Shown piece by piece: positions 1 to 64,000 of a stretch of 64,000 nt of DNA (the stretch's first letter is position 1; every line of letters starts with the position of its first letter). The DNA is taken from NCBI GenBank assembly GCA_965208905.1, contig OZ242365.1, positions 160,001 through 224,000 of the forward strand, given 5' to 3'. The notes under the pieces were generated by a model. The model was not told where the DNA came from. It searched no databases and saw only the letters and a program-made list of their open reading frames with translations. The DNA is from Nitrosopumilaceae archaeon (GTDB lineage: Archaea > Thermoproteota > Nitrososphaeria > Nitrososphaerales > Nitrosopumilaceae). The position numbers were made by a program, and so were the translations under genes.

Positions 1-1503
1 AACCGGACATTATTCCACGCCGACAATCTCGACATATTACGTGGTATTGATACAGGTACAATACATCTTATCGCCACCGATCCACCCTTCAACAAAGGCC
101 GTGACTTTCATGCCACACCGGATAGTTTGGCAAAAGGCGCATCCTTTCAGGATAGATGGTCATGGAAGGATGATGTACATCCTGAATGGGTTGATCAACT
201 GGAGGATGACTGGCCTAAGGTATGGTCTACAATACAAGGTTCAAGGGATAGTTGGGGCGATGACATGGGCGCTTTTCTGTGCTTTATGGCAGTGCGCTTA
301 CTGGAGATGTATCGGGTGTTGCGGCCTGATGGTTCTTTGTATTTACATTGTGACCCTACGGCTTCACATTATCTTAAGGCATTGATGGATTCCATATTCG
401 ACAGATATAATTTCCGCAATGAGATTATCTGGAAAAAAATCAGGGTCAAAAAATCACAGTCAGATGGATTTGGTAATGTACACGACACCATCCTAGCATA
501 TAGGAAGACGTCTGATAGTGTATTTCACAGTCAGTATATACCGTATTCGGAAAAGTACATCAAGAGCCACTGGGGACAGACCGATGAAGACGGCAGACGA
601 TACCAGCTCATAGCCATAGACCAACAGGGGGCGGGCCCGCCCAGATGTTTCAACGGTAAGCTGATTGAACCGCCGGAAGGCAAACATTGGATCTGGACGC
701 AGGATAAAATAGACCGGGGGCTGAAGGACGGCGTCATCGTATTCAACAGTAACGGACGACCGCGAATCAAAAAGTACCTCGATGAAATGAAGGGTGATAT
801 AGTTACCAACATGTGGGACGATATCATACCACTAAATTCCATGAGCAATGAACGCACCGGCTACCCCACACAGAAACCTCTTGCTCTCTACGAGCGGATT
901 ATCCGGGCATCAAGTAATGAAGGCGACATGGTTTTGGATCCTTTTGCAGGATGTGCCACCACCTGCGTGGCGGCAGAGCGTCTAGGCCGGCAGTGGATAG
1001 GTATTGACATTTGGGACGGCGCTCATGATGTTACTATACAACGTCTCAAAAAAGAGGGGTTCTTGGCTACACCTGATGACAACCGCCCCGACTTGTTGAT
1101 AACAGAGGGACACATCACATATACGACAAAACCCCCTAGACGCACTGACAGTGGCGAGTATGCCGTCCCATTCCTCAAAACCATCAAACAAGTACATGAA
1201 CCACCCGGCCCTAAGATGAACCGTACACAGATGCGCAACTTCCTACTAGACCAGAACGGACCTATGTGCCAAGGATGTGACCGTGTCTTTGATGATCCAC
1301 GATATTTGGAACTAGACCATAACACGCCCCGCGCCGATGGCGGACTCAATCATATTAGCAACCGCATACTATTATGTGGTCCTTGTAACAAGCTCAAGAG
1401 CCATACTTTAACACTTTCAGGCTTACGGCGAGAAAATAAGAAACGTGGTTACATGCAAGACCCGACCAATCGACCTACACCCAAACAGGCAAAACTGTTT
1501 TGA
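1..1503 (+). CDS. N6/N4 DNA methyltransferase fused to C-terminal HNH endonuclease (5' end lies before the window)
   Basis: Frame is open from base 1 (NRTLFHADNLDILRG...ATDPPFN, catalytic motif IV), followed by YPTQKP and VLDPFAGCATT (SAM-binding motif I). C-terminal CQGC...LELDHNTP...GG...N...LCGPCN is a Zn-HNH motif. Confidence 0.9.
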   Translation, partial: NRTLFHADNLDILRGIDTGTIHLIATDPPFNKGRDFHATPDSLAKGASFQDRWSWKDDVHPEWVDQLEDDWPKVWSTIQGSRDSWGDDMGAFLCFMAVRLLEMYRVLRPDGSLYLHCDPTASHYLKALMDSIFDRYNFRNEIIWKKIRVKKSQSDGFGNVHDTILAYRKTSDSVFHSQYIPYSEKYIKSHWGQTDEDGRRYQLIAIDQQGAGPPRCFNGKLIEPPEGKHWIWTQDKIDRGLKDGVIVFNSNGRPRIKKYLDEMKGDIVTNMWDDIIPLNSMSNERTGYPTQKPLALYERIIRASSNEGDMVLDPFAGCATTCVAAERLGRQWIGIDIWDGAHDVTIQRLKKEGFLATPDDNRPDLLITEGHITYTTKPPRRTDSGEYAVPFLKTIKQVHEPPGPKMNRTQMRNFLLDQNGPMCQGCDRVFDDPRYLELDHNTPRADGGLNHISNRILLCGPCNKLKSHTLTLSGLRRENKKRGYMQDPTNRPTPKQAKLF

Positions 1504-1511
1504 ATTGCCAC

Positions 1512-1563
1512 CCATCACACAGATTTGACAGTGTTATCCATCACACAAGTTTTTGACAGTTCC
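1512..1563. repeat. Degenerate tandem repeat CCATCACA..TTTGACAGT; possible IS-end-like sequence
   Basis: ccatcacacagatttgacagt (1512-1532) and ccatcacacaagtttttgacagttcc (1538-1563); overlapping TTGAC/GTCAA inverted pair at 1553-1568. Confidence 0.55.
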
Positions 1564-1678
1564 GTCAATACACAAAAAATTTGGGCATGCAACACGTGTT
1601 TGAGCATGTCAGGAAGGTAGCAGAAGTGGCGTACATTATAGCAAATAACACGGGAAAGGATACCACGGTGTTAATGCA

Positions 1679-3040
1679 TTGATGTATGGTACAATGCGCG
1701 GTCCTGACCCCAAAGTACGTTCATCCATAACGCAGACCGCCATACGGGACGGAGTTGCCGCCCATAAAACGTACAATACAAAGACTGCGCAGGGCATGAA
1801 GGTGTCTGAGCCCGTGTTTCGCAATCCGGTTGTAAAGTTGAAAAACCAAGATTGGGGGCTGAATCCGATAGCGGGTGGATATATGGCTATTGCAAATGTT
1901 GGCTCATCAAAACATCGACGTATAATAGCAATTCCCGTCTCTTCAGATGTGGTACGCAGAATAGGACAAAATGAACTAGGTGAGTTGTGGATCACACCAA
2001 CCACATATACCATTACATATTACAACAAAGTGCCCAAGGTTGAAAAACCCCACCCACACGGCAAGTCGGAGATTATTGAACTACTTACGGATGTGGGATA
2101 TGTGGGTGGCACACCAAAGGATGTAATTGGCGTGGATATTAATGAAAAGAACATCACCGTAGGCGACAAGAATACAATGGTACGGTTTGATCTATCCGAT
2201 ACCATACAGGCCATTGAGGAGGCAGAGACCGAAGATGCAAACAATACGTATACACGTACACATGATAATGCCGCATATGCGGCACGTACCGGAAGGTGCA
2301 TTACACACAAGAAAGAGGAGGAGCGCAGAGAAAGGCAACAAGTCACACATGGCGGTCCCAAACTACACAGCAAACTCAAACGCAGATACAGGAAACTCAA
2401 GAGGGCCGGCAAACACAAGAGGGCCGCCGAGATAAAGAAGCAGATGAGCAGATGTATACTGAGCATACCACATAACCACACAAAGTCAAAAAAGAATGCT
2501 AAAAAGCGCAGGATGACCAAAGCCGTGCGCCGCCACGAACATGTGCTGAACGTAATAGCGTTATGTATAGCACAATGGGCCGCACAATCCGGATGCTTGG
2601 TTATGTTGGAGGATTTGACCCATATATCATACAATTGGCAGAAGGGGGGAAAGTTTGGACGTAGTATACGTCGCAGATTATATTCTGCCATGATGCGAAA
2701 GGCATCGAATTTAATTTATGAAAAGTCCCAATTTTTGGGAGTGGGGGCACTACATATGCGTCCACACAACACATCCAAGCTATGTGCTGGATGTCGAACC
2801 CCACTAACTGGAACTTATCATAAAAAAGACTGCACCCACTGCCATACAGTTGGCGTAGATCGTGACGTCAACGCAGTGGAGAACATACGGCGAACAAGCG
2901 CCGTATCCCGATATGGTCGTAAGGTTTCGGCCAGTCTGGGCGAAGTCCGTCGTGGTGTGGATGTAATACTCGATCCCACACCACTCATACAGGGTTGCTG
3001 GAGCAACTGGGCTGACAGACTATCCCGTATGGTGATGTGA
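1679..3040 (+). CDS. tnpB: TnpB-family RNA-guided RuvC nuclease with basic insertion; 5' end probably frameshifted or truncated
   Basis: RuvC-I VIGVDINE, RuvC-II LVMLEDL, Zn ribbon NTSKLCAGC...CTHC, RuvC-III DRDVNAVENI. Confidence 0.85.
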   Translation: MMYGTMRGPDPKVRSSITQTAIRDGVAAHKTYNTKTAQGMKVSEPVFRNPVVKLKNQDWGLNPIAGGYMAIANVGSSKHRRIIAIPVSSDVVRRIGQNELGELWITPTTYTITYYNKVPKVEKPHPHGKSEIIELLTDVGYVGGTPKDVIGVDINEKNITVGDKNTMVRFDLSDTIQAIEEAETEDANNTYTRTHDNAAYAARTGRCITHKKEEERRERQQVTHGGPKLHSKLKRRYRKLKRAGKHKRAAEIKKQMSRCILSIPHNHTKSKKNAKKRRMTKAVRRHEHVLNVIALCIAQWAAQSGCLVMLEDLTHISYNWQKGGKFGRSIRRRLYSAMMRKASNLIYEKSQFLGVGALHMRPHNTSKLCAGCRTPLTGTYHKKDCTHCHTVGVDRDVNAVENIRRTSAVSRYGRKVSASLGEVRRGVDVILDPTPLIQGCWSNWADRLSRMVM

Positions 3041-3170
3041 CATCACCCGACTTTGCGGGAGGAACCCGGCATAAGAAAACATAAATAGAATTTGCCAAAA
3101 TCATATATGACATCGATTCAAACCGATCGGGGAACAAAGCTGGCAGTCAGTGCGTTGACTGTCAGCCCCA
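3009..3170 (+). ncRNA. Candidate omegaRNA/right-end structured RNA of the first tnpB
   Basis: Inverted repeat ggtgatgt/acatcacc (3031-3047), hairpin gctggcagtca/tgactgtcagc (3139-3166) and long-range complement 3009-3018 with 3159-3168, all at the tnpB 3' end. Confidence 0.45.
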
Positions 3171-4925
3171 TTATGTTATTGTATTTAGGCGGCTATACAA
3201 GGAGTCTACATAGTCAAAGCCTTCTCGCCAAAAGTTTGCCGAGCCGATGTCAAATCCATACTTTTGTAGTAGTGTCTCGGGCTTTTGGGAGCCGCCAGCA
3301 GATAAGATTCCCAAGTATGAGGGTACAAAGTCACCACCTTCTTGTTTGTATCTCTGAAACAGTGAAGCGGCTAACAGATTGCCAAATGCATACGAGTAGC
3401 AGTAAAATGGCGAGTGGTAAAAGTGTGGAATTGCCAGCCACTCGGAGGCAAATACATCATTGACCTGTACAGAGTCGGCAAACTGTCTGTGTAGTGTGTC
3501 TATGTATACATCAGAGATTTGAGCTGCTGTAGCGCCTTCTGATAGTCTTTCGTGTGCCTGAATCTCAAACTGTGTAAAGAATGCCTGGCGCAGTATTGTA
3601 GCGTAGAGGTCATCTATCTTGCCGGCCAGCACAGATACCTGCTCGGAGGAATCCATCATGTCTAACATTACATCGAACAGAAGCATCTCAGAGAATGTGG
3701 AGGCTGTCTCAGCCAGAGGCAGAGGTGCATGCTGCACCAGTATAGATTTGGAGGATGCGGCGATGCTGTGTATGGCATGGCCTAGTTCATGAGCGAGTGT
3801 AAAGACATCCCTGGACTCACCGGTATAATTTAGTAGTACAAAGGGCGTAATCTTTGGGGATATGGTACTGCAGAACGCCCCACTCATCTTGCCCGGGTGC
3901 AGCTTAGAGTGGACATGTCCTTGGTCAAATACGCTCTTGGCATAATCGCCCACGGTATCACTAAACCTGTAGAATGTGTCAAGGACCATGTTTACTGCCT
4001 CATTGTAGGTGTATGACTTTTCTGAATCTGTCATGGGCGCATATACATCATATCTAGATAGTCTCTTCATGTGTAGTATGGAGGCTTTTTTGGTAAAGTA
4101 TCGCTGAAATGTATCAGCACGCTCAGAGCAGACATTCAGCAAGGCATTTACGGTAGAGTCGTCTATGTTGCTGCCAGCATTCATCACCGATATTGGAGAG
4201 TCATATCCGCGCAGAGATACAAACTCGTTGCGATAGTTCAATACTACATTGTGGTATATCTCGCCTAGTACGTTACGACTTTGACTGTATTTATGCAAGA
4301 GTGCATCGTATGCTGTTTTACGTGCGGCATGGTCTGCATCTCGAACGTATACCATCAACTCTTCACGGCTCAAACTCTTCTGTTTGTCGCGTATGGTGAC
4401 ATCATAGATGTATGCGTTTGTTATTGTGTCGTATAGTTTCACCAAGGCCGAGGCGCCAGTCACATCTAGAAGGTTGATTATCTGCTCTTCGCCTTCTTTG
4501 AGTGAGTGTTTGGCCAGATGTCTCTTGTGTAGTAGCATGTTAGAGAGATCAGCTGATGACTTGGCTAGACGGTCAGCGTTATCAGTATCAATGTCACGCT
4601 TCCACCACAGATCAAAGAAGAGTATATCATTGTGTATCTCGGATGCTATCTGGCTTATTCGTGTCTTTAGGGCAGATGCCTCCTCAGATTGTGTGTCTTG
4701 AGCATATATCAAAGAGGTGTGGCCGCCTATACGGGCCAACTGCTCGCTTATCTCTTCTAACTTACACAGTATATTGCAAAACTCGGATGCAGGTATCTTT
4801 GGGTTCAGAGATGGTCGCATATCTGCAAATGTATCTGCACTGTGACGCGCATCGGATATCAACTGCTCAAGTGTCTGGTCTGCTAGTATGCCATCAAGAC
4901 TCCAAGAACCCATCGTATATGCCAT
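3171..4925 (-). CDS. pepF: M3B oligoendopeptidase F
   Basis: HELGH zincin motif, AETASTFSE, PHFYHSPFYCYSYAFG. Confidence 0.92.
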   Translation of the reverse strand: MAYTMGSWSLDGILADQTLEQLISDARHSADTFADMRPSLNPKIPASEFCNILCKLEEISEQLARIGGHTSLIYAQDTQSEEASALKTRISQIASEIHNDILFFDLWWKRDIDTDNADRLAKSSADLSNMLLHKRHLAKHSLKEGEEQIINLLDVTGASALVKLYDTITNAYIYDVTIRDKQKSLSREELMVYVRDADHAARKTAYDALLHKYSQSRNVLGEIYHNVVLNYRNEFVSLRGYDSPISVMNAGSNIDDSTVNALLNVCSERADTFQRYFTKKASILHMKRLSRYDVYAPMTDSEKSYTYNEAVNMVLDTFYRFSDTVGDYAKSVFDQGHVHSKLHPGKMSGAFCSTISPKITPFVLLNYTGESRDVFTLAHELGHAIHSIAASSKSILVQHAPLPLAETASTFSEMLLFDVMLDMMDSSEQVSVLAGKIDDLYATILRQAFFTQFEIQAHERLSEGATAAQISDVYIDTLHRQFADSVQVNDVFASEWLAIPHFYHSPFYCYSYAFGNLLAASLFQRYKQEGGDFVPSYLGILSAGGSQKPETLLQKYGFDIGSANFWREGFDYVDSLYSRLNTIT

Positions 4926-5179
4926 ATTGGTAGTTACACAGACACGTCTCTAAATGTGTTGGTATATTTATGGTGTACGCTACAAAGTTGGGCCATGGTT
5001 GGAAGAGTTGATGCAATGATCTTTAATAACACTATCATGGATAATAGGCATCATGTAGGACATGACATCCAACTTTATACAATACCAGATATCATCTGAG
5101 AGCTCAGACTATCAGTGTATAATTGTGCAGGTAATATGCCAAAGATGTGATTCTACATTGGGCAGAAAGTGTCGTATAG

Positions 5180-5713
5180 TTATTTGAGCGTGTGGCGGTA
5201 TCTCTTGTGCGAGTCCACAACGACTCTTTTGGCATCCTTGGATGACTTCCAGCCCAATATCTCCACTTTCTTTCCCTCCAAATCCTTGTACACCTGAAAG
5301 AAGTGAGCTATCTCAGAACGATAGTGGTCCTCGATATCGGTTATATCAGTGGTGTGTAGGTAGCGCGGGTCATTCATGGCGACGCATACCACTTTATCGT
5401 CAAGCTCGCCATCATCGGTCATCTGTAACAGTCCAATGGGGCGTGCCTCTATCAATATTCCAGGAAATGTGGGGTTTGTGACCAGAACCAGCGCATCTAG
5501 GGGGTCTGCATCTTCGGACAGCGTCTGGGGGACTATACCATAATCACCCGGATAGTGAAATGGGGAGAAGAGCACCCGGTCTAGTTTCATCATGTTGTTT
5601 GTCTTGTCGTACTCGTACTTGTTCATGGATCCCTTTGGTATCTCCACAATCACATTTATGATCTCGGGCATATCCATGCCTGTAATGATATCGTGCCAGT
5701 AGTTTTTACTCAA
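5180..5713 (-). CDS. ppa: Inorganic pyrophosphatase (start trimmed to TTG at 5713)
   Basis: IVEIPKGSMNKYEYD, DADPLDALV, DDK family I motifs. Confidence 0.93.
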   Translation of the reverse strand: MSKNYWHDIITGMDMPEIINVIVEIPKGSMNKYEYDKTNNMMKLDRVLFSPFHYPGDYGIVPQTLSEDADPLDALVLVTNPTFPGILIEARPIGLLQMTDDGELDDKVVCVAMNDPRYLHTTDITDIEDHYRSEIAHFFQVYKDLEGKKVEILGWKSSKDAKRVVVDSHKRYRHTLK

Positions 5714-5766
5714 CGTATACGAAACGATGCAACCATTATAACAAGTATTGCAAACATCATATCTGG

Positions 5767-6075
5767 ATGGTCCACCCCAAAGACGTTCCGGTATCAAAGA
5801 CGTTCACACTAAAGGATGTAACAGACGCCAACGAGGCAGTTGAGGATATGGTCAGTGTGGGGTTTGCAGGTAGAAAGGAGGGGTTCAAGGTGCTGATGCC
5901 TCGGGAGAAACGTATTGCAAAACGTATAGGATATACGGTTACGACGGGTGTATCGTATGGTCTGCGCAAGAGGGGGCATCCCAGAGATGTCAAATATTGG
6001 ACGTACATACATGATAAAGACCACTATGCCATAGTACTGGTGGACTCGGCCGTAGCAGACAAGCTAGGTCTTTGA
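5767..6075 (+). CDS. Hypothetical protein
   Basis: Clean ORF divergent from ppa with protein-like composition. Confidence 0.7.
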   Translation: MVHPKDVPVSKTFTLKDVTDANEAVEDMVSVGFAGRKEGFKVLMPREKRIAKRIGYTVTTGVSYGLRKRGHPRDVKYWTYIHDKDHYAIVLVDSAVADKLGL

Positions 6076-6726
6076 GTATATGCGGTGTAGTTTTGTTTGA
6101 TGGGCCAGTATTCCCGTCAAAAGGACTCCCAAGATTATACCGGCTATAACATCTGTCGGATAGTGCTGCAGTACCAGTACACGACTTATCGATACTGATG
6201 CAGGGTATATGAAGAGTAACAAGGCGCCGCGCGGAAATCTCATAGATAACGCATACGCCAGTAGTATGGCGATTATGGTTGAGCGTATGGCATGTCCGGA
6301 TGGGTACGATGCAGTTGCCCCGCCTTCACAGAATAGGGCGAATGTGTCTCGGCTCACTTCCACAGGTAGGTGTATCGCATCATACTGCTCCTGCGGTCTG
6401 TCACGGTCCACGCCGCACTTTATGTAGCCTGCCAGTATTGTGGATATTACAAGGAGAATCATCAATGTTATACCAATACGTCGGGTACGACGCACAATCA
6501 ATAGTATTATGGCCAGTACCAGCATGTATATGACATCGCCGGTCTCTGTTGTGATTTGTATCAAAAAGTCAATTGTTTCATCGCCACCAGTATTCTGGGC
6601 TAATACGATTGCGGACTGATCAAGATCATCTGTAGCGCCAGACATAATTAGTAGCGTAATAGAGACAAACAGCGCGGCCAAGAGCACCGATGGGCGTGAC
6701 CGCATTGGAAATATCCAGCCCTGCAC
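6064..6726 (-). CDS. PAP2-family phosphatase (membrane)
   Basis: K...RDRP, SYPSGHA, SRVLVLQHYPTDV motifs; start trimmed to GTG at 6726. Confidence 0.88.
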   Translation of the reverse strand: MQGWIFPMRSRPSVLLAALFVSITLLIMSGATDDLDQSAIVLAQNTGGDETIDFLIQITTETGDVIYMLVLAIILLIVRRTRRIGITLMILLVISTILAGYIKCGVDRDRPQEQYDAIHLPVEVSRDTFALFCEGGATASYPSGHAIRSTIIAILLAYALSMRFPRGALLLFIYPASVSISRVLVLQHYPTDVIAGIILGVLLTGILAHQTKLHRIYSKT

Positions 6727-6869
6727 AATGGCGCTACAACAACAGTATGTCTTTAATGTTTGTAAAGTACTTGAGATATAACTCTGGCGTGTATGTAGGC
6801 GCAGAATTATTCTGGAATTAAATTTTAGAGTCACTTCATGCGGCATGGACGACTTGGTGTGTAAGCCAA

Positions 6870-7088
6870 GTGGTTACACCCAAAAAATTAATGATTTTTA
6901 TAGGAATTTATGCAACGGCATTTGAATTGGGACGTCACGAAAAGTGTGCATTGTGCAACGGTACAATAACAAAGATGTATGCTGCAATGAAGGAGTGGTC
7001 CATATCCGGACATCTGTGTGGTGCGTGCTATTCGGCAAAGATCAGTGAGCACTATCCAGGAGAGCATGTACGTATGAAGACAGATTAA
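6870..7088 (+). CDS. Small zinc-finger hypothetical protein (true start probably downstream)
   Basis: CALC...LCGAC motif. Confidence 0.6.
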   Translation: MVTPKKLMIFIGIYATAFELGRHEKCALCNGTITKMYAAMKEWSISGHLCGACYSAKISEHYPGEHVRMKTD

Positions 7089-7127
7089 ATTCCAAGAGTT
7101 GTTATATGACACGTTATTTTACATTGT

Positions 7128-7418
7128 TTGATGGATAAGATAGAGTATGAGGGTACTGTCTGGGCCATTGATCACAAGTATCCAAAGCCGCTCATAGACC
7201 ACAGTCTGCACAAGTTGGAACAATACGGCATAGACCGTCAGGATATCGTCCTAACGGATGCGCCCAACGATGTAAAAGTTGGTGCCATTGTGGTAGACAT
7301 ATGGCCGTATCATCTAGATGTGAGTCGTGTCAGGACCATTCGTAATGAATCCTTCATCAGTGGCACTGTAATGACCATAGAGTTGAAATTGGATGATGAG
7401 GGCAACTATACAGATTGA
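7128..7418 (+). CDS. Hypothetical protein
   Basis: ORF in operon-like arrangement, overlapping the next gene by 4 nt. Confidence 0.7.
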   Translation: MMDKIEYEGTVWAIDHKYPKPLIDHSLHKLEQYGIDRQDIVLTDAPNDVKVGAIVVDIWPYHLDVSRVRTIRNESFISGTVMTIELKLDDEGNYTD

Positions 7419-7888
7419 AGGTTGGAATCATTATACTACTAGTAGTAGCGGCAATATCTGCAATAATAGGACTAAACCAGTATTGGGCTGAAGAGACCCG
7501 CCAGCAGGGATTCATCTTTGGAAATGAGCTGCAACAGATACAACAAGATGTCAGGGATTTACAGACCAAATTTTATGCAGATATAGACATATGGGAGGAG
7601 GGTCAGATAAGCCGTACAGAGTTACAAGAGAGATTACAGTTTCATGTGGATGAATTTCATGATGTATTGACTCGATACGATACTCTAGAACCACCAGATG
7701 GTTTTGCCGGGGCAGTGGAGTTGTTCCGACTATCATCACAAGCACAGTTAGAGAGTGATGAACAGTACATACTGTGGATTACAACGTCTGATGAGTCTGC
7801 AAAGACACGCTCGGACCTACAGTTAAAGGAGTCGTTTGATTTAGAGATGTCAGCCTTAGCCGAGTATAACCAAGCAAAGGGTCCCTGA
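7415..7888 (+). CDS. Membrane-anchored helical hypothetical protein
   Basis: N-terminal hydrophobic segment followed by an acidic helical domain. Confidence 0.7.
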   Translation: MKVGIIILLVVAAISAIIGLNQYWAEETRQQGFIFGNELQQIQQDVRDLQTKFYADIDIWEEGQISRTELQERLQFHVDEFHDVLTRYDTLEPPDGFAGAVELFRLSSQAQLESDEQYILWITTSDESAKTRSDLQLKESFDLEMSALAEYNQAKGP

Positions 7889-7922
7889 AGGTATAATAGT
7901 GATACAGAATATCGCCGATATA

Positions 7923-8867
7923 ATGAATACTGTAAGAATTCCCAAAGTTATTAATTTTGGCGAGGATGCATTAGGCAACACAACATACCCTGACAATGCA
8001 CTGATTGTAACAACGGCTCCACCTCCGCTATCGGACAAGTGGATCAAAAAAATGGGCATTAAAGACTATATGTTATTCGATAAGGTGACACCAGAACCAT
8101 CCATAAATGATGTAAATCAGGTCATTAGTGAATACAAAGACAAGAATCCATCAGTACTGATAGGTCTTGGTGGAGGTAGTTCTATGGACGTTGTAAAGTA
8201 TGCCGCCCCAGAGATGAAAAAGTCAAAGATTCTGATTCCCACAACATTTGGTACAGGGGCCGAGATGACAACATACTGTGTGTTAAAGTTTGATGGAAAG
8301 AAAAAGTTGTTACGAGAAGATAGGTTTTTGGCAGATATGGCAGTAGTAGACTCTTACTTTATGGATGGAACCCCAAAACAGATAGTGAACAATTCAGTAT
8401 GTGATGCCCTGGCACAAGCATCAGAAGGCCATGACAGTGAACTAGGAAATGAACTGACTCGAATGTTCTGCAAGGAGGCATTCGATAGGCTTTATGATGC
8501 CATAATGAATGACAGGCCTCAAGACTACCCGTATGGTTCGATGCTGTCAGGTATAGGATTTGGTAACTGTTCGACCACCTTAGGACATGCGCTCTCGTAT
8601 GTATTCTCCAATGAAGGTGTACCTCATGGATACTCACTATCTTCGTGTACCACAATAGCGCACAAATTCAACAACTCTCCGTTCTATGAAAAATTCAAGG
8701 AATGCATGGAGAAGTTGGGCTTTGAAAGGATGGACCTAAAAGCAGATGTCGCCGAAGCTGCCGCAGTTGTAATGACCGACAAGGGGCATTTGGATCCCAA
8801 TCCAAAACCCGTTACAGAGCAGGATGTCATACAATGCCTAAATGACATAAAAGCGTACAACCTCTAA
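7923..8867 (+). CDS. Iron-containing alcohol dehydrogenase, likely malonic semialdehyde reductase of the HP/HB cycle
   Basis: GLGGGSSMD, IPTTFGTGAE, GHALS...PHG metal motifs; sequence closely resembles my recollection of N. maritimus Nmar_1110. Confidence 0.85.
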   Translation: MNTVRIPKVINFGEDALGNTTYPDNALIVTTAPPPLSDKWIKKMGIKDYMLFDKVTPEPSINDVNQVISEYKDKNPSVLIGLGGGSSMDVVKYAAPEMKKSKILIPTTFGTGAEMTTYCVLKFDGKKKLLREDRFLADMAVVDSYFMDGTPKQIVNNSVCDALAQASEGHDSELGNELTRMFCKEAFDRLYDAIMNDRPQDYPYGSMLSGIGFGNCSTTLGHALSYVFSNEGVPHGYSLSSCTTIAHKFNNSPFYEKFKECMEKLGFERMDLKADVAEAAAVVMTDKGHLDPNPKPVTEQDVIQCLNDIKAYNL

Positions 8868-8912
8868 AGATATTTTTTATTACACATCAAGCGCGGCTGT
8901 AGTGTTGCGTTT

Positions 8913-9086
8913 TTACTGACCCCAATCTTCACCTATTGACTCGGCGACTTGTAGTGATATGGCTCCGTCGGAGTTTTGTAGTTCGTAACTCTGCCCACAA
9001 TCCGGGCACGCAACAATCTCACCCTGTACCGAGTCGGCAGGTATAGGCAGTTCCGCATCGCATTCTGGACATAGTAAAGATCCCAT
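8913..9086 (-). CDS. lysW: LysW/ArgW-like amino-group carrier protein (57 aa, not in ORF track)
   Basis: Manual translation MGSLLCPECDAELPIPADSVQGEIVACPDCGQSYELQNSDGAISLQVAESIGEDWGQ: two CxxC motifs and an EDWG tail. Confidence 0.9.
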   Translation of the reverse strand: MGSLLCPECDAELPIPADSVQGEIVACPDCGQSYELQNSDGAISLQVAESIGEDWGQ

Positions 9087-9852
9087 AAATGTGAGATTTT
9101 ACATTCCTTTATAATTGTTCTATTTTCTGATATTTGATGCCACACCTACAAGTTTGGGGGGGTGGTTTGGGTAAAACGTTACAAATCATCATACATAATG
9201 GCAGTTGAGAAGTTGATGAGGGATGAAAAACTCAGAAAAACGGGACATAATTAGGAAGTTAGAGTGTGGCCGTTGAACGTGAAGTATAGAACTGTTCATT
9301 CTTTCCTACTCCTCGGTATATTGATGTGCACCACGCCGTGTATTGAGCGGGCCGACCGTCATTTGCTACAGGCCGGTCAGGGCATTTGGGTGGCATAGGG
9401 GAGGGAGTAATTTTTTAGAGCAGGCGTGAAGTCTCAAACGTGCGTTAATATGACGCTTCTCTTTTTTGCATATTTTACGTATTATTATATTGGTATGAAA
9501 TCATCATCTTCGAGTAGTTATTTGTTAATTATCAAAAAATTAATGTTTAACATTGGTATCACACATAGTGGTTTTTTATTTGAATTTAAATTATAAATTT
9601 GTAGGAACGCCAATCATTGTCGCCATACAATCTTTTATTCTCTGTCAGTATACCCTACGGTCGTTGATTCTAGTTTTCATGCCATAAATTTTGTTCAGAT
9701 GTAATGAAAATTACATTTAACATTATAATTAGAAGATTTAATTAATTATTAAAAGCACTAAATTACATAGATCATAAATTATCCAGATTAAAAGCTACAC
9801 ATAAACTCTATTAGGTCAAACCAAACCCCAGCATAATACAAGTAATAATTAT

Positions 9853-10065
9853 CTAGTTATTGCGACGCCATGCCAGACTCTTTTCTGCGCGACGTATTCT
9901 GCCAAATTCAAAGACATCCTCAGCTATATCATACATATTGTGTGGGGTTATCAGGGTTATTGCATCATGCTCAGCAATAATAGATTCTACCTCAAGTAAC
10001 GCTTCAATCGTTTCATCTATGATATCATTACATTCAGATATAATATTAGACCAATCAGTGTCCAT
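9853..10065 (-). CDS. Small acidic hypothetical protein
   Basis: Starts immediately after the LLM gene stop; helical acidic sequence. Confidence 0.55.
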   Translation of the reverse strand: MDTDWSNIISECNDIIDETIEALLEVESIIAEHDAITLITPHNMYDIAEDVFEFGRIRRAEKSLAWRRNN

Positions 10066-11178
10066 CTATTTTGCAACCTGTTCCCGCAGATACGGCATTA
10101 CATGATTGGCAAACTTGTCGATGGAACCAACATACTCTCTTCCCCAGAATCGAATTACAAAGTGAGTGACTCCGGCCTTCATAAATCTCTCAAATGTGGG
10201 AATTACATCATCGGGCGTACCAATGGCAGTAGAGGATCGTGCCACATCATCGGGTAGTTTGGTGGCGGCCTCCCGCATTCGTACAATCCAGTTCGAGTCA
10301 GACATGGAATATTCAGTAAAGTATTTTCTAAAATCAAAGCCCTCTATTGATTTTAGGTTGTGGACTCTAAGTATCTCAGGTTTGAAGAGACTGACTTTGA
10401 CGGCCTCCTTCATCTTTGCCCATGACAGTTCGGCATCCTCAGAGAAGTACACATCTATATCCAGCGCCCATTGGAACCGTTCCTTGTCTTCCTCGGAGCG
10501 ATCATTTACCTCCATAGATTTTACAATTTGGCTACGATGATCTTCAAACAACTCTGGCGTATATCCTATGGGCAACCAACCATCACCCAACCTACCGGTC
10601 ATGGCCAACGTCCGTTTCCCACCAGCGGCCATATATGTTGGTATACGGGGGGCTCTTATAGATGGAGCCTGTAGACATGCAGACTGCAGCTCATAGTATT
10701 TGCCTTGATAGTCTACCAAATTGTCGGGGTTTGATTCGTATAGTTTGTGTATTACCTCTATCTGCTCTTCCCACTTACTGACTGGTGAGACAAACGGAAT
10801 GCAGAACTCTTTGAGGTTTTGTGCCTCGCCAGCACCGATTCCCAGTATGGCTCGGCCACCAGAGATGCGGTCCAAAGTTATGGCTGCCAGGGCTATATTG
10901 GATGGATGACGTCTGATGGCATCAGTAACACATGTACCTAGCTCGACATTTTTTGTAACCGCAGCAATGGCAGATAACATCACCCAGGGGTCCAATACTA
11001 TGGCTTTGCGCCACTGAGGCACGTTCGTATGATCCATATAGAATATTGAGTCATAGCCGGATTTATCAGCCAGCATGCATGCAGTTAGTATACGCTCCTC
11101 AGTGTAGCCGGCTCTTGCCACGTTTAGTCCGTTTTGGATCCCAAACTTGAGATCTACACTTGTCATAAGAGTTTTCAA
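10066..11178 (-). CDS. LLM-class (probably F420-dependent) oxidoreductase
   Basis: GYDSIFYMDH, DPWVMLSAIA, TLDRISGGRAILGIGAG, GRLGDGWLP. Confidence 0.9.
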   Translation of the reverse strand: MKTLMTSVDLKFGIQNGLNVARAGYTEERILTACMLADKSGYDSIFYMDHTNVPQWRKAIVLDPWVMLSAIAAVTKNVELGTCVTDAIRRHPSNIALAAITLDRISGGRAILGIGAGEAQNLKEFCIPFVSPVSKWEEQIEVIHKLYESNPDNLVDYQGKYYELQSACLQAPSIRAPRIPTYMAAGGKRTLAMTGRLGDGWLPIGYTPELFEDHRSQIVKSMEVNDRSEEDKERFQWALDIDVYFSEDAELSWAKMKEAVKVSLFKPEILRVHNLKSIEGFDFRKYFTEYSMSDSNWIVRMREAATKLPDDVARSSTAIGTPDDVIPTFERFMKAGVTHFVIRFWGREYVGSIDKFANHVMPYLREQVAK

Positions 11179-11368
11179 TTTTGTTTGTTTAAAAATCTTA
11201 GGTTATGATGGACGCAATAGCAGTAAAAACGCCTTTGAGCATATAGTGCGACATCCCTCCAAGGACAGATATACACAATATCGCATCCGTTGAGGAAACA
11301 AAACTGATTATATAATTTGGCTACATAAAAAACGAAACAATCACATATGCCAGCCAACTATACAGATC

Positions 11369-12001
11369 ATGAAACTGTTAGGCAAGCTGGAGATAAAGTC
11401 CCCAAAAAGGATAGCTAAATTTTGTGAGACAGAGCATGTGGGACGCATAGCCACGATAGACTCAGAAGGATACCCCCAAGTGATACCCATGAACTTTGTG
11501 TTTTTGGGTGGCTTTGTGTATATGCACTCGCACATACATGGTGAAAAGTTGGACAACATAGTGCGAAATGTCAAGGTAGGTTTTGAGATGGACAGGGAAC
11601 TTGAATTTTTGCCATCATACTTTACACACCCCACAGACGCATCTGTTGCGGACACACTCTACATCAGTGTGGTGATGAAAGGAGTTGCGCACATCATAAC
11701 CGACAAGGTGGAAAAATGTATGGCGCTCAACGGCCTAATGGAGAAGTATCAGCCCGAGGGCGGATACGAGCCTGTAAAACCCACTGATGACACACTACAC
11801 TATGTGACTGTAATACGAATAACGCCAAGTTCCATACAGGGCAAATACAAAATTGGTCAACATCTTCAGCCGAATGAAAGGAGATCATTGGCCCAAAAGA
11901 TACTGGAGCGCAACTCAGATACAGCCTTGGAGACATTAAATGTCATGGGGTTTGCTGTTCGTGATGGCAGTGTCATACAAACAAATGATGAAAAGTGGTA
12001 G
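11369..12001 (+). CDS. Pyridoxamine 5'-phosphate oxidase-like flavin-binding protein
   Basis: GRIATID..GYPQVIPMNF, GEKLDNI..N.KVGFE. Confidence 0.85.
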   Translation: MKLLGKLEIKSPKRIAKFCETEHVGRIATIDSEGYPQVIPMNFVFLGGFVYMHSHIHGEKLDNIVRNVKVGFEMDRELEFLPSYFTHPTDASVADTLYISVVMKGVAHIITDKVEKCMALNGLMEKYQPEGGYEPVKPTDDTLHYVTVIRITPSSIQGKYKIGQHLQPNERRSLAQKILERNSDTALETLNVMGFAVRDGSVIQTNDEKW

Positions 12002-12101
12002 CGGCGCTCGGTCAAATGCCTTATCATCATTTCATCAGGCATAACTCTGATTCCTCACGGCAGCCGTAATCATCATTGTACGACTATTAATTTAAGGTGT
12101 A

Positions 12102-12178
12102 TGGTGGGCCCGGTGGGCTTCGATCCCGCGGCTCACCGATTATGAGTCGGTTACTCTACCAAGCTGAGTTACGGGCCC
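12102..12178 (-). tRNA. tRNA with CAU anticodon, most likely tRNA-Ile2; CCA encoded
   Basis: GGGCCCG/CGGGCCC acceptor stem, ACCGA-CTCATAA-TCGGT anticodon arm; the GGGCCC acceptor is typical of archaeal Ile tRNAs. Confidence 0.88.
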
Positions 12179-12204
12179 TAAAAATAACGAAGGCGCATTA
12201 GCTA

Positions 12205-12834
12205 TTAATTGTTGTTACAGTACTGCTCGTAGCAGGCATCCAGTAAGAGATTCTGGGCCTGTACAGACTTTGTAGCAGCATCAATGAGTATGTCATCATC
12301 AACGTCTGCAGATTTTAATATCTCACTCCAGTCTCGGGCATGCCGTATATCTGCCTCAGTATGCTGTACAAAGTACTCCACATCATCAGATATGCCATAG
12401 AACTCTTGTAGTCCCTCCAGTTTGGTTTGGCTGACTTTTGGTATCTCTTTTTCAAGTGCATACATGGCAGCTGCTGCAGCATAGAACTGGTCCGTCTGCG
12501 CATACATGATGTTTACAGCCTCTTGTGTCTTTGGCAGACCCCCATACTCTTCCAGCTCAACAGTATCAACTCCTAGTTTTGCAGCAAACTCTCTCCATAG
12601 TGGCATATGATCATACTCTTCGCGCATGTTCTGTTCCATATTATCACTATGGGGGGCCAATGGCAGTATACGCTCCATCAAATCTGGTACAGCCTTTACC
12701 ATCTGGTAATACTCTTTAGAGTATCCGGCCAACATGGGCAGTGTTAACTGACCCTCAGACCACATTGTATAGAACTTGTGTTTTAGTAGACTGTTGCGCT
12801 CTATTATATCATCTATCTGTTCTATTACATTCAT
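12205..12834 (-). CDS. CADD/PqqC-like heme-oxygenase-like diiron protein
   Basis: LLKHKFYTMWSEG, EEYDH, YALE...SQTK, HTEADIRH pattern. Confidence 0.85.
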   Translation of the reverse strand: MNVIEQIDDIIERNSLLKHKFYTMWSEGQLTLPMLAGYSKEYYQMVKAVPDLMERILPLAPHSDNMEQNMREEYDHMPLWREFAAKLGVDTVELEEYGGLPKTQEAVNIMYAQTDQFYAAAAAMYALEKEIPKVSQTKLEGLQEFYGISDDVEYFVQHTEADIRHARDWSEILKSADVDDDILIDAATKSVQAQNLLLDACYEQYCNNN

Positions 12835-12975
12835 AATACAATCTTTATGCAACCATACTAAAATCTTTCCAAAATCACCAAAATATATCTGCGCAATCTA
12901 TACAATGGTGGGCACAACCCAAACGTATAGTACTACATGTGGTCGCTGGACTTTTTTTTGTATTATACAGAGATG

Positions 12976-13689
12976 TTACTTTTTTGTGGTGAGATACTCT
13001 AAAACTTGTCTCTCCAGTGTATCTCCAACTTCGTCAGCTGGAAGGTTTCCATCAATAGATACTAAATTATATTTTTTCTTTAATATTTCAAACTCCCGGG
13101 CTAATTTTTGTTGATATATAATAAACGACTCAAACATATCATCCGAGAAGCCCATATCTGCTCCAGACTCATAGTAATCTAGTTGCTGGTGCTTTTCAAA
13201 TACACGATGAACTAGCTTGAACGGATCTACATCCAAATAAAATACCAAATCCGGAACCATGGCAAAGCTATACAGCGCTGCAGACCATAAGCGGCGTATA
13301 CCACGCACAGTATTACGAGCCATCAGTGTGTAGATGTACCGATCTGCCAAGACCACATAGCCAGACTGTAATGCAGGAATTATTTTATGTTCTAATTGAG
13401 ATGCAAAATCAGCAGCATAAAACAGAGCGATAGTACGTTTGCCCAGTGTGATGTTGCGCTTTGCCTCTAGGATTCCATCGCCAATAAGTTGGGAGTGTCT
13501 TAAACCAGTATTCAAGACTGCAAATCCGCGAGCCTCCAACTTTGATGTCAATCGCTCAACCTGCGTACTGCGACCTGATGCATCCGGACCCTCTATAACA
13601 ATGAGTTGTCCTGTTATCTTGGTATCTGCAAGGTAAGGTATGCCGCCGGTACTTCCATACCATTTTGGAAGTTTAGGTGTTTGAGACAT
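12976..13689 (-). CDS. Thymidylate kinase-like protein (paralog 2)
   Basis: LIVIEGPDASGRST variant P-loop, VLADRYIYT. Confidence 0.85.
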   Translation of the reverse strand: MSQTPKLPKWYGSTGGIPYLADTKITGQLIVIEGPDASGRSTQVERLTSKLEARGFAVLNTGLRHSQLIGDGILEAKRNITLGKRTIALFYAADFASQLEHKIIPALQSGYVVLADRYIYTLMARNTVRGIRRLWSAALYSFAMVPDLVFYLDVDPFKLVHRVFEKHQQLDYYESGADMGFSDDMFESFIIYQQKLAREFEILKKKYNLVSIDGNLPADEVGDTLERQVLEYLTTKK

Positions 13690-13690
13690 T

Positions 13691-14365
13691 TTAGTATATG
13701 TCCACCTCTTCTGAAATTGTACCAAGCTTATCTAGTACTATGCGACGCATAATTTTTTGTTGTGCCTGAATACCCAGTGTAGCATCTATAACAGCAAAAT
13801 TCTCTCGTTTCTTCATTAATTCGTATTGGTGGATTATGCGACTCTGAAACAACCTATAACTCTCATATGGATCCCGACTCAATCCCAAATCCATTCCTGC
13901 TTCATAATATTTCAGTTTGGGCCTATTGGACAGTATACGATCCATGGATACATCTATGGGAACCCTAAAGTAGAATGCAATATCTGGTTTTAGTGCAAAA
14001 TCATAGAGTTTACGTATCCATGTGGGGTTGCAGCCCCGGGTCACGTCACGGGAGTAAGCAGTGTATATGTAGCGGTCTGCCAACACAAAGTAACCAGAAC
14101 GAAGTAATGGCATAATATTTCGCTCAAATCTATCTGCAAAATCAGTGGCGTGTAACAGACTAAATGTTGTGGGGGTGAGATTTGTCTTCTTTTTGGCTTT
14201 TGATGTTATTGACTTTACCATGGCAGATGAGTTCCATTCGGTAAGAAATACATCCATCCCATAAAACCGCAACCATTTTTCCAGCAGACGAATTTGTGTA
14301 GATTTACCCGATCCGTCAATACCCTCCACAACTATCAGTTTTCCCGGTATACCATATTCTTTCAT
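13691..14365 (-). CDS. tmk: Thymidylate kinase
   Basis: LIVVEGIDGSGKST, VLADRYIYT. Confidence 0.88.
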   Translation of the reverse strand: MKEYGIPGKLIVVEGIDGSGKSTQIRLLEKWLRFYGMDVFLTEWNSSAMVKSITSKAKKKTNLTPTTFSLLHATDFADRFERNIMPLLRSGYFVLADRYIYTAYSRDVTRGCNPTWIRKLYDFALKPDIAFYFRVPIDVSMDRILSNRPKLKYYEAGMDLGLSRDPYESYRLFQSRIIHQYELMKKRENFAVIDATLGIQAQQKIMRRIVLDKLGTISEEVDIY

Positions 14366-14715
14366 CCATTTAGAGGGCAGTAATTATACATCATATGGCC
14401 CTTAAAAAAACTTTTCAGTACATCTAGAGAGAATTATATCAAAAGGTAGAACCCCTCTGTGCAGATGGTTTGATGTGGCGTCTATCTTTTATCACATATA
14501 ATTAGTAAATGTATTAATGTCTAGAAATGGAGATCTTAATAATGTACACATAAAAACCTCAACCGTTAAAAGCCTCAATCAACAAAAGCAGTCATTCGGT
14601 GTAAATCTGGATACAATAAAATTTTAATTATTAAAAAATTAGGATTTAATTGGATAGATGCCATATTCAAGACAATTTAGAATAGATTTATTTCCAATAA
14701 CATACTAGAGCGAGT

Positions 14716-16062
14716 ATGGCTATTCTACCAATCGACGGCGGAAGATACGGAACCACCGAGATGTTGGCCATATTTGATGAGCAGAGGCGGGTAGACTATC
14801 AGATACAGATAGAGGGTGCAGTCGCCAGTGCTCAGGGAGTTCTAGACATAATACCACAGGAAGCCGCCAAAAACATCACCAAAGTGGCAACACTGGGCAG
14901 GGTAACTACAAAACGGATAGCAGAGTTGGAGGCCAAAAGCGATCATGATACTGCGGCGCTAGTTGAGGCGCTAGCCGAGTTGTGCGCAAAGACGGCAAGA
15001 CCATGGATACATTATGGGCTCACCAGCAATGATCTGGTGGACACCTGTACATCCATGCAGATGAGGGACGCTCTAAACATAATCATACCAAAAGCCATCA
15101 AGCTGGCCCACAGTCTCATACATATGGCTGAGACACACGCCAAACTACCAGCGGTGGGTCGAACACATGGACAGCATGCCAGCATCATATCATTTGGTTT
15201 AAAGTTTGCAAATTGGGCAGAAGAGATAGCCGTGCATGTCGAAAGACTGCGCAGTGCATCAAAGCGTGTCAGCATATGTAAAACTTTAGGGGTTGTGGGG
15301 ACCGGCTCGTTGATGGGCCAGAATGCATTGGTGGTACAAGACATGGTGGCCAAAACGCTGAATCTGAGTCCCATCATGGTGGCGACACAGATAATCCCCC
15401 GAGAAAGGTATGCCGAGTACATATTTTCCCTAGCATTATTAGGGTCAACGCTGGACAAGATTGCTCTGGAGATAAGAAACCTACAAAGAACCGAGATCAA
15501 TGAGGTGGCAGAGCAGTTTAAGCAGGGACAGATGGGCAGTAGTGCCGTTCCTGTAAAGCGCAACCCCATAAAGTCTGAGAGGATATCATCATTAGCAAAG
15601 CTACTACGAGGACAGGTGGGTACTGCATTTGAGAATATAGCACTTTGGCACGAGCGAGATCTCACCAACTCGGCCAATGAAAGGTTCACCATACCCACCG
15701 CATCAATCCTACTAGATGAGATGCTAGAGAGTATTTTGCGCATAATACCAACCATGGTTATAAACAAGGACAAAATAACTGAAAATCTAAACATTACACA
15801 GGGCCACATATTTGCCGAATTTGTAATGGGCGCATTAATAAAGAGAGGCATCTCTCGAATGAGCGCTTATAGAGCCGTGCAGAGTGTAGCCTTTGAGGCG
15901 CTAAAGACAGATATTCATCTTCGGGACGCACTGATGCAAGATCCTACAATATCTCAAAGCCTGAGTATACATGATTTAAACATGATATTTGATCCATCCA
16001 CACGGTTGGGAGCCTCACTATCCATAATACACAATGTATCTGAACATGTAAAAAGGCTATGA
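14716..16062 (+). CDS. purB: Adenylosuccinate lyase
   Basis: HYGLTSND, GRTHGQHA, GSSAVPVKRNP, HERDLTNS. Confidence 0.95.
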   Translation: MAILPIDGGRYGTTEMLAIFDEQRRVDYQIQIEGAVASAQGVLDIIPQEAAKNITKVATLGRVTTKRIAELEAKSDHDTAALVEALAELCAKTARPWIHYGLTSNDLVDTCTSMQMRDALNIIIPKAIKLAHSLIHMAETHAKLPAVGRTHGQHASIISFGLKFANWAEEIAVHVERLRSASKRVSICKTLGVVGTGSLMGQNALVVQDMVAKTLNLSPIMVATQIIPRERYAEYIFSLALLGSTLDKIALEIRNLQRTEINEVAEQFKQGQMGSSAVPVKRNPIKSERISSLAKLLRGQVGTAFENIALWHERDLTNSANERFTIPTASILLDEMLESILRIIPTMVINKDKITENLNITQGHIFAEFVMGALIKRGISRMSAYRAVQSVAFEALKTDIHLRDALMQDPTISQSLSIHDLNMIFDPSTRLGASLSIIHNVSEHVKRL

Positions 16063-16776
16063 AATCATATGATGATGTATTCGAGTGCCATATTGTAGAG
16101 CTTTTTTACGCTTGTAACAGACATCATGTGGCAGTCCCATCTGTTCTGCAGCAGCTCGTATAGCATGCTTTCTGGTATAATCATCAGTGCCCCGTATTTT
16201 ATCGTATAATGGTATGGTAAAAGAGTAGTCGATAAAATCTTGGCTCAAAAATGGATGATGCATGGTAATATTACATATTTTAGATATTATACGTAACATT
16301 GCAACTTCATTGGATATTTTATCATGCATTACAGATAAAATGGCATCAATGCCCCTGTCGCATATACGTCGATACACATCATACCCACAGTACAACTCAT
16401 CAACTCCGTTGGCGGTAATTATTGCGTTTAAATTATATTTTTTTGCCAGTTTAGAGACAAAATAAAATGCTATACAATTCTCATGCCAGGATAATGACTT
16501 TTTACCTATTTTATCGTGTATGATACTGCGGATGTGATCAAACTCGTCTCTCTGTATTACATGTATGTGATGTGGCAGTTTGAGTATGCTAGACACTTTT
16601 TTACTATACTCTACATCATGACTGTTATCAAAACCCACCGTCAGCAGAGTTATATCACAATCACACATATGACATAGCCTGGCTAATGCGGCGCTATCCA
16701 CACCTCCAGAGAAAGCCACCCCAACACTATACTTGACATCGCATGCACAAAGGGCCTGACGCATTGCATCATACAT
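16057..16776 (-). CDS. Asparagine synthase C-terminal-like PP-loop protein
   Basis: [28 protein letters not shown]. Confidence 0.85.
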
Positions 16777-16817
16777 TAGGCTCCTTTAAATTTGGGCCCT
16801 CATATATTACCAGTATA

Positions 16818-17081
16818 ATGAGGAGATTAGACCACATACCACTAGATACGCTGAATGGTTGGAGCATACAGAACGAAAAACTGCACAAAGACTTTGAGTT
16901 TAAGGACTTTAAAGAGGCATTTGAGTTCATGGTGCGTGTAGCCGACATGGCTGAAGATATGAACCATCATCCAGAGTGGTTCAACGTATACAATAAGGTA
17001 TCAATAGATCTGACAACTCATGATGCAGGCGGTATAACTACCAACGATGTAGAGTTTGCCAAGAGGGTAAACCAGATATAG
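16818..17081 (+). CDS. phhB: 4a-hydroxytetrahydrobiopterin dehydratase (PCD)
   Basis: [14 protein letters not shown]...TTHDAGGIT. Confidence 0.92.
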
Positions 17082-17149
17082 ATTAGGTTTGGGAATTGTA
17101 TCAGAAGGCGGGAATTTGCGTACCGATGCCTAACTATCAGGCGTGAAGA

Positions 17150-17527
17150 TTTTTTCAGATCCGACCTAACAACTCTATTGTTGGGAAATCTGATGGTACA
17201 ATCGCCATGCTGACACTTCGTGAAAAAGATACCCTGCGTAATATTGCACGGATTCAGAAAAAGATGTCTCGTTGTAGGCGTGGCTCCCATAAGTGGTGTA
17301 GATTACACGCGCAGTTACAAAGCGTTTACAAAAAGATGGGAAACAAGCAGACAGATAGGTTGCGCAACTTCTCCAAAAAGTTGATGATACAGTGTGATAA
17401 GTTAATCATGGAGGGCATGAATTTGGCGACGATGGCCAGAAAGGGGCCCTCTGAATGGCATAGGGACCGTTCCTCGTGGACAGAACTAACGCCAACATCA
17501 CTCGAAAGAGTGGTTATGTCTACTTAA
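17150..17527 (+). pseudogene. Remnant of IS200/IS605-type tnpB (internal fragment)
   Basis: KSDG...IARIQKKMSRCRRGSHKW...QTDRLRNFSKKL...LIMEGMNL matches the TnpB helical/RuvC-II region; RuvC-I Asp and Zn ribbon absent. Confidence 0.75.
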
Positions 17528-17575
17528 AGATATAATTCCTTTATGTTTTATATTATCGTGTAACGGCCTCTATTT

Positions 17576-18385
17576 ATGACCACCACAGATATCATAGATG
17601 CGGATTTCAAGTATGTCGACCAAGAAGGAAACTTAATGAGATCCCGTACAGAGTTATCGGTGGCAAAGTTGCTCTCCTTTCTAAACAAACCATACAAACA
17701 TAATTACATAATACCTGGACAGCCGCCGCTGGTGGCAAATTTTAAAACTCCAGATGGGTACATACAGATTCTTGATGATGAGTCAGATATAGCAGCATAT
17801 TTGAATATAAAAGAGCGACTAGGCAATGAAAGAGTAATCGCCATGGGCCATCCGCGATTAGCATCCAAAATCAGAGAGATGGATGATGTCATATTGTATA
17901 ATAATGCTCCAGAGACCGGTTCCATATTTTTGGAGGACTCATCATTTGCATTTGACTATTCACATATTCTACCGCTGGAGAAAAAATGCTCCATACTACA
18001 TGGACACACATCATCTGTGATGGTAGAGATGACTGGTAGCATGAAAGACAACCTGTTGATAGACTTTGCAGAGGCTAAAAGAATTGTTAAAGATGTTATT
18101 AGTATTTTTGATCATAAATTTCTCATAAATAAAAAATATCTGATATCTCAAACCCAGCAACACTACAGAATTGCATTTGATGGGCCAAAAGGAACATTTG
18201 ATCTGCAGTTACCTAAGCATACAACATGTCTGCTAGAAGGAGAGGTTACCGTTGAGAATCTTGCAGCCGAGATAATCAGACGAATGGCGCCTGCCCTTCC
18301 CAAGAATATAGAGGGTGTGGGCGTATACATATACGAAGGGTACAACAAGGGCGCCCATATAATATCCAGAATTCCGGTGAGATAG
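17576..18385 (+). CDS. 6-pyruvoyl-tetrahydropterin synthase/QueD-like protein with extra N-terminal domain
   Basis: FDYSHILP...KCSILHGHT, LIDF, FDHKFL, TVENLA. Confidence 0.85.
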   Translation: MTTTDIIDADFKYVDQEGNLMRSRTELSVAKLLSFLNKPYKHNYIIPGQPPLVANFKTPDGYIQILDDESDIAAYLNIKERLGNERVIAMGHPRLASKIREMDDVILYNNAPETGSIFLEDSSFAFDYSHILPLEKKCSILHGHTSSVMVEMTGSMKDNLLIDFAEAKRIVKDVISIFDHKFLINKKYLISQTQQHYRIAFDGPKGTFDLQLPKHTTCLLEGEVTVENLAAEIIRRMAPALPKNIEGVGVYIYEGYNKGAHIISRIPVR

Positions 18386-20692
18386 ATGGCAATAGATGCC
18401 AAAGCATGGGATCCGAATATTGAAAAAGAGATTCTCCAGCGATGGAAGAGTGATGCAGATTACACGCCCGAGGCTGACTCTTACTTTACCATAGATACGC
18501 CCCCGCCATACCCATCAGGAAGACCCTGGCATATAGGGGCTGCTGCGCACTATGCGCAGATTGACATGATAGCCCGTACCGCCCGAATGAGTGGTAATGC
18601 AGTGTATTTTCCCATAGGTATCGACAGAAATGGACTGCCTGTAGAGATTTACACTGAAAAGAAGCTAAAGATTCGCATGAGGGACACTCCACGAGAGAAG
18701 TTTCTTGAGATGTGTAGAGAGTCACTAGATGAGTTAGAGGGCGAGATGGTCCAAATAATGGAGAGTCTTGGTCTAAGTGGCGATATAAAGAACAGATACA
18801 AGACTGACACTCCAGAGTACAGGGCCCTGACACAGGCCACGTTTATAGAACTATGGAATAAGGGGCGCATATATCAGGCTACCCGCCCAAATAATTACGA
18901 CTGGGCTTCTGGTACCACCATAGCTGATGCAGAAATCACATATCAGGACATACCAACAAAGTTAGTCTCCATGAAGTTTGCCGTTGAGGATACAGATATC
19001 ATAATTGCCAGTACAAGGCCCGAGTTGTTGTGCGCCTGCCAAGTCATCATAGTCAATCCAGAGGATACTCGATATAAGAGATACATAGGAAGAAAGGCCA
19101 AGGTTCCCATCTTTGGTCATGAGGTGGAGATTAAGGCTCATCCGTCGGCAAAGATAGAGTTTGGGTCGGGTGCAGTTATGGTGTGTAGTTATGGTGATCA
19201 AAACGATGTAATGTTGTTCCGAGAGATGAACTTGACCGAGATCATATCCATAGGGACCGATGGGCGCATGACCAAAGCCGCGGGAGCATATGCAGGATTG
19301 CGCCCAAAGCAGGCGCGCGCCGCCATAATACAAGACATGAAAGATGAGAACATAATAAAAGATATTCAAGATATAGTACATCGTACACCACTCTCAGAAC
19401 GCAGTAAGACTCCCATAGAGATAATCCCCATGGATGAGTACTACATGAGACAGAAAGACTCCATAGAGAGACTTCGCATGTTAGGGGACGAGATACAGTT
19501 TCATCCGCCGATGCACCATCAAATACTGATAAATTGGCTGAATTCAATAAATATAGACTGGCCCATATCCCGGCGAAGATATTATGGTACCGAAGTTCCC
19601 ATATGGCATTGTAGTAAGTGTAACCATCCATATCTTCCGCCACCAGGCAAGTACTATCAGCCTTGGCGGCAGAAGTGTCCTGCCAAATATTGCATAAAAT
19701 GTAAAAATAGTGAGTTCATTGGTGAGAGTCGCACATTTGATACATGGATGGACTCTAGTGTATCGCCCCTCTTCATATCCAAGTATTATGATAAAGATGA
19801 TACATTCTTCAAAAAGGCGTATCCAGCAGCCATTAGGCCTCAATCAAAGGATATAGTCAGAACCTGGTTATACTACACACTGTTAAGGTGTGATGCGCTG
19901 ACCGGTGAGAAGCCATGGTCAGATGCATGGATTATGGGTTATGGTGTAGATGAGAGAGGTTTGAAGATGAGTAAGAGTAAGGGCAATGCTATTGATCCAC
20001 TACCTGTGATCCAAAAATATGGTGCAGATGCCTTCAGACTGTGGAGCGCCAGTGAGGTAAACCACGGATATGACTTTCGATGTAACGAGCAAAAGATACA
20101 GTCCACAAAAAAATTCCTAAGTAAATTATGGAATATTTCTAGATTTTTATCCGAATTTCCTATTGTGTCATCAGCAAGTCTGGAAGAGACAGATAGATGG
20201 ATAATACAAGAATCGGATGACTTGATAAAAAAATGCATGAAAGGCTACAAAGAATATAACTTCTTTATGCCGGCCATAGCTGTGCGCGAATTTACCTGGA
20301 ATGTATTTGCAGCGCATTATATAGAGATGGTAAAACGGCGAGCACGTGGAGAGGGATTTACTACACAACAGAGGGATGCTGCTCGATACACACTACATTA
20401 TGTGTTGCGTGTAGTACTAAAGTTACTAGCACCCATTATACCATTTATTACAGAATATATCTGGGGGGCAATATATTCAGAGAGTAGTATACATAAAGAG
20501 AGTCATCCTGAGCCATTAAACCACATGTATGATACAGCAGATACGGTAGATATTATATCATTTAATTCGCAGGTCTGGAACGAGAAAAAATCTAAAAATC
20601 TCTCCTTAAAGGACGATATAAGTATCGATATACCATCAAATCTTCAAGGCATGGAGTTGGACTTGAGGGCCATGCACAATATTATTTTGTAG
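18386..20692 (+). CDS. valS: Valine--tRNA ligase
   Basis: FTIDTPPPYPSG..HIG, DWPISRRRYYG, DTWMDSS, KMSKS. Confidence 0.95.
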   Translation: MAIDAKAWDPNIEKEILQRWKSDADYTPEADSYFTIDTPPPYPSGRPWHIGAAAHYAQIDMIARTARMSGNAVYFPIGIDRNGLPVEIYTEKKLKIRMRDTPREKFLEMCRESLDELEGEMVQIMESLGLSGDIKNRYKTDTPEYRALTQATFIELWNKGRIYQATRPNNYDWASGTTIADAEITYQDIPTKLVSMKFAVEDTDIIIASTRPELLCACQVIIVNPEDTRYKRYIGRKAKVPIFGHEVEIKAHPSAKIEFGSGAVMVCSYGDQNDVMLFREMNLTEIISIGTDGRMTKAAGAYAGLRPKQARAAIIQDMKDENIIKDIQDIVHRTPLSERSKTPIEIIPMDEYYMRQKDSIERLRMLGDEIQFHPPMHHQILINWLNSINIDWPISRRRYYGTEVPIWHCSKCNHPYLPPPGKYYQPWRQKCPAKYCIKCKNSEFIGESRTFDTWMDSSVSPLFISKYYDKDDTFFKKAYPAAIRPQSKDIVRTWLYYTLLRCDALTGEKPWSDAWIMGYGVDERGLKMSKSKGNAIDPLPVIQKYGADAFRLWSASEVNHGYDFRCNEQKIQSTKKFLSKLWNISRFLSEFPIVSSASLEETDRWIIQESDDLIKKCMKGYKEYNFFMPAIAVREFTWNVFAAHYIEMVKRRARGEGFTTQQRDAARYTLHYVLRVVLKLLAPIIPFITEYIWGAIYSESSIHKESHPEPLNHMYDTADTVDIISFNSQVWNEKKSKNLSLKDDISIDIPSNLQGMELDLRAMHNIIL

Positions 20693-21290
20693 CCATTCGT
20701 ATCAGATATTCGTGAAGTTCCGTACTCCCGGATAGTTCAGGATGAAATGATGTTCCAATTATGTTGTCTCGTCTTACGGCAACAATTCGATTATCATATA
20801 CGGATATTACATCTATATCCGGACTGACCGCAGTTATCGATGGTGCGCGAATAAAGACGCCAGGAAAGTCTGCGATTCCCAAAGGTTCCAAAGAGAGTGT
20901 GGTCTCAAAAGAGTCGCGTTGGCGTCCAAAGGAGTTTCGCTCCAGTTTTATATCCAAAACTTTGAGTAATGGTTGGCCGGTACCGCCCAGCATTCTATCT
21001 GTGACATCACCCGCCAACAATATCAAACCCGCACATACTCCCAAAGTTGGCATACCGCCGCGTATACGCTCGCCCAAAGTTGCCAGTGTATCGCCGGCTA
21101 GTGTCAACAGTCCTATTGTAGTGCTCTCGCCGCCAGGTATTATCATAACATCAACATCAGATATTGCCGATGGCGTCTTTACTGGGATTACATCACCAGA
21201 GATGTTCATCTCGTTTAATGCTTCATGTGAGGCGACCACATTCTCGTATACATCACCTTGTACAGATAGTACTCCCACTGTAACGCTCAT
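20682..21290 (-). CDS. pdxT: PLP synthase glutaminase subunit
   Basis: PGGESTT, GVCAGLI, RNSFGRQ, FIRAP, FHPEL. Confidence 0.96.
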
Positions 21291-22243
21291 GCGTCGGCTC
21301 CCCTCTCTTGCATGCGCAGATCAAGTTTTGTGGTGTCAAGGCCCAGCATAGATTGTTGCTCGTCTATCATCTCTTGCGCCTCACGTACCTTTGCGGGTCT
21401 ATCCCAAAATGTTGTTGCCAAAACCACGGCGCGGGCCCGGTTCTTGGCATCATCGGACTTGAATATTCCAGATCCGACAAATATACCATCACAGCCCAGT
21501 GACATCAAGTATGCAGCATCAGCAGGTGTGGCAACTCCACCGGCAGCAAAGTTTACCACGGGTAGTCTGCCTAGGCGAGCCGTCTGGTATAAAATATCAT
21601 AAGATACACGAAAGTCTCGGGCCAGTCGCATCAAGTCTTGTTTGTCCCCCGAGTCAAGTATTGACTTTGCGCGGCGTATCTCATCATTGACTCTTTTGAT
21701 GTGAGTGATCGCTTCGGCCACATTGCCGGTTCCGGGCTCTCCTTTCGTGCGAATCATGGCAGCACCTTCCTCTATGCGTCGCAAGGCTTCGGCGAGGGAT
21801 CTGGCACCGTTAACGAACGGTGTGGTATAGTCCCATTTCCATATGTGATGGGATTCATCAGCGGGTGTCAGCACTTCAGACTCATCAATCATGTCCACAT
21901 TTATCTCAGATAGAACCCTGGCTTCATATACGTGTCCAATTCTACACTTTGCCATTACAGGTATGGTTACAGAGTCCATAATGTCACGAATCACACTGGC
22001 ACTGGCAGACCTGGCAACACCCCCGGCAGCGCGCACATCAGATGGTAGCTTGTCCAGCACCATCACTGAGACGGCACCCGCTTCTTCGGCAATATTGGCC
22101 TGTTCTATGGTGGTCACATCCATGACAACACCATTCTTTAGCATGTGGGCGAATCCCCGCTTTACTTTGGCGGTACCTCGGACGCTGTCTTTGTCATGTA
22201 GAACCCCTGAAGCATCATCTCGATCTCCGGCCAGTGATATCAT
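21287..22243 (-). CDS. pdxS: PLP synthase lyase subunit
   Basis: [39 protein letters not shown]. Confidence 0.97.
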
Positions 22244-22269
22244 AGTAGTAGTAAGTATACTGTATATTT

Positions 22270-22821
22270 TTAGTTATCACGTGTTTGTGTCAAGAGGTCA
22301 TAGAGTTTAGTTTCAACCTGAGTGATTAATGGCGGGATAAATGCATCTGTAACGTTCTGTTCCGGCCAGAATATCTGTGTACTGGCCCCATTGAGTGTTA
22401 TCTTGACAGCGTGTCTTCTATATTCGGTTATACCATCTTTAACAGGAAATGTATCCTCAGGGATTGCCATAAAGCCCGTCTCTTTTATGAGAGCAAGTAT
22501 TCGCATGACTTCATCTTGAGATATCTGATTACGTATTACAGGGCTGGGATAACCATCCTCTGTAATTAAGAGTCGAACATCACCATCCTCTCGTATTGTA
22601 AGTATCTGAGAGATATCCGCCCCTAGCCTCTCAGTTACACCAAATGAGACGACTCTGAGGTCATGTACCGAATACTCTATCTCTATAGAGTCGTTGGGGA
22701 CGGCTGCGGAGAAGGGAATATCTTGCTGTGTTAGAAGTGGTATGCTTATCAGAATTGCTATTAGTGCGGGAATGGCTCCCAGTATAATGATGGTGGGCTT
22801 CATCGTATATGCCACCCACAA
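22270..22821 (-). CDS. Membrane-anchored hypothetical protein
   Basis: N-terminal TM helix plus soluble domain; start probably at MKPTII. Confidence 0.7.
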
Positions 22822-23460
22822 AGACCCATCATAATTTACACACCGCCTCTAGACATGGAAAGCCCGGTATTGCGTGTAGTCCTCCTGAAATCAGCACTTG
22901 ATGCCATCCGTATGGTATTAGTATAATTTGTTAAACTGAGGGCCGTATCATATTGTGTCAACTTGAGTGCATAACTATACAGTATAGACTCGTATATTTT
23001 GGTAGGGACATCATACTGTATAATAGTATCTGTGATGGCCAAAGATATCTTGGTGTATAGTCTACACATGATACTGTTCATCATCAAATTGACTACCACA
23101 CGACATGCAAAAAAGTCTTCGGTGTGGTTTATTGGCTCGAATATATGATGAATATATCAAGAACTTGTTCTCACTTTTTTTCTTCAAGAACGAGCCTCCC
23201 TAAAAATACGGGACGTATTACTCGGTTCTGGGTAATCTACGTGATGTGAATTTTGGTGGAAAGCAAGTGACGTGAGAAAAAATGTGGGATTAGGCCGCCG
23301 ACTTTGCGGCAGCCTAAACCCCCTTTTCATTTTAATCCTTGAGAAGAGCCGCTTCTGCGTCCATGTCCCTGATTTAACACTAGATCCTATGTCCCGTCAA
23401 CTTGACAGAACCTTCCAAAACTAAAAGTTAAATAGCAGACAATGTCAATCTGTAAAAGAT

Positions 23461-23793
23461 ATGAATACTAAAGTAATCCTATCGGTAGCTATAATGACAG
23501 TCTTTATGTTGGGTTACTATGGAGCTAGCTCTGTAGCATTTGCTCAATATATGGGAAACATAGGTTCACAAGGTGAAACAGGTCAAAACACATTAGAGGA
23601 GACTCTCTTGTTGGCCCAAAGAAGAATTGAAGCCGCCGAGTCTAATCCCTCCAGTGGTTCAGGAACACCATATCTTGATGCTGGTGGCGTAGTTGGAGCA
23701 TCAATCATTGCAGGAGCCGTATTTGGTGGTATTGCCGCCGCCTTCTTCGTAAGGGCGCGCTCTGGCAAGTATGCTGCAATGGGACGAGGTTAA
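23461..23793 (+). CDS. Small secreted/membrane hypothetical protein
   Basis: Signal peptide, C-terminal TM helix and basic tail. Confidence 0.75.
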   Translation: MNTKVILSVAIMTVFMLGYYGASSVAFAQYMGNIGSQGETGQNTLEETLLLAQRRIEAAESNPSSGSGTPYLDAGGVVGASIIAGAVFGGIAAAFFVRARSGKYAAMGRG

Positions 23794-24003
23794 ACTTCTT
23801 TTTCTATATTTTATTGATTCTGTCGCGGTCTCGGCTGTGGGGACCGCGAGTAGATTACAATGTTGTAACATGTAATTCCAATCTACATTAGATACATCTG
23901 TAACAATATACAGCTTGGCGATAATCATACCGCACAAAATCCACAGTCATATGTTTGATGATTGCACCACATGCTTTAAACATCGAGGAGCGTATGTTTC
24001 ATC

Positions 24004-24390
24004 ATGTTAAGCCACATGCTGGAGAACAAACCTGCACTCTTCTCTGTCACGGCAGGTGTGGTGATAGCAATTCTGGCCGTTCCGGTGATCATCCCACATG
24101 TACTACACGGGTATCATATGGCGCATATTGCGCTACACATAGTAGGTCTGACGCTTGCATTATTCCTTACAGTTCTGTCGGTAGCATCATATCGACGGAC
24201 CAGAAGTAGAAGACTCATGATAAGCACTCTGGCGTTTGCATGTTTTGCTGCCTCGGAGGTGGCGCTGTTGATCTATGCAGTATGGCCATTCCTGGACAGT
24301 ATAGGAATACTTCCCATAGAAGAGCTGGGCCACCTACTGGCATTCTCTGCGCTGGGACTACTTGCTATTGCGGTGTTTCGAAATGACTGA
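24004..24390 (+). CDS. Four-TM membrane protein
   Basis: Four hydrophobic segments, His-rich loop, overlaps the HTH gene. Confidence 0.75.
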   Translation: MLSHMLENKPALFSVTAGVVIAILAVPVIIPHVLHGYHMAHIALHIVGLTLALFLTVLSVASYRRTRSRRLMISTLAFACFAASEVALLIYAVWPFLDSIGILPIEELGHLLAFSALGLLAIAVFRND

Positions 24391-24883
24391 CAAGCGGAAC
24401 CACATACTTGAGATAATAGAGAAGAGTCCGGGTATTCGGTTCCGAGAGATAATGCGCATATCTGGTTTGAAGAACGGTGTATTGAGCCACCATCTCAGAC
24501 ACATGGAGGACAGAGGCAGGATTCGGGTATCCCGTGGTCCAGGAAAGGTGCATTATTCTTCGCTGAACATAACTGAAGAGCAGTTCAAGGTGGCAAGAGC
24601 ACTTCAGAGATCCACCACCCGTGCCATACTACTAGCCCTAACAGCAGATGATAACCTTCGGTTTACAGAGATAGTTGAACGGTGCAAAAAATCTCCCTCG
24701 ACTATATCGATATATCTTACAGATATGATAAAGGAGGGGGTGGTAAAAGTCAAGATAGTAGATGCAAAGAAGGTATACTATACAAACTACCGTAGTGAAG
24801 TAAACTTCCTTGTGGATATACAAAAGCCATCCCACATTGACCGGCCTGTGTCCGGATTTGAGGACATTATAAACTCACTATAG
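24383..24883 (+). CDS. Double winged-helix transcriptional regulator (ArsR-like)
   Basis: PGIRFREIMRISGLKNGVLSHHL and a second HTH RFTEIVERCKKSPSTISIYL. Confidence 0.85.
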   Translation: MTDKRNHILEIIEKSPGIRFREIMRISGLKNGVLSHHLRHMEDRGRIRVSRGPGKVHYSSLNITEEQFKVARALQRSTTRAILLALTADDNLRFTEIVERCKKSPSTISIYLTDMIKEGVVKVKIVDAKKVYYTNYRSEVNFLVDIQKPSHIDRPVSGFEDIINSL

Positions 24884-24959
24884 CTACGCTTCGGTCAGGC
24901 CAGATTACATGATATATCATACAAGATAATCTGTCAACCAACCGTACTTCATAGTTCAC

Positions 24960-26184
24960 AACTCTGTGTCATAATTCTATTCGCATGTAAATCGGACTCT
25001 GCTCATGTAGAGTTACACGTTACACTTCGACTCCCGGGCTAACGATTCATCCCGCCATCTGTTGTATAGAGATACCTTGAGCTGTATCTCATGTACGATA
25101 TTCTCCCATTTGAGGGCGAGAACATGTTCACCAAACACGCGTTTAAATATAGAAAATACACCCTCCACAACCCATCTCCTGCGGTATCCAATCTTGGCCT
25201 TCCAGTACACCTGATTCTCCCTCTTCTCTTCTTGGCTTAACAGATCTAGCCGTGTAGCCTTGGTACTGCCTCCCAGTTGGTCCCTTACAGATATGCCCCA
25301 TGCAGCGCCAGACCCCCTACTGCGCGGCGTAACATTGATCGTGTGCAGTATGCCTGGAACTACCCCTGCACGCGCACATGCAGCAATGTTGGCCCTTGAG
25401 CCGTACGCGGCATCTCCATATATGATAGTGGGCATCTCTGAACCATCATCTGAACAGTCCGATGTGGTATCTGCAAGAGGTGGCATGCCCGATACGAGTA
25501 GATTTTTGTATCTGGGCATATCAGATGAGATTTCTTGCTCTCCAGACTGGTACGACATCTCAGATGCGCAGTCTGCATCAACACTCTGTCCTAACAGTGA
25601 TTGGAATTTAGTAATATCGCCTACTGACTCGTCTGTAATGGATATGGCGGTTATCTTCATGGTCTGCGTGTCAACCATCGCGTGCATCTTTACAAAACCA
25701 CGTTTTACCTTCCACTTTTTGCTCATCCACTCTCCCCTATTGTGTTGCTTGAGCCCTGTTGCATCGACTGCCAGTATACGAGAATGTTTTTTGTTTGACA
25801 CTGTTATCATTTCATTCTGATTTATATTCACATCAAGCATGCCTATCCGCTTGCGTATATGGCTAAAGGAAGGTGTGTTGGATTCTCCAATCATCTTTCC
25901 GATTATGCCCTCAAGTTGCCTGTACCGGACTCCAATCCCGACCCTGAGGGCAGCGGTTAGCATAATCAATGTCTCCGAATATTGGTACGGAGCACCCACC
26001 TTTCCCTTGTTGGCATGGTTGACCTCACGCTTCCACTCGGGGTTATACTCTATGAACATGTCTGCCCCACGCTTGACGTACTTTTCGTTGTCAGTTTTTA
26101 CCATAAAATAGATGGCTTAATGATGGGAGCTATATGTGTTTTGATCAATGTGGCGGTATTCAAGAATAGTTATGACACAAAGTT
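24960..26184 (-). mobile_element. Complete IS5-family insertion sequence, 1225 bp (probably ISH1-like subgroup)
   Basis: TIRs aactctgtgtcataa (24960-) and ttatgacacaaagtt (-26184), 1 mismatch in 15; perfect 8-bp TSD TAGTTCAC at 24952-24959 and 26185-26192. Confidence 0.93.
25013..26104 (-). CDS. IS5-family DDE transposase
   Basis: LAVDATGLK...GEW, YGDAAYGS, GYRRRWVVEGVFSIFKR (DDE triad). Confidence 0.93.
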   Translation of the reverse strand: MVKTDNEKYVKRGADMFIEYNPEWKREVNHANKGKVGAPYQYSETLIMLTAALRVGIGVRYRQLEGIIGKMIGESNTPSFSHIRKRIGMLDVNINQNEMITVSNKKHSRILAVDATGLKQHNRGEWMSKKWKVKRGFVKMHAMVDTQTMKITAISITDESVGDITKFQSLLGQSVDADCASEMSYQSGEQEISSDMPRYKNLLVSGMPPLADTTSDCSDDGSEMPTIIYGDAAYGSRANIAACARAGVVPGILHTINVTPRSRGSGAAWGISVRDQLGGSTKATRLDLLSQEEKRENQVYWKAKIGYRRRWVVEGVFSIFKRVFGEHVLALKWENIVHEIQLKVSLYNRWRDESLARESKCNV

Positions 26185-26343
26185 TAGTTCACCATCATCC
26201 TATATAGGAGATGTACTATGACAACGAATCAACACTCGTGACGGCTCCAGTGTGGAATACCAGAAAAATGCGTGGACAGCACCGGTTAGCGCCACTCTTG
26301 TATATAATTTCCTAAAAATAAAAGTGATAAAAATATGTGCTGA

Positions 26344-27465
26344 CTAATGCATGTGGTCGGAGTCATCATGATCTGAGACCTCGACGGTAACACTAGTCTC
26401 TATGGGTTCGCCATCCCAGTGGTATGGACTGTGGTCATAGGCAAACAAGCTTACTGTAATGGTGTGTGCTCCCGGTTCCAGTGCGGGTATTTGAATCCAG
26501 TCTCCGTAGAGGCGATTGTGATATTCACCATCAATGCTTACCACAACATACCCTTCACCAGGTACATGCTCGCCGTCAACGCCCTCACCAGATATGACAA
26601 AGTCGGTCACCTCCACCTCTAAGTTGTAGCCACTCTTAGCATCAACATGGGCAGTAGCATCAATGGACATTAGGGCGGTTCCGTCCACCGGGACAGGTTC
26701 ATGTTCATGATCGTCTTCGTCCACTATCACTGTAGCCACGGCTTCCACAGGGAATCCGTTGACATACATATCATCGTGGCTGTTTGCATTAAGTGTCACT
26801 CGGATGTGGTGGCTACCTGCCTCCAACCCCGGAATATGATAGTATGGAGTATACGCACGGGTCTTTACACCATCTACGTATATGTGAGCGTGTCCTTCAC
26901 CAGGGACATGATCTTCGTTTACGTTCTCCGGAGCCCATCTCCAGCCTTCTGTCAGTATGTGTATGTTGATGCCGCTGCCGTCCTCTATGGCAACATCTAT
27001 GCCAATAGCTAGTGGCTCTGAGGCCTCCATTGTAGCGTGCATGTGACCGTCTGAGTCTTCATCGTGTGTATGTTCTTCATCCGACACCACAGTAATAGAG
27101 CCCGCCATCCATGGACTATCCACAATATGGAAGTTTATCTCGCCAGCCTCATTGAAGATGCGAGAGTATGTCTGTCCTGGAGCCAGGTCTAGTAGTCCAA
27201 AGTCATCTCCAGCATGATGATCTCCAGACTCGCCGCTTGTAAGTGTGATAGTCTCACTACCGTCGTTGGCCCAAATTATCTCACCGCCAACATCCAGTGT
27301 GGCAGCAGATAAGCTGACGCAGGTGACAGAGTATGCGCATTCATCCTCCGTACCCGACACCAAACTTATGGTTATCTGAACATGATCTGAGTACGATGGC
27401 GCAGCTGCAACTGCTAGCAGTACTGCCAGTACAGTAGCCGATATAACCTTTATTCTCATTAGCAT
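26344..27465 (-). CDS. Secreted His-rich protein: degenerate cupredoxin domain plus two repeated beta domains
   Basis: Signal peptide; plastocyanin-like segment ending PWMAGSITV; two HVPGEG...LE.G.H.I.V.L repeats; His/Asp-rich linkers. Confidence 0.8.
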   Translation of the reverse strand: MLMRIKVISATVLAVLLAVAAAPSYSDHVQITISLVSGTEDECAYSVTCVSLSAATLDVGGEIIWANDGSETITLTSGESGDHHAGDDFGLLDLAPGQTYSRIFNEAGEINFHIVDSPWMAGSITVVSDEEHTHDEDSDGHMHATMEASEPLAIGIDVAIEDGSGINIHILTEGWRWAPENVNEDHVPGEGHAHIYVDGVKTRAYTPYYHIPGLEAGSHHIRVTLNANSHDDMYVNGFPVEAVATVIVDEDDHEHEPVPVDGTALMSIDATAHVDAKSGYNLEVEVTDFVISGEGVDGEHVPGEGYVVVSIDGEYHNRLYGDWIQIPALEPGAHTITVSLFAYDHSPYHWDGEPIETSVTVEVSDHDDSDHMH

Positions 27466-27533
27466 ATCATAGTATTATTAATTAATAATATCTGTGGTAC
27501 AAATAAGAAAGTTAAAAGTATCTTGATGTACAC

Positions 27534-29010
27534 TAGAGTCTATGCGTAATCGAATTATGAGGTATGATACCGTATACATAAATAGCACAAACCATACATC
27601 ATGTGTATGGGTATGATAGTACGCACCATCCATGTAACACATGACAACGGGCATCTTTTGGGTGGCTTGTTACATTATGTGGAGGTTGCATCCAACCATG
27701 CTGCGAAGGCATTACGCAGGGGTGTGCGTGGCAAGAAATTATATCATATTGTAGTTCACCGTACCGGCGTATACCACTCGCGCTTCGCCGACTATATAAT
27801 ACAAAACGTGCATGGAAACCACAAGGCATGGCGTACGAATCAGTTGACTGATATGCATGTACGTGCGCCGCACTATCACAACCCTGTGGCGCAGACAGAC
27901 AGGTTCGAGTTGGCATTTGATGATACATCAAAGCGGTGGAATGGCACACCATCAATATATGTACCCATATACGGCAGAGGCCGTCCAGATAAGCCATGGC
28001 TGGTCTTCCCGGTACCACCATATGTAGTGGATGAGCTCACCAAGCCTGGCAGAACGCCAAAGACTGTACTGCTAAGGGGCAATAAAATATACATTACATA
28101 CAAGGAAAGCATTCCGGATTGTGAGCCTGTATCCTGGGCCGGTGTGGACATGAATGCCAAAAACAACACCTATGCATTCGCCGATGGTACTGCAATTATG
28201 CGGCCCAACCGCAATGCACATGAATACAACAAGGCACACAGCAGGATGCTAAAGGTAAAGCGGCGTAGTGATAACCGCATCATGACAAAATATACAAACA
28301 AGGCATGGAGTGTATACAAAAATCGCATCCACAACGATATGTGTGTGGAAGCTCGGAAGATGGCCAATGCCGGATACGGTATAGGGCATGAAACGTTGGG
28401 CATACACCGCTTGTACACCAAAAACGGCAAAACATCACCATTTGTGCGTGGCAAAACAAAGTCCACACTGAATACGGGCCAAAGACAGAACGCCCTCAAA
28501 AACGCAGCCGAGTCCGAGGGCCTGCCGTGTATAGGCATCGAACCACGGAATACGTCCGCTAAATGTCTCAAGTGCGGCGGGAGTCTAGAATATATCGGTA
28601 CAAATACCGGTAAAATACCTACTCGCGGCATGTGGTGCCATACATGCCGTACAATTAGGGAACGGGATGCCAATGCGGGTGCCAACATACTATTTCGTAC
28701 CATACTGGCCCTGATGTGTAATACCACTATGTCATCAAACGCCACACTGTATCACATAACACGGTTGCTGAAAGAGGCGGCCGCTGACCGGGCAATCACA
28801 CATGGCCTGAACATTACACTTCTTAACATCATGCGGCTGTTAGAGGGCCGTAGTGCAGATGCTGAATGGCATCTGTCGGGGGCGCACAAACCGGAACGCC
28901 AGAATTCCGTCGGCGGTGAACCGATGGGCTGTACCGGGGTGGGTGATACCGGCCAGAGCGGGCCGGGACCGCCCAATGTTGCCAAGTTGTGCAATTACGC
29001 ATAAACTCTA
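27534..29010 (+). mobile_element. Non-autonomous TIR-bounded element carrying only tnpB
   Basis: TAGAGTCTATGCGTAAT (27534-27550) and ATTACGCATAAACTCTA (28994-29010) form an inverted pair, 16/17 match; no transposase inside. Confidence 0.75.
27601..29004 (+). CDS. tnpB: TnpB-family RuvC nuclease with C-terminal extension (start may be 27613)
   Basis: WAGVDMN (RuvC-I), GIGHETL (RuvC-II), NTSAKCLKC...CHTC Zn ribbon, ERDANAGANI (RuvC-III). Confidence 0.88.
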   Translation: MCMGMIVRTIHVTHDNGHLLGGLLHYVEVASNHAAKALRRGVRGKKLYHIVVHRTGVYHSRFADYIIQNVHGNHKAWRTNQLTDMHVRAPHYHNPVAQTDRFELAFDDTSKRWNGTPSIYVPIYGRGRPDKPWLVFPVPPYVVDELTKPGRTPKTVLLRGNKIYITYKESIPDCEPVSWAGVDMNAKNNTYAFADGTAIMRPNRNAHEYNKAHSRMLKVKRRSDNRIMTKYTNKAWSVYKNRIHNDMCVEARKMANAGYGIGHETLGIHRLYTKNGKTSPFVRGKTKSTLNTGQRQNALKNAAESEGLPCIGIEPRNTSAKCLKCGGSLEYIGTNTGKIPTRGMWCHTCRTIRERDANAGANILFRTILALMCNTTMSSNATLYHITRLLKEAAADRAITHGLNITLLNIMRLLEGRSADAEWHLSGAHKPERQNSVGGEPMGCTGVGDTGQSGPGPPNVAKLCNYA

Positions 29011-29156
29011 CTCAAGCAGGAATACGAATATCTCCTTGGTGTATAATTAGATGAACCACATGTGGCGTATGGGAACAAATAGTAGGGCTTGATTGTGTGC
29101 GACTCATGAGTGGTCTTGGATCGTTTAAATTAAAGCATACAGCGGATAATAATTGT

Positions 29157-29300
29157 GGGGTCGTAGCCTAGCCTGGTAGGGCGACAGTGCAAAGTCACCG
29201 CTAAGGGCTCCAGAGGTGAACTAAGCTACTGATGAAAGGATGATGTAAGTTTGGAGCTGTAGTGACCCGTAGGTCGCCGGTTCGATTCCGGTCGGCCCCA
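29157..29300 (+). tRNA. tRNA-Trp(CCA) with two introns (about 29186-29204 non-canonical; 29214-29264 canonical 37/38)
   Basis: Removing both introns gives GGGGTCG...ACGGG-CTCCAGA-CCCGT...GCCGG-TTCGATT-CCGGT-CGGCCCC-A cloverleaf. Confidence 0.9.
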
Positions 29301-29302
29301 CA

Positions 29303-31576
29303 TCAAACATTAAGTGTATTTAGTGCCGAGCCGGCCCGGAACCACTCTAGTTGAGACTGACTATACGAATGATTCAAAGATATTGTGTCCTCATCGCCAG
29401 ATGAGTGATGCAATACGCACGATACAGGATTGCCCGGTGAGATATCCAAGAGTCCAGTTATAGATATGTGATCATCCTCAAGCATCTTATCATAATCAGA
29501 TTTATCGGCAAATGTAAGGGCTAGTACGCCTTGTTTCTTCAGATTTGTCTCATGTATGCGCGCAAAACTACGTGCAATAACTGCAACACATCCCAGATAG
29601 CGCGGTGTCATGGCAGCATGCTCACGACTGCTACCCTCACCATAATTTTCATCGCCAACTATAATCCACCGTAACCCTGCTTTTTGATACTCCCGGGCAA
29701 TGGTAGAAAAGTCACCCACATCATCAGTAAGAAGATTTTTGCCAGTACCCACCTCACCAGTGTAATCGTTTACTGCACCCAACAGCATGTTATCACTGAG
29801 ATTGTCAAGATGTCCCCGAAATGACAACCAAAGGCCTGCCGGAGATATATGGTCTGTGGTACACTTTCCCCGAGCCTTCACCAGCAGACGTAGATTGGCC
29901 ATATCTTTGCCATCCCACGCCTCAAATGGTTGGATTCGTTGGAGCCTCTTACTGGCAGGGTCTATTATTACATCTACATTGATACCATCTTTTGGAGGCG
30001 GCACATAGACGCCGGTAGGAGTTTCAAAACCACCTTCTGGAACTTCAGGGGCGACAGGGGGCGGTTCCAACATAAAACTGGTACCGTCTGGCGACTCTAA
30101 TGTATCCTGTAGAGGATTGAATGATAGACGTCCACCCAATGCCATGGCAATTACTATCTCAGGACTCCCTATGAAGTTGAGCGTGTTTCTACGGCCATCG
30201 TTTCGACCTGGAAAGTTGCGGTTGAACGATGTGATTATAGAGTTTGTCTCGTCTTGTTTTAGTTCAGGTCGACTCCATTGGCCAATACAAGGACCGCACG
30301 CATTGGCCAATACTGTGGCACCTATATCCATTAAAGATTGCATTTGACCATCACGTTGAATTGTGGATCGTATCTGTTCAGAACCTGGCGTTACCAATAA
30401 TGGTACTTTAGATATCACTCCCCGAGCATGAGCCTGTCTAGCTATGCTAGCAGCCCGCGACATATCTTCATATGAAGAGTTGGTACAACTACCCACCAAC
30501 GCAACAGATATGACATCAGTATACTCGCCTTGCACAACATCATCAGATAGTAAAGATATTGGTCGTGTAAGGTCGGGGGTGTGAGGACCTGCTATGTGTG
30601 GTTCAAGTTCTGATAGGTCAATGTATATTATTTCAGAGTAGTATGCAGATGGATCACTCTCCACCTCAGCATCGGGTACTAGAATATCACGGTTTTGGTT
30701 TGCCAGATTTGCAATCTCTGCGCGGTTTGTGGACTTTAGATAAGTCTCCATTCTAGCATCATATGGAAATATTGAGCATGTAGCTCCCATCTCAGCACCC
30801 ATATTTGTTATGGTTGCCTTTCCGGTGCAACTTATACTAGAGACGCCAGGTCCAAAGTACTCCACTATGGCGTTAGTTCCCCCAGAGACACTTAGGTTAT
30901 CCAATACCTTTAGTATTACATCTTTTGGAGATGCCCAGGATTGCAGCTTACCTGTCAGGTATACACCGATTCTGCGAGGATACAGCACCTCCCATGGAAG
31001 GCCAGCCATCACTTCGGCGGCATCAATACCACCCACACCCACTGCAATCATTCCCAACCCGCCGGCGTTAGGCGTATGAGAGTCAGTTCCAATCATAAGA
31101 CCGCCAGGAAATGCATAATTTTCTAGTACCACTTGATGTATGATTCCAGCTCCCGGCTTCCAAAAGCCACATCCGTATCGGGCAGCTGCAGACTTTAGAA
31201 ACTCAAAGACCTCGTTGTTCTCGTTTAATGATATCTTCATATCCGAATCACTCTCTGTTCGGGCACGAATCAAGTGATCACAGTGAACCGTTACAGGTAG
31301 TGCCACGCAGTCTAGGCCCGCCTGCATGAACTGAAGCATCACCATTTGTCCGGTGACATCCTGCAAGGCCACACGGTCTGGCTTCAAATGTACATAGTTA
31401 TGTTTTCCATCCAGACTTGAGTTAGGGACACTTATCATGTGGCCTGCAAGTATCTTCTCTGTAAGTGTTAGAGGCCGCTTTACAGTATCTCGGTATAACT
31501 CTGCGTTCTTGTGTATTCTATCATATGCTGCGCAGACCATCTCTGTAGTACTGGCAATCTCCATGACTGCCGGCAT
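29303..31576 (-). CDS. acnA: Aconitate hydratase
   Basis: DRVALQD, HCDHLI, DSHTPNAGG, GSCTNSS, NACGPCIG, TTDHISPAG, GSSREHAA. Confidence 0.95.
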   Translation of the reverse strand: MPAVMEIASTTEMVCAAYDRIHKNAELYRDTVKRPLTLTEKILAGHMISVPNSSLDGKHNYVHLKPDRVALQDVTGQMVMLQFMQAGLDCVALPVTVHCDHLIRARTESDSDMKISLNENNEVFEFLKSAAARYGCGFWKPGAGIIHQVVLENYAFPGGLMIGTDSHTPNAGGLGMIAVGVGGIDAAEVMAGLPWEVLYPRRIGVYLTGKLQSWASPKDVILKVLDNLSVSGGTNAIVEYFGPGVSSISCTGKATITNMGAEMGATCSIFPYDARMETYLKSTNRAEIANLANQNRDILVPDAEVESDPSAYYSEIIYIDLSELEPHIAGPHTPDLTRPISLLSDDVVQGEYTDVISVALVGSCTNSSYEDMSRAASIARQAHARGVISKVPLLVTPGSEQIRSTIQRDGQMQSLMDIGATVLANACGPCIGQWSRPELKQDETNSIITSFNRNFPGRNDGRRNTLNFIGSPEIVIAMALGGRLSFNPLQDTLESPDGTSFMLEPPPVAPEVPEGGFETPTGVYVPPPKDGINVDVIIDPASKRLQRIQPFEAWDGKDMANLRLLVKARGKCTTDHISPAGLWLSFRGHLDNLSDNMLLGAVNDYTGEVGTGKNLLTDDVGDFSTIAREYQKAGLRWIIVGDENYGEGSSREHAAMTPRYLGCVAVIARSFARIHETNLKKQGVLALTFADKSDYDKMLEDDHISITGLLDISPGNPVSCVLHHSSGDEDTISLNHSYSQSQLEWFRAGSALNTLNV

Positions 31577-32053
31577 CTCTAACCAAATTTAACACTTGAC
31601 ATTTTAGGGTTCGGTCCCATAAGATTGGGTGCGAATAAACAAAATTATGTTAATGATCTTAAATATCAGTAATAATTATTGCAGATACAAGGTAAGACAA
31701 TACAAAAATCATAAGGGACGCACAGACAAAAGTGATCAAATAGATGAAAACTGATGGCATGTGGCTTCCAAAAGTCAGCCAAAATGTCGCAAGATAAAAT
31801 GATACTGATAACATCCTATGAGCTGCGCAGCATTACACATGAGTGACTCTCAATGGGATAATACATGTACAAGTTTGTATACTATCGACTTTTGTATGAT
31901 GTTCTGGACAACTATGGTATAGAAATTTTGGAGTTACTGGGCATCGGGCTAGGCCATGACATATACAGGTAACTGGGTGTCGGAACGTATGCTTTGTGGT
32001 TTAGGCGCACAACGCCCAACAGTCATATAGAGAACATATCTTATATTATAGAC

Positions 32054-32686
32054 ATGGTTAACAAAGGGTTTCCAACTTTTGGTACCACGCAAGATGGAGT
32101 ACATGTTTCTACACTAAAAAACTACAATCTTCCAGATTTCATACTAAAGATGGTTGCTGCCGAGTGTGATTCGGATCTATTGGAGAAGGGGCGTATGGAT
32201 GACAGGCTTCAGAGTATGAATGAACAAGCCCTCAAGATGTTATACAAGATATTTGTGGGTTGCGAGATAGATGCCGAGGGGAGATTTGCCCAGTACCGCT
32301 TCTTTGCGTATGTATCTAGTGCATTTCATAAATGTGAAGTATTAGTAAATGAATCCATTCCTGGTGGATCAGGAAAAAATCACAAGTTTCATGTTGCCGT
32401 AAAGAACAAAGGCATGTACATCGCAGTAGCAGACAACAAGGCTACAGGTTACCCAGTCTCCAAAAAAGAGATCACTAGATTCTATGAGGCAGTAGGCGAC
32501 ATAAAACACGGTGAGCATGGCACGATGATATCCGAGGCCATATACGGCTCATCGGTAGGGATAAAACAAGAGAGTATAGAAGAGCTGCGCCACCTCAGCA
32601 GTCAACGACCCTCTGATGAGGAGAATAGAATAGACTTTAGGGTTGCCAACTTTGAGAATAACATATACTCCATCACCAAGTGTTAG
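32054..32686 (+). CDS. Hypothetical protein (possible restriction-endonuclease-like C-terminal fold)
   Basis: Long ORF; IPGGSGKNHKFHVAV...AVADNK resembles a degenerate PD-(D/E)XK pattern. Confidence 0.65.
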   Translation: MVNKGFPTFGTTQDGVHVSTLKNYNLPDFILKMVAAECDSDLLEKGRMDDRLQSMNEQALKMLYKIFVGCEIDAEGRFAQYRFFAYVSSAFHKCEVLVNESIPGGSGKNHKFHVAVKNKGMYIAVADNKATGYPVSKKEITRFYEAVGDIKHGEHGTMISEAIYGSSVGIKQESIEELRHLSSQRPSDEENRIDFRVANFENNIYSITKC

Positions 32687-33246
32687 AGGATACTAGAGGT
32701 ATCCATAGTGAGAAACCTAGGGTTTGACTTTACCTGTCTGTAATCTTCATCATATCCTACAAACGGCAGATCGGCAAAGAGGTGTTCTGTCCACACATCA
32801 TGAACTATGGGTATGAACTTTCGTACACCTCTCTGTCGAAGTAGTTCATGGGTCAGTATATGAGAGACGACTGGACAGTTTGTTTGGGCCATAAAGGGTA
32901 TGTCATCACCCCGAGTAGGTCGCTGCCACCACACCATACCAAAGTTTTCTGCATGATATCCTTCGCATGTGCAGTCAGTCCATAATGGTCTAAAGTACGT
33001 TAGGTAAAAGTGGTATATGTCATTGCCGCGTTGTTCATGATCTTGTAGTAGTAAGTGTGTGTCGGCCCGTTGCAACAAGCCCCTAGGTGCGCTTACCATA
33101 ATGTCCGAATACACATCAAACTGTACATCAAATACCTTATGAGTCCAAAAGCCAAAGAATGCTGCCATCTCTTTTATATACTCAAACTCAATGGTACGTG
33201 ATTTTAAGTCCTCTTGCTTTATAAGAAAAATAAAATGGAGATTCAA
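32683..33246 (-). CDS. Hypothetical protein, zincin-like
   Basis: ORF with WTDCTCEGY and THELL motifs, co-oriented with the Lrp gene. Confidence 0.65.
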   Translation of the reverse strand: MNLHFIFLIKQEDLKSRTIEFEYIKEMAAFFGFWTHKVFDVQFDVYSDIMVSAPRGLLQRADTHLLLQDHEQRGNDIYHFYLTYFRPLWTDCTCEGYHAENFGMVWWQRPTRGDDIPFMAQTNCPVVSHILTHELLRQRGVRKFIPIVHDVWTEHLFADLPFVGYDEDYRQVKSNPRFLTMDTSSIL

Positions 33247-33248
33247 GA

Positions 33249-33488
33249 TCAGTTCTGACCTTCTATGCCCATCAGGGTAAGGGTAGACCGAATCTTCTCA
33301 ATCTTTCTTATCTTCCATGTGATCGTCTCCCGTAGCTTCTCTATGGTGTCAGACTCTATCTTGGCTAGTATATCATACGCTCCAAAGGTACCATGAACCT
33401 CTTTGAGGCCATCTATTCCACGAAGTTGTTGTATGATTGACTGTTCAGAACCCAATTCACAATTTATTAAAACAAACGCCGTTGCCAT
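33249..33488 (-). CDS. Lrp/AsnC ligand-binding domain protein
   Basis: AFVLINCELG...GTFGAYDILAKIE...IRSTLTL. Confidence 0.9.
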   Translation of the reverse strand: MATAFVLINCELGSEQSIIQQLRGIDGLKEVHGTFGAYDILAKIESDTIEKLRETITWKIRKIEKIRSTLTLMGIEGQN

Positions 33489-33562
33489 TATAGTATGTCA
33501 TATAGCGGCATATATCAACAAAACGACATTATATTCTAGTGTCGACATTATTACATAAATTA

Positions 33563-33979
33563 CTATTTTGATAATGAAATTATCTTGTCCCAAATGTGGG
33601 ATGGGACTGGCACTACTGAGAGTCTACCTATCTTGAGCATCTGCCAGTCTTCAAACTCTGGTTGTTGTTTCATCTGCTCTAAGGTTACCGGTTTTTTGAA
33701 TATATGATCAAACTCTACATCTACGACTACAAATCGAGGGTTGGTCTCTTCGGGGTTAGAATATGGTTCAGATATCACCCTCATGATGCCCACAGCCTGC
33801 CGTTCCTTGCCAGTATGATAGTATATTACCAGATCATCAGGTTGCATCATGCGTATATGCTTTAATGCCAGATTGTTGTGAACGCCATCCCAAACCGTCT
33901 TGTTATCTCTTTGTAGTTGTGTTATAGGGTATCCTCTAGGGCCAGCTGGTTCTTGTTTTGCCAACCAATATGATACCAT
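33563..33979 (-). CDS. EVE domain protein
   Basis: YWLAKQEP, WDGVHN..A, YYHTG, GRLSVVPV. Confidence 0.92.
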   Translation of the reverse strand: MVSYWLAKQEPAGPRGYPITQLQRDNKTVWDGVHNNLALKHIRMMQPDDLVIYYHTGKERQAVGIMRVISEPYSNPEETNPRFVVVDVEFDHIFKKPVTLEQMKQQPEFEDWQMLKIGRLSVVPVPSHIWDKIISLSK

Positions 33980-34305
33980 AACATATCATGACAGACAACG
34001 TCGAATAAAGGTTATGCGTCGCGAGTGGCGTTTCATAATTTGTGACCTAACGCAATCTGGATAGTCTGGCCGCCATGCAGATCCCAGACCGCACGGCATA
34101 AATCATGAGGGATGTCTCGCTGCTGTGTCTCAGGTGGCAGTATACTCAATAGTCCGTTCGTCTATTCATTGCAGAGTATGGGGGATCAGCGATCAAAAAA
34201 TCTATCGGGTGGGTGTCAATGGGATCAGGATCAAATTACGCAACAACCCCCCTCTTATCGTAATGCTTATAACAGCTGCATGTAACACTATTTTCAAGGG
34301 ATAAC

Positions 34306-34875
34306 ATGATCAACCAAAAGATAATTGTATTAGGCCTGAGTGTAGTGCTGGTAGCCGGTACATTGGGCTTTAATTGGGTAGAGACACTCTTCCCATCTGC
34401 AGAAGCCCACGGTGTCCAAGCACAGCTTCAGAGCCGTTTTATTAGAATAGAAGGTGAGACATTCAATCGACAGTCTCTACAGACCGGCGAAATATTAACA
34501 CTGCAAGGTGAGCTTGTCAGTCTGGTAGAGAGAGATCTGCGTGGTTGGATATCAATATTCTCAGAATCTACTAATGCAGGAAACAGATGGGAGATAATGG
34601 CTAGAGATCCACCTGGTAATGTCTTTGATATTCCAGGAAATAGTGTGACAGCATACTCAATCTCAGCAAGAGCACTGGAAGCAGGTGTGTATCACGTCCA
34701 CACGCAACTCAATGTAGCGACCGTAGGCCCAGGTCTTGGTCCAGGACAGACAGTAGTTGTGGAAGGTGAACCAATAATCAAACCAATTCCCTATACCAAC
34801 ATCGCATATCAATCAATACTAATCGGTGTAGGATACGTAATCACGTTTGCAACCCGGCCCTGGCAAGTCATCTGA
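34306..34875 (+). CDS. amoB: Ammonia monooxygenase subunit B
   Basis: AEAHGVQAQLQSRF, NAGNRWE, YHVHTQLN, TFATRPWQVI. Confidence 0.97.
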   Translation: MINQKIIVLGLSVVLVAGTLGFNWVETLFPSAEAHGVQAQLQSRFIRIEGETFNRQSLQTGEILTLQGELVSLVERDLRGWISIFSESTNAGNRWEIMARDPPGNVFDIPGNSVTAYSISARALEAGVYHVHTQLNVATVGPGLGPGQTVVVEGEPIIKPIPYTNIAYQSILIGVGYVITFATRPWQVI

Positions 34876-34945
34876 TCGCTTTTTAATTTTATTAAACTCA
34901 TCCTTCGGGATATTTTTTTACTAGGTACTTGCAATATTATGTATA

Positions 34946-35257
34946 ATGCTATACTTCGAGATTACAAAGTTGGATATATTTCAGAGTTACTTCTTTGGTA
35001 GCACAAAATTTCGTGGAGACTCTTACAAGGTAAACATTCAAGCAGAGAGGCGGGGCAAAGTACTCAAGCTCCCATTCGACATAGTTCCAAAAAAGAAGAA
35101 TGTCATAGTACGGTTAAGCGGTCCAGGTGACATATTTGTGGAAGACTATCTACCATACAAGGGAGAGTCCGAATGGCTAGAGATAGACTCTGACGCAATA
35201 ACCTATTTTGTAGCAGATCATCAGGATAGGTTTGACTCTATTGAGATAATGGATTAA
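34946..35257 (+). CDS. Hypothetical protein downstream of amoB
   Basis: Clean ORF with protein-like composition. Confidence 0.75.
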   Translation: MLYFEITKLDIFQSYFFGSTKFRGDSYKVNIQAERRGKVLKLPFDIVPKKKNVIVRLSGPGDIFVEDYLPYKGESEWLEIDSDAITYFVADHQDRFDSIEIMD

Positions 35258-35373
35258 GATTCCAGAAATATACGTGTGGCTTCAAATAGTCTAGCAACTC
35301 TCGGTACCACATCATGCCATATAGCATATCTAAGGGGGCAACCCAAGACGGAATAATTTTTTAATGATGTGTT

Positions 35374-35925
35374 ATGTATAACAATATGAAATGGCCAGGC
35401 ACAGCTGATCCATACAAGCGACAAAAGACCATACGCTTTCTCATAATTACAGCAATAATAGGAGTATCGGTAGCAGCAGCCAGCGCCGTCATACAATTGG
35501 TTATAAACGAGGACAATCCTCTTAAGGCTTGCATTAATGATAGAACCACACCTTACAGGGTAACAGCCACCTTAGAGTTGTGGGTGGACGGTAACCAGGC
35601 CGAGATTCCAGCAAATGTTGGATTTACAGAGGGAGAGGTCGGGTCCTGTCAGAGAACAATGTACACATTGTCTGATGATGGAACCATCTACGCCGAATGG
35701 GAAGAATCCTATCCGTTTGAGATCGGACACTTTTTGTGGATGTGGGAGTTTCCGTTACGGGACATGGTACAATCCGAGTCAGTCATATATGTAAACGGTG
35801 AGAGATCTGATCTTTTCATAAATGCGCCATTCCAGAACGGCTATCATTACAAGGCCGAATTTGTATCAAAGGAGTACGACGATAGTCAAGATATGGACTT
35901 TCTACCACCATCACGTGATGAATAG
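35374..35925 (+). CDS. Membrane-anchored hypothetical protein
   Basis: N-terminal TM helix; LELWVDG...IPANVG...C...YT. Confidence 0.75.
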   Translation: MYNNMKWPGTADPYKRQKTIRFLIITAIIGVSVAAASAVIQLVINEDNPLKACINDRTTPYRVTATLELWVDGNQAEIPANVGFTEGEVGSCQRTMYTLSDDGTIYAEWEESYPFEIGHFLWMWEFPLRDMVQSESVIYVNGERSDLFINAPFQNGYHYKAEFVSKEYDDSQDMDFLPPSRDE

Positions 35926-36225
35926 TTAGCAGGCTTGTCTGCCCCATCATATGATTCCCAGAAGTTGTATTGCGCTTGGCGCTCTAGGGAGACCAACGAT
36001 ACTCCAAATCTAATACACCAAAGTTCCAGAGACAGAATTGGGCCGCAAGCTATGACTTTGTAGTAGGGCATAGTGCTTTATGCCACCACACAAGTATCAT
36101 TGTATCGACTGCCGCAGTTGGTGTTTTATCATAGATGTGTTGTTACAAATATTGTCTAGAAAAATCTGATGGTAAAGATGGGGCGACTCACGCCCATACC
36201 ATGTAAAAAGAATGAAAAAATGGTG

Positions 36226-36510
36226 TTACCAATATTTACCGTTGTCTGGAATTAGACCGATACCTTCTCTTTCGAAATGCCTGTCCAATTCGTCAACCCA
36301 TCTCTCACGATTGTCCTTATAGGCCCATCCGTGAACACGCAACCAGAATGCAATTATTCCTAGCAGGAATACTGTAAACATGATGGTTCCAAAGATGTAT
36401 ATCATTACATCGTAGAACAATGGATCGTAATTCGGTCCCAGTTGTCCTGTTATGGCCGGTAGAATGTTTACCAGTGCCCCAATGATTGGTATCATGTTAC
36501 TATTCACCAT
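36226..36510 (-). CDS. Small membrane hypothetical protein
   Basis: One strong TM helix, TATA-like TTTATATAA just upstream on the minus strand. Confidence 0.7.
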   Translation of the reverse strand: MVNSNMIPIIGALVNILPAITGQLGPNYDPLFYDVMIYIFGTIMFTVFLLGIIAFWLRVHGWAYKDNRERWVDELDRHFEREGIGLIPDNGKYW

Positions 36511-36799
36511 ATTCTAAGTTATATAAATTTCGGTTGGCGGGCTCTGGCAAGTTAACGGGGCGAGGTAGGGCGGGAAGTGGTAAGATGGTGTGACATTAAC
36601 TCGCTAGCCGCCGACTCCGCCAACCCCCATCAGATCACCCGTCCATCATCCTCCCACACTTGAGATTATTAGATCTTCTCCCGTCCATCATGGCATATGG
36701 CGCGCCTCGGATGTTGCAACGCGCCAGATGCCGCGCATCTCTGCAGTAGGGGTCTTTGGCGTATTCAGAACATATGAAAGCGCCCGGATCCCGTGGGAT

Positions 36800-39247
36800 C
36801 TAATCAGACGTGGAGGGTCCCGACACCAGCGCGTAGAGGCTGTCTGTCGCATGATTATACAGCGCCCTTACCTGGAACGCGCCATCCTTCATCTCATACA
36901 CGTTGTAGTCAGAGCCCACCAGATCGCCGGCCTCATTGAACGTAGTCTGGAACCCTATCGCCGCCGGCAGGAGCCGGGCCACCTCCGGAATGACCGTCGC
37001 TAGCGCCTCCGCGTTCTGGCCTGTGCCGGTCTGTTTTATAGCATCTGCCAGCACATGTAGCGCGTCATACGCGTGGTACGAGTAAAAGTTCGCGCCCGGA
37101 ACGTTTGCGTCAATGTGGCGGCTGAGGGTGTTCGATACGGGCAGTGTGATAACGCTAGAGTATCCGACCTTCTCCATCCATTGTATCTGTTCGGGTGATG
37201 GTCGTACGTCGGATGAAGTGAGGAAGGCGTACCACCGACCCTCCTGCAGGGCAGGATCCGTCCTGGCTATATCCACGATATCCCAGATCTCGGAGAATCC
37301 AAACAGCATCACGGCCGCACCGGACATATCCACGCCGGCGAGCCTGGACTTTAGCGCGTCTACCACCACACGATAGTCCGTCGCGGAATCCTCGGAGGTG
37401 GGGGCGTAGCTTATGCCGGGGTGTACCGTAATGGCGCCGATATGAGAGGCGTGCTCGATTATACGCTCGTTGAGAGATCTGCCCCAGGGATCATCCCGGT
37501 ACACTATGATGAGATCGGTGATGCCATCATGGTGCAAAAGCCTTGTGTAGACGTCCGTCACCTTCTCGTCGCTGACCCGCATTCGAAATATGTTGTCGGT
37601 CAGGGCCAGAGACGGTGACGAGGATGCATAGCCGACGGCCACCATGCCGTTGTCGTTGACAAAGTCCATCACCTGGACCGTCGAGCCGCTGCTCAGCGGT
37701 CCTATCAGGGCCATTATACCGTCCATATGGAATGCCTCTACGTTCTCCAGAGTGGCGGGCGGGTGGGTCCCATCGTCCTTCTTCAATATGTCAAGCCGCC
37801 AGTCCGCCCCTTCCCCTGCCAGATCCAGATTGTAATGGTACGTGGCAAGGCTGATGGCATCGCTTGCGGCTATCCCTAAACCCTCGGCGAGGGATCCGGT
37901 CTCGGACACCAGAACTCCGATCTTTATCTTCTCTGGGTGGGTGAACTCACGTACGCTGTCGGTGGCCGAGTCATACCTATGAGTGATACTAAAGCCGTCG
38001 TCCCCTATCGAGGATATGTCATAGTCCGACCTGGCCAGATCCCCCGCCCCGTTAAGCTCGATGTTTGTCCCCAGGGCGCCCGCGTACTCGAACAGGTTGC
38101 CGGATCCGTGTGTCAGCGGATCCCGTATGTGTTGGTGTAATCCGGGACCGTGCCCAAGACGCGCCGCCTCGGGGATTGCGGCGGCTATGGCATCCCCATG
38201 GGTGGCGTTTCCAGCCATGGTTATGGCATTACCCATGATGAACAGCGCGTCATACGCAGCGTATGCATACGTTCCCGCGTCGTTGACCAGCGAGTCTATG
38301 CGTATGTTGAGGTCGTTCTCGGGATACGCTAGCGAGAGAGCCTGGTAGTCGGTCTCGATCAGGAAGGGCCGGACCGTATCATCCGCATGGAGTTCGGTCA
38401 TCAGGTGATCGGGGCCATACCACCGGGTATCGTTCATGCCCAGAATGGATGCTTCAGCCACATGCCGTATTATCTCTACAATCTTGCCGGTGTAGTCAAA
38501 GACCACTATTCCCAGCTGGGAATAGTCGTCAACCGGCGGATCGGCGGCAAGTACGGCGCCGAGCTGGGCGGCCACCGCGTATGTATCGCCGGTGTCCGGG
38601 TGGAATTTAATCGTGTCCCGTATGCTGATGCCGTCTGTCATGTCCGCCTCAATCGCCTCATATATCGTATTGTTGACGGAATGCCCTATGGCATCGTCCA
38701 TGAATATCACGACGACCTCTTGGATACCGTCGTCTCGAAGCAGTGCGTGCTCGGCGCGGGCGTATGTGGTGGCATCAGATATGGTCCTGAATATCCGGTC
38801 GCCTGGTATTGACAGGTCTGATGCGCCCGAGGCGTAGCTTATGGCCACCATCCCGTTGGCGGCCACATAGTCCTGTATCCCCCTCAAGTTTGAGCTCGTG
38901 GCCGGGCCCAGAAATGCCTTGATTCCCATGCCGTCAAACTCCTCGACTAGCGCCAGGGTCTCGGCGAGATCAGATTTTGTGTCCCGCTTCACCACATCAA
39001 GCCTCCAATCCGCACCGCTCTCGTAAAGATACCTGTTGAACTCGGCTAGGGCAAAGTCCACGGCTCCGTTGACCTGGTTGGAGAGCACGGCCGGCACATT
39101 GCCGGTATCTGGCACCAGCAGTCCAATGGTTCTAATCTCTGGGGACATCGGGACATCGGCCGCGGCCGCTACCGTGAAAAGGGAGCCCGCGAGCGCGAGT
39201 ACGAGTATGGGTACATATGAGTGGGGGGAAACGACGGTACCATACAT
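36800..39247 (-). CDS. Secreted protein with two type-1 periplasmic-binding (LIV-BP-like) domains
   Basis: Duplicated IG.L...TG / GP..S / YAS....L / RIFR / YAYAAYDAL / NGAGDL modules; GC-rich. Confidence 0.88.
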   Translation of the reverse strand: MYGTVVSPHSYVPILVLALAGSLFTVAAAADVPMSPEIRTIGLLVPDTGNVPAVLSNQVNGAVDFALAEFNRYLYESGADWRLDVVKRDTKSDLAETLALVEEFDGMGIKAFLGPATSSNLRGIQDYVAANGMVAISYASGASDLSIPGDRIFRTISDATTYARAEHALLRDDGIQEVVVIFMDDAIGHSVNNTIYEAIEADMTDGISIRDTIKFHPDTGDTYAVAAQLGAVLAADPPVDDYSQLGIVVFDYTGKIVEIIRHVAEASILGMNDTRWYGPDHLMTELHADDTVRPFLIETDYQALSLAYPENDLNIRIDSLVNDAGTYAYAAYDALFIMGNAITMAGNATHGDAIAAAIPEAARLGHGPGLHQHIRDPLTHGSGNLFEYAGALGTNIELNGAGDLARSDYDISSIGDDGFSITHRYDSATDSVREFTHPEKIKIGVLVSETGSLAEGLGIAASDAISLATYHYNLDLAGEGADWRLDILKKDDGTHPPATLENVEAFHMDGIMALIGPLSSGSTVQVMDFVNDNGMVAVGYASSSPSLALTDNIFRMRVSDEKVTDVYTRLLHHDGITDLIIVYRDDPWGRSLNERIIEHASHIGAITVHPGISYAPTSEDSATDYRVVVDALKSRLAGVDMSGAAVMLFGFSEIWDIVDIARTDPALQEGRWYAFLTSSDVRPSPEQIQWMEKVGYSSVITLPVSNTLSRHIDANVPGANFYSYHAYDALHVLADAIKQTGTGQNAEALATVIPEVARLLPAAIGFQTTFNEAGDLVGSDYNVYEMKDGAFQVRALYNHATDSLYALVSGPSTSD

Positions 39248-39651
39248 GGGTACTGGAGACCAAAGATGCAATATAACAGTATATTGGCGGCGCATTCTTG
39301 TATGTCAGGTGTTGGTGTCTGCGTCTCTGGTATTGCGCGGCCGGATGACCCAGTGTTTGTACCACTTGAGACCCCAGTTCTAGACATGTGCAGAGTCTTT
39401 GCCGCTTTAGACACATTCTTTCCGTCGACCTAGATGAGTATGATTAGTTGTAGATGTTTGGCGGGATCGGCATTCTTTTCTTGTATATATTCATCAAGTA
39501 TTCTTCTCTAATTCTGTTGTTAACATCTGATAATTGGTTAAGATCGAGCCCTAAAGCTTTTTCTAAAAAATATTAATATTAAGAGTTATCACAAATATCA
39601 AAGATGTCTACGTACTTTTGCGATGAGGCAAAGATGTGGTGGCCGTGCCGC

Positions 39652-42600
39652 ATGAGGGGAACAGTAGTAATGCTCCTAGCCGTGGTTGCCTTGGCCCCCG
39701 CCGTCGCGTATGCGGCCGAGACGACAGACCTTGATGGCAGCGCCTTCGTGTTTGTTCCCGGCGACCCCGTCAAGGTCGTGGATGTTACCCAGCCGTATGT
39801 GCCGCTGGAGGTCGCTACAATACCCATCCAGTCATGGGAGCTCTCGCAAGTGCCCGTCAACGGGAACACCTACTTGGTCGCGATGGGAACTGACGACATC
39901 CTACACATATGGGATGTGACCGTGCCGTACAGACCGGTTCCAGCCTCCTCGCTGCCAGCACCCATCGGGGACGACCCGCTGAGGGTCACGGACGTGGACT
40001 GGGCGGAGGCTGACGGAAGGATGTTCGCGCTGATATCCGCCGGGGACAGCATCCATGTAATAGATGTGACCGACCCGCAGAACCCGTCCAGGACGGGGGA
40101 GATCCGGAACGGCGAGCGGCGCATTGACGCGCTGGGCGGAGTAGTAGATGCCGAGCAGTTCTGGGCGGATCAGATGCCATACCTGATCGTGGCCGGGTCC
40201 GATGCCGTCCAGATCATAGGATTTGATGTTCCGACCGAGCCTGAGGGCATATCAGTCATAAGACAGGGTGAGTACGGCTTTGGAACGGTGGGGGGCCTGC
40301 TGGATGTAGATATAGCGGCGTCGGAGTCCGGTGTGTACGCGCTGATAATGGGGGCGCACTCTGTGATGGTGGCCGACATAACGGACCCTGGGCACCCTGT
40401 CCACGTGGACACCTTCGTGCATATGAATCTGGTCGACATGGACGTGCTGCAGACCGAGGATACCTCATATGCACTGGCCATGTGCATAGACAAGATGCAC
40501 ATTATAGATATGCGCGACCCGAATCGCCCCGTGGAGATCTCCGACATCCCCATTTCCACCGCCGACGTAGCGGGCATCGAGGCGGATGGGCGCCTCTGGG
40601 CGCTGTCGGTGGGTGAGACCATAGATGCCTTGGATATCACTAACCCCGAATCGCCGATGCCCGCGTACGTGCGGGAGGGAGGGTTCTCCTACGCGCCCGA
40701 AGCGACGGAGATCGCCGTCATAGATGGGGACCTGTACGTCCTGACGGCCAGCGTTGGTCGGAGCACCATACAGATAACGGAGATTACAGATCCGGCCAAC
40801 CCGGTGCCCGTATCGGCTGTGGTCGGCGGACAGCACGCCCACGGGATAATTCACGGCCCGCATGATGTGGCGGTCACCGAGGCGGACGGCAGGACGTACG
40901 CGGTGGTGCCCAACGTGTACAGCAACAGCATGGCCATCCTGGACATAACTGACCCGCGCAGCCCCACCATAGAGTCGAACGTGGAGTTCCCGACGCTAAG
41001 GGTTCCCACCTCGGTGGCGATATTCGACTCAGGATCATCCAAGTATGCGGCGGTGGCCGGCCACTATGCTGAGAGCATACGGCTTCTGGACATAACGGAT
41101 CCTGGCGCGCCTGTCCTAGGAGTGTTGATACGGGACGGCCAATACGGGTTTGAGGCCGTCGGGGATCCGTTGAGCCTTGACGCAGTCACCATCGGGAATT
41201 CTTCATATATACTGGTAAGTAGTTACTTTGAGAACGCGGTACAGGTCATAGATGTCACCGACCCCGACTCGCCGGTTCCGGCCGCGGCGCTGTTTGATAG
41301 AATAGACGGGTATACGCTGGGCGGCCCGCACGAGATTAAGGCGGTCCAGATTGGCGGCGAGACGTTCGCAGTCGTGGCAGCCGCCTACGACAGCAGCATA
41401 TCCATTATAGATATAACCGACCCCCGCTCGCCGTCGTTGGCGTCCAGGATGACTGACGGCCGCGGTGGTTTTGACCACCTCGATACCGTGCAGTATTTGG
41501 ATGTGGTAAGCCACGGGGACCGCACACTGCTGGTCGCCACCAGCTACTTTGACCATACGGTCCAGTTGGCGGACATAACGGACCCCCGCGCTCCGGAGCC
41601 ACTCCCCTCGGCGGTGCAGGGCCAGGACGGGTTCGACGCTCTGGTAGGCCCCACGGATGTGGCAGTGGCTAGCCACGGAGGGATAGCATACGTGGCAGTG
41701 GCAGACTACTTTGGAAACGGCATCCAGATTGCGGAGATAGACGGCCTGTCCCTGAAGGCGGCCTCGACCGTCTCCGCCGGGCCGCAGGAGTCTCTGCCTC
41801 TGGCAATCACCACCGGGGTGCAGTCGGCCACCATATCTGGCAGGACGTACGCCCTTACTGCATCCCCGGCGCAGGACGTAGTGCAGATAACGGACATCAC
41901 CAACCCGATCACCCCCACCGCGGTGTCGTTGATCCGCCACGGGGAAGACGGCTTTGTGATGGACAACCCGGCGGGTATAGAGGTAGGGGAGATATCTGGC
42001 GGACATTACGCGTTTGTCGCTGGAGTGGACAGCGAGAGTGTACAGGTGGTAGACATCAGCGAACCTGATGATCCCAAGCCAGTATACCTGATGAGGGACG
42101 GTCTGGGCTGGGTGGTCGAGACGGAGTTTCTGTTGATAGACCGGATGCCGTACCTGGTGATGGTGGACAGGACGAATGATACTCTACACATCATGGATGT
42201 CAGCGATCCTGCCGGTCCCGAGCGCGTGGCAGTCCTGCCCGATGTCATCTCATCTGCACAGGGTGTGGATGTGATCCGGACGGCCGAGAAAGTCCTGGCG
42301 CTGGTCTTCAGCTTTGATCACCATACAGTGCATATCATAGACATCACCGATCCTGCCAACCCCCATCAGGTCTCGGCCATATCCGGCGAGAAGTACCTGC
42401 AGGCGGTGACCGACCTGGACTCGATAACCATTGGAACCAGGACGCTGTCCGCCATATCCAGTTACAAGACGGACACCGTCTCTGTGGTGGACATTACGGA
42501 TCCGCTCAATCCCGTGCTGCTCTCATCGGTACAGGGCGGCGAGGGCGGACACTACCTCCACAGTCCTGAGAGCCTGCAGGTGGCGGCCATAGGGGACGGC

Positions 42601-42876
42601 GTATTCGTTGCTGTGGCCAACGGCAACGACAGCCTCCAGCTGATGGACATTACGGATCCGCTCCGGCCGGTATTGGCAGCCCCGATAGGGATGGTAAACG
42701 GCTCTTCCATATACGGCACCACCGATGTCGAGATGGTCAAGATAGGCGCCGACTGGTACGTGCTGTTCCAGACCATTGACGGAAACATCACGCCGCTACT
42801 GGACATAACAGACCCATACGGACCGGTGGACATGTCCTTGATACCACCCCTCCACCATCTGGAGCAGCTCAGATAG
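39652..42876 (+). CDS. Secreted LVIVD-repeat beta-propeller protein
   Basis: Signal peptide followed by roughly twenty (I/L)xDI(T/S)DP..P repeats; GC-rich. Confidence 0.88.
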   Translation: MRGTVVMLLAVVALAPAVAYAAETTDLDGSAFVFVPGDPVKVVDVTQPYVPLEVATIPIQSWELSQVPVNGNTYLVAMGTDDILHIWDVTVPYRPVPASSLPAPIGDDPLRVTDVDWAEADGRMFALISAGDSIHVIDVTDPQNPSRTGEIRNGERRIDALGGVVDAEQFWADQMPYLIVAGSDAVQIIGFDVPTEPEGISVIRQGEYGFGTVGGLLDVDIAASESGVYALIMGAHSVMVADITDPGHPVHVDTFVHMNLVDMDVLQTEDTSYALAMCIDKMHIIDMRDPNRPVEISDIPISTADVAGIEADGRLWALSVGETIDALDITNPESPMPAYVREGGFSYAPEATEIAVIDGDLYVLTASVGRSTIQITEITDPANPVPVSAVVGGQHAHGIIHGPHDVAVTEADGRTYAVVPNVYSNSMAILDITDPRSPTIESNVEFPTLRVPTSVAIFDSGSSKYAAVAGHYAESIRLLDITDPGAPVLGVLIRDGQYGFEAVGDPLSLDAVTIGNSSYILVSSYFENAVQVIDVTDPDSPVPAAALFDRIDGYTLGGPHEIKAVQIGGETFAVVAAAYDSSISIIDITDPRSPSLASRMTDGRGGFDHLDTVQYLDVVSHGDRTLLVATSYFDHTVQLADITDPRAPEPLPSAVQGQDGFDALVGPTDVAVASHGGIAYVAVADYFGNGIQIAEIDGLSLKAASTVSAGPQESLPLAITTGVQSATISGRTYALTASPAQDVVQITDITNPITPTAVSLIRHGEDGFVMDNPAGIEVGEISGGHYAFVAGVDSESVQVVDISEPDDPKPVYLMRDGLGWVVETEFLLIDRMPYLVMVDRTNDTLHIMDVSDPAGPERVAVLPDVISSAQGVDVIRTAEKVLALVFSFDHHTVHIIDITDPANPHQVSAISGEKYLQAVTDLDSITIGTRTLSAISSYKTDTVSVVDITDPLNPVLLSSVQGGEGGHYLHSPESLQVAAIGDGVFVAVANGNDSLQLMDITDPLRPVLAAPIGMVNGSSIYGTTDVEMVKIGADWYVLFQTIDGNITPLLDITDPYGPVDMSLIPPLHHLEQLR

Positions 42877-43179
42877 GGGCGCCATTGCGCATCCCAATGG
42901 ACGCTCCATTGCATGTTGCAACAGGCCGGGCCGCGGCTACATGCCCGAAGCGGGCGCCCCCACTGGATCGATAAATCTCCAACTGCAGAGACTGAACCCA
43001 TGACGGAGATTAACATGACTCAACCACCTCTTAGTGGAAAGAAGCAACTTGATGGCAGACGTACTGCTCGACAACTGAGTAACGAGGATCGCAAAACTCC
43101 AGAAAGAGAGGATGTGAACAGCGGTGATAAGCCTTTTAGGTTATTATTTGTATTTGTAAGAGATGTCTGATTACAAGGC

Positions 43180-43386
43180 CAGAATGTATATTATTATGTA
43201 ATGCAATAATGTGTAACTACAATGCTAAACAATGAAACATGTTAAAAATATAGTAAAAAAATTACTAAAATTATAAATAAACAAAAATTTTTTCATATAA
43301 ATAAACAATATAAATTGTAAAAATCATAGAAAAGTTACAAGAAAGCTAATCAATGTCAATATATAGAATAGACACCAACCTATATT
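43180..43386 (+). promoter_or_regulatory. Very AT-rich upstream/promoter region of amoC
   Basis: Long A/T runs and a TATA-like AATATATAG shortly before the amoC ATG. Confidence 0.45.
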
Positions 43387-43950
43387 ATGGCACAAATGCC
43401 CGCACTCATCCCAAAAGAGGTCGAGATTCAGAGACTCAAGAAGATCTGGCTCATCGTAATCGCAATGGGATCAACCGCTGCATCCGTCGAAGTAGACAAC
43501 TTTGTCGACGGTTCATTGCACCAGACATCTATTCGTGATAGCGCCTTTACACCAGCTCACTGGTGGCTATACAGCCACTTTGTGGCATTGCCACTAGGTT
43601 GGGGTGCAGCTGCTATCTACGATCGTAAGGTACCAGTTCTCCGAGGTCCAAACAACTCTATGAACACCGGTCTAAAGATGACCATACTAGGTTATCTAGC
43701 AACCATGTTCACGATTGGAGTTAACGAGATGTGGCACTTTTGGTTCGTGGAAGAGATATTCGCAGTACCAAATCACTGGATGTTCAACATGGGTGTAGTT
43801 GTAGCATTTATGGGTGCCCTCGCATATGTAGTTCGAGTATATGCTCGACTCGTAGAGCTCGGTGCGGAGACTCCTGGTGAGAATCCATACGTAGCCGAGA
43901 TGTACAAGATGGCCCTAGAGGGCAAACTGTACAGCAGGGCAATACCTTAG
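43387..43950 (+). CDS. amoC: Ammonia monooxygenase subunit C
   Basis: MAQMPALIPKE, DGSLHQTSIRDSAFTPAH, NEMWHFWFVEEIF. Confidence 0.98.
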   Translation: MAQMPALIPKEVEIQRLKKIWLIVIAMGSTAASVEVDNFVDGSLHQTSIRDSAFTPAHWWLYSHFVALPLGWGAAAIYDRKVPVLRGPNNSMNTGLKMTILGYLATMFTIGVNEMWHFWFVEEIFAVPNHWMFNMGVVVAFMGALAYVVRVYARLVELGAETPGENPYVAEMYKMALEGKLYSRAIP

Positions 43951-44220
43951 ACGCTTTCTGCATTTTTTTTAATTTCAAAAAGATACTTCTTGTATCATGT
44001 AGTTGGTCTTTGCTAATTATTGGTATCAGGGGTCGGATGATCTTGCGATTATAATCTGCGCATGTCAACTCTGACCACATAGGTTGGGACATACATGAGT
44101 TGACTGATACATTGATTTGACATTGCCAGTGGCCATACATCGCTTGGTTAATACAAGAGTATCCACTAATTTTGAAAATCTAGAAAGATTTAAAAGGATT
44201 CTTGTGTGAAGAAACACAGA

Positions 44221-44583
44221 ATGACATTACCAAAAGGATTTGGTTCAGGCGGCTCGGGCGGAACGTCAAGCGCTGATGTAGAGCGCATGATCGGCAGACG
44301 CGTCGAGAATATGGCCGGAATAATTACAGCCTCTTACATTGCTGCATGGTTGGCAACGTTCGGTGGAACAGCTGCAGGATACTTTTACTACCCATGGGCA
44401 TACCCAACACCTAGTGGACACTATGCATTCATAGTCCTAACAATCATCGAAGCCATAGGCTACATATTCTGCGTAAAAGTTATGCAGGAAGGCTCCAATA
44501 AGAACAGCAATGGAATGGTTGCTGCAGCTGTAGCAGGAACTGCGGTGGGAACAATATTCATCTCACTATACGTAGGCAATTAG
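44221..44583 (+). CDS. amoX: Ammonia monooxygenase subunit X
   Basis: MTLPKGFG..., YFYYPWAYPTPSGHYAF; located between amoC and amoA. Confidence 0.92.
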   Translation: MTLPKGFGSGGSGGTSSADVERMIGRRVENMAGIITASYIAAWLATFGGTAAGYFYYPWAYPTPSGHYAFIVLTIIEAIGYIFCVKVMQEGSNKNSNGMVAAAVAGTAVGTIFISLYVGN

Positions 44584-44853
44584 AAGGGTACCCTTCAGAA
44601 AACCTCTTTTTCATTTTAAAATAGCCGTTTTGGCTTGGTCTGTATCAAGCTACTCAATGGACTGTGTATTTGGCAATAGACGAATTCTTTCAAAGCCTGC
44701 TCGGATTGAAGATCTCTACACAATACTACTCATTAGGAACAATTCAGATAAACAGACTGTCTGCAAGAGATGACCATTCGTCTTTGTTGGAGCATGCAGC
44801 ACCATCCAGTCCTTTTAAAAAATTTTATATACGGTGTGTATGTGATTGATATA

Positions 44854-45504
44854 ATGGTATGGCTTAGACGATGTACCCACTACTTGTTCATAGTGGTAGT
44901 TGCAGTAAACTCTACACTGCTTACGATCAATGCAGGAGACTATATCTTCTACACTGATTGGGCTTGGACATCATATGTGGTATTCTCAATATCACAGACC
45001 TTGATGCTTGTAGTTGGTGCAACGTATTACTTGACGTTTACAGGGGTACCTGGAACAGCCACTTACTACTGTCTGATAATGACGGTATATACGTGGGTAG
45101 CCAAAGGCGCTTGGTTCGCACTAGGATACCCATACGACTTCATAGTGACACCAGTCTGGTTACCTTCAGGGATGCTTCTTGACTTGGTATACTGGGCCAC
45201 CAAAAAGAATAAGCACAGTCTGATACTATTCGGAGGTGTGCTGGTAGGAATGTCCCTACCATTGTTCAACATGGTGAACTTGATCACAGTGGCAGACCCG
45301 CTTGAAACCGCATTCAAGTATCCAAGGCCGACATTACCACCATACATGACACCAATAGAGCCTCAAGTAGGCAAGTTCTATAATAGCCCAGTAGCGCTAG
45401 GTGCAGGAGCAGGAGCAGTGCTATCTGTAACCATGGCAGCGCTGGGCTGTAAGCTGAATACGTGGACGTATAGGTGGATGGCAGCCTGGTCCAAGTGGGA
45501 TTAA
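44854..45504 (+). CDS. amoA: Ammonia monooxygenase subunit A (216 aa)
   Basis: MVWLRRCTHYLF...NAGDYIFYTDWAW...WMAAWSKWD. Confidence 0.98.
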   Translation: MVWLRRCTHYLFIVVVAVNSTLLTINAGDYIFYTDWAWTSYVVFSISQTLMLVVGATYYLTFTGVPGTATYYCLIMTVYTWVAKGAWFALGYPYDFIVTPVWLPSGMLLDLVYWATKKNKHSLILFGGVLVGMSLPLFNMVNLITVADPLETAFKYPRPTLPPYMTPIEPQVGKFYNSPVALGAGAGAVLSVTMAALGCKLNTWTYRWMAAWSKWD

Positions 45505-45960
45505 TCCCTTTTCTTTCATTTTATTATTCTTGGTTCTGCCCCCAGAGTTGGGGCGGAGTATGATGAATTATCATACATAATGAATAGAGTCATAGTCTAA
45601 CACCGTATTATATTACATCGTATGAGAAGAATAGTCGAACAATAACACGCCCATACTGAAAAAGGGGCATAAAGTCATGTCTAGCATATGGCAGCACCAA
45701 TGCATGTAAGAACGTCCACTATATCAATATGACATAATCTGTGGTTCTGGCCCCAAAACATATTTGCCATAACCCAGACTGCCATACAAGAAATAAGTAG
45801 AAATAATATTGTTTGCAGATGTAGGCTATGTACGTATCAAGATATGGCCGTGAGGTTTTGGCCAGTCTGAAAGTTCGCCGTGGCATGATGCAACACCGCA
45901 CATTCTGGAGGGCGGACAGACCATATCACAGAGGGGTGATGTAGTATAACTCAACTTTGT

Positions 45961-46818
45961 AGAAGGAGCTTCAGCGTCATACCAAAACCTTTTGTCAAGT
46001 GGGCTGGAGGAAAGAGGCAGTTACTAAACACAATAAGAAGCATGCTTCCCGCAAAGTATGGGGCGTATTATGAGCCATTTCTGGGTGGCGGTGCCGTATT
46101 CCTCGACATGCTAAGACACCAACCATCCCGCAAATATTTTGTGTCCGACTTGAATCAAGAGTTGATACTTGCCTATGAGGCGATTCGAGACAATGTCGAT
46201 GATCTCATCAAAATACTAAAGGAGCATGCGGTTTCCTTCAACAACAGCAGAGAGTATTATAACAGAGTGCGCAGTCAAAGTCCAGACAGACGGGTGGAAG
46301 AGGCAGCCAGACTACTATTCCTAAACAAGACCTGTTTTAATGGTCTGTATCGTGTAAACAGCAAGAACCAATTCAACGTTCCCATGGGCAGTTATCACAA
46401 TCCCGAGATAGTGCACGAAGACAATCTCAGAAGCATTAATGCCATCTTAAACTCGGACAATGTAACCATACGATGTGGTGACTTTGAGGAGTCTGTAAAG
46501 TATGCCAAAAGTGGAGATATGATATACTTTGATCCGCCATATCAGCCAGTAAACAGCACCAGCAGCTTTACTCAATATACAAGGTATGGTTTTTCATACG
46601 AGGATTTGAAGAGGTTGGCAAGAGTGTGTGAAACTCTGCACAGTGCCGGTTGCATGGTGATGTTATCCAACTCAAATGTGGATGCTGTTGAGCAGTTATT
46701 CGACAGAGAGATCTGGTACATCAAAAGGGTAAGGGCGGCCAGGGCCATTAATTCGGTGGGAACAAAGAGGGTTGGACACCAAGAGTTGATCATAACAAAC
46801 TATATAACTCCAAGATAA
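45961..46818 (+). CDS. dam: Dam-like DNA adenine methyltransferase (start uncertain)
   Basis: PKPFVKWAGGKRQL upstream of the ATG at 46042, YYEPFLGGGAV, FNGLYRVN, YFDPPY. Confidence 0.88.
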   Translation, partial: RRSFSVIPKPFVKWAGGKRQLLNTIRSMLPAKYGAYYEPFLGGGAVFLDMLRHQPSRKYFVSDLNQELILAYEAIRDNVDDLIKILKEHAVSFNNSREYYNRVRSQSPDRRVEEAARLLFLNKTCFNGLYRVNSKNQFNVPMGSYHNPEIVHEDNLRSINAILNSDNVTIRCGDFEESVKYAKSGDMIYFDPPYQPVNSTSSFTQYTRYGFSYEDLKRLARVCETLHSAGCMVMLSNSNVDAVEQLFDREIWYIKRVRAARAINSVGTKRVGHQELIITNYITPR

Positions 46819-46878
46819 CTTTTGATCAGCTCATATAAGCGCAAACGTTTAATTTTGTAACCATAATGATACGGTATT

Positions 46879-47328
46879 ATGGGAAGGATGCATACACACC
46901 GACATGGTAAGTCACACTCTCGAAGGCCTGTAGAGGTTCGTATACCACAATGGATACCATATACGCCAAAACAGGTGGAGGAGTTGGTTGTAAAGTATGC
47001 CCGGGACGGTCTGACGCCCAGTCAGATAGGCATAAAGTTGCGAGACCAACATGCCATACCGCTGGTAAAACCCATAGTGGGAAAGACAATTGGAAGTATA
47101 CTAGAGCAGAATGAGTTAAAACCAGATATGCCAGAGGACTTGGATAACATAGTGAAGAAGGCGGTGGGTCTGCAGAGGCACCTTCGCGAGAATCGAGGAG
47201 ATAGAAGAAATGTGAGATCGTTAGAGTTGATAGAAGCCAAGGTACACAGGCTCTCAGTATACTACAAAAGAATGGGGAGCATACCTAGTAACTGGAAATA
47301 CAAGTCAGTAGTGGCTCAGCTGGAATGA
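46879..47328 (+). CDS. rps15: 30S ribosomal protein S15 (uS15)
   Basis: MGRMHTHRHGKSHS, PSQIGIKLRD, LELIEAKVHRL. Confidence 0.97.
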   Translation: MGRMHTHRHGKSHSRRPVEVRIPQWIPYTPKQVEELVVKYARDGLTPSQIGIKLRDQHAIPLVKPIVGKTIGSILEQNELKPDMPEDLDNIVKKAVGLQRHLRENRGDRRNVRSLELIEAKVHRLSVYYKRMGSIPSNWKYKSVVAQLE

Positions 47329-48746
47329 CATCCCTGTCCAAATCACTGTCCATGTTTGCGGACAGAACGATGGACTGCATAAAGAGTAAGAGGCCAATAA
47401 TGGTGCTCACACATATGGACTGTGATGGGTTGACATCCGGTTCCATAATCGGCAAGGCCCTCATACGAGCTGGTGCCAACTGTACCATACGTTCATCCAT
47501 AGAGTTTAGCCCCAAAGTAGCCAAATCACTATCCAAAGATAGTAGGGCATTCCACATAATAACAGATTTGGGAGGTGGATTTGCAGATGATCTAGACAGG
47601 GAGTTGGGAGATCAATGGCTAGTGTTAGACCATCACCACATACCAGATACAGAGTTCGATAATGAGCGGGTGATAAACTCTTGGAAGTTTGACATAGATG
47701 GTGGGGTAGACATATGCGCCGGGGGTATGACGTATTTAGCAGCAGTCTCTTTGGACAAGAACAACTCAGACCTATCGCCATTGGCAGTTGTTGCTGCATT
47801 AGGAGACCGGCAAGACCAAGGCGAAAAAAGGTCACTAACTGGCAAGAATAAAGAGATATCCAAAGTAGCCGAGGAGTTAGAACTCTTAGAGATTGATATG
47901 GATCTGCTTTTGTATGGCCGAGAGACTCGCCCTATAGCAGATGCGTTGGCTTATACATCACAGCCATACATAAAGGGAGTAACCTGGGAACGAGGGAATT
48001 GCGCCTCATTACTCAAAAACGCAGGTATAGAACTAAAGGAGAGTGGCAGGTGGCGCGTCCCTGCCGAGTTGACGCAGGACGAGAAGGTTGCCATCATAGA
48101 CGCAATTGCCAAGTATGCATCCGGCCCTGGGATTACCGAGTCGATGGCAGAGATAATAGGTCACACTTATACTTTGATTGGCGAGGAGAGTGGGAGTTTC
48201 CTGAGAGATTGTAGGGAGTTTGGAACCATGCTTAATTCGTGTGGGCGTATAGGAAAGCCTGGTGTCGGTATAGCCGTCAGTATGGGCGATAGAAACAATA
48301 TGTTGACTGCGGCCGAGGAGACACTCAAAGAGTATAAGGGTCGCATAAGAGAGTACATGAATATAATATCTAATGATCGATGGAGGGTAACTGTACATGA
48401 CCATTTAGTGATGGTCAATGCCGAGGGCGTAGTTCCCGAGACCATGAGTGGCACAATTGCATCAATGATATCAGGTTCACCAAAGTATAATGGAAAGATA
48501 ATAATATTAAGAACCAGTGGTGCAGAGAACACCATCAAGTTTTCGTCCCGCAAGGCTCAAAGGTGTACCATCGCAGTCAGTTTGAGTGATCTATTACAGA
48601 AGGGGACAGAACGTTTTGGCGGAATGAGTGGAGGGCATGATATGGCAGCAGGTGCCCGTATAGATAAAGAGAAATTGGACGAGTATTTAGACTATCTAGA
48701 AGCCAATGTCAATAACATCCAGAGTGACCATACTCCTAAATCTTAA
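47325..48746 (+). CDS. DHH-family phosphoesterase (RecJ-like)
   Basis: HMDCDG, TDLGGG, LDHH, GGHDMAAG. Confidence 0.92.
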   Translation: MTSLSKSLSMFADRTMDCIKSKRPIMVLTHMDCDGLTSGSIIGKALIRAGANCTIRSSIEFSPKVAKSLSKDSRAFHIITDLGGGFADDLDRELGDQWLVLDHHHIPDTEFDNERVINSWKFDIDGGVDICAGGMTYLAAVSLDKNNSDLSPLAVVAALGDRQDQGEKRSLTGKNKEISKVAEELELLEIDMDLLLYGRETRPIADALAYTSQPYIKGVTWERGNCASLLKNAGIELKESGRWRVPAELTQDEKVAIIDAIAKYASGPGITESMAEIIGHTYTLIGEESGSFLRDCREFGTMLNSCGRIGKPGVGIAVSMGDRNNMLTAAEETLKEYKGRIREYMNIISNDRWRVTVHDHLVMVNAEGVVPETMSGTIASMISGSPKYNGKIIILRTSGAENTIKFSSRKAQRCTIAVSLSDLLQKGTERFGGMSGGHDMAAGARIDKEKLDEYLDYLEANVNNIQSDHTPKS

Positions 48747-48948
48747 TGAGGGTGTAGCCGACATGCTGTACAAGTCTTTGGGCCCTGACAATGTAAAGAT
48801 ACCATCAGATATGGACATAAAGATGAATGTGACCAATGACGTACTCTGTATAATGGTGAGTAGTTCGAATAATCCATCCCGGGTTACACACACAGTCGAT
48901 GAGATACTATCTCATGCTCAAATGATATTGGATGTGACTCAGACATGA
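48706..48948 (+). CDS. pcc1: KEOPS Pcc1-like subunit
   Basis: Size, SLGPDN and TVDEIL pattern, and position in the rps15-DHH-serS cluster. Confidence 0.7.
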   Translation: MSITSRVTILLNLNEGVADMLYKSLGPDNVKIPSDMDIKMNVTNDVLCIMVSSSNNPSRVTHTVDEILSHAQMILDVTQT

Positions 48949-50192
48949 TTGATCCATACATCATACGCGAGAGGCCAGATGACATTCGGCGCATGTTGCA
49001 GTCTAGGGTAGTAGATTATGATCTTAATGAGCTCATACTGTGTGAGCAAGAGCGACGTAGATACATAGCAGATACGGACAAGTTGCGACAGGAGAGAAAT
49101 GACTGTGGCAAGACAATATCAGAGCTGAAAAAGTCTAGAGAAGATGCGACCGATATGATAAACCATATGAAGAGGGTATCAGCAGAACTACGAGCTCAAG
49201 AGAGTATGCAGACTGCAAATGAAGAAAAGTATCAGAGATTGATTCGCGCCATGCCCAACATGATACACGATACTGTACCTTTGGGTCCAGACGATACGAC
49301 CAATGTAGAGATAAACAGATGGGGCCTGACAGATAGCAAGCCTAAAAACCACGTAGATGTGGCCGGAGATCTCTTAGATATTGAGCGGGCGGCCAAGGTT
49401 GCGGGATCCCGATTCTATTATCTCAAAGATGGTCTAGTACGACTGAATTATGCTATTATATCATATGCGCTGGATCATCTCTTGGAGTATGGATATACTT
49501 TGGTACAGCCACCATATATGATCAATCGCCAGTCCATGGAAGGAGCCATTATTGCCGAGGACTTTGAAGATGTAATCTATAAAATTCAGGATAAGGACCT
49601 ATACATGGTTGGGACCTCCGAGCATGCCATGGCGGCTATGCATTCAGATGAGATAATGGATGGTCATACGTTACCTGTCAGGTATGCCGGAGTTAGTCCG
49701 TGTTTTCGCAAGGAGGCGGGCGCCCATGGTAAAGATCAGAAGGGCATATTTCGTGTACATCAGTTCGAGAAGGTAGAGCAGTTTGTGTATGCAAGGCCCG
49801 AACAGTCCTGGGTTGAGCATCAAAGAATGTTGCGCATATCCGAAAAGTTCTACGAAAGTCTCAGCATACCATACAGAACAGTCATACTATCCAGTGGAGA
49901 TATGGGCAAGGTGGCATCCAAAACATATGATATAGAGGCATGGATGGCAGGACAGTCTGCATATAGGGAGATAGTGTCATGCTCCAACTGTACAGACTAT
50001 CAAGCCAGAAGATTGATGATTCGATACAGGGATCGCACCAACGACAAACCCCAGTATCTGCACACCCTAAACAGCACATTGGTGGCTACTACACGAACCA
50101 TGGTGGCCATAATGGAGAACCACCAAAGGAGAGACGGCCACATTGATGTACCAAAGCCTCTACAGTCATACATGAATCTCAAAACAATATAG
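48945..50192 (+). CDS. serS: Serine--tRNA ligase
   Basis: GTSEH, CFRKEAG, FRVHQFEKVEQF, EIVSCSNCTDYQARR, TLNST. Confidence 0.97.
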   Translation: MIDPYIIRERPDDIRRMLQSRVVDYDLNELILCEQERRRYIADTDKLRQERNDCGKTISELKKSREDATDMINHMKRVSAELRAQESMQTANEEKYQRLIRAMPNMIHDTVPLGPDDTTNVEINRWGLTDSKPKNHVDVAGDLLDIERAAKVAGSRFYYLKDGLVRLNYAIISYALDHLLEYGYTLVQPPYMINRQSMEGAIIAEDFEDVIYKIQDKDLYMVGTSEHAMAAMHSDEIMDGHTLPVRYAGVSPCFRKEAGAHGKDQKGIFRVHQFEKVEQFVYARPEQSWVEHQRMLRISEKFYESLSIPYRTVILSSGDMGKVASKTYDIEAWMAGQSAYREIVSCSNCTDYQARRLMIRYRDRTNDKPQYLHTLNSTLVATTRTMVAIMENHQRRDGHIDVPKPLQSYMNLKTI

Positions 50193-50329
50193 AATGTATT
50201 ACAGATTTTGTGTAGACAGAGTCTCCTACCAAATATACGTGATGAATGCAAGAAAGGCATATGCTCAGGTCCTTTTCTATTTCTACCGCACCTATCTGGT
50301 ACTGTCCGACGCATATCAATCCATCTTGC

Positions 50330-50720
50330 ACATGCGATTTGTAATGACAGCCTTGGGCCTGCCAGGGAGTCGGCCATGGCCTAGGACGACAAAGGTGGAG
50401 ACGCAATATTTCAAATTCTGAATGGCCCGCGCGACACCACATACCACGATGCCGAGCTGTACGTCCTTGTGGTGAACGAGAACCATATCATAGTGGCGCA
50501 CGGCGCAGATCCCGGCGCGGTGGGGGCCGTATGCGCATCGTGTTACACACCTGACGCTACAAGCGGTGCGGCAACGCTACAAATACCACATGATGACACG
50601 TCCGAAGTGTTGGCCCCACATATAGAGGAGAACCCGGTCAGCAGGAGTGCCGAATACAAGGTATCTTGGATAAAGGGGCATGATGGCCACATATTCGGGG
50701 CGGTCCCATACCCGTTGATC
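50330..50720 (+). pseudogene. Degraded Cache-domain gene fragment
   Basis: One frame reads AMA*DDKGGDAIFQIL...YHDAELYVLVVNENHIIVAHGADP...ENPVSRSAEYKVSWIKGHDGHIFGA with TAG at 50382-50384. Confidence 0.6.
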
Positions 50721-50793
50721 ACATGCGGTAGGCCACACCCGAATGGCCGTGACACGATATTAAATTATATAGAATTCGATTGGCGTCAGGGTA

Positions 50794-51684
50794 ATGAGAA
50801 AGAAGATCATAATAACGGCAATTCTCGCAATTGCGTCTGTAGCGGCGCTGACCGTGGCACTTCAACCATCTGGGGGAGACCTAGCCATACTGCAGGGTGC
50901 CGGAGACCAGACAACGGATGATATGCCCAACGGCCACAACTACACCGATACTAATTTGGAGTGGCCCAACATGCACGCCAACGTGGTGACCAGTTTCAAT
51001 CCGGAAATAGCCGAACCGTCCGTGGAACCCAGCGCGTTCATACACCCGTTCGCCATTGTCATCGGAAACTGCCACATCGGTAAGTGGGTAGCCATGTCGC
51101 CGACCGCCGTATGCAGGGCGGACGAGGGCACACCCATATTGATAGGAGATGGCTCCAATATTCAAGACGGCGTACTCCTGCACGCGTTGGAGACCGTAGA
51201 GCATGGACACAACATTGACGACCGCAGGTTCTCCATGGACGGAGAAAGACTAAAGGGGGATGATCCTGCATTTTTGGACGGCTATGCCGTGTATGTAGGG
51301 AACAATACCAGTCTTGCCCACGGATCCCTTATTCATGGTCCGGCATGGGTTGGAAGCAACACCTTCATAGGCATGGAGGCACTGGTCTTTAACGCAAAGG
51401 TGGGAAACAACGTAGCAGTGGGGGTATCGGCCACCATCACCGGCGGCGTATCCATCGCCGACGGCAAGTTCGTGCCACCGGGAGCGGTCATAGTCACCCA
51501 AGAGCAGGCCGATGCTCTGCCGGAGCGGATAGGAAGCGCATACGAGACCATAAACGATGCCGTAACAAATGTCAACCTGGAGCTGGCAGAAGGGTACAAT
51601 CAGCTTGATCTAGAAAGACTGGCCATTGAGCGCGAAAAAGAGATGGAGAAGAATATGCTGGAAACCTCAATGCCGGGTCCTTAA
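50794..51684 (+). CDS. Secreted gamma-class carbonic anhydrase (Cam-like)
   Basis: Signal peptide; hexapeptide repeats; RADEG, NIQDGVLLHALE, SLAHGSLIHGP Zn-ligand motifs. Confidence 0.9.
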   Translation: MRKKIIITAILAIASVAALTVALQPSGGDLAILQGAGDQTTDDMPNGHNYTDTNLEWPNMHANVVTSFNPEIAEPSVEPSAFIHPFAIVIGNCHIGKWVAMSPTAVCRADEGTPILIGDGSNIQDGVLLHALETVEHGHNIDDRRFSMDGERLKGDDPAFLDGYAVYVGNNTSLAHGSLIHGPAWVGSNTFIGMEALVFNAKVGNNVAVGVSATITGGVSIADGKFVPPGAVIVTQEQADALPERIGSAYETINDAVTNVNLELAEGYNQLDLERLAIEREKEMEKNMLETSMPGP

Positions 51685-51857
51685 TCCACTTTTTTTCTTT
51701 TCCAATAGGGCAGATTTGGCGTCAAATTCGCATATTATTGTAGTTTTAGAGATTCCTTATGGCGTCAAACCGCGCATAACTTTTCCGCCTTTGGGACAAC
51801 ATAGGTACCACCCTTTGTCAGTATACCCTTATATTTTGGTGATAAAAGAAAAAGAAA

Positions 51858-52469
51858 ATGGTACGTAGAAAAGGTCGAACACGAGATAAGTGGCGAGATA
51901 AGCGTTGGATAAATGTAGTGGCACCTGAATCCATGAACCATATACAATTGGCACACATTCCCATAACCACAGATGAGGGAGCAAAGGGCCGTGTGATCGA
52001 AAAGACACTACATGATATACTCAAAGGAGACCCGACCCAGTACAGCGTAAAGCTCTACTTTCAGATAGACCGTATAGAGGGAGATACGGCATATACCATA
52101 TTCAAGAGATACGAGTACTCAAAAGAGTATCTCAAGAGCTTGGTACGTCGGGACTCCTCAAAGATCAATTTCATAATGGATGCCGAGACCAAAGACGGTT
52201 ATGTCTTTCGTATAAACATCATAGCCCTCACACACAAGCGATTGAACAGTTCCCGAAAGCATGCTCTTCGACTAGCTGCTCAAAGAATACTAAACAGGGA
52301 TATACCAAAGTTAGACATACATCAGTTTGTCCAAAAGACATGTTATGGGGATATGCATGCCAGTATACTCTCCGAAGGTAAAAAACTCGTCCGACTCAGA
52401 CATGTAGGTCTAGAGAAGGTAAAGTTGGTACGTACTGCCGAAAAGCAGATAACGTTGCTTGAGGCCTAA
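51858..52469 (+). CDS. rps3ae: 30S ribosomal protein S3Ae (eS1)
   Basis: RDKWRDKRW..V.AP, GRVIE.TL, YLKSLVRR. Confidence 0.95.
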   Translation: MVRRKGRTRDKWRDKRWINVVAPESMNHIQLAHIPITTDEGAKGRVIEKTLHDILKGDPTQYSVKLYFQIDRIEGDTAYTIFKRYEYSKEYLKSLVRRDSSKINFIMDAETKDGYVFRINIIALTHKRLNSSRKHALRLAAQRILNRDIPKLDIHQFVQKTCYGDMHASILSEGKKLVRLRHVGLEKVKLVRTAEKQITLLEA

Positions 52470-52472
52470 GCT

Positions 52473-52898
52473 GTGACAGACACTCCAGTTATACGTCTAG
52501 ACATCATAATACATGCTACAGAAGATGCAGACAAAATCTTTGAGTCAATTTATCAAACTTTGGGTATTAATCCAGAGATCTTTGATACTACTCAAACCAG
52601 AGGCCACTATCGCAATCCCATAATAATGGCCACAGCCACCCTACGTAAGACAGATGCAACTCGATTCATCAGTATATTCTCTGATAAGTTAGGTATTTAT
52701 CAAAGAGATGAGATCACACAGACAATCTCTACCCGGATAAGCAACTCTTCTTTATACTTGAGGTTAGATAGGCAAGAAATAATACGTAATGGAAGTGTGA
52801 TACTACAAGATTCGGGTACGATAAGGATCAAAATACACGTGCCCATCCATAACAGGCGCGCTGAGGATGTATTTGCGGACATATTGTGTCTATATTAA
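52473..52898 (+). CDS. RNA-binding domain protein (DUF54-like)
   Basis: IIHATED, GHYRNPI, LYLRLDRQ. Confidence 0.8.
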   Translation: MTDTPVIRLDIIIHATEDADKIFESIYQTLGINPEIFDTTQTRGHYRNPIIMATATLRKTDATRFISIFSDKLGIYQRDEITQTISTRISNSSLYLRLDRQEIIRNGSVILQDSGTIRIKIHVPIHNRRAEDVFADILCLY

Positions 52899-52922
52899 TA
52901 AGGTCAGAAACAATACACATAT

Positions 52923-52991
52923 GGGAATGAGGAGATAGTAGCCGCTCCAGACCGAGCATAATGCTTTGAGGATCCCGCGACGACCTGACCC
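52923..52991 (+). ncRNA. Candidate box C/D guide sRNA
   Basis: GGG...CCC terminal stem, C-like ATGAGGA, D'-like CAGA/CCGA, C'-like TGAGGA, D box CTGA (52985-52988); TATA-like element about 25-30 nt upstream. Confidence 0.65.
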
Positions 52992-53379
52992 AAAATATAC
53001 AAGTACACGCTCAGCATCAGATACAGACAGATATGAAAGTCCCAAGTCTGTTATTTTGGGACGCGTAAAAGTCTACCATATTGTATGCCCCTTAACATGT
53101 ACTCATCATTTAACAGGAAATCAAGTCATCTATTATCTAGATGTCTACAGATGTAGGTATCACACCAAAAGACGTATCGGGAGTTGATATTAGCAGAGTA
53201 TCACTGTAATGAGCAAGAGTACCATTGTTCAATTTGTTGTATACCAAATGTATAGAGATGTAGTATCACCAAAGTTTGTGTAAGAGGGGGCTGCTTGTAT
53301 GAAATCTAATACATCTGCAATAGTATGTTGAACAGATACCTCAAAACATGCAATTATTTTAAATACGGAGAGAAAACAT

Positions 53380-54834
53380 TTGCGCATATTGGACTATGAT
53401 GTTATAGTAGCGGGTGGGGGATTGGCCGGTACCGTGGCGGCGCAAGCGGTGGCCCGATATGCTGATGGAGCAAGCATACTTGTGATAGACCGAAGTCCAC
53501 CCTTTATGCCTGGTAGAAAGAGTGTCAGTGGATGGATATGCGGGGATGCCGTCAGTAAAGAAGCCGTTGATTACATGTCAGAGAAGATAAGAGTGTCCTG
53601 GGGAGAACCCGAGATAGAGCACAAAGTCAAGGGTGTGATGGCATTCTCGCCAGACAAATCAACGGCCATACCTTTTGATGGAGATGGATATATGTTGAAC
53701 CGTCAACTGTTGCCAGAGCGACAGAACCAACGAGCCATAGATATGGGAGTACAGTTCGATTACGAGATAAATCTCACAGGTCTAATGTATGATAATGGAC
53801 AGGTTGTTGGGGTTACTGGTATAGACAAATCTAAGAACATCTACAAAAGGAGCTGTAAGGTGGTAGTTGATGCAACGGGTATGACATCTATGCTGCGCAA
53901 CCAGATATCCAACACGGACAAGATGGAGAGAAAGGTGGATCGTCAGGATGTAGAATCCACAGGCAGACACATAATGTACTTTGAGAAAGGGGAGAGAGAT
54001 CTCACCGAGTTTGATCCCGACTATTGCATAATACACTTGGATCAGGATATTGCCCCGGGCGGATACGGATGGGTCTTTCCAAAGGGAGATGACAAGGTCA
54101 ACATAGGATTAGGCGTTGAAAAGACACTACTGACCAAACGCAACAAGCGACTAAAAAGAAATGACAACGTAACGACTCTCATTGAGGAGTATGTGCAGAG
54201 AAACCGAGCCATTAAGAATCCCCGCCTCTCTACGGATCAGGAAGATATCAACAATGCCACTGGTAACTTTCAGGTGTCTGTGAGAAGGCAGAATGACTGT
54301 CTTGTGGCAGGCGGATTCATTTTAGTGGGAGACTCAGCATGGATGCCAAAGCCTTTGGATGCTGGGGGGATAGGTCCTGCACTGGTGGCAGGAACAATAG
54401 CGGGCAAGTGTATCGCCGAGGCCCTAGAAGCCGGAGATACCAGCGAAGCAGGTTTGTGGAAGTACAACAAAGAGTTCATCAATGAATATGGATACAAGAC
54501 GGCAGGTTTAGAGATATTTCGGCGCCTCATACAGACCTTGAGTAATGAGCAGATCAACTACGGCATGAAACACTTTCTAAAAAATTTGGATGTGGAGGCA
54601 ATATCCAAAGGTGAACATCCAGACTTTGGTACGTTGGGAAAGTTAGGTATGATAATTCGTGGTGCATTAAATAAAAGACTGGCCGATGGCCTCCGATTTA
54701 CATCAAAGCAGAACAAGAAACTCACTGCTCACTACTACAACTTTCCGGATACGCCCGATGGTTTTACAGACTGGCATAAAAGACTACACCAAGTACTAGA
54801 TGAATCAAATACAAATTTGAAAAAATATCAATAG
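53380..54834 (+). CDS. Geranylgeranyl reductase-family FAD oxidoreductase
   Basis: VIVAGGGLAG, ICGDA, PGGYGWVFPKG, LVGDSA...PLDAGGI. Confidence 0.88.
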   Translation: MRILDYDVIVAGGGLAGTVAAQAVARYADGASILVIDRSPPFMPGRKSVSGWICGDAVSKEAVDYMSEKIRVSWGEPEIEHKVKGVMAFSPDKSTAIPFDGDGYMLNRQLLPERQNQRAIDMGVQFDYEINLTGLMYDNGQVVGVTGIDKSKNIYKRSCKVVVDATGMTSMLRNQISNTDKMERKVDRQDVESTGRHIMYFEKGERDLTEFDPDYCIIHLDQDIAPGGYGWVFPKGDDKVNIGLGVEKTLLTKRNKRLKRNDNVTTLIEEYVQRNRAIKNPRLSTDQEDINNATGNFQVSVRRQNDCLVAGGFILVGDSAWMPKPLDAGGIGPALVAGTIAGKCIAEALEAGDTSEAGLWKYNKEFINEYGYKTAGLEIFRRLIQTLSNEQINYGMKHFLKNLDVEAISKGEHPDFGTLGKLGMIIRGALNKRLADGLRFTSKQNKKLTAHYYNFPDTPDGFTDWHKRLHQVLDESNTNLKKYQ

Positions 54835-54869
54835 GCTTATAATCTCTTCTACGCCTTCGAATATACGGT

Positions 54870-56303
54870 TTGGAGATCAGAGAGGGCCTAACATTTGATG
54901 ATGTGCTTTTGGTCCCAAAGTATTCAGATGTTACTACCCGCAGTCAGACCAACCTATCTACAAAACTTTCCAGAAACATAAGCCTTAACATACCATTTAT
55001 CAGTGCCAATATGGATACGGTCTCTGAGGCATCCATGGCAGTCGCCATGGCTCGGGCCGGAGGTATTGGTATCATACACAGGTTCCTTACAATACAAGAG
55101 GAGAGTGCTCAGGTACTCAAGGTAAAGAGATCCAGTAGTGTGGTGATAGAAAATCCATACACAATATCCATGAACAGTACCGTGCGCAAGGCATACGACT
55201 ATGCTGATGATATGGGCGTGTCTGGACTGTTGGTCTTAGATGATGACAATCGTCTGGTGGGCATAGTTACCGACAGAGACTTTCTCTTCTGTGGAGACAA
55301 TGATCTACGGGTCTCAGATATCATGACAAAGGATGTAGTAACCACACCACCAGGTACAACGGCTGAAGATGCCAAAAGAATGCTTCGAGACAACCGAGTA
55401 GAGAAGCTACCCATCGTTGATAGTGATGGGTACGTTCGGGGTCTTTTCACCTCCAAGGACATTACCAATATGGAAAACTATCCCATGGCAGTCAAGGATG
55501 CCAAGGGCAGACCCATGGTGGGTGCTGCTGTGGGAGTCAAGGGAGACTTTATGGAACGGGCAGAAGCGTTACTGGAGGCAGAGGTGGATGTCCTAGTTGT
55601 AGATATAGCTCATGGGCACAGTCAGAATGCCATCAGAACTGTCAAAAACATAAAGAAAGCATTTCCAGATTGTGAGATAATAGCTGGGAATGTTGCCACT
55701 GCAGCAGGTACACTAGATTTAATCCGGGCAGGGGTAGACGCGGTAAAGGTGGGCGTAGGGTCCGGTTCCATATGTATAACTCGAGTCATAACCGGCTCTG
55801 GCGTACCTCAGCTTACTGCCGTAATGGACTGCGCCCGGGTAGGTAAAGAGAACGACATACCCATAATATCGGATGGCGGTACGCGAACATCGGGGGATGC
55901 CACAAAAGCCTTGGCGGCAGGAGCATCAACTGTGATGCTAGGTAGCATTCTAGGCGGTACTGACGAATCACCAGGGACAGTACTTACAAAGAACAATAAA
56001 CGCTACAAAGTGTATAGAGGAATGGCATCATTGGCCGCATCTATAGGGCGCAAGTCAAAAGAGACCGGCATGACAGCATTAGAGGATGACCTCAATGACT
56101 ATGTGGCCGAGGGTGTGGAAGCCATGGTTCCCTACAAAGGTAGTGTAACAGACATACTAAAGCAGTTGACTGGCGGGGTCAGGTCTGGCTTGAGTTATTG
56201 TGGAGCACATACAATATCTGCTATGCAACAAGAGTCTGAATTCATAAAGATATCCCGGGCCGGCTTAGCCGAGAGTCAGCCACACGACGTTTCAGTTATG
56301 TGA
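54870..56303 (+). CDS. guaB: IMP dehydrogenase (with CBS pair)
   Basis: [39 protein letters not shown]. Confidence 0.96.
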
Positions 56304-56404
56304 TGTATAAAGTGTGGTCAGGTCCTCGCTTACAGATACATCAAAAAGATCATAACCAATAGTCAACACAACCAAAATGTCTTTAATACTGATACTCCAA
56401 GTAT

Positions 56405-56878
56405 TTGGTGATGTTCAGTACTCGTACCATAATAGGTATAGCTGTGGGAGCTGTCATAGTTGGTGTCCCACTAGTATCCTTGGTAGTAGACCTGACAGGA
56501 GGCCCTCTTGTAATATCCGAAGAGTATGGTATAGGCGAGACTGCATCATATTCGATAACAGGAGATGAGGGTGCCGTTCACTCCATGACCATAACGGCGG
56601 ACAGGTTCCAATTAAAACTAGAGAGCCCTGGCGAGGGCTTTAGCATACCTTCAAGTGAGTTTGAAGACTTCCACAGTATGGAGTGGGTACACCAAGAGTC
56701 AGGCCGTACACTGATACAGATACAAAACATTGGTGAGGATGTAATGAACATAGATGCAACACTGGAGATATCCGAAGATCCCTTATGGTTTGCATATAGA
56801 TTGGTAGTCATAACAACTGGTGTGATAATAATCGGTTTGAGTTTGGGGTTCAGTGTTAGAAAGCCTAGAGGGTTTTAG
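56405..56878 (+). CDS. Hypothetical membrane protein
   Basis: N- and C-terminal TM helices. Confidence 0.7.
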   Translation: MVMFSTRTIIGIAVGAVIVGVPLVSLVVDLTGGPLVISEEYGIGETASYSITGDEGAVHSMTITADRFQLKLESPGEGFSIPSSEFEDFHSMEWVHQESGRTLIQIQNIGEDVMNIDATLEISEDPLWFAYRLVVITTGVIIIGLSLGFSVRKPRGF

Positions 56879-57116
56879 ATGTGGTCATAACCTTCTGCAC
56901 ATATACACGATAATCACCATAAACAAATCGTTATACCTGTCTGTTCCATATGACTTCAGGGGCAGAATTTATCAGGGGTGGTTTTCTAGTAGTATAGCAT
57001 GACGGCCTCAACACATCTACACCATATGGCAAAAGGTATACCAAAGATTGGTATGTTTTTAGATGCACATATTATACAAATGAATTATACACCACACACA
57101 AGATGGTACAACTAGT

Positions 57117-57686
57117 TCACTGTCTGTGTTTATGAAAAGAGTCTTGATCAAAGACCAAAAAGTCAGATGTGCCGAATTTGTTGGAGAGTACCCTCTCATC
57201 AATCCACGAGCATTCGATACATTTTATTGCATCACGTACAGGGACCACACCACCGCCACACTTTACGCACTTTGTCTGTAAAACGCCCAACGAGTGATCA
57301 TCCATAACAGCATGTATGGTGCCATTCAGATGAGACTCTATACGAAGCATGACAATATCATTCACCAACGCTATATTTTTTCGACGTATGTGTCGGGTTG
57401 AACATATACACTCTACATTGGATAGTGTGCGTCTACCGTTGACATATTGTATCGATACGGCAAACATCATGGACATGACCGCCGCCACTGTTCCTATAAT
57501 GATATCACCAGGTTCAGGTACACTGGTCCTCTTGTGACTCAATATGTTGGCAACATGGTTAGACGCATCAATGGAAGTATGTCCCACCACTGTGGAGCGG
57601 ATCATATCACCGTCATCAAAAGCGTTGGAACCAGCTTCGTACTCCTCAATGGAGGCTATAGTGTCGCCGGGCAGTACCTGAGACAT
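57117..57686 (-). CDS. csl4: Exosome RNA-binding subunit Csl4
   Basis: VLPGD.IA..EEY, S1 domain, C-terminal CVKC...CIEC Zn ribbon; start trimmed to 57686. Confidence 0.9.
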   Translation of the reverse strand: MSQVLPGDTIASIEEYEAGSNAFDDGDMIRSTVVGHTSIDASNHVANILSHKRTSVPEPGDIIIGTVAAVMSMMFAVSIQYVNGRRTLSNVECICSTRHIRRKNIALVNDIVMLRIESHLNGTIHAVMDDHSLGVLQTKCVKCGGGVVPVRDAIKCIECSWIDERVLSNKFGTSDFLVFDQDSFHKHRQ

Positions 57687-57814
57687 AGTAAAAATATCTT
57701 TGTTGTGATTATAACTGTTAGGGTTCTGTCGCAAACGCGGTTGATACGACAAAACCCTTGTGCGTTCACTCATAAAAGTGATAAAAATATTGATGGTATA
57801 ATGAATGATACTGT

Positions 57815-58972
57815 ATGAACCGATTTGTTGTGTTAGTATTTGTAACAGCGCTCGTACTAGGAGTATCGTATGGTATGCACGGGCCAGTAGTGCCAGTCTT
57901 TGCCAAGGACAGTGTGGGTGCCACATACGCCGAGCTGGGACTGATTGGAATGGCCAACTTTCTCCCATACATGATAATTCCCATCTTTGTGGGCATACTA
58001 CTAGACCGCATTAACAACAGATACTTGTTGACCGTTGGCGTGATACTCAATGCGATATCACTATACCTGACATCCACAGCAAATACAGTAGAGGAGATAA
58101 TAGCCTATCGTCTTATAGCAGGTGTGGCTCATGCTTTCTTCTGGCCAACCTCAGAGTCCATACTGTCAGGAGATGAGGAGTCTCGTGTAAAGTACATCTC
58201 GTGGTTTATCATGTTCTTTGTGGTGGGATTCATGGTGGGTCCACTTCTAGGCTCAGTAGTACTAGATATGGTTGGGTCGGACTATCGTATGTTATTCCAG
58301 ATTACTGCATTTGTGATGGCCGTAGCCATGACAACCTCAGTAATTGCATCCCCAAAGACCTCAAAGCCGGTACATGGAGGCTTGAATCTCAAATCCTTTG
58401 GTGCAATAGCCAGATTCCCGGTAGTAGTAACACTGCTGTTATACAGCACTGCAGCTTTTGGTGTGATACTTACGATATATCCAGCATTCATGAGTGATCG
58501 TGGCATGGGCGATAACAGCATACTGTTATTGTTCTTCATATTTGGCATAACGCGAGTAGGTGCACTGTTAGTTGCAGGGTTTTTGTCCAAACGGGCAGTA
58601 CCTACCTTTGCAGCATCGACAATTTTGGTATCAGTTGGAATGGGGATAACAGCCATTGGTACATCATTTATCGATTTTACCATCGCCTTACTACTACTAG
58701 GATTTGGATGTTCTATATTATACCCATTGGCACTGGAAGTCATTCTGTCAGGTACAAAGAAGAGTGCCTCGGGTAGGATGATTGGTGCTTATGAGGCCAT
58801 ATTCGGTGTGGGTTGGGCTGCAGGTCCGGCTATCAATGGTTATGCCACAGATGCATTTGGCGAGGCGTCGCCGTATTGGTTGTTCTGTATACTAGGTATG
58901 ATGGTGACAGTAATGGTGGTAGTGTTTCGTAGAAGATTAGAGAGGGTCAGCTCGGAACGTGTCCAAGATTAG
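57815..58972 (+). CDS. MFS transporter
   Basis: About 12 TM helices, GILLDRINNR motif A. Confidence 0.9.
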   Translation: MNRFVVLVFVTALVLGVSYGMHGPVVPVFAKDSVGATYAELGLIGMANFLPYMIIPIFVGILLDRINNRYLLTVGVILNAISLYLTSTANTVEEIIAYRLIAGVAHAFFWPTSESILSGDEESRVKYISWFIMFFVVGFMVGPLLGSVVLDMVGSDYRMLFQITAFVMAVAMTTSVIASPKTSKPVHGGLNLKSFGAIARFPVVVTLLLYSTAAFGVILTIYPAFMSDRGMGDNSILLLFFIFGITRVGALLVAGFLSKRAVPTFAASTILVSVGMGITAIGTSFIDFTIALLLLGFGCSILYPLALEVILSGTKKSASGRMIGAYEAIFGVGWAAGPAINGYATDAFGEASPYWLFCILGMMVTVMVVVFRRRLERVSSERVQD

Positions 58973-59000
58973 TAATAAAATACCATATGGATTGTACTTG

Positions 59001-59279
59001 TTAGCCTCCAGCAACTGCAGGCAATATATACACCTCATCGCCATCTTTCAGTGGCGCGTCCATTCCTCCTGTAAATTTTGCATTCTTACCGTTTATGTAC
59101 ACGTTTATCAGCGAACGGGGACTGCCATCCGGTTCTAGTACCCGCCGGGCAAAGTCATCACCCATTATATCAGTACATTTTGTAAACGCATCAGATAATG
59201 ATGATGCATCCAAATCTAGTCGTCGTTCACCGCCACCTTTGTTCAATACAGAGGGGACTACAAATGCTATGCTGGCCAT
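59001..59279 (-). CDS. Ubiquitin-like sulfur carrier (MoaD/ThiS/SAMP family)
   Basis: INVYING...LKDGDEVYILPAVAGG C-terminus. Confidence 0.92.
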   Translation of the reverse strand: MASIAFVVPSVLNKGGGERRLDLDASSLSDAFTKCTDIMGDDFARRVLEPDGSPRSLINVYINGKNAKFTGGMDAPLKDGDEVYILPAVAGG

Positions 59280-60506
59280 CTACTTTATCACCGCTGCTAT
59301 CGCTGCCACATCGGGGCGCATCACATGAGGTTTTGGTAATACGGACATTACAGTATCAGTAGCCTTTAGTCCGTTGCCGGTAATATAACAAACGGTAGTC
59401 TCATCGGCAGATATCATGCCTTCCTGAACCATCTTTTGAAGCACTGCCACGGCGACACCACCGGCCGGCTCTGTAAATATACCCTCAGTTTTGGCCAGTA
59501 ATGTGAGCGCATCTAAAATTTCATCGTCGGTGCACTCAGCGGCACTACCACCATATTGTTGTAGTCGTTTCAGAACGTATCTGCCATCTCCTGGGTCTCC
59601 AATGGCAAGACTCTTGGCTATTGTATCGGGGACAGATACTGGAGTTACAGTACCGCCACTCTGGAAGGCATCAACGACAGGTGCACAGCCATGAGGTTGC
59701 GCAGCGTAGGGGTGCATTCTGGACGCATCATCAACCAGTGAGGCAGCCTCTAGTTCTTCAAACCCTTTGCATATGGCGTTTAGCATGGCGCCGCTACCCA
59801 CAGGAATTACCAGATGATCTGGCATCTCCCAGTTTAGCTGTTCGGCCACCTCAAATGCCAGCGTCTTTGATCCTTCTACATAGTATGATCTCATGTTAAT
59901 ATTCACAATTCCTATACGATAGCGATCTCCTATCTGCGCAGCTATTGTGTTTGCATCATCATACGTACCCTCAACAGCCACAAAGTTAGCTCCGTACGAC
60001 ATGGCCTGTACTGTCTTTGCCATCTCTATATCACTAGGTGCAAATATGTGGCAGTCCAAGCCAGCTTTGGCAGCATGCGCCGCAGTAGCCGATGCCAAAT
60101 TTCCTGTGGACGCACATCCCACTGCAGTGAGGCCCAACTCTCTAGCCTTTGAGACGGCAACCCCAGCAGGGCGGTCCTTGAATGAAAATGTTGGATTGAC
60201 AGAGTCATTTTTTATGTATAAATTGTGTAGTCCTAACTTTTCGCCTAATCGTTCGGCACGAATCAATGGCGTCATGCCCGCGCCAATACTCACAATATTG
60301 GATTTGTCACGTATGGGAAGTAGTTCATGGTAACGCCAATACGTCTGCTCCCGATGTGTGAATAGATCAGGGGATAATGTCGGTATATCATACGATACAT
60401 CAAGTGGTCCAAAACATTCTTCGCAGATATAATGGAACTTCATATCATGCTCGCGCCCGCATTCTCTACATTTTAGAGACTTTACACTCATGGTGTTCAG
60501 TGACAC
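59280..60506 (-). CDS. thrC: Threonine synthase (PLP)
   Basis: N-terminal CxxC pair, NPTFSFKDR, CASTGN, PVGSG. Confidence 0.88.
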   Translation of the reverse strand: MSLNTMSVKSLKCRECGREHDMKFHYICEECFGPLDVSYDIPTLSPDLFTHREQTYWRYHELLPIRDKSNIVSIGAGMTPLIRAERLGEKLGLHNLYIKNDSVNPTFSFKDRPAGVAVSKARELGLTAVGCASTGNLASATAAHAAKAGLDCHIFAPSDIEMAKTVQAMSYGANFVAVEGTYDDANTIAAQIGDRYRIGIVNINMRSYYVEGSKTLAFEVAEQLNWEMPDHLVIPVGSGAMLNAICKGFEELEAASLVDDASRMHPYAAQPHGCAPVVDAFQSGGTVTPVSVPDTIAKSLAIGDPGDGRYVLKRLQQYGGSAAECTDDEILDALTLLAKTEGIFTEPAGGVAVAVLQKMVQEGMISADETTVCYITGNGLKATDTVMSVLPKPHVMRPDVAAIAAVIK

Positions 60507-60578
60507 ATTACCATTGATATATTGTCCTAATATTAAATTTAGTTATACTTAATTTTATACTAATAATATTCAATAAAA

Positions 60579-60920
60579 TTACATTATTGTGTTAAAAAAG
60601 CAGAGTCTACGCCCAGTATGGCAGGCAGGGCCAGTTGGGTTTACCAGATATATGATAGCATCCAAATCACAGTCAGAGAGTATACCAGTTATATTCTGAA
60701 TATTGCCGGACTCTTCACCCTTCATCCAGAGTTTTCGCCTGGATCTACTCCAAAACCATGACTTTTTAGTTTTAATTGTACGCTCCAACGCCTCACGGTT
60801 ACAGTATGCCAGTGTCAGTACCTCTCGGGTCTTTTCATCTTGTACTATTACTGGGATTAAGCCATCACCTTTGTTAAAGTCCAAGCTTGCGATTTCCACC
60901 TTCATCGTATCATATACCAC
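60579..60920 (-). CDS. hisI: Phosphoribosyl-AMP cyclohydrolase
   Basis: WSRSRRKLWMKGEESG, DCDLD, ACHTG..C. Confidence 0.95.
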   Translation of the reverse strand: MVYDTMKVEIASLDFNKGDGLIPVIVQDEKTREVLTLAYCNREALERTIKTKKSWFWSRSRRKLWMKGEESGNIQNITGILSDCDLDAIIYLVNPTGPACHTGRRLCFFNTIM

Positions 60921-61157
60921 ACATGTTGTAAATTTATAACTTGGGGGTCGTGCAGTCTTTTTTCTAAATGTAAGGCAACTCCAGTCTACATGAGTTTGAG
61001 CAGGATTGACACATAGATGATTAGTGTATCATGATACCGCACATGTCTGGCTTGGTAGACCCATCTGATAAAATATCGCCTGACTACTCGGTTAAGGATA
61101 TAACGTGTGATCTATCTAAAATAATACAGATGGGCAAGGCCAAACAACAAACCATGC

Positions 61158-61961
61158 TTATAACCTGACAGAGACTCCGCGTTTCTGCAGATATTCTTTT
61201 ACAGATTTGATGGCATCATCTTTATAATGAAATATGGATGCGGCCAGGGCTGCGGATGCATCAGTATGTATTAAAACATCAGCCATGTGATCAGGTTCTC
61301 CACAACCCCCCGAGGCTATAACTGGTATAGAGACTGCATCAGATACTGCACCAGTCAGCGTCACATCATACCCTTGGCGCGTGCCATCAGCGTCTATGCT
61401 AGTCAATAAAATCTCACCAGCTCCCAAACTTGCAGCCTGGCAGGCCCATTGTACGGCATCCAATCCAGTAGGCTTCTTTCCACCGTATATGTACACTTCA
61501 AACCAGAACTCTCTTGTGCCCTCGCAGAATAGTGTATGGTTTGTAGGAGGCGGACCATAATTACGTTGGGCATCAATGGCGACCACCACACATTGACGAC
61601 CAAACGTCTCCATCATGGATGTAATCAATCTTGGATTTTTCACAGCGCCGGTATTGGTTCCGGCCTTGTCGGCACCATTTAGTAGGATGGTCCGGGCATC
61701 ATCAACAGATGATACGCCGCCCCCCACAGTAAATGGTATGTCCAAGACTGATGCCACATCACGGACCAGTTTGGCTAAAGTCTTTCGTCGCTCCTCAGAG
61801 GCGGTAATATCCAAAAACACAAGCTCATCAGCACCCTCAGCACCATATCTGGTGGCTAACTCAACTGGGTCTCCAGCATCACGTATGGAACGAAACCTTA
61901 GACCCTTGACTACGCGGCCAGACTTGACATCCAAACAGGGGATCACTCTCTTTGTTAACAT
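61158..61961 (-). CDS. hisF: Imidazole glycerol phosphate synthase cyclase
   Basis: RVIPCLDV, GADELVFLDITAS, GEILLTSIDADG. Confidence 0.97.
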   Translation of the reverse strand: MLTKRVIPCLDVKSGRVVKGLRFRSIRDAGDPVELATRYGAEGADELVFLDITASEERRKTLAKLVRDVASVLDIPFTVGGGVSSVDDARTILLNGADKAGTNTGAVKNPRLITSMMETFGRQCVVVAIDAQRNYGPPPTNHTLFCEGTREFWFEVYIYGGKKPTGLDAVQWACQAASLGAGEILLTSIDADGTRQGYDVTLTGAVSDAVSIPVIASGGCGEPDHMADVLIHTDASAALAASIFHYKDDAIKSVKEYLQKRGVSVRL

Positions 61962-62656
61962 TCCAGTGCCTCAGGGATGGTGATTAAACCCTCGTATAGT
62001 GCCTTTCCGAGTATTATGCCGTACGGGGACAGCTCTGCCACATCCCGTACATCCGAAACGCCCGACACGCCACCACTGGCTATAACATTAGATATGCGAC
62101 ACGCCTTTGAGAGTGTTTGAATGTCAGGGCCAGATAGTGTGCCGTCACGTGAAATGTTAGTGATTAAAAATTGAGTAACACCCAATGCTACCAGTGACTT
62201 CATGGTGGGGATTATCATATTGTCTGTGGCCTGCTGCCAGCCGTGACTCATAATATGGCCATCATTGTGGTCCAATGACACCACCAGTCGATCATCGTAT
62301 CTTTGTATCAGTTTGTGCAATACTTTGGTGTTTAGTGCCAGTGTACCCACTACAACGCGATCTGCATACTGTAAAGTGTCATGTACTAAATCTTCACTGC
62401 GTCGCCCACCTGCAACCTGTATTGGGACTGAGATGGTACTTGCCATATCCTGTATTATATCGGTATTATCTCCCAAGGATAGTGTGGCATCCAAATCCAC
62501 CACATGTAACATATGAGCACCTTGACCCTCCCATTGTTTTGCAATGCGTATGGGATCGTTATAGTATATGGTCTTGTCTTTTGGGTCTCCACGCAAGAGG
62601 CGCACCACCTTGCCGTCCATTATATCAATAGCGGGAATTATCTTCAGTGTGAGCAC
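61955..62656 (-). CDS. hisA: ProFAR isomerase
   Basis: IIPAIDIMDGKVVRL, LHVVDLD, RDGTLSGPD. Confidence 0.95.
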   Translation of the reverse strand: MLTLKIIPAIDIMDGKVVRLLRGDPKDKTIYYNDPIRIAKQWEGQGAHMLHVVDLDATLSLGDNTDIIQDMASTISVPIQVAGGRRSEDLVHDTLQYADRVVVGTLALNTKVLHKLIQRYDDRLVVSLDHNDGHIMSHGWQQATDNMIIPTMKSLVALGVTQFLITNISRDGTLSGPDIQTLSKACRISNVIASGGVSGVSDVRDVAELSPYGIILGKALYEGLITIPEALEC

Positions 62657-63246
62657 TCCCGCATAAAGTTGTCAAGTATTATGCCGCCAGACGCGCCTGA
62701 TTTTTCAGGATGAAATTGTGTACCAAAATAGTTGCGATACTCTACTACAGCAGGTACTCTTATCCCATAATCGGATGTAGCCGTTACCAAAGAGTCATCA
62801 TTAGGTTTGGCCATATACGAGTGCACAAAGTACATCCATGAACCATCATCCATACCATCCAAAAGGGTTCCAGAGTGTTGTATGTGTAATGAATTCCAGC
62901 CCATGTGGGGCACCTTCATCGTATCAGGGAGTGATACAACCTCACCATTCATTATGGACAGTCCCTTACATGAACCCTCTTGGCTACGCTCAAAGAACAT
63001 CTCCATACCCAAGCAGATGCCCAGAACCGGCATTGTATCTTTCACATACGAATGTATCATATCAGCAGATAGTGAATGCATGGCAGTGTCAAAGCTCCCC
63101 ACGCCCGGTAGCAACAATCCTGAATAATTATTATCATCATTAGACAATGAGTTTATGACTTGCACAGTAGCACCCCGCTTCTCAAAGGAGTTTTTAAGGC
63201 TGAATATGTTACCCGCACCATAATCATACAAGGCCAGACGGACCAT
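62644..63246 (-). CDS. hisH: Imidazole glycerol phosphate synthase glutaminase
   Basis: LPGVG, LGICLGM, PHMGWN, QFHPEKS. Confidence 0.96.
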   Translation of the reverse strand: MVRLALYDYGAGNIFSLKNSFEKRGATVQVINSLSNDDNNYSGLLLPGVGSFDTAMHSLSADMIHSYVKDTMPVLGICLGMEMFFERSQEGSCKGLSIMNGEVVSLPDTMKVPHMGWNSLHIQHSGTLLDGMDDGSWMYFVHSYMAKPNDDSLVTATSDYGIRVPAVVEYRNYFGTQFHPEKSGASGGIILDNFMRECSH

Positions 63247-63830
63247 TACATCTTACCCTTGGTACTGGCAGGACCCATCCTCTTGACATCAAGCGATGCG
63301 GCATTGCGCAATGAGACGGCCAGTGCTTTTGTGGCAGCTTCGGCAATGTGATGATCGTTGTTGCCGTGTATCGCTCGTATGTGTACGCATACTTCCATAT
63401 TCTGCAAGAGTGAGGTGAAAAAGTGCTCCAAATCCTCCTGTGGGACTCCTTCAGTGGCAGGTCCGGACAAGCCAAGTTGCACTACATTATATGGGCGGCG
63501 CACCAAGTCTATAGAGCATTCTGCCAATGACTCGTCCATCGGTATGCAACAGTGCGCAAAACGAAGTATATTATTTCTCTCTCCCAGAGCATCGCGTAGC
63601 GCCATTCCCAGTGTTATGGCTGTATCCTCTATAACGTGGTGTAGCATCCCATCATGGGATTTGCTCTTCACTGTAATGTCAATCATCGAATGGCGAGCCA
63701 ATGATGTGATGATGTGATCAATAAATCCAACAGTCGAGTCTACGTTCGCCTGGCCGGTACCATCTAGATTTACAGATACATATATTCCAGTCTCAGATGT
63801 CTCCCTGGTCATCTCAGCCTTTCTCTCCAT
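63246..63830 (-). CDS. hisB: Imidazoleglycerol-phosphate dehydratase
   Basis: RETSET, HHVIED, PMDES, NDHHIAE. Confidence 0.96.
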   Translation of the reverse strand: MERKAEMTRETSETGIYVSVNLDGTGQANVDSTVGFIDHIITSLARHSMIDITVKSKSHDGMLHHVIEDTAITLGMALRDALGERNNILRFAHCCIPMDESLAECSIDLVRRPYNVVQLGLSGPATEGVPQEDLEHFFTSLLQNMEVCVHIRAIHGNNDHHIAEAATKALAVSLRNAASLDVKRMGPASTKGKM

Positions 63831-64000
63831 TACATTATACAAAACAATCAGGGATTTAACAGCTTTGCAGCTACATAGGGTAAACGTCAGGATATACCAA
63901 AAGAGTGTTCTGTAGAGTATTATTTGGTATCATGAGGATAGTCATACAGGTTGGTGACCTGCAGGTTTCTAAATGGTATTGACAGATAGAATTTCTATAC

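Follow-up and report, generated by a model that had tools for sequence, protein, structure and literature searches.

A TnpB-only element with the ends of a DDE_Tnp_4 transposon in a Nitrosopumilaceae genome, very probably moved in trans

The 1,475 bp reading AGAG...CTCT at positions 27535-29009 of the window, i.e. of the 64,000-nucleotide stretch of Nitrosopumilaceae DNA which was analysed as a whole, constitute a complete non-autonomous element. Very probably, it is a transposase-less, TnpB-only relative of a composite insertion sequence (IS) comprising DDE_Tnp_4 and TnpB, and was moved in trans. Since the genome holds no intact cognate transposase, we infer such mobilisation as an event of the past. 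As the only cognate DDE_Tnp_4 gene of the genome is broken, the copy in the window is probably stranded now. The features of the locus are the following:

27529-27531, + strand: left-flank target motif TAC, outside the element and present in the empty site of genome G005; candidate TAM, possibly together with A27532
27532-27534, no strand: left copy (ACT) of the target duplication (TSD), based on the single ACT of the G005 empty site and on 12 of 13 related elements
27535-29009, + strand: whole element, AGAG...CTCT, based on the limits of copy homology, the divergence of the contigs of other copies and the empty site
27535-27550, + strand: left TIR, AGAGTCTATGCGTAAT, based on the repeat pair; TnpB families A and B and the DDE_Tnp_4 element C terminate in this 16-nt motif as well
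27601-29004, + strand: tnpB, 467 amino acids as listed, based on Pfam PF07282, alignments and an AF2 model compared by Foldseek
28841-29009, + strand: predicted omega-RNA scaffold, overlapping the tnpB 3' end and the right TIR, based on a covarying 17-sequence alignment
28994-29009, + strand: right TIR, ATTACGCATAAACTCT, including the tnpB stop codon, based on the repeat pair
29010-29012, no strand: right TSD copy, ACT, based on the empty site and on duplication counts in related elements
29010-29029, + strand: predicted guide segment of assumed length, its start possibly at 29011, suggested by the scaffold ending at the element end and by flanks varying among copies

Boundaries and coding capacity of the element

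The first-pass annotation had reported a 17-bp inverted repeat with one mismatch, and this repeat is real. The pair TAGAGTCTATGCGTAAT (27534-27550) / ATTACGCATAAACTCTA (28994-29010) matches at 16 of 17 positions (94%), and the motif GAGTYTATGCGTAAT, searched with up to two mismatches, is found three times in the window versus 0.29 times expected, a number reached in none of 100 shuffles. The third match, at 38292, belongs to no element. Comparison with an empty site trims the true TIR to 16 nt (27535-27550 / 28994-29009) and identifies the outer T and the outer A of the 17-nt repeats as the last and the first base, respectively, of a 3-bp ACT duplication.

This empty site was found in the sister genome G005, where it reads TGTACACTCAAGC (in longer context ...TTTATGTACACTCAAGCAGGAATACG...). 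Both flanks are contiguous there (95% and 98% identity) with an overlap of 3 nt, a direct read giving GTAC-ACT-CAAG, so that the filled allele exceeds the empty one by the element and a single additional ACT. Overall, the flanks are 94-98% identical between G005 and the present genome. A second, independent empty site is provided by a family-B TnpB element which bears the same TIR and is inserted in an IS5-like copy. Uninterrupted copies of the latter read CGTACAGTATAACCC and, therefore, attribute an AGT duplication to the family-B element. Hence, empty sites do exist, as had been anticipated, but the predicted arrangement TGTACAC-TA-CTCAAGC is not among them, and the interpretation of the outer TA as a TA target duplication was wrong. 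The element is also missing between the same flanking genes in genome G008, which makes two other genomes of the genus that lack the insertion.

BLAST searches of the own genome revealed two full copies (90% and 89% identity), two halves, one copy of 69% identity, solo 3' ends and a MITE-like derivative of 334 bp. Among the copies, homology ends at window position 29009/29010, and contigs carrying other copies depart from the window sequence at 27535 and 29010. It is thus confined within the repeats, since the few conserved bases preceding the left TIR also occur in the empty sites and consequently belong to the target. The copies do have different flanks, but the expected TA at both junctions is absent as their left ends read CA, GA or AA. 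Close homologues share the TIR/TSD ends and not those of IS605 or IS607.

In 13 related TnpB-bearing elements the two copies of the 3-nt duplication are identical to each other with a single exception, the MITE-like copy (ATA/AGA). The first base of the duplication is invariably A (13/13), its third base T in just seven. The bases between TAC and AGAG vary in every copy and match those of the right flank, which identifies them as target-derived. This count leaves out two half copies, solo ends, all DDE-only elements, L050, which is the orthologue of L044, and L048, whose TIR is too diverged for the search pattern and which, by eye, shows the duplication ATA/ATA with a C preceding it.

As described before, the repeats bound exactly one gene, the single long open reading frame at 27601-29004. 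Translation may start at 27601, 27607 or 27613, the last being the ATG at which the alignment with homologues begins. The product matches Pfam Cas12f1-like_TNB (PF07282) with an E-value of 1.2e-8 (35.5 bits, cut-off 26.3), while its score for NCBIfam guided_TnpB amounts to 39.7 bits at a cut-off of 100 and therefore indicates a divergent TnpB. The RuvC acidic residues are D183, E264 and D356 (codons 28147-49, 28390-92 and 28666-68), whose alignment columns are invariant or nearly so, and a CxxC...CxxC zinc finger spans residues 322-349. An AF2 model (mean pLDDT 67.9; residues 1-260 mostly above 75) retrieves AsCas12f (8j1j, E 1.2e-12), ISDra2 TnpB (8exa, E 4.7e-8) and 8h1j (E 3e-7) by Foldseek; the sole match of a PDB sequence search is Cas12m4a (E 9.6e-9, residues 287-368). 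Profile match, acidic triad and TnpB/Cas12f-like fold thus bear out the earlier assignment of the gene as a tnpB with all three RuvC acidic residues, and its stop codon, TAA at 29002-29004, indeed lies within the right repeat.

Partner transposases

The same genome harbours a further element, C (C1:1564408-1565994), whose ends, TAGAGTTTATGCGTAAT / ...GCATAAT, represent the same TIR as that of the TnpB element. It carries a frame-broken DDE_Tnp_4 gene of the IS5 family (PF13359, E 1.4e-10) and is flanked by the duplication ACT/AGT. The transposase fragment shares 22-36% identity with DDE_Tnp_4 proteins of relatives and about 28-30% with those of the two composites described below; no close intact homologue was found in the 30 relatives searched, the best match being 36% identical. 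Nor was an autonomous element found which combines exactly the TIR of this TnpB family with an intact gene.

Two sister genomes hold composites in which an intact DDE_Tnp_4 gene and a tnpB homologous to that of the window lie between one and the same pair of TIRs. In composite L055 (genome G006) the TIRs are located at 867 and 4025, the TSD is ATT/ATT, and the DDE_Tnp_4 reading frame covers the full profile (E 1.9e-20). In composite L057 (genome G009) they are located at 1031 and 4675, with the TSD ATA/ATA and a DDE_Tnp_4 match of E 8.6e-21. The TIR variant of these sister genomes is borne by both composites as well as by the DDE-only element L028. Further DDE_Tnp_4-only ISs of the same archaeal family (L027, L031, L040) possess AGA(C/G/T)..TATGCG-type ends and 3-bp A-N-T duplications. 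For the DDE-only element of genome G003 the duplication pairs are identical in 13 of 15 cases, a count which holds one duplicate as L066 and L067 represent one site, read in opposite orientations. The transposases score 51-56 bits against NCBIfam IS5, under the cut-off of 140. Shared TIRs, composites and 3-bp TSDs support the earlier suggestion of a TnpB residing in a DDE-mobilised element with IS5-like ends. Other elements sharing the TIR had been expected too; the MITE-like copy, element C and the composites comply, but an intact transposase within the own genome does not exist, the gene of element C being broken.

With the TnpB half of the G006 composite, the TnpB-only elements share 86-95% identity. 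Their first 110-140 nt or so did not align to the composites beyond the TIR (one 26-nt TIR match), which leaves an origin by simple internal deletion from a composite unsupported; independent capture or an exchange of ends is possible. A DDE_Tnp_4 transposase supplied in trans would have bound the TIRs and inserted the element via a 3-nt staggered cut.

The genome searched (2.21 Mb, single contig, 99.57% complete) contains neither a match to Y1_Tnp (PF01797; 6 of 14 control genomes positive) nor to Resolvase (PF00239; 12 of 14 positive), in agreement with the reported absence of tnpA and of a serine recombinase. Likewise, it has no intact DDE_Tnp_4 gene, its only PF13359 match being the broken one of element C. 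An IS630-like gene (PF13358) is present elsewhere. PF07282 is matched 77 times, 74 times above cut-off, and most of the approximately 75 tnpB genes lie in TIR elements with 8-bp duplications. Dozens of these other TnpB-only elements have long TIRs and contain no transposase gene associated with the same TIR; in two TnpB families with 8-bp duplications, the first 10 nt are those of an IS1595-family IS. The neighbouring IS5-like element (24960-26191, PF01609) was considered as mobiliser and ruled out by its different TIRs and 8-bp duplication. The TnpB lineage of the window occurs in 6 of 151 Nitrosopumilaceae genomes, all belonging to one genus.

Predicted omega-RNA and left-flank motif

The last 170 nt or so of the element share a covarying structure which ends at the right TIR (29009/29010). 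RNAalifold, applied to the 17-sequence alignment, yields 48 pairs, 15 of them with compensatory changes, and 98.5% of cells are paired. Both-sided changes number 5.4 +/- 1.1 in shuffles versus the 15 observed, and none of 500 shuffles reaches 15. The conserved block at the tnpB 3' end begins near 28825, and the 5' limit of the predicted omega-RNA is uncertain. The MITE-like and the solo copies retain the 3' 185-210 nt. An Rfam search of the element returned no matching family; the only hits were a weak tmRNA-clan match on a neighbouring tRNA and a sub-threshold snoRNA match. Contigs from RNA libraries (X13, X18) match the tnpB body with 0-1 differences, where DNA carry-over is possible. These metatranscriptome contigs cover 27694-28677 and the flanks and none of them covers 28707-29108, so that transcription is neither demonstrated nor excluded.

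Because the RNA supported by covariation ends at the right TIR, the guide should, judged from sequence, begin at 29010. In the G005 empty site, the sequence that follows TAC(A) corresponds to the predicted guide segment. The proposal that the right TIR marks the boundary of the guide RNA thus draws support from covariation and from the copy boundaries. Transcription of the omega-RNA would proceed across the right TIR into flanking DNA, and its guide would consist of the right duplication copy and the adjoining flank. Together with TnpB, this RNA would cut the unoccupied allele, recognised by a left-flank TAM (T-R-C, perhaps plus A), and such cutting might favour retention or homing as in IS605 systems.

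The base preceding the left duplication is C in all 13 TnpB-bearing elements (triplets TAC 6, TGC 3, CGC 2, GAC 1, CCC 1), whereas the mirror base of the right flank is C in three of 13 (left versus right, Fisher p 1e-4). In contrast, the DDE-only element of G003, a control which stems from a different transposase lineage, shows a symmetric and weaker flank preference (C-ANT-G, with ANT as the duplication). The one-sided left C, mostly within TAC or TGC, may therefore represent a TAM-like constraint, although it could also stem from the transposase of this lineage rather than from TnpB. It fits a TnpB-dependent retention or homing of TAM-adjacent insertions and, alternatively, an influence of TnpB on orientation or target choice of DDE transposition. 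A more far-reaching idea, which we regard as conceivable and on the whole rather doubtful, is that the TnpBs of this archaeal lineage switched wholesale from HUH or serine partners to DDE transposons, with the TAM now shaping persistence or insertion of the elements.

Alternative explanations and comparison with known systems

The TnpB-only element might be autonomous, with TnpB, an RNase-H-fold RuvC enzyme, or a host factor accomplishing cut-and-paste and with the DDE_Tnp_4-like ends testifying to shared ancestry only. The many PF07282 matches in a genome devoid of Y1 and serine TnpA, whose DDE_Tnp_4 gene is broken, would agree with this, as would the dozens of TnpB-only TIR elements with 8-bp duplications and the fact that the insertion is nevertheless absent from two genomes of the genus, including G005 with its closely similar flanks. 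We consider it very unlikely, as the same TIRs hold an intact DDE_Tnp_4 gene besides tnpB in sister genomes and 3-bp A-N-T duplications are also made by DDE-only relatives. Furthermore, a family-B TnpB of merely 346 amino acids, which is devoid of RuvC-III, is present in two copies with perfect duplications, the MITE-like copy carries no gene at all, and TnpB is dispensable for the transposition of IS608 and ISDra2 according to passages of PMC13565253. An ordinary element of the IS200/IS605 (IS1341-group) or IS607 type, moved by a Y1 or serine TnpA, would likewise be TnpB-only as in the IS1341 group and, as in IS605, would show a short conserved motif on the left flank and none on the right. 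The TIR would then be incidental and the left-flank bases would form the usual 4-5-nt target. This is highly improbable in a complete genome without any Y1_Tnp or Resolvase match, the more so as the TIR is common to DDE_Tnp_4 elements, the bases between TAC and AGAG are target-derived, and variable 3-nt duplications, seen in 12 of 13 elements, are made by neither family as far as the text portions of PMC13565253 and PMC6188088 go. The specific version of an IS605-like insertion 3' of TACA without duplication was dropped since the two bases following TACA vary and equal those of the right flank.

Virtually no weight can be given to an IS630/Tc1-like element with a TA target duplication. Both outer ends of the window copy read TA, IS630-associated TnpBs exist according to the text of PMC10691335, and the genome does possess the PF13358 gene mentioned above. 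Yet the G005 empty site lacks the predicted TA arrangement, other copies have CA, GA or AA at their left ends, and the element sharing the TIR encodes DDE_Tnp_4 instead of DDE_3. On these grounds IS630-like ends, which the first-pass annotation had envisaged next to IS5-like ones, were rejected. A different matter is whether the copy is a decaying fossil in which tnpB and RNA are no longer functional. Paralogues diverged by about 10%, two copies split into halves and the broken cognate transposase gene point in this direction. We nonetheless judge it unlikely in view of the intact reading frame with full triad and zinc finger, the RNA structure paired in 98.5% of cells across copies, the absence of the insertion from G005 despite 94-98% identical flanks and, with little weight given possible DNA carry-over, the RNA-library contigs that match the tnpB body with 0-1 differences.

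Taken as a TnpB-only relative of the DDE_Tnp_4/TnpB composites moved in trans, the element is otherwise an ordinary, probably stranded IS with no evident effect on neighbouring genes. It is an open question, discussed in a 2026 review (passages of PMC13565253), why an RNA-guided nuclease should be kept by a DDE transposon that moves by cut-and-paste and leaves a double-strand break in any case. The TnpB family offers a compact natural system for asking it, since its ends are exactly defined, its TSD measures 3 bp, alleles with and without the element occur in nature, an omega-RNA is predicted and a candidate TAM is at hand, and autonomous (DDE plus TnpB), TnpB-only and RNA-only forms occur within one genus. 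The one-sided motif predicts a bias to TAM-adjacent insertion or persistence only when TnpB is active.

With the IS1341 group of IS200/IS605 the present elements share the TnpB-only organisation, a predicted omega-RNA which overlaps the tnpB 3' end and extends as far as the right terminus, motif conservation restricted to the left flank, and short RNA-only derivatives comparable to PATEs or standalone omega-RNAs. They differ in having TIRs and a target duplication, in sharing their ends with a DDE transposon and in residing in a genome without Y1 TnpA. From IS607 they are set apart by variable duplications and by the lack of a serine TnpA (no PF00239 match). IS5-family (DDE_Tnp_4, PF13359) ISs and MITEs, to whose superfamily ISL2 and IS1031 belong, have comparable 16-nt TIRs and a 3-bp A-N-T-like TSD, and their non-autonomous derivatives likewise share only the TIRs with the transposase-bearing element. 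In contrast to these, the cargo here consists of an RNA-guided nuclease and its RNA without a transposase, no more than 7 of 13 elements have T as the third TSD base, and the preference concerns a single flank as opposed to the symmetric one of G003.

Like eukaryotic Fanzor1, for which passages of PMC13565253 propose the 5' duplication or flank as part of the TAM, a TnpB-family nuclease is carried here as cargo of TIR transposons making target duplications. Here, by contrast, the host is an archaeon and the TnpB is compact (463-467 amino acids), with Cas12f and ISDra2 TnpB as nearest folds. The notion that association with TIR/DDE transposons is a trait of eukaryotic Fanzors is outdated, as six DDE-associated branches of prokaryotic TnpBs (DDE-1 to DDE-6) with inverted terminal repeats are described in the text of Altae-Tran et al. 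(2023, PNAS; PMC10691335). The same text reports solo TnpBs whose ends hardly differ from those of elements with a transposase, which implies that they are mobilised in trans, and passages of PMC13565253 name ISL2, IS630 and IS1031 as partners. Within the part of the literature covered, no account of Nitrosopumilaceae TnpB-DDE elements, of an IS1595 partner or of a one-sided flank motif was found; the supplements of PMC10691335 may include the family and its ends. Over the text of that paper, the present element adds the Nitrosopumilaceae lineage, exact boundaries, a 3-bp TSD proven by empty sites, an RNA supported by covariation and the one-sided flank motif. As in the DDE-1 to DDE-6 branches described there, a prokaryotic TnpB resides in an inverted-repeat transposon, the tnpB 3' end lies less than 250 bp from the transposon end, and solo TnpBs share their ends with transposase-bearing elements. 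The partner here is of the IS5 family (DDE_Tnp_4). The element is thus a clean new example of the partnership between DDE transposons and TnpB described in 2023, and not a new class.

Extent of the element and its target duplication

Two 17-mers with one mismatch do lie inverted at 27534-27550 and 28994-29010 of the window, as noted in the first-pass annotation. The motif of this terminal inverted repeat (TIR) matches the window three times compared to 0.29 expected, a count reached in none of 100 shuffles; the third match (38292-38306, two mismatches) shows neither other features of an element nor homology to the copies and is probably due to chance. Further copies with different flanks, a search for which had been proposed, are indeed present in the genome of the window (G000, with the window at C1:160001-224000; a single contig of 2,214,775 bp, 99.57% complete): two full ones (90% and 89% identity), one 5' half and one 3' half, besides a 69% copy, a 334-bp two-end derivative and solo 3' ends. 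The homology among copies always terminates at 29009/29010 on the right, and on the left it reaches 5-8 nt past the repeat. The nature of these additional bases is settled by an empty site in G005, a genome of the same genus, in which the two flanks join directly and share 3 nt; identity amounts to 95% over 1,235 nt on the left and 98% over 1,291 nt on the right (95.6% and 94.0% locally). The empty site reads ...TTTATGTACACTCAAGCAGGAATACG... and the filled site GTAC[ACT]AGAGTC...AAACTCT[ACT]CAAG, from which it follows that the element spans 27535-29009, that its TIR comprises 16 nt and that ACT is duplicated. The TA duplication considered in the first-pass annotation has thus to be replaced by this triplet, and the empty site predicted along with it, TGTACAC-TA-CTCAAGC, is not what G005 contains. 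In the more distant genome G008 the same two flanking genes are found with the element absent between them.

A second, independent empty site is provided by an element encoding a TnpB of another family with the same TIR (family B, 346 aa), which is inserted in a diverged copy of an IS5-like insertion sequence also present in the window:

Window 24960-26191, minus strand: IS5-like insertion sequence, PF01609/PF13737 transposase of 363 aa

This insertion sequence has the TIRs AACTCTGTGTCATAAT / AACTTTGTGTCATAAC and an 8-bp duplication (here TAGTTCAC), and G000 contains it twice more in full length, besides several fragments. Uninterrupted paralogues of the copy hit by the family B element read CGTACAGTATAACCC, which reveals a duplication of AGT. 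For 13 elements that bear tnpB or are derived from such elements (6 in G000, 7 in G001, G006 and G009; loci L048 and L050, half and solo copies and DDE-only elements are omitted), the two 3-nt copies of the duplication are identical in 12 cases and begin with A in every case. In one DNA run of a sponge metagenome, which also contains MITE-like joined forms, contigs of other copies part from the locus exactly at 27535 and 29010. Downstream of the element, at a distance of 147 nt, lies a further gene:

Window 29157-29301, plus strand: intron-containing tRNA gene

It is missed by ARAGORN at default settings; with introns allowed, it is reported as tRNA-Gln(ttg), the intron being 60 nt long and the drawing odd-looking, while Rfam yields only a weak match to the tmRNA clan.

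The nuclease and the predicted RNA at the right end of the element

The single long reading frame between the repeats (27601-29004) has its stop codon, as described before, within the right repeat (29002-29004). We assign its product to TnpB because it matches Pfam Cas12f1-like_TNB above the cut-off, carries D183, E264 and D356, the three RuvC acidic residues already recognised, at positions that are invariant, or nearly so, when it is aligned with 11 or 30 other TnpBs, contains a CxxC...CxxC zinc finger and adopts the appropriate fold in its AlphaFold model (mean pLDDT 67.9). The best matches of this model to solved structures are AsCas12f (E 1.2e-12) and ISDra2 TnpB 8exa (E 4.7e-8), together with other Cas12f, TnpB and Fanzor2 entries. 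The clade is narrow: a search of 5.8 billion sequences yielded no more than 50 protein clusters (47-62% identity), one of them titled 'transposase [Thaumarchaeota archaeon]'; among 151 genomes sampled from the family, 6 belonging to a single genus contain the clade and those of 26 other genera do not. Sequencing runs containing the stretch of the element include sponge metagenomes. The TnpB of family B ends before RuvC-III (PF01385 and a partial PF07282 match), and both of its copies have perfect 3-bp duplications, so that these ends also carry a nuclease that is truncated:

G000:C1:1561191-1562634 (L023): family B copy
G000:C1:1570175-1571618 (L024): family B copy

Alignment of 17 copies (6 in G000; 11 in G001, G006 and G009) over their last 225 nt and 20 nt of flank shows much stronger conservation between about 28825 and the end of the element than over the reading frame as a whole; the flanks are unrelated. 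RNAalifold predicts 48 pairs in seven helices, 15 of these pairs with compensatory changes, and 98.5% of the cells pair on this structure. In 15 pairs both sides change, a count that none of 500 shuffles attains (5.4 +/- 1.1), and pairing falls to 34-43% when the partners are slid. The outermost helix, UAGAG (28841-28845) with CUCUA (29006-29010), is invariant and thus outside the reach of covariation. Judged from these alignments, the structured RNA is predicted to end at the right TIR, in line with the guide-RNA boundary suggested previously; its predicted placement is the usual omega-RNA arrangement, and the guide would begin within the right duplication copy, at position 29010 or 29011. 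About 50 residues at the C-terminus of TnpB (~412-463, window 28840-29004) are predicted to be disordered (pLDDT 25-34) and coincide with the predicted omega-RNA region. The nucleotides coding for them hardly vary across species; it seems to be the overlapping RNA, not the protein, that constrains this tail. The RNA region of 185-210 nt is the part kept in MITE-like and solo copies, and it stands alone in relatives. One such derivative resides in G000:

G000:C1:2020378-2020711: MITE-like derivative of 334 bp, a fusion of ~150 nt from the left end with ~190 nt from the right (RNA scaffold)

Similar forms, with 27592 or 27680 joined to 28822, are present in sponge-metagenome contigs (runs X2 and X14), and they look like standalone omega-RNA elements. 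Contigs from RNA libraries cover the tnpB body only, with 0-1 differences, which is no proof of transcription.

Probable transposase partner

A profile search of the whole of G000, in which positive controls gave matches, found neither Y1_Tnp nor Resolvase, in agreement with the reported lack of tnpA and serine recombinase genes, and 77 matches to PF07282, 74 of them above the cut-off. The 16-nt TIR core delimits three kinds of element in G000, TnpB family A (the present element), TnpB family B and element C, and intact DDE_Tnp_4 genes occur in composites of sister genomes, in which one TIR pair surrounds both genes:

G000:C1:1564408-1565994: element C, DDE_Tnp_4 gene (PF13359, E 1.4e-10) broken by stops and frameshifts
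L055 (G006): composite of 3,159 bp, duplication ATT/ATT, intact DDE_Tnp_4 and tnpB
L057 (G009): composite of 3,645 bp, duplication ATA/ATA, intact DDE_Tnp_4 and tnpB

The gene of element C is the sole PF13359 match in G000. In both composites PF13359 is matched over the full profile (E ~1e-20), the transposase gene lies near the left end on the opposite strand and tnpB runs up to the right end; the TIR of the composites also delimits a DDE-only element of G007 (L028). Homologous TnpB elements of sister genomes (56-60% protein identity) carry the variant TIR AGAGATTATGCAYAGA and 3-bp duplications. Insertion sequences of other genera with DDE_Tnp_4 only (L027, L031, L040) have ends of the AGA..TATGCG type and strict A-N-T duplications, as has that of G003, where the pattern is strict in 13 of 15 pairs. 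The nearest NCBIfam model for these transposases, at a score below its cut-off, is 'IS5 family transposase'. The reading put forward in the first-pass annotation, a TnpB in an element with IS5-like ends of the DDE type, is right in substance; among the elements sharing the TIR, for which it had suggested looking, are element C with its broken transposase gene and the MITE-like 334-bp derivative. Identity between the TnpB-only elements and the TnpB half of the G006 composite amounts to 86-95%, yet the first ~110-140 nt of the former, the TIR excepted, do not align to the composite; hence the TnpB-only elements are transposase-less relatives and not demonstrably simple deletion products. As the most economical mechanism we infer that a DDE_Tnp_4 transposase would act in trans, recognising the TIRs, cutting with a 3-nt stagger and mobilising the element, which in G000 is probably stranded now.

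TIR remnants and insertion sequences crowd the region G000:C1:1557000-1572000: it contains nine TIR hits, the two family B copies and element C, and one solo TIR lies immediately next to another element. G003 holds 39 matches to the DDE_Tnp_4 fragment and none to the TnpB clade; its ~1,550-bp insertion sequence (L060-L075) is often interrupted by or beside a ~92-nt repeat (L060 3683-3774) which recurs many times.

Most TnpB-only elements of G000 have TIRs of 20-35 nt (GGTTCCTCCCGCAAAGTCGGG..., GGGAATTATATACAAAAGTACACA..., TGGGCTGTGACG...) and 8-bp target duplications, the two largest families comprising some 16 and some 20 TIR pairs. No transposase gene with the same TIR was seen in G000 for the first of these.

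G000:C1:239554-241169, 339644-341109 and 250605-252075: TnpB-only elements with 8-bp duplications
G000:C1:1211856-1213986 (L058) and 675271-677401: IS1595-family insertion sequence, two copies (PF12762, E 2.2e-40)

The IS1595-family insertion sequence (TIR GGGAATTATAGTGATGGGTAGGAT, 8-bp duplication) shares its first 10 nt and the duplication length with two TnpB-only families (GGGAATTATATAC...) and may be their mobiliser; the available portions of the literature examined make no mention of such a partner for TnpB.

One-sided flank motif and known systems

The base preceding the left duplication is C in all 13 elements (triplets TAC in 6, TGC in 3, CGC in 2, GAC and CCC in 1 each), compared to 3 of 13 for the mirror base past the right duplication (Fisher p 1e-4; binomial against 23% C 5e-9, with kin not fully independent and flanks differing). 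The DDE-only element of G003, whose transposase is of a different lineage, has a preference that is symmetric and less marked (C precedes the left duplication in 9/17, G follows the right one in 8/15, one duplicated site included). The sequence matched by the predicted guide is directly preceded, on its 5' side, by the motif in the empty allele and by ...CTCT in the filled one; for this reason T-R-C(A) is read as a candidate TAM, through which TnpB would cut the empty but not the occupied allele. The bias may be due to the transposase, to retention that depends on TnpB or to an effect of TnpB on insertion.

According to the available parts of PMC13565253 and PMC6188088, both TIRs and duplications are absent from IS200/IS605 and IS607 elements. 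The present element, in contrast, has both, and membership in either family therefore fails. The contrast between prokaryotic IS605/IS607 and eukaryotic TIR/DDE elements drawn in the first-pass annotation is outdated: a prokaryotic TnpB in a DDE transposon is already in print (Altae-Tran et al. 2023, PMC10691335), and a 2026 review lists ISL2, IS630 and IS1031 as DDE partners of TnpB (PMC13565253). The element is a well-resolved TnpB-only, non-autonomous one with ends of the IS5 family (DDE_Tnp_4), a 3-bp duplication and a predicted omega-RNA ending at the right TIR; worth pursuing are the one-sided TAM-like motif and the genome-wide TnpB-only TIR elements without HUH or serine transposase.
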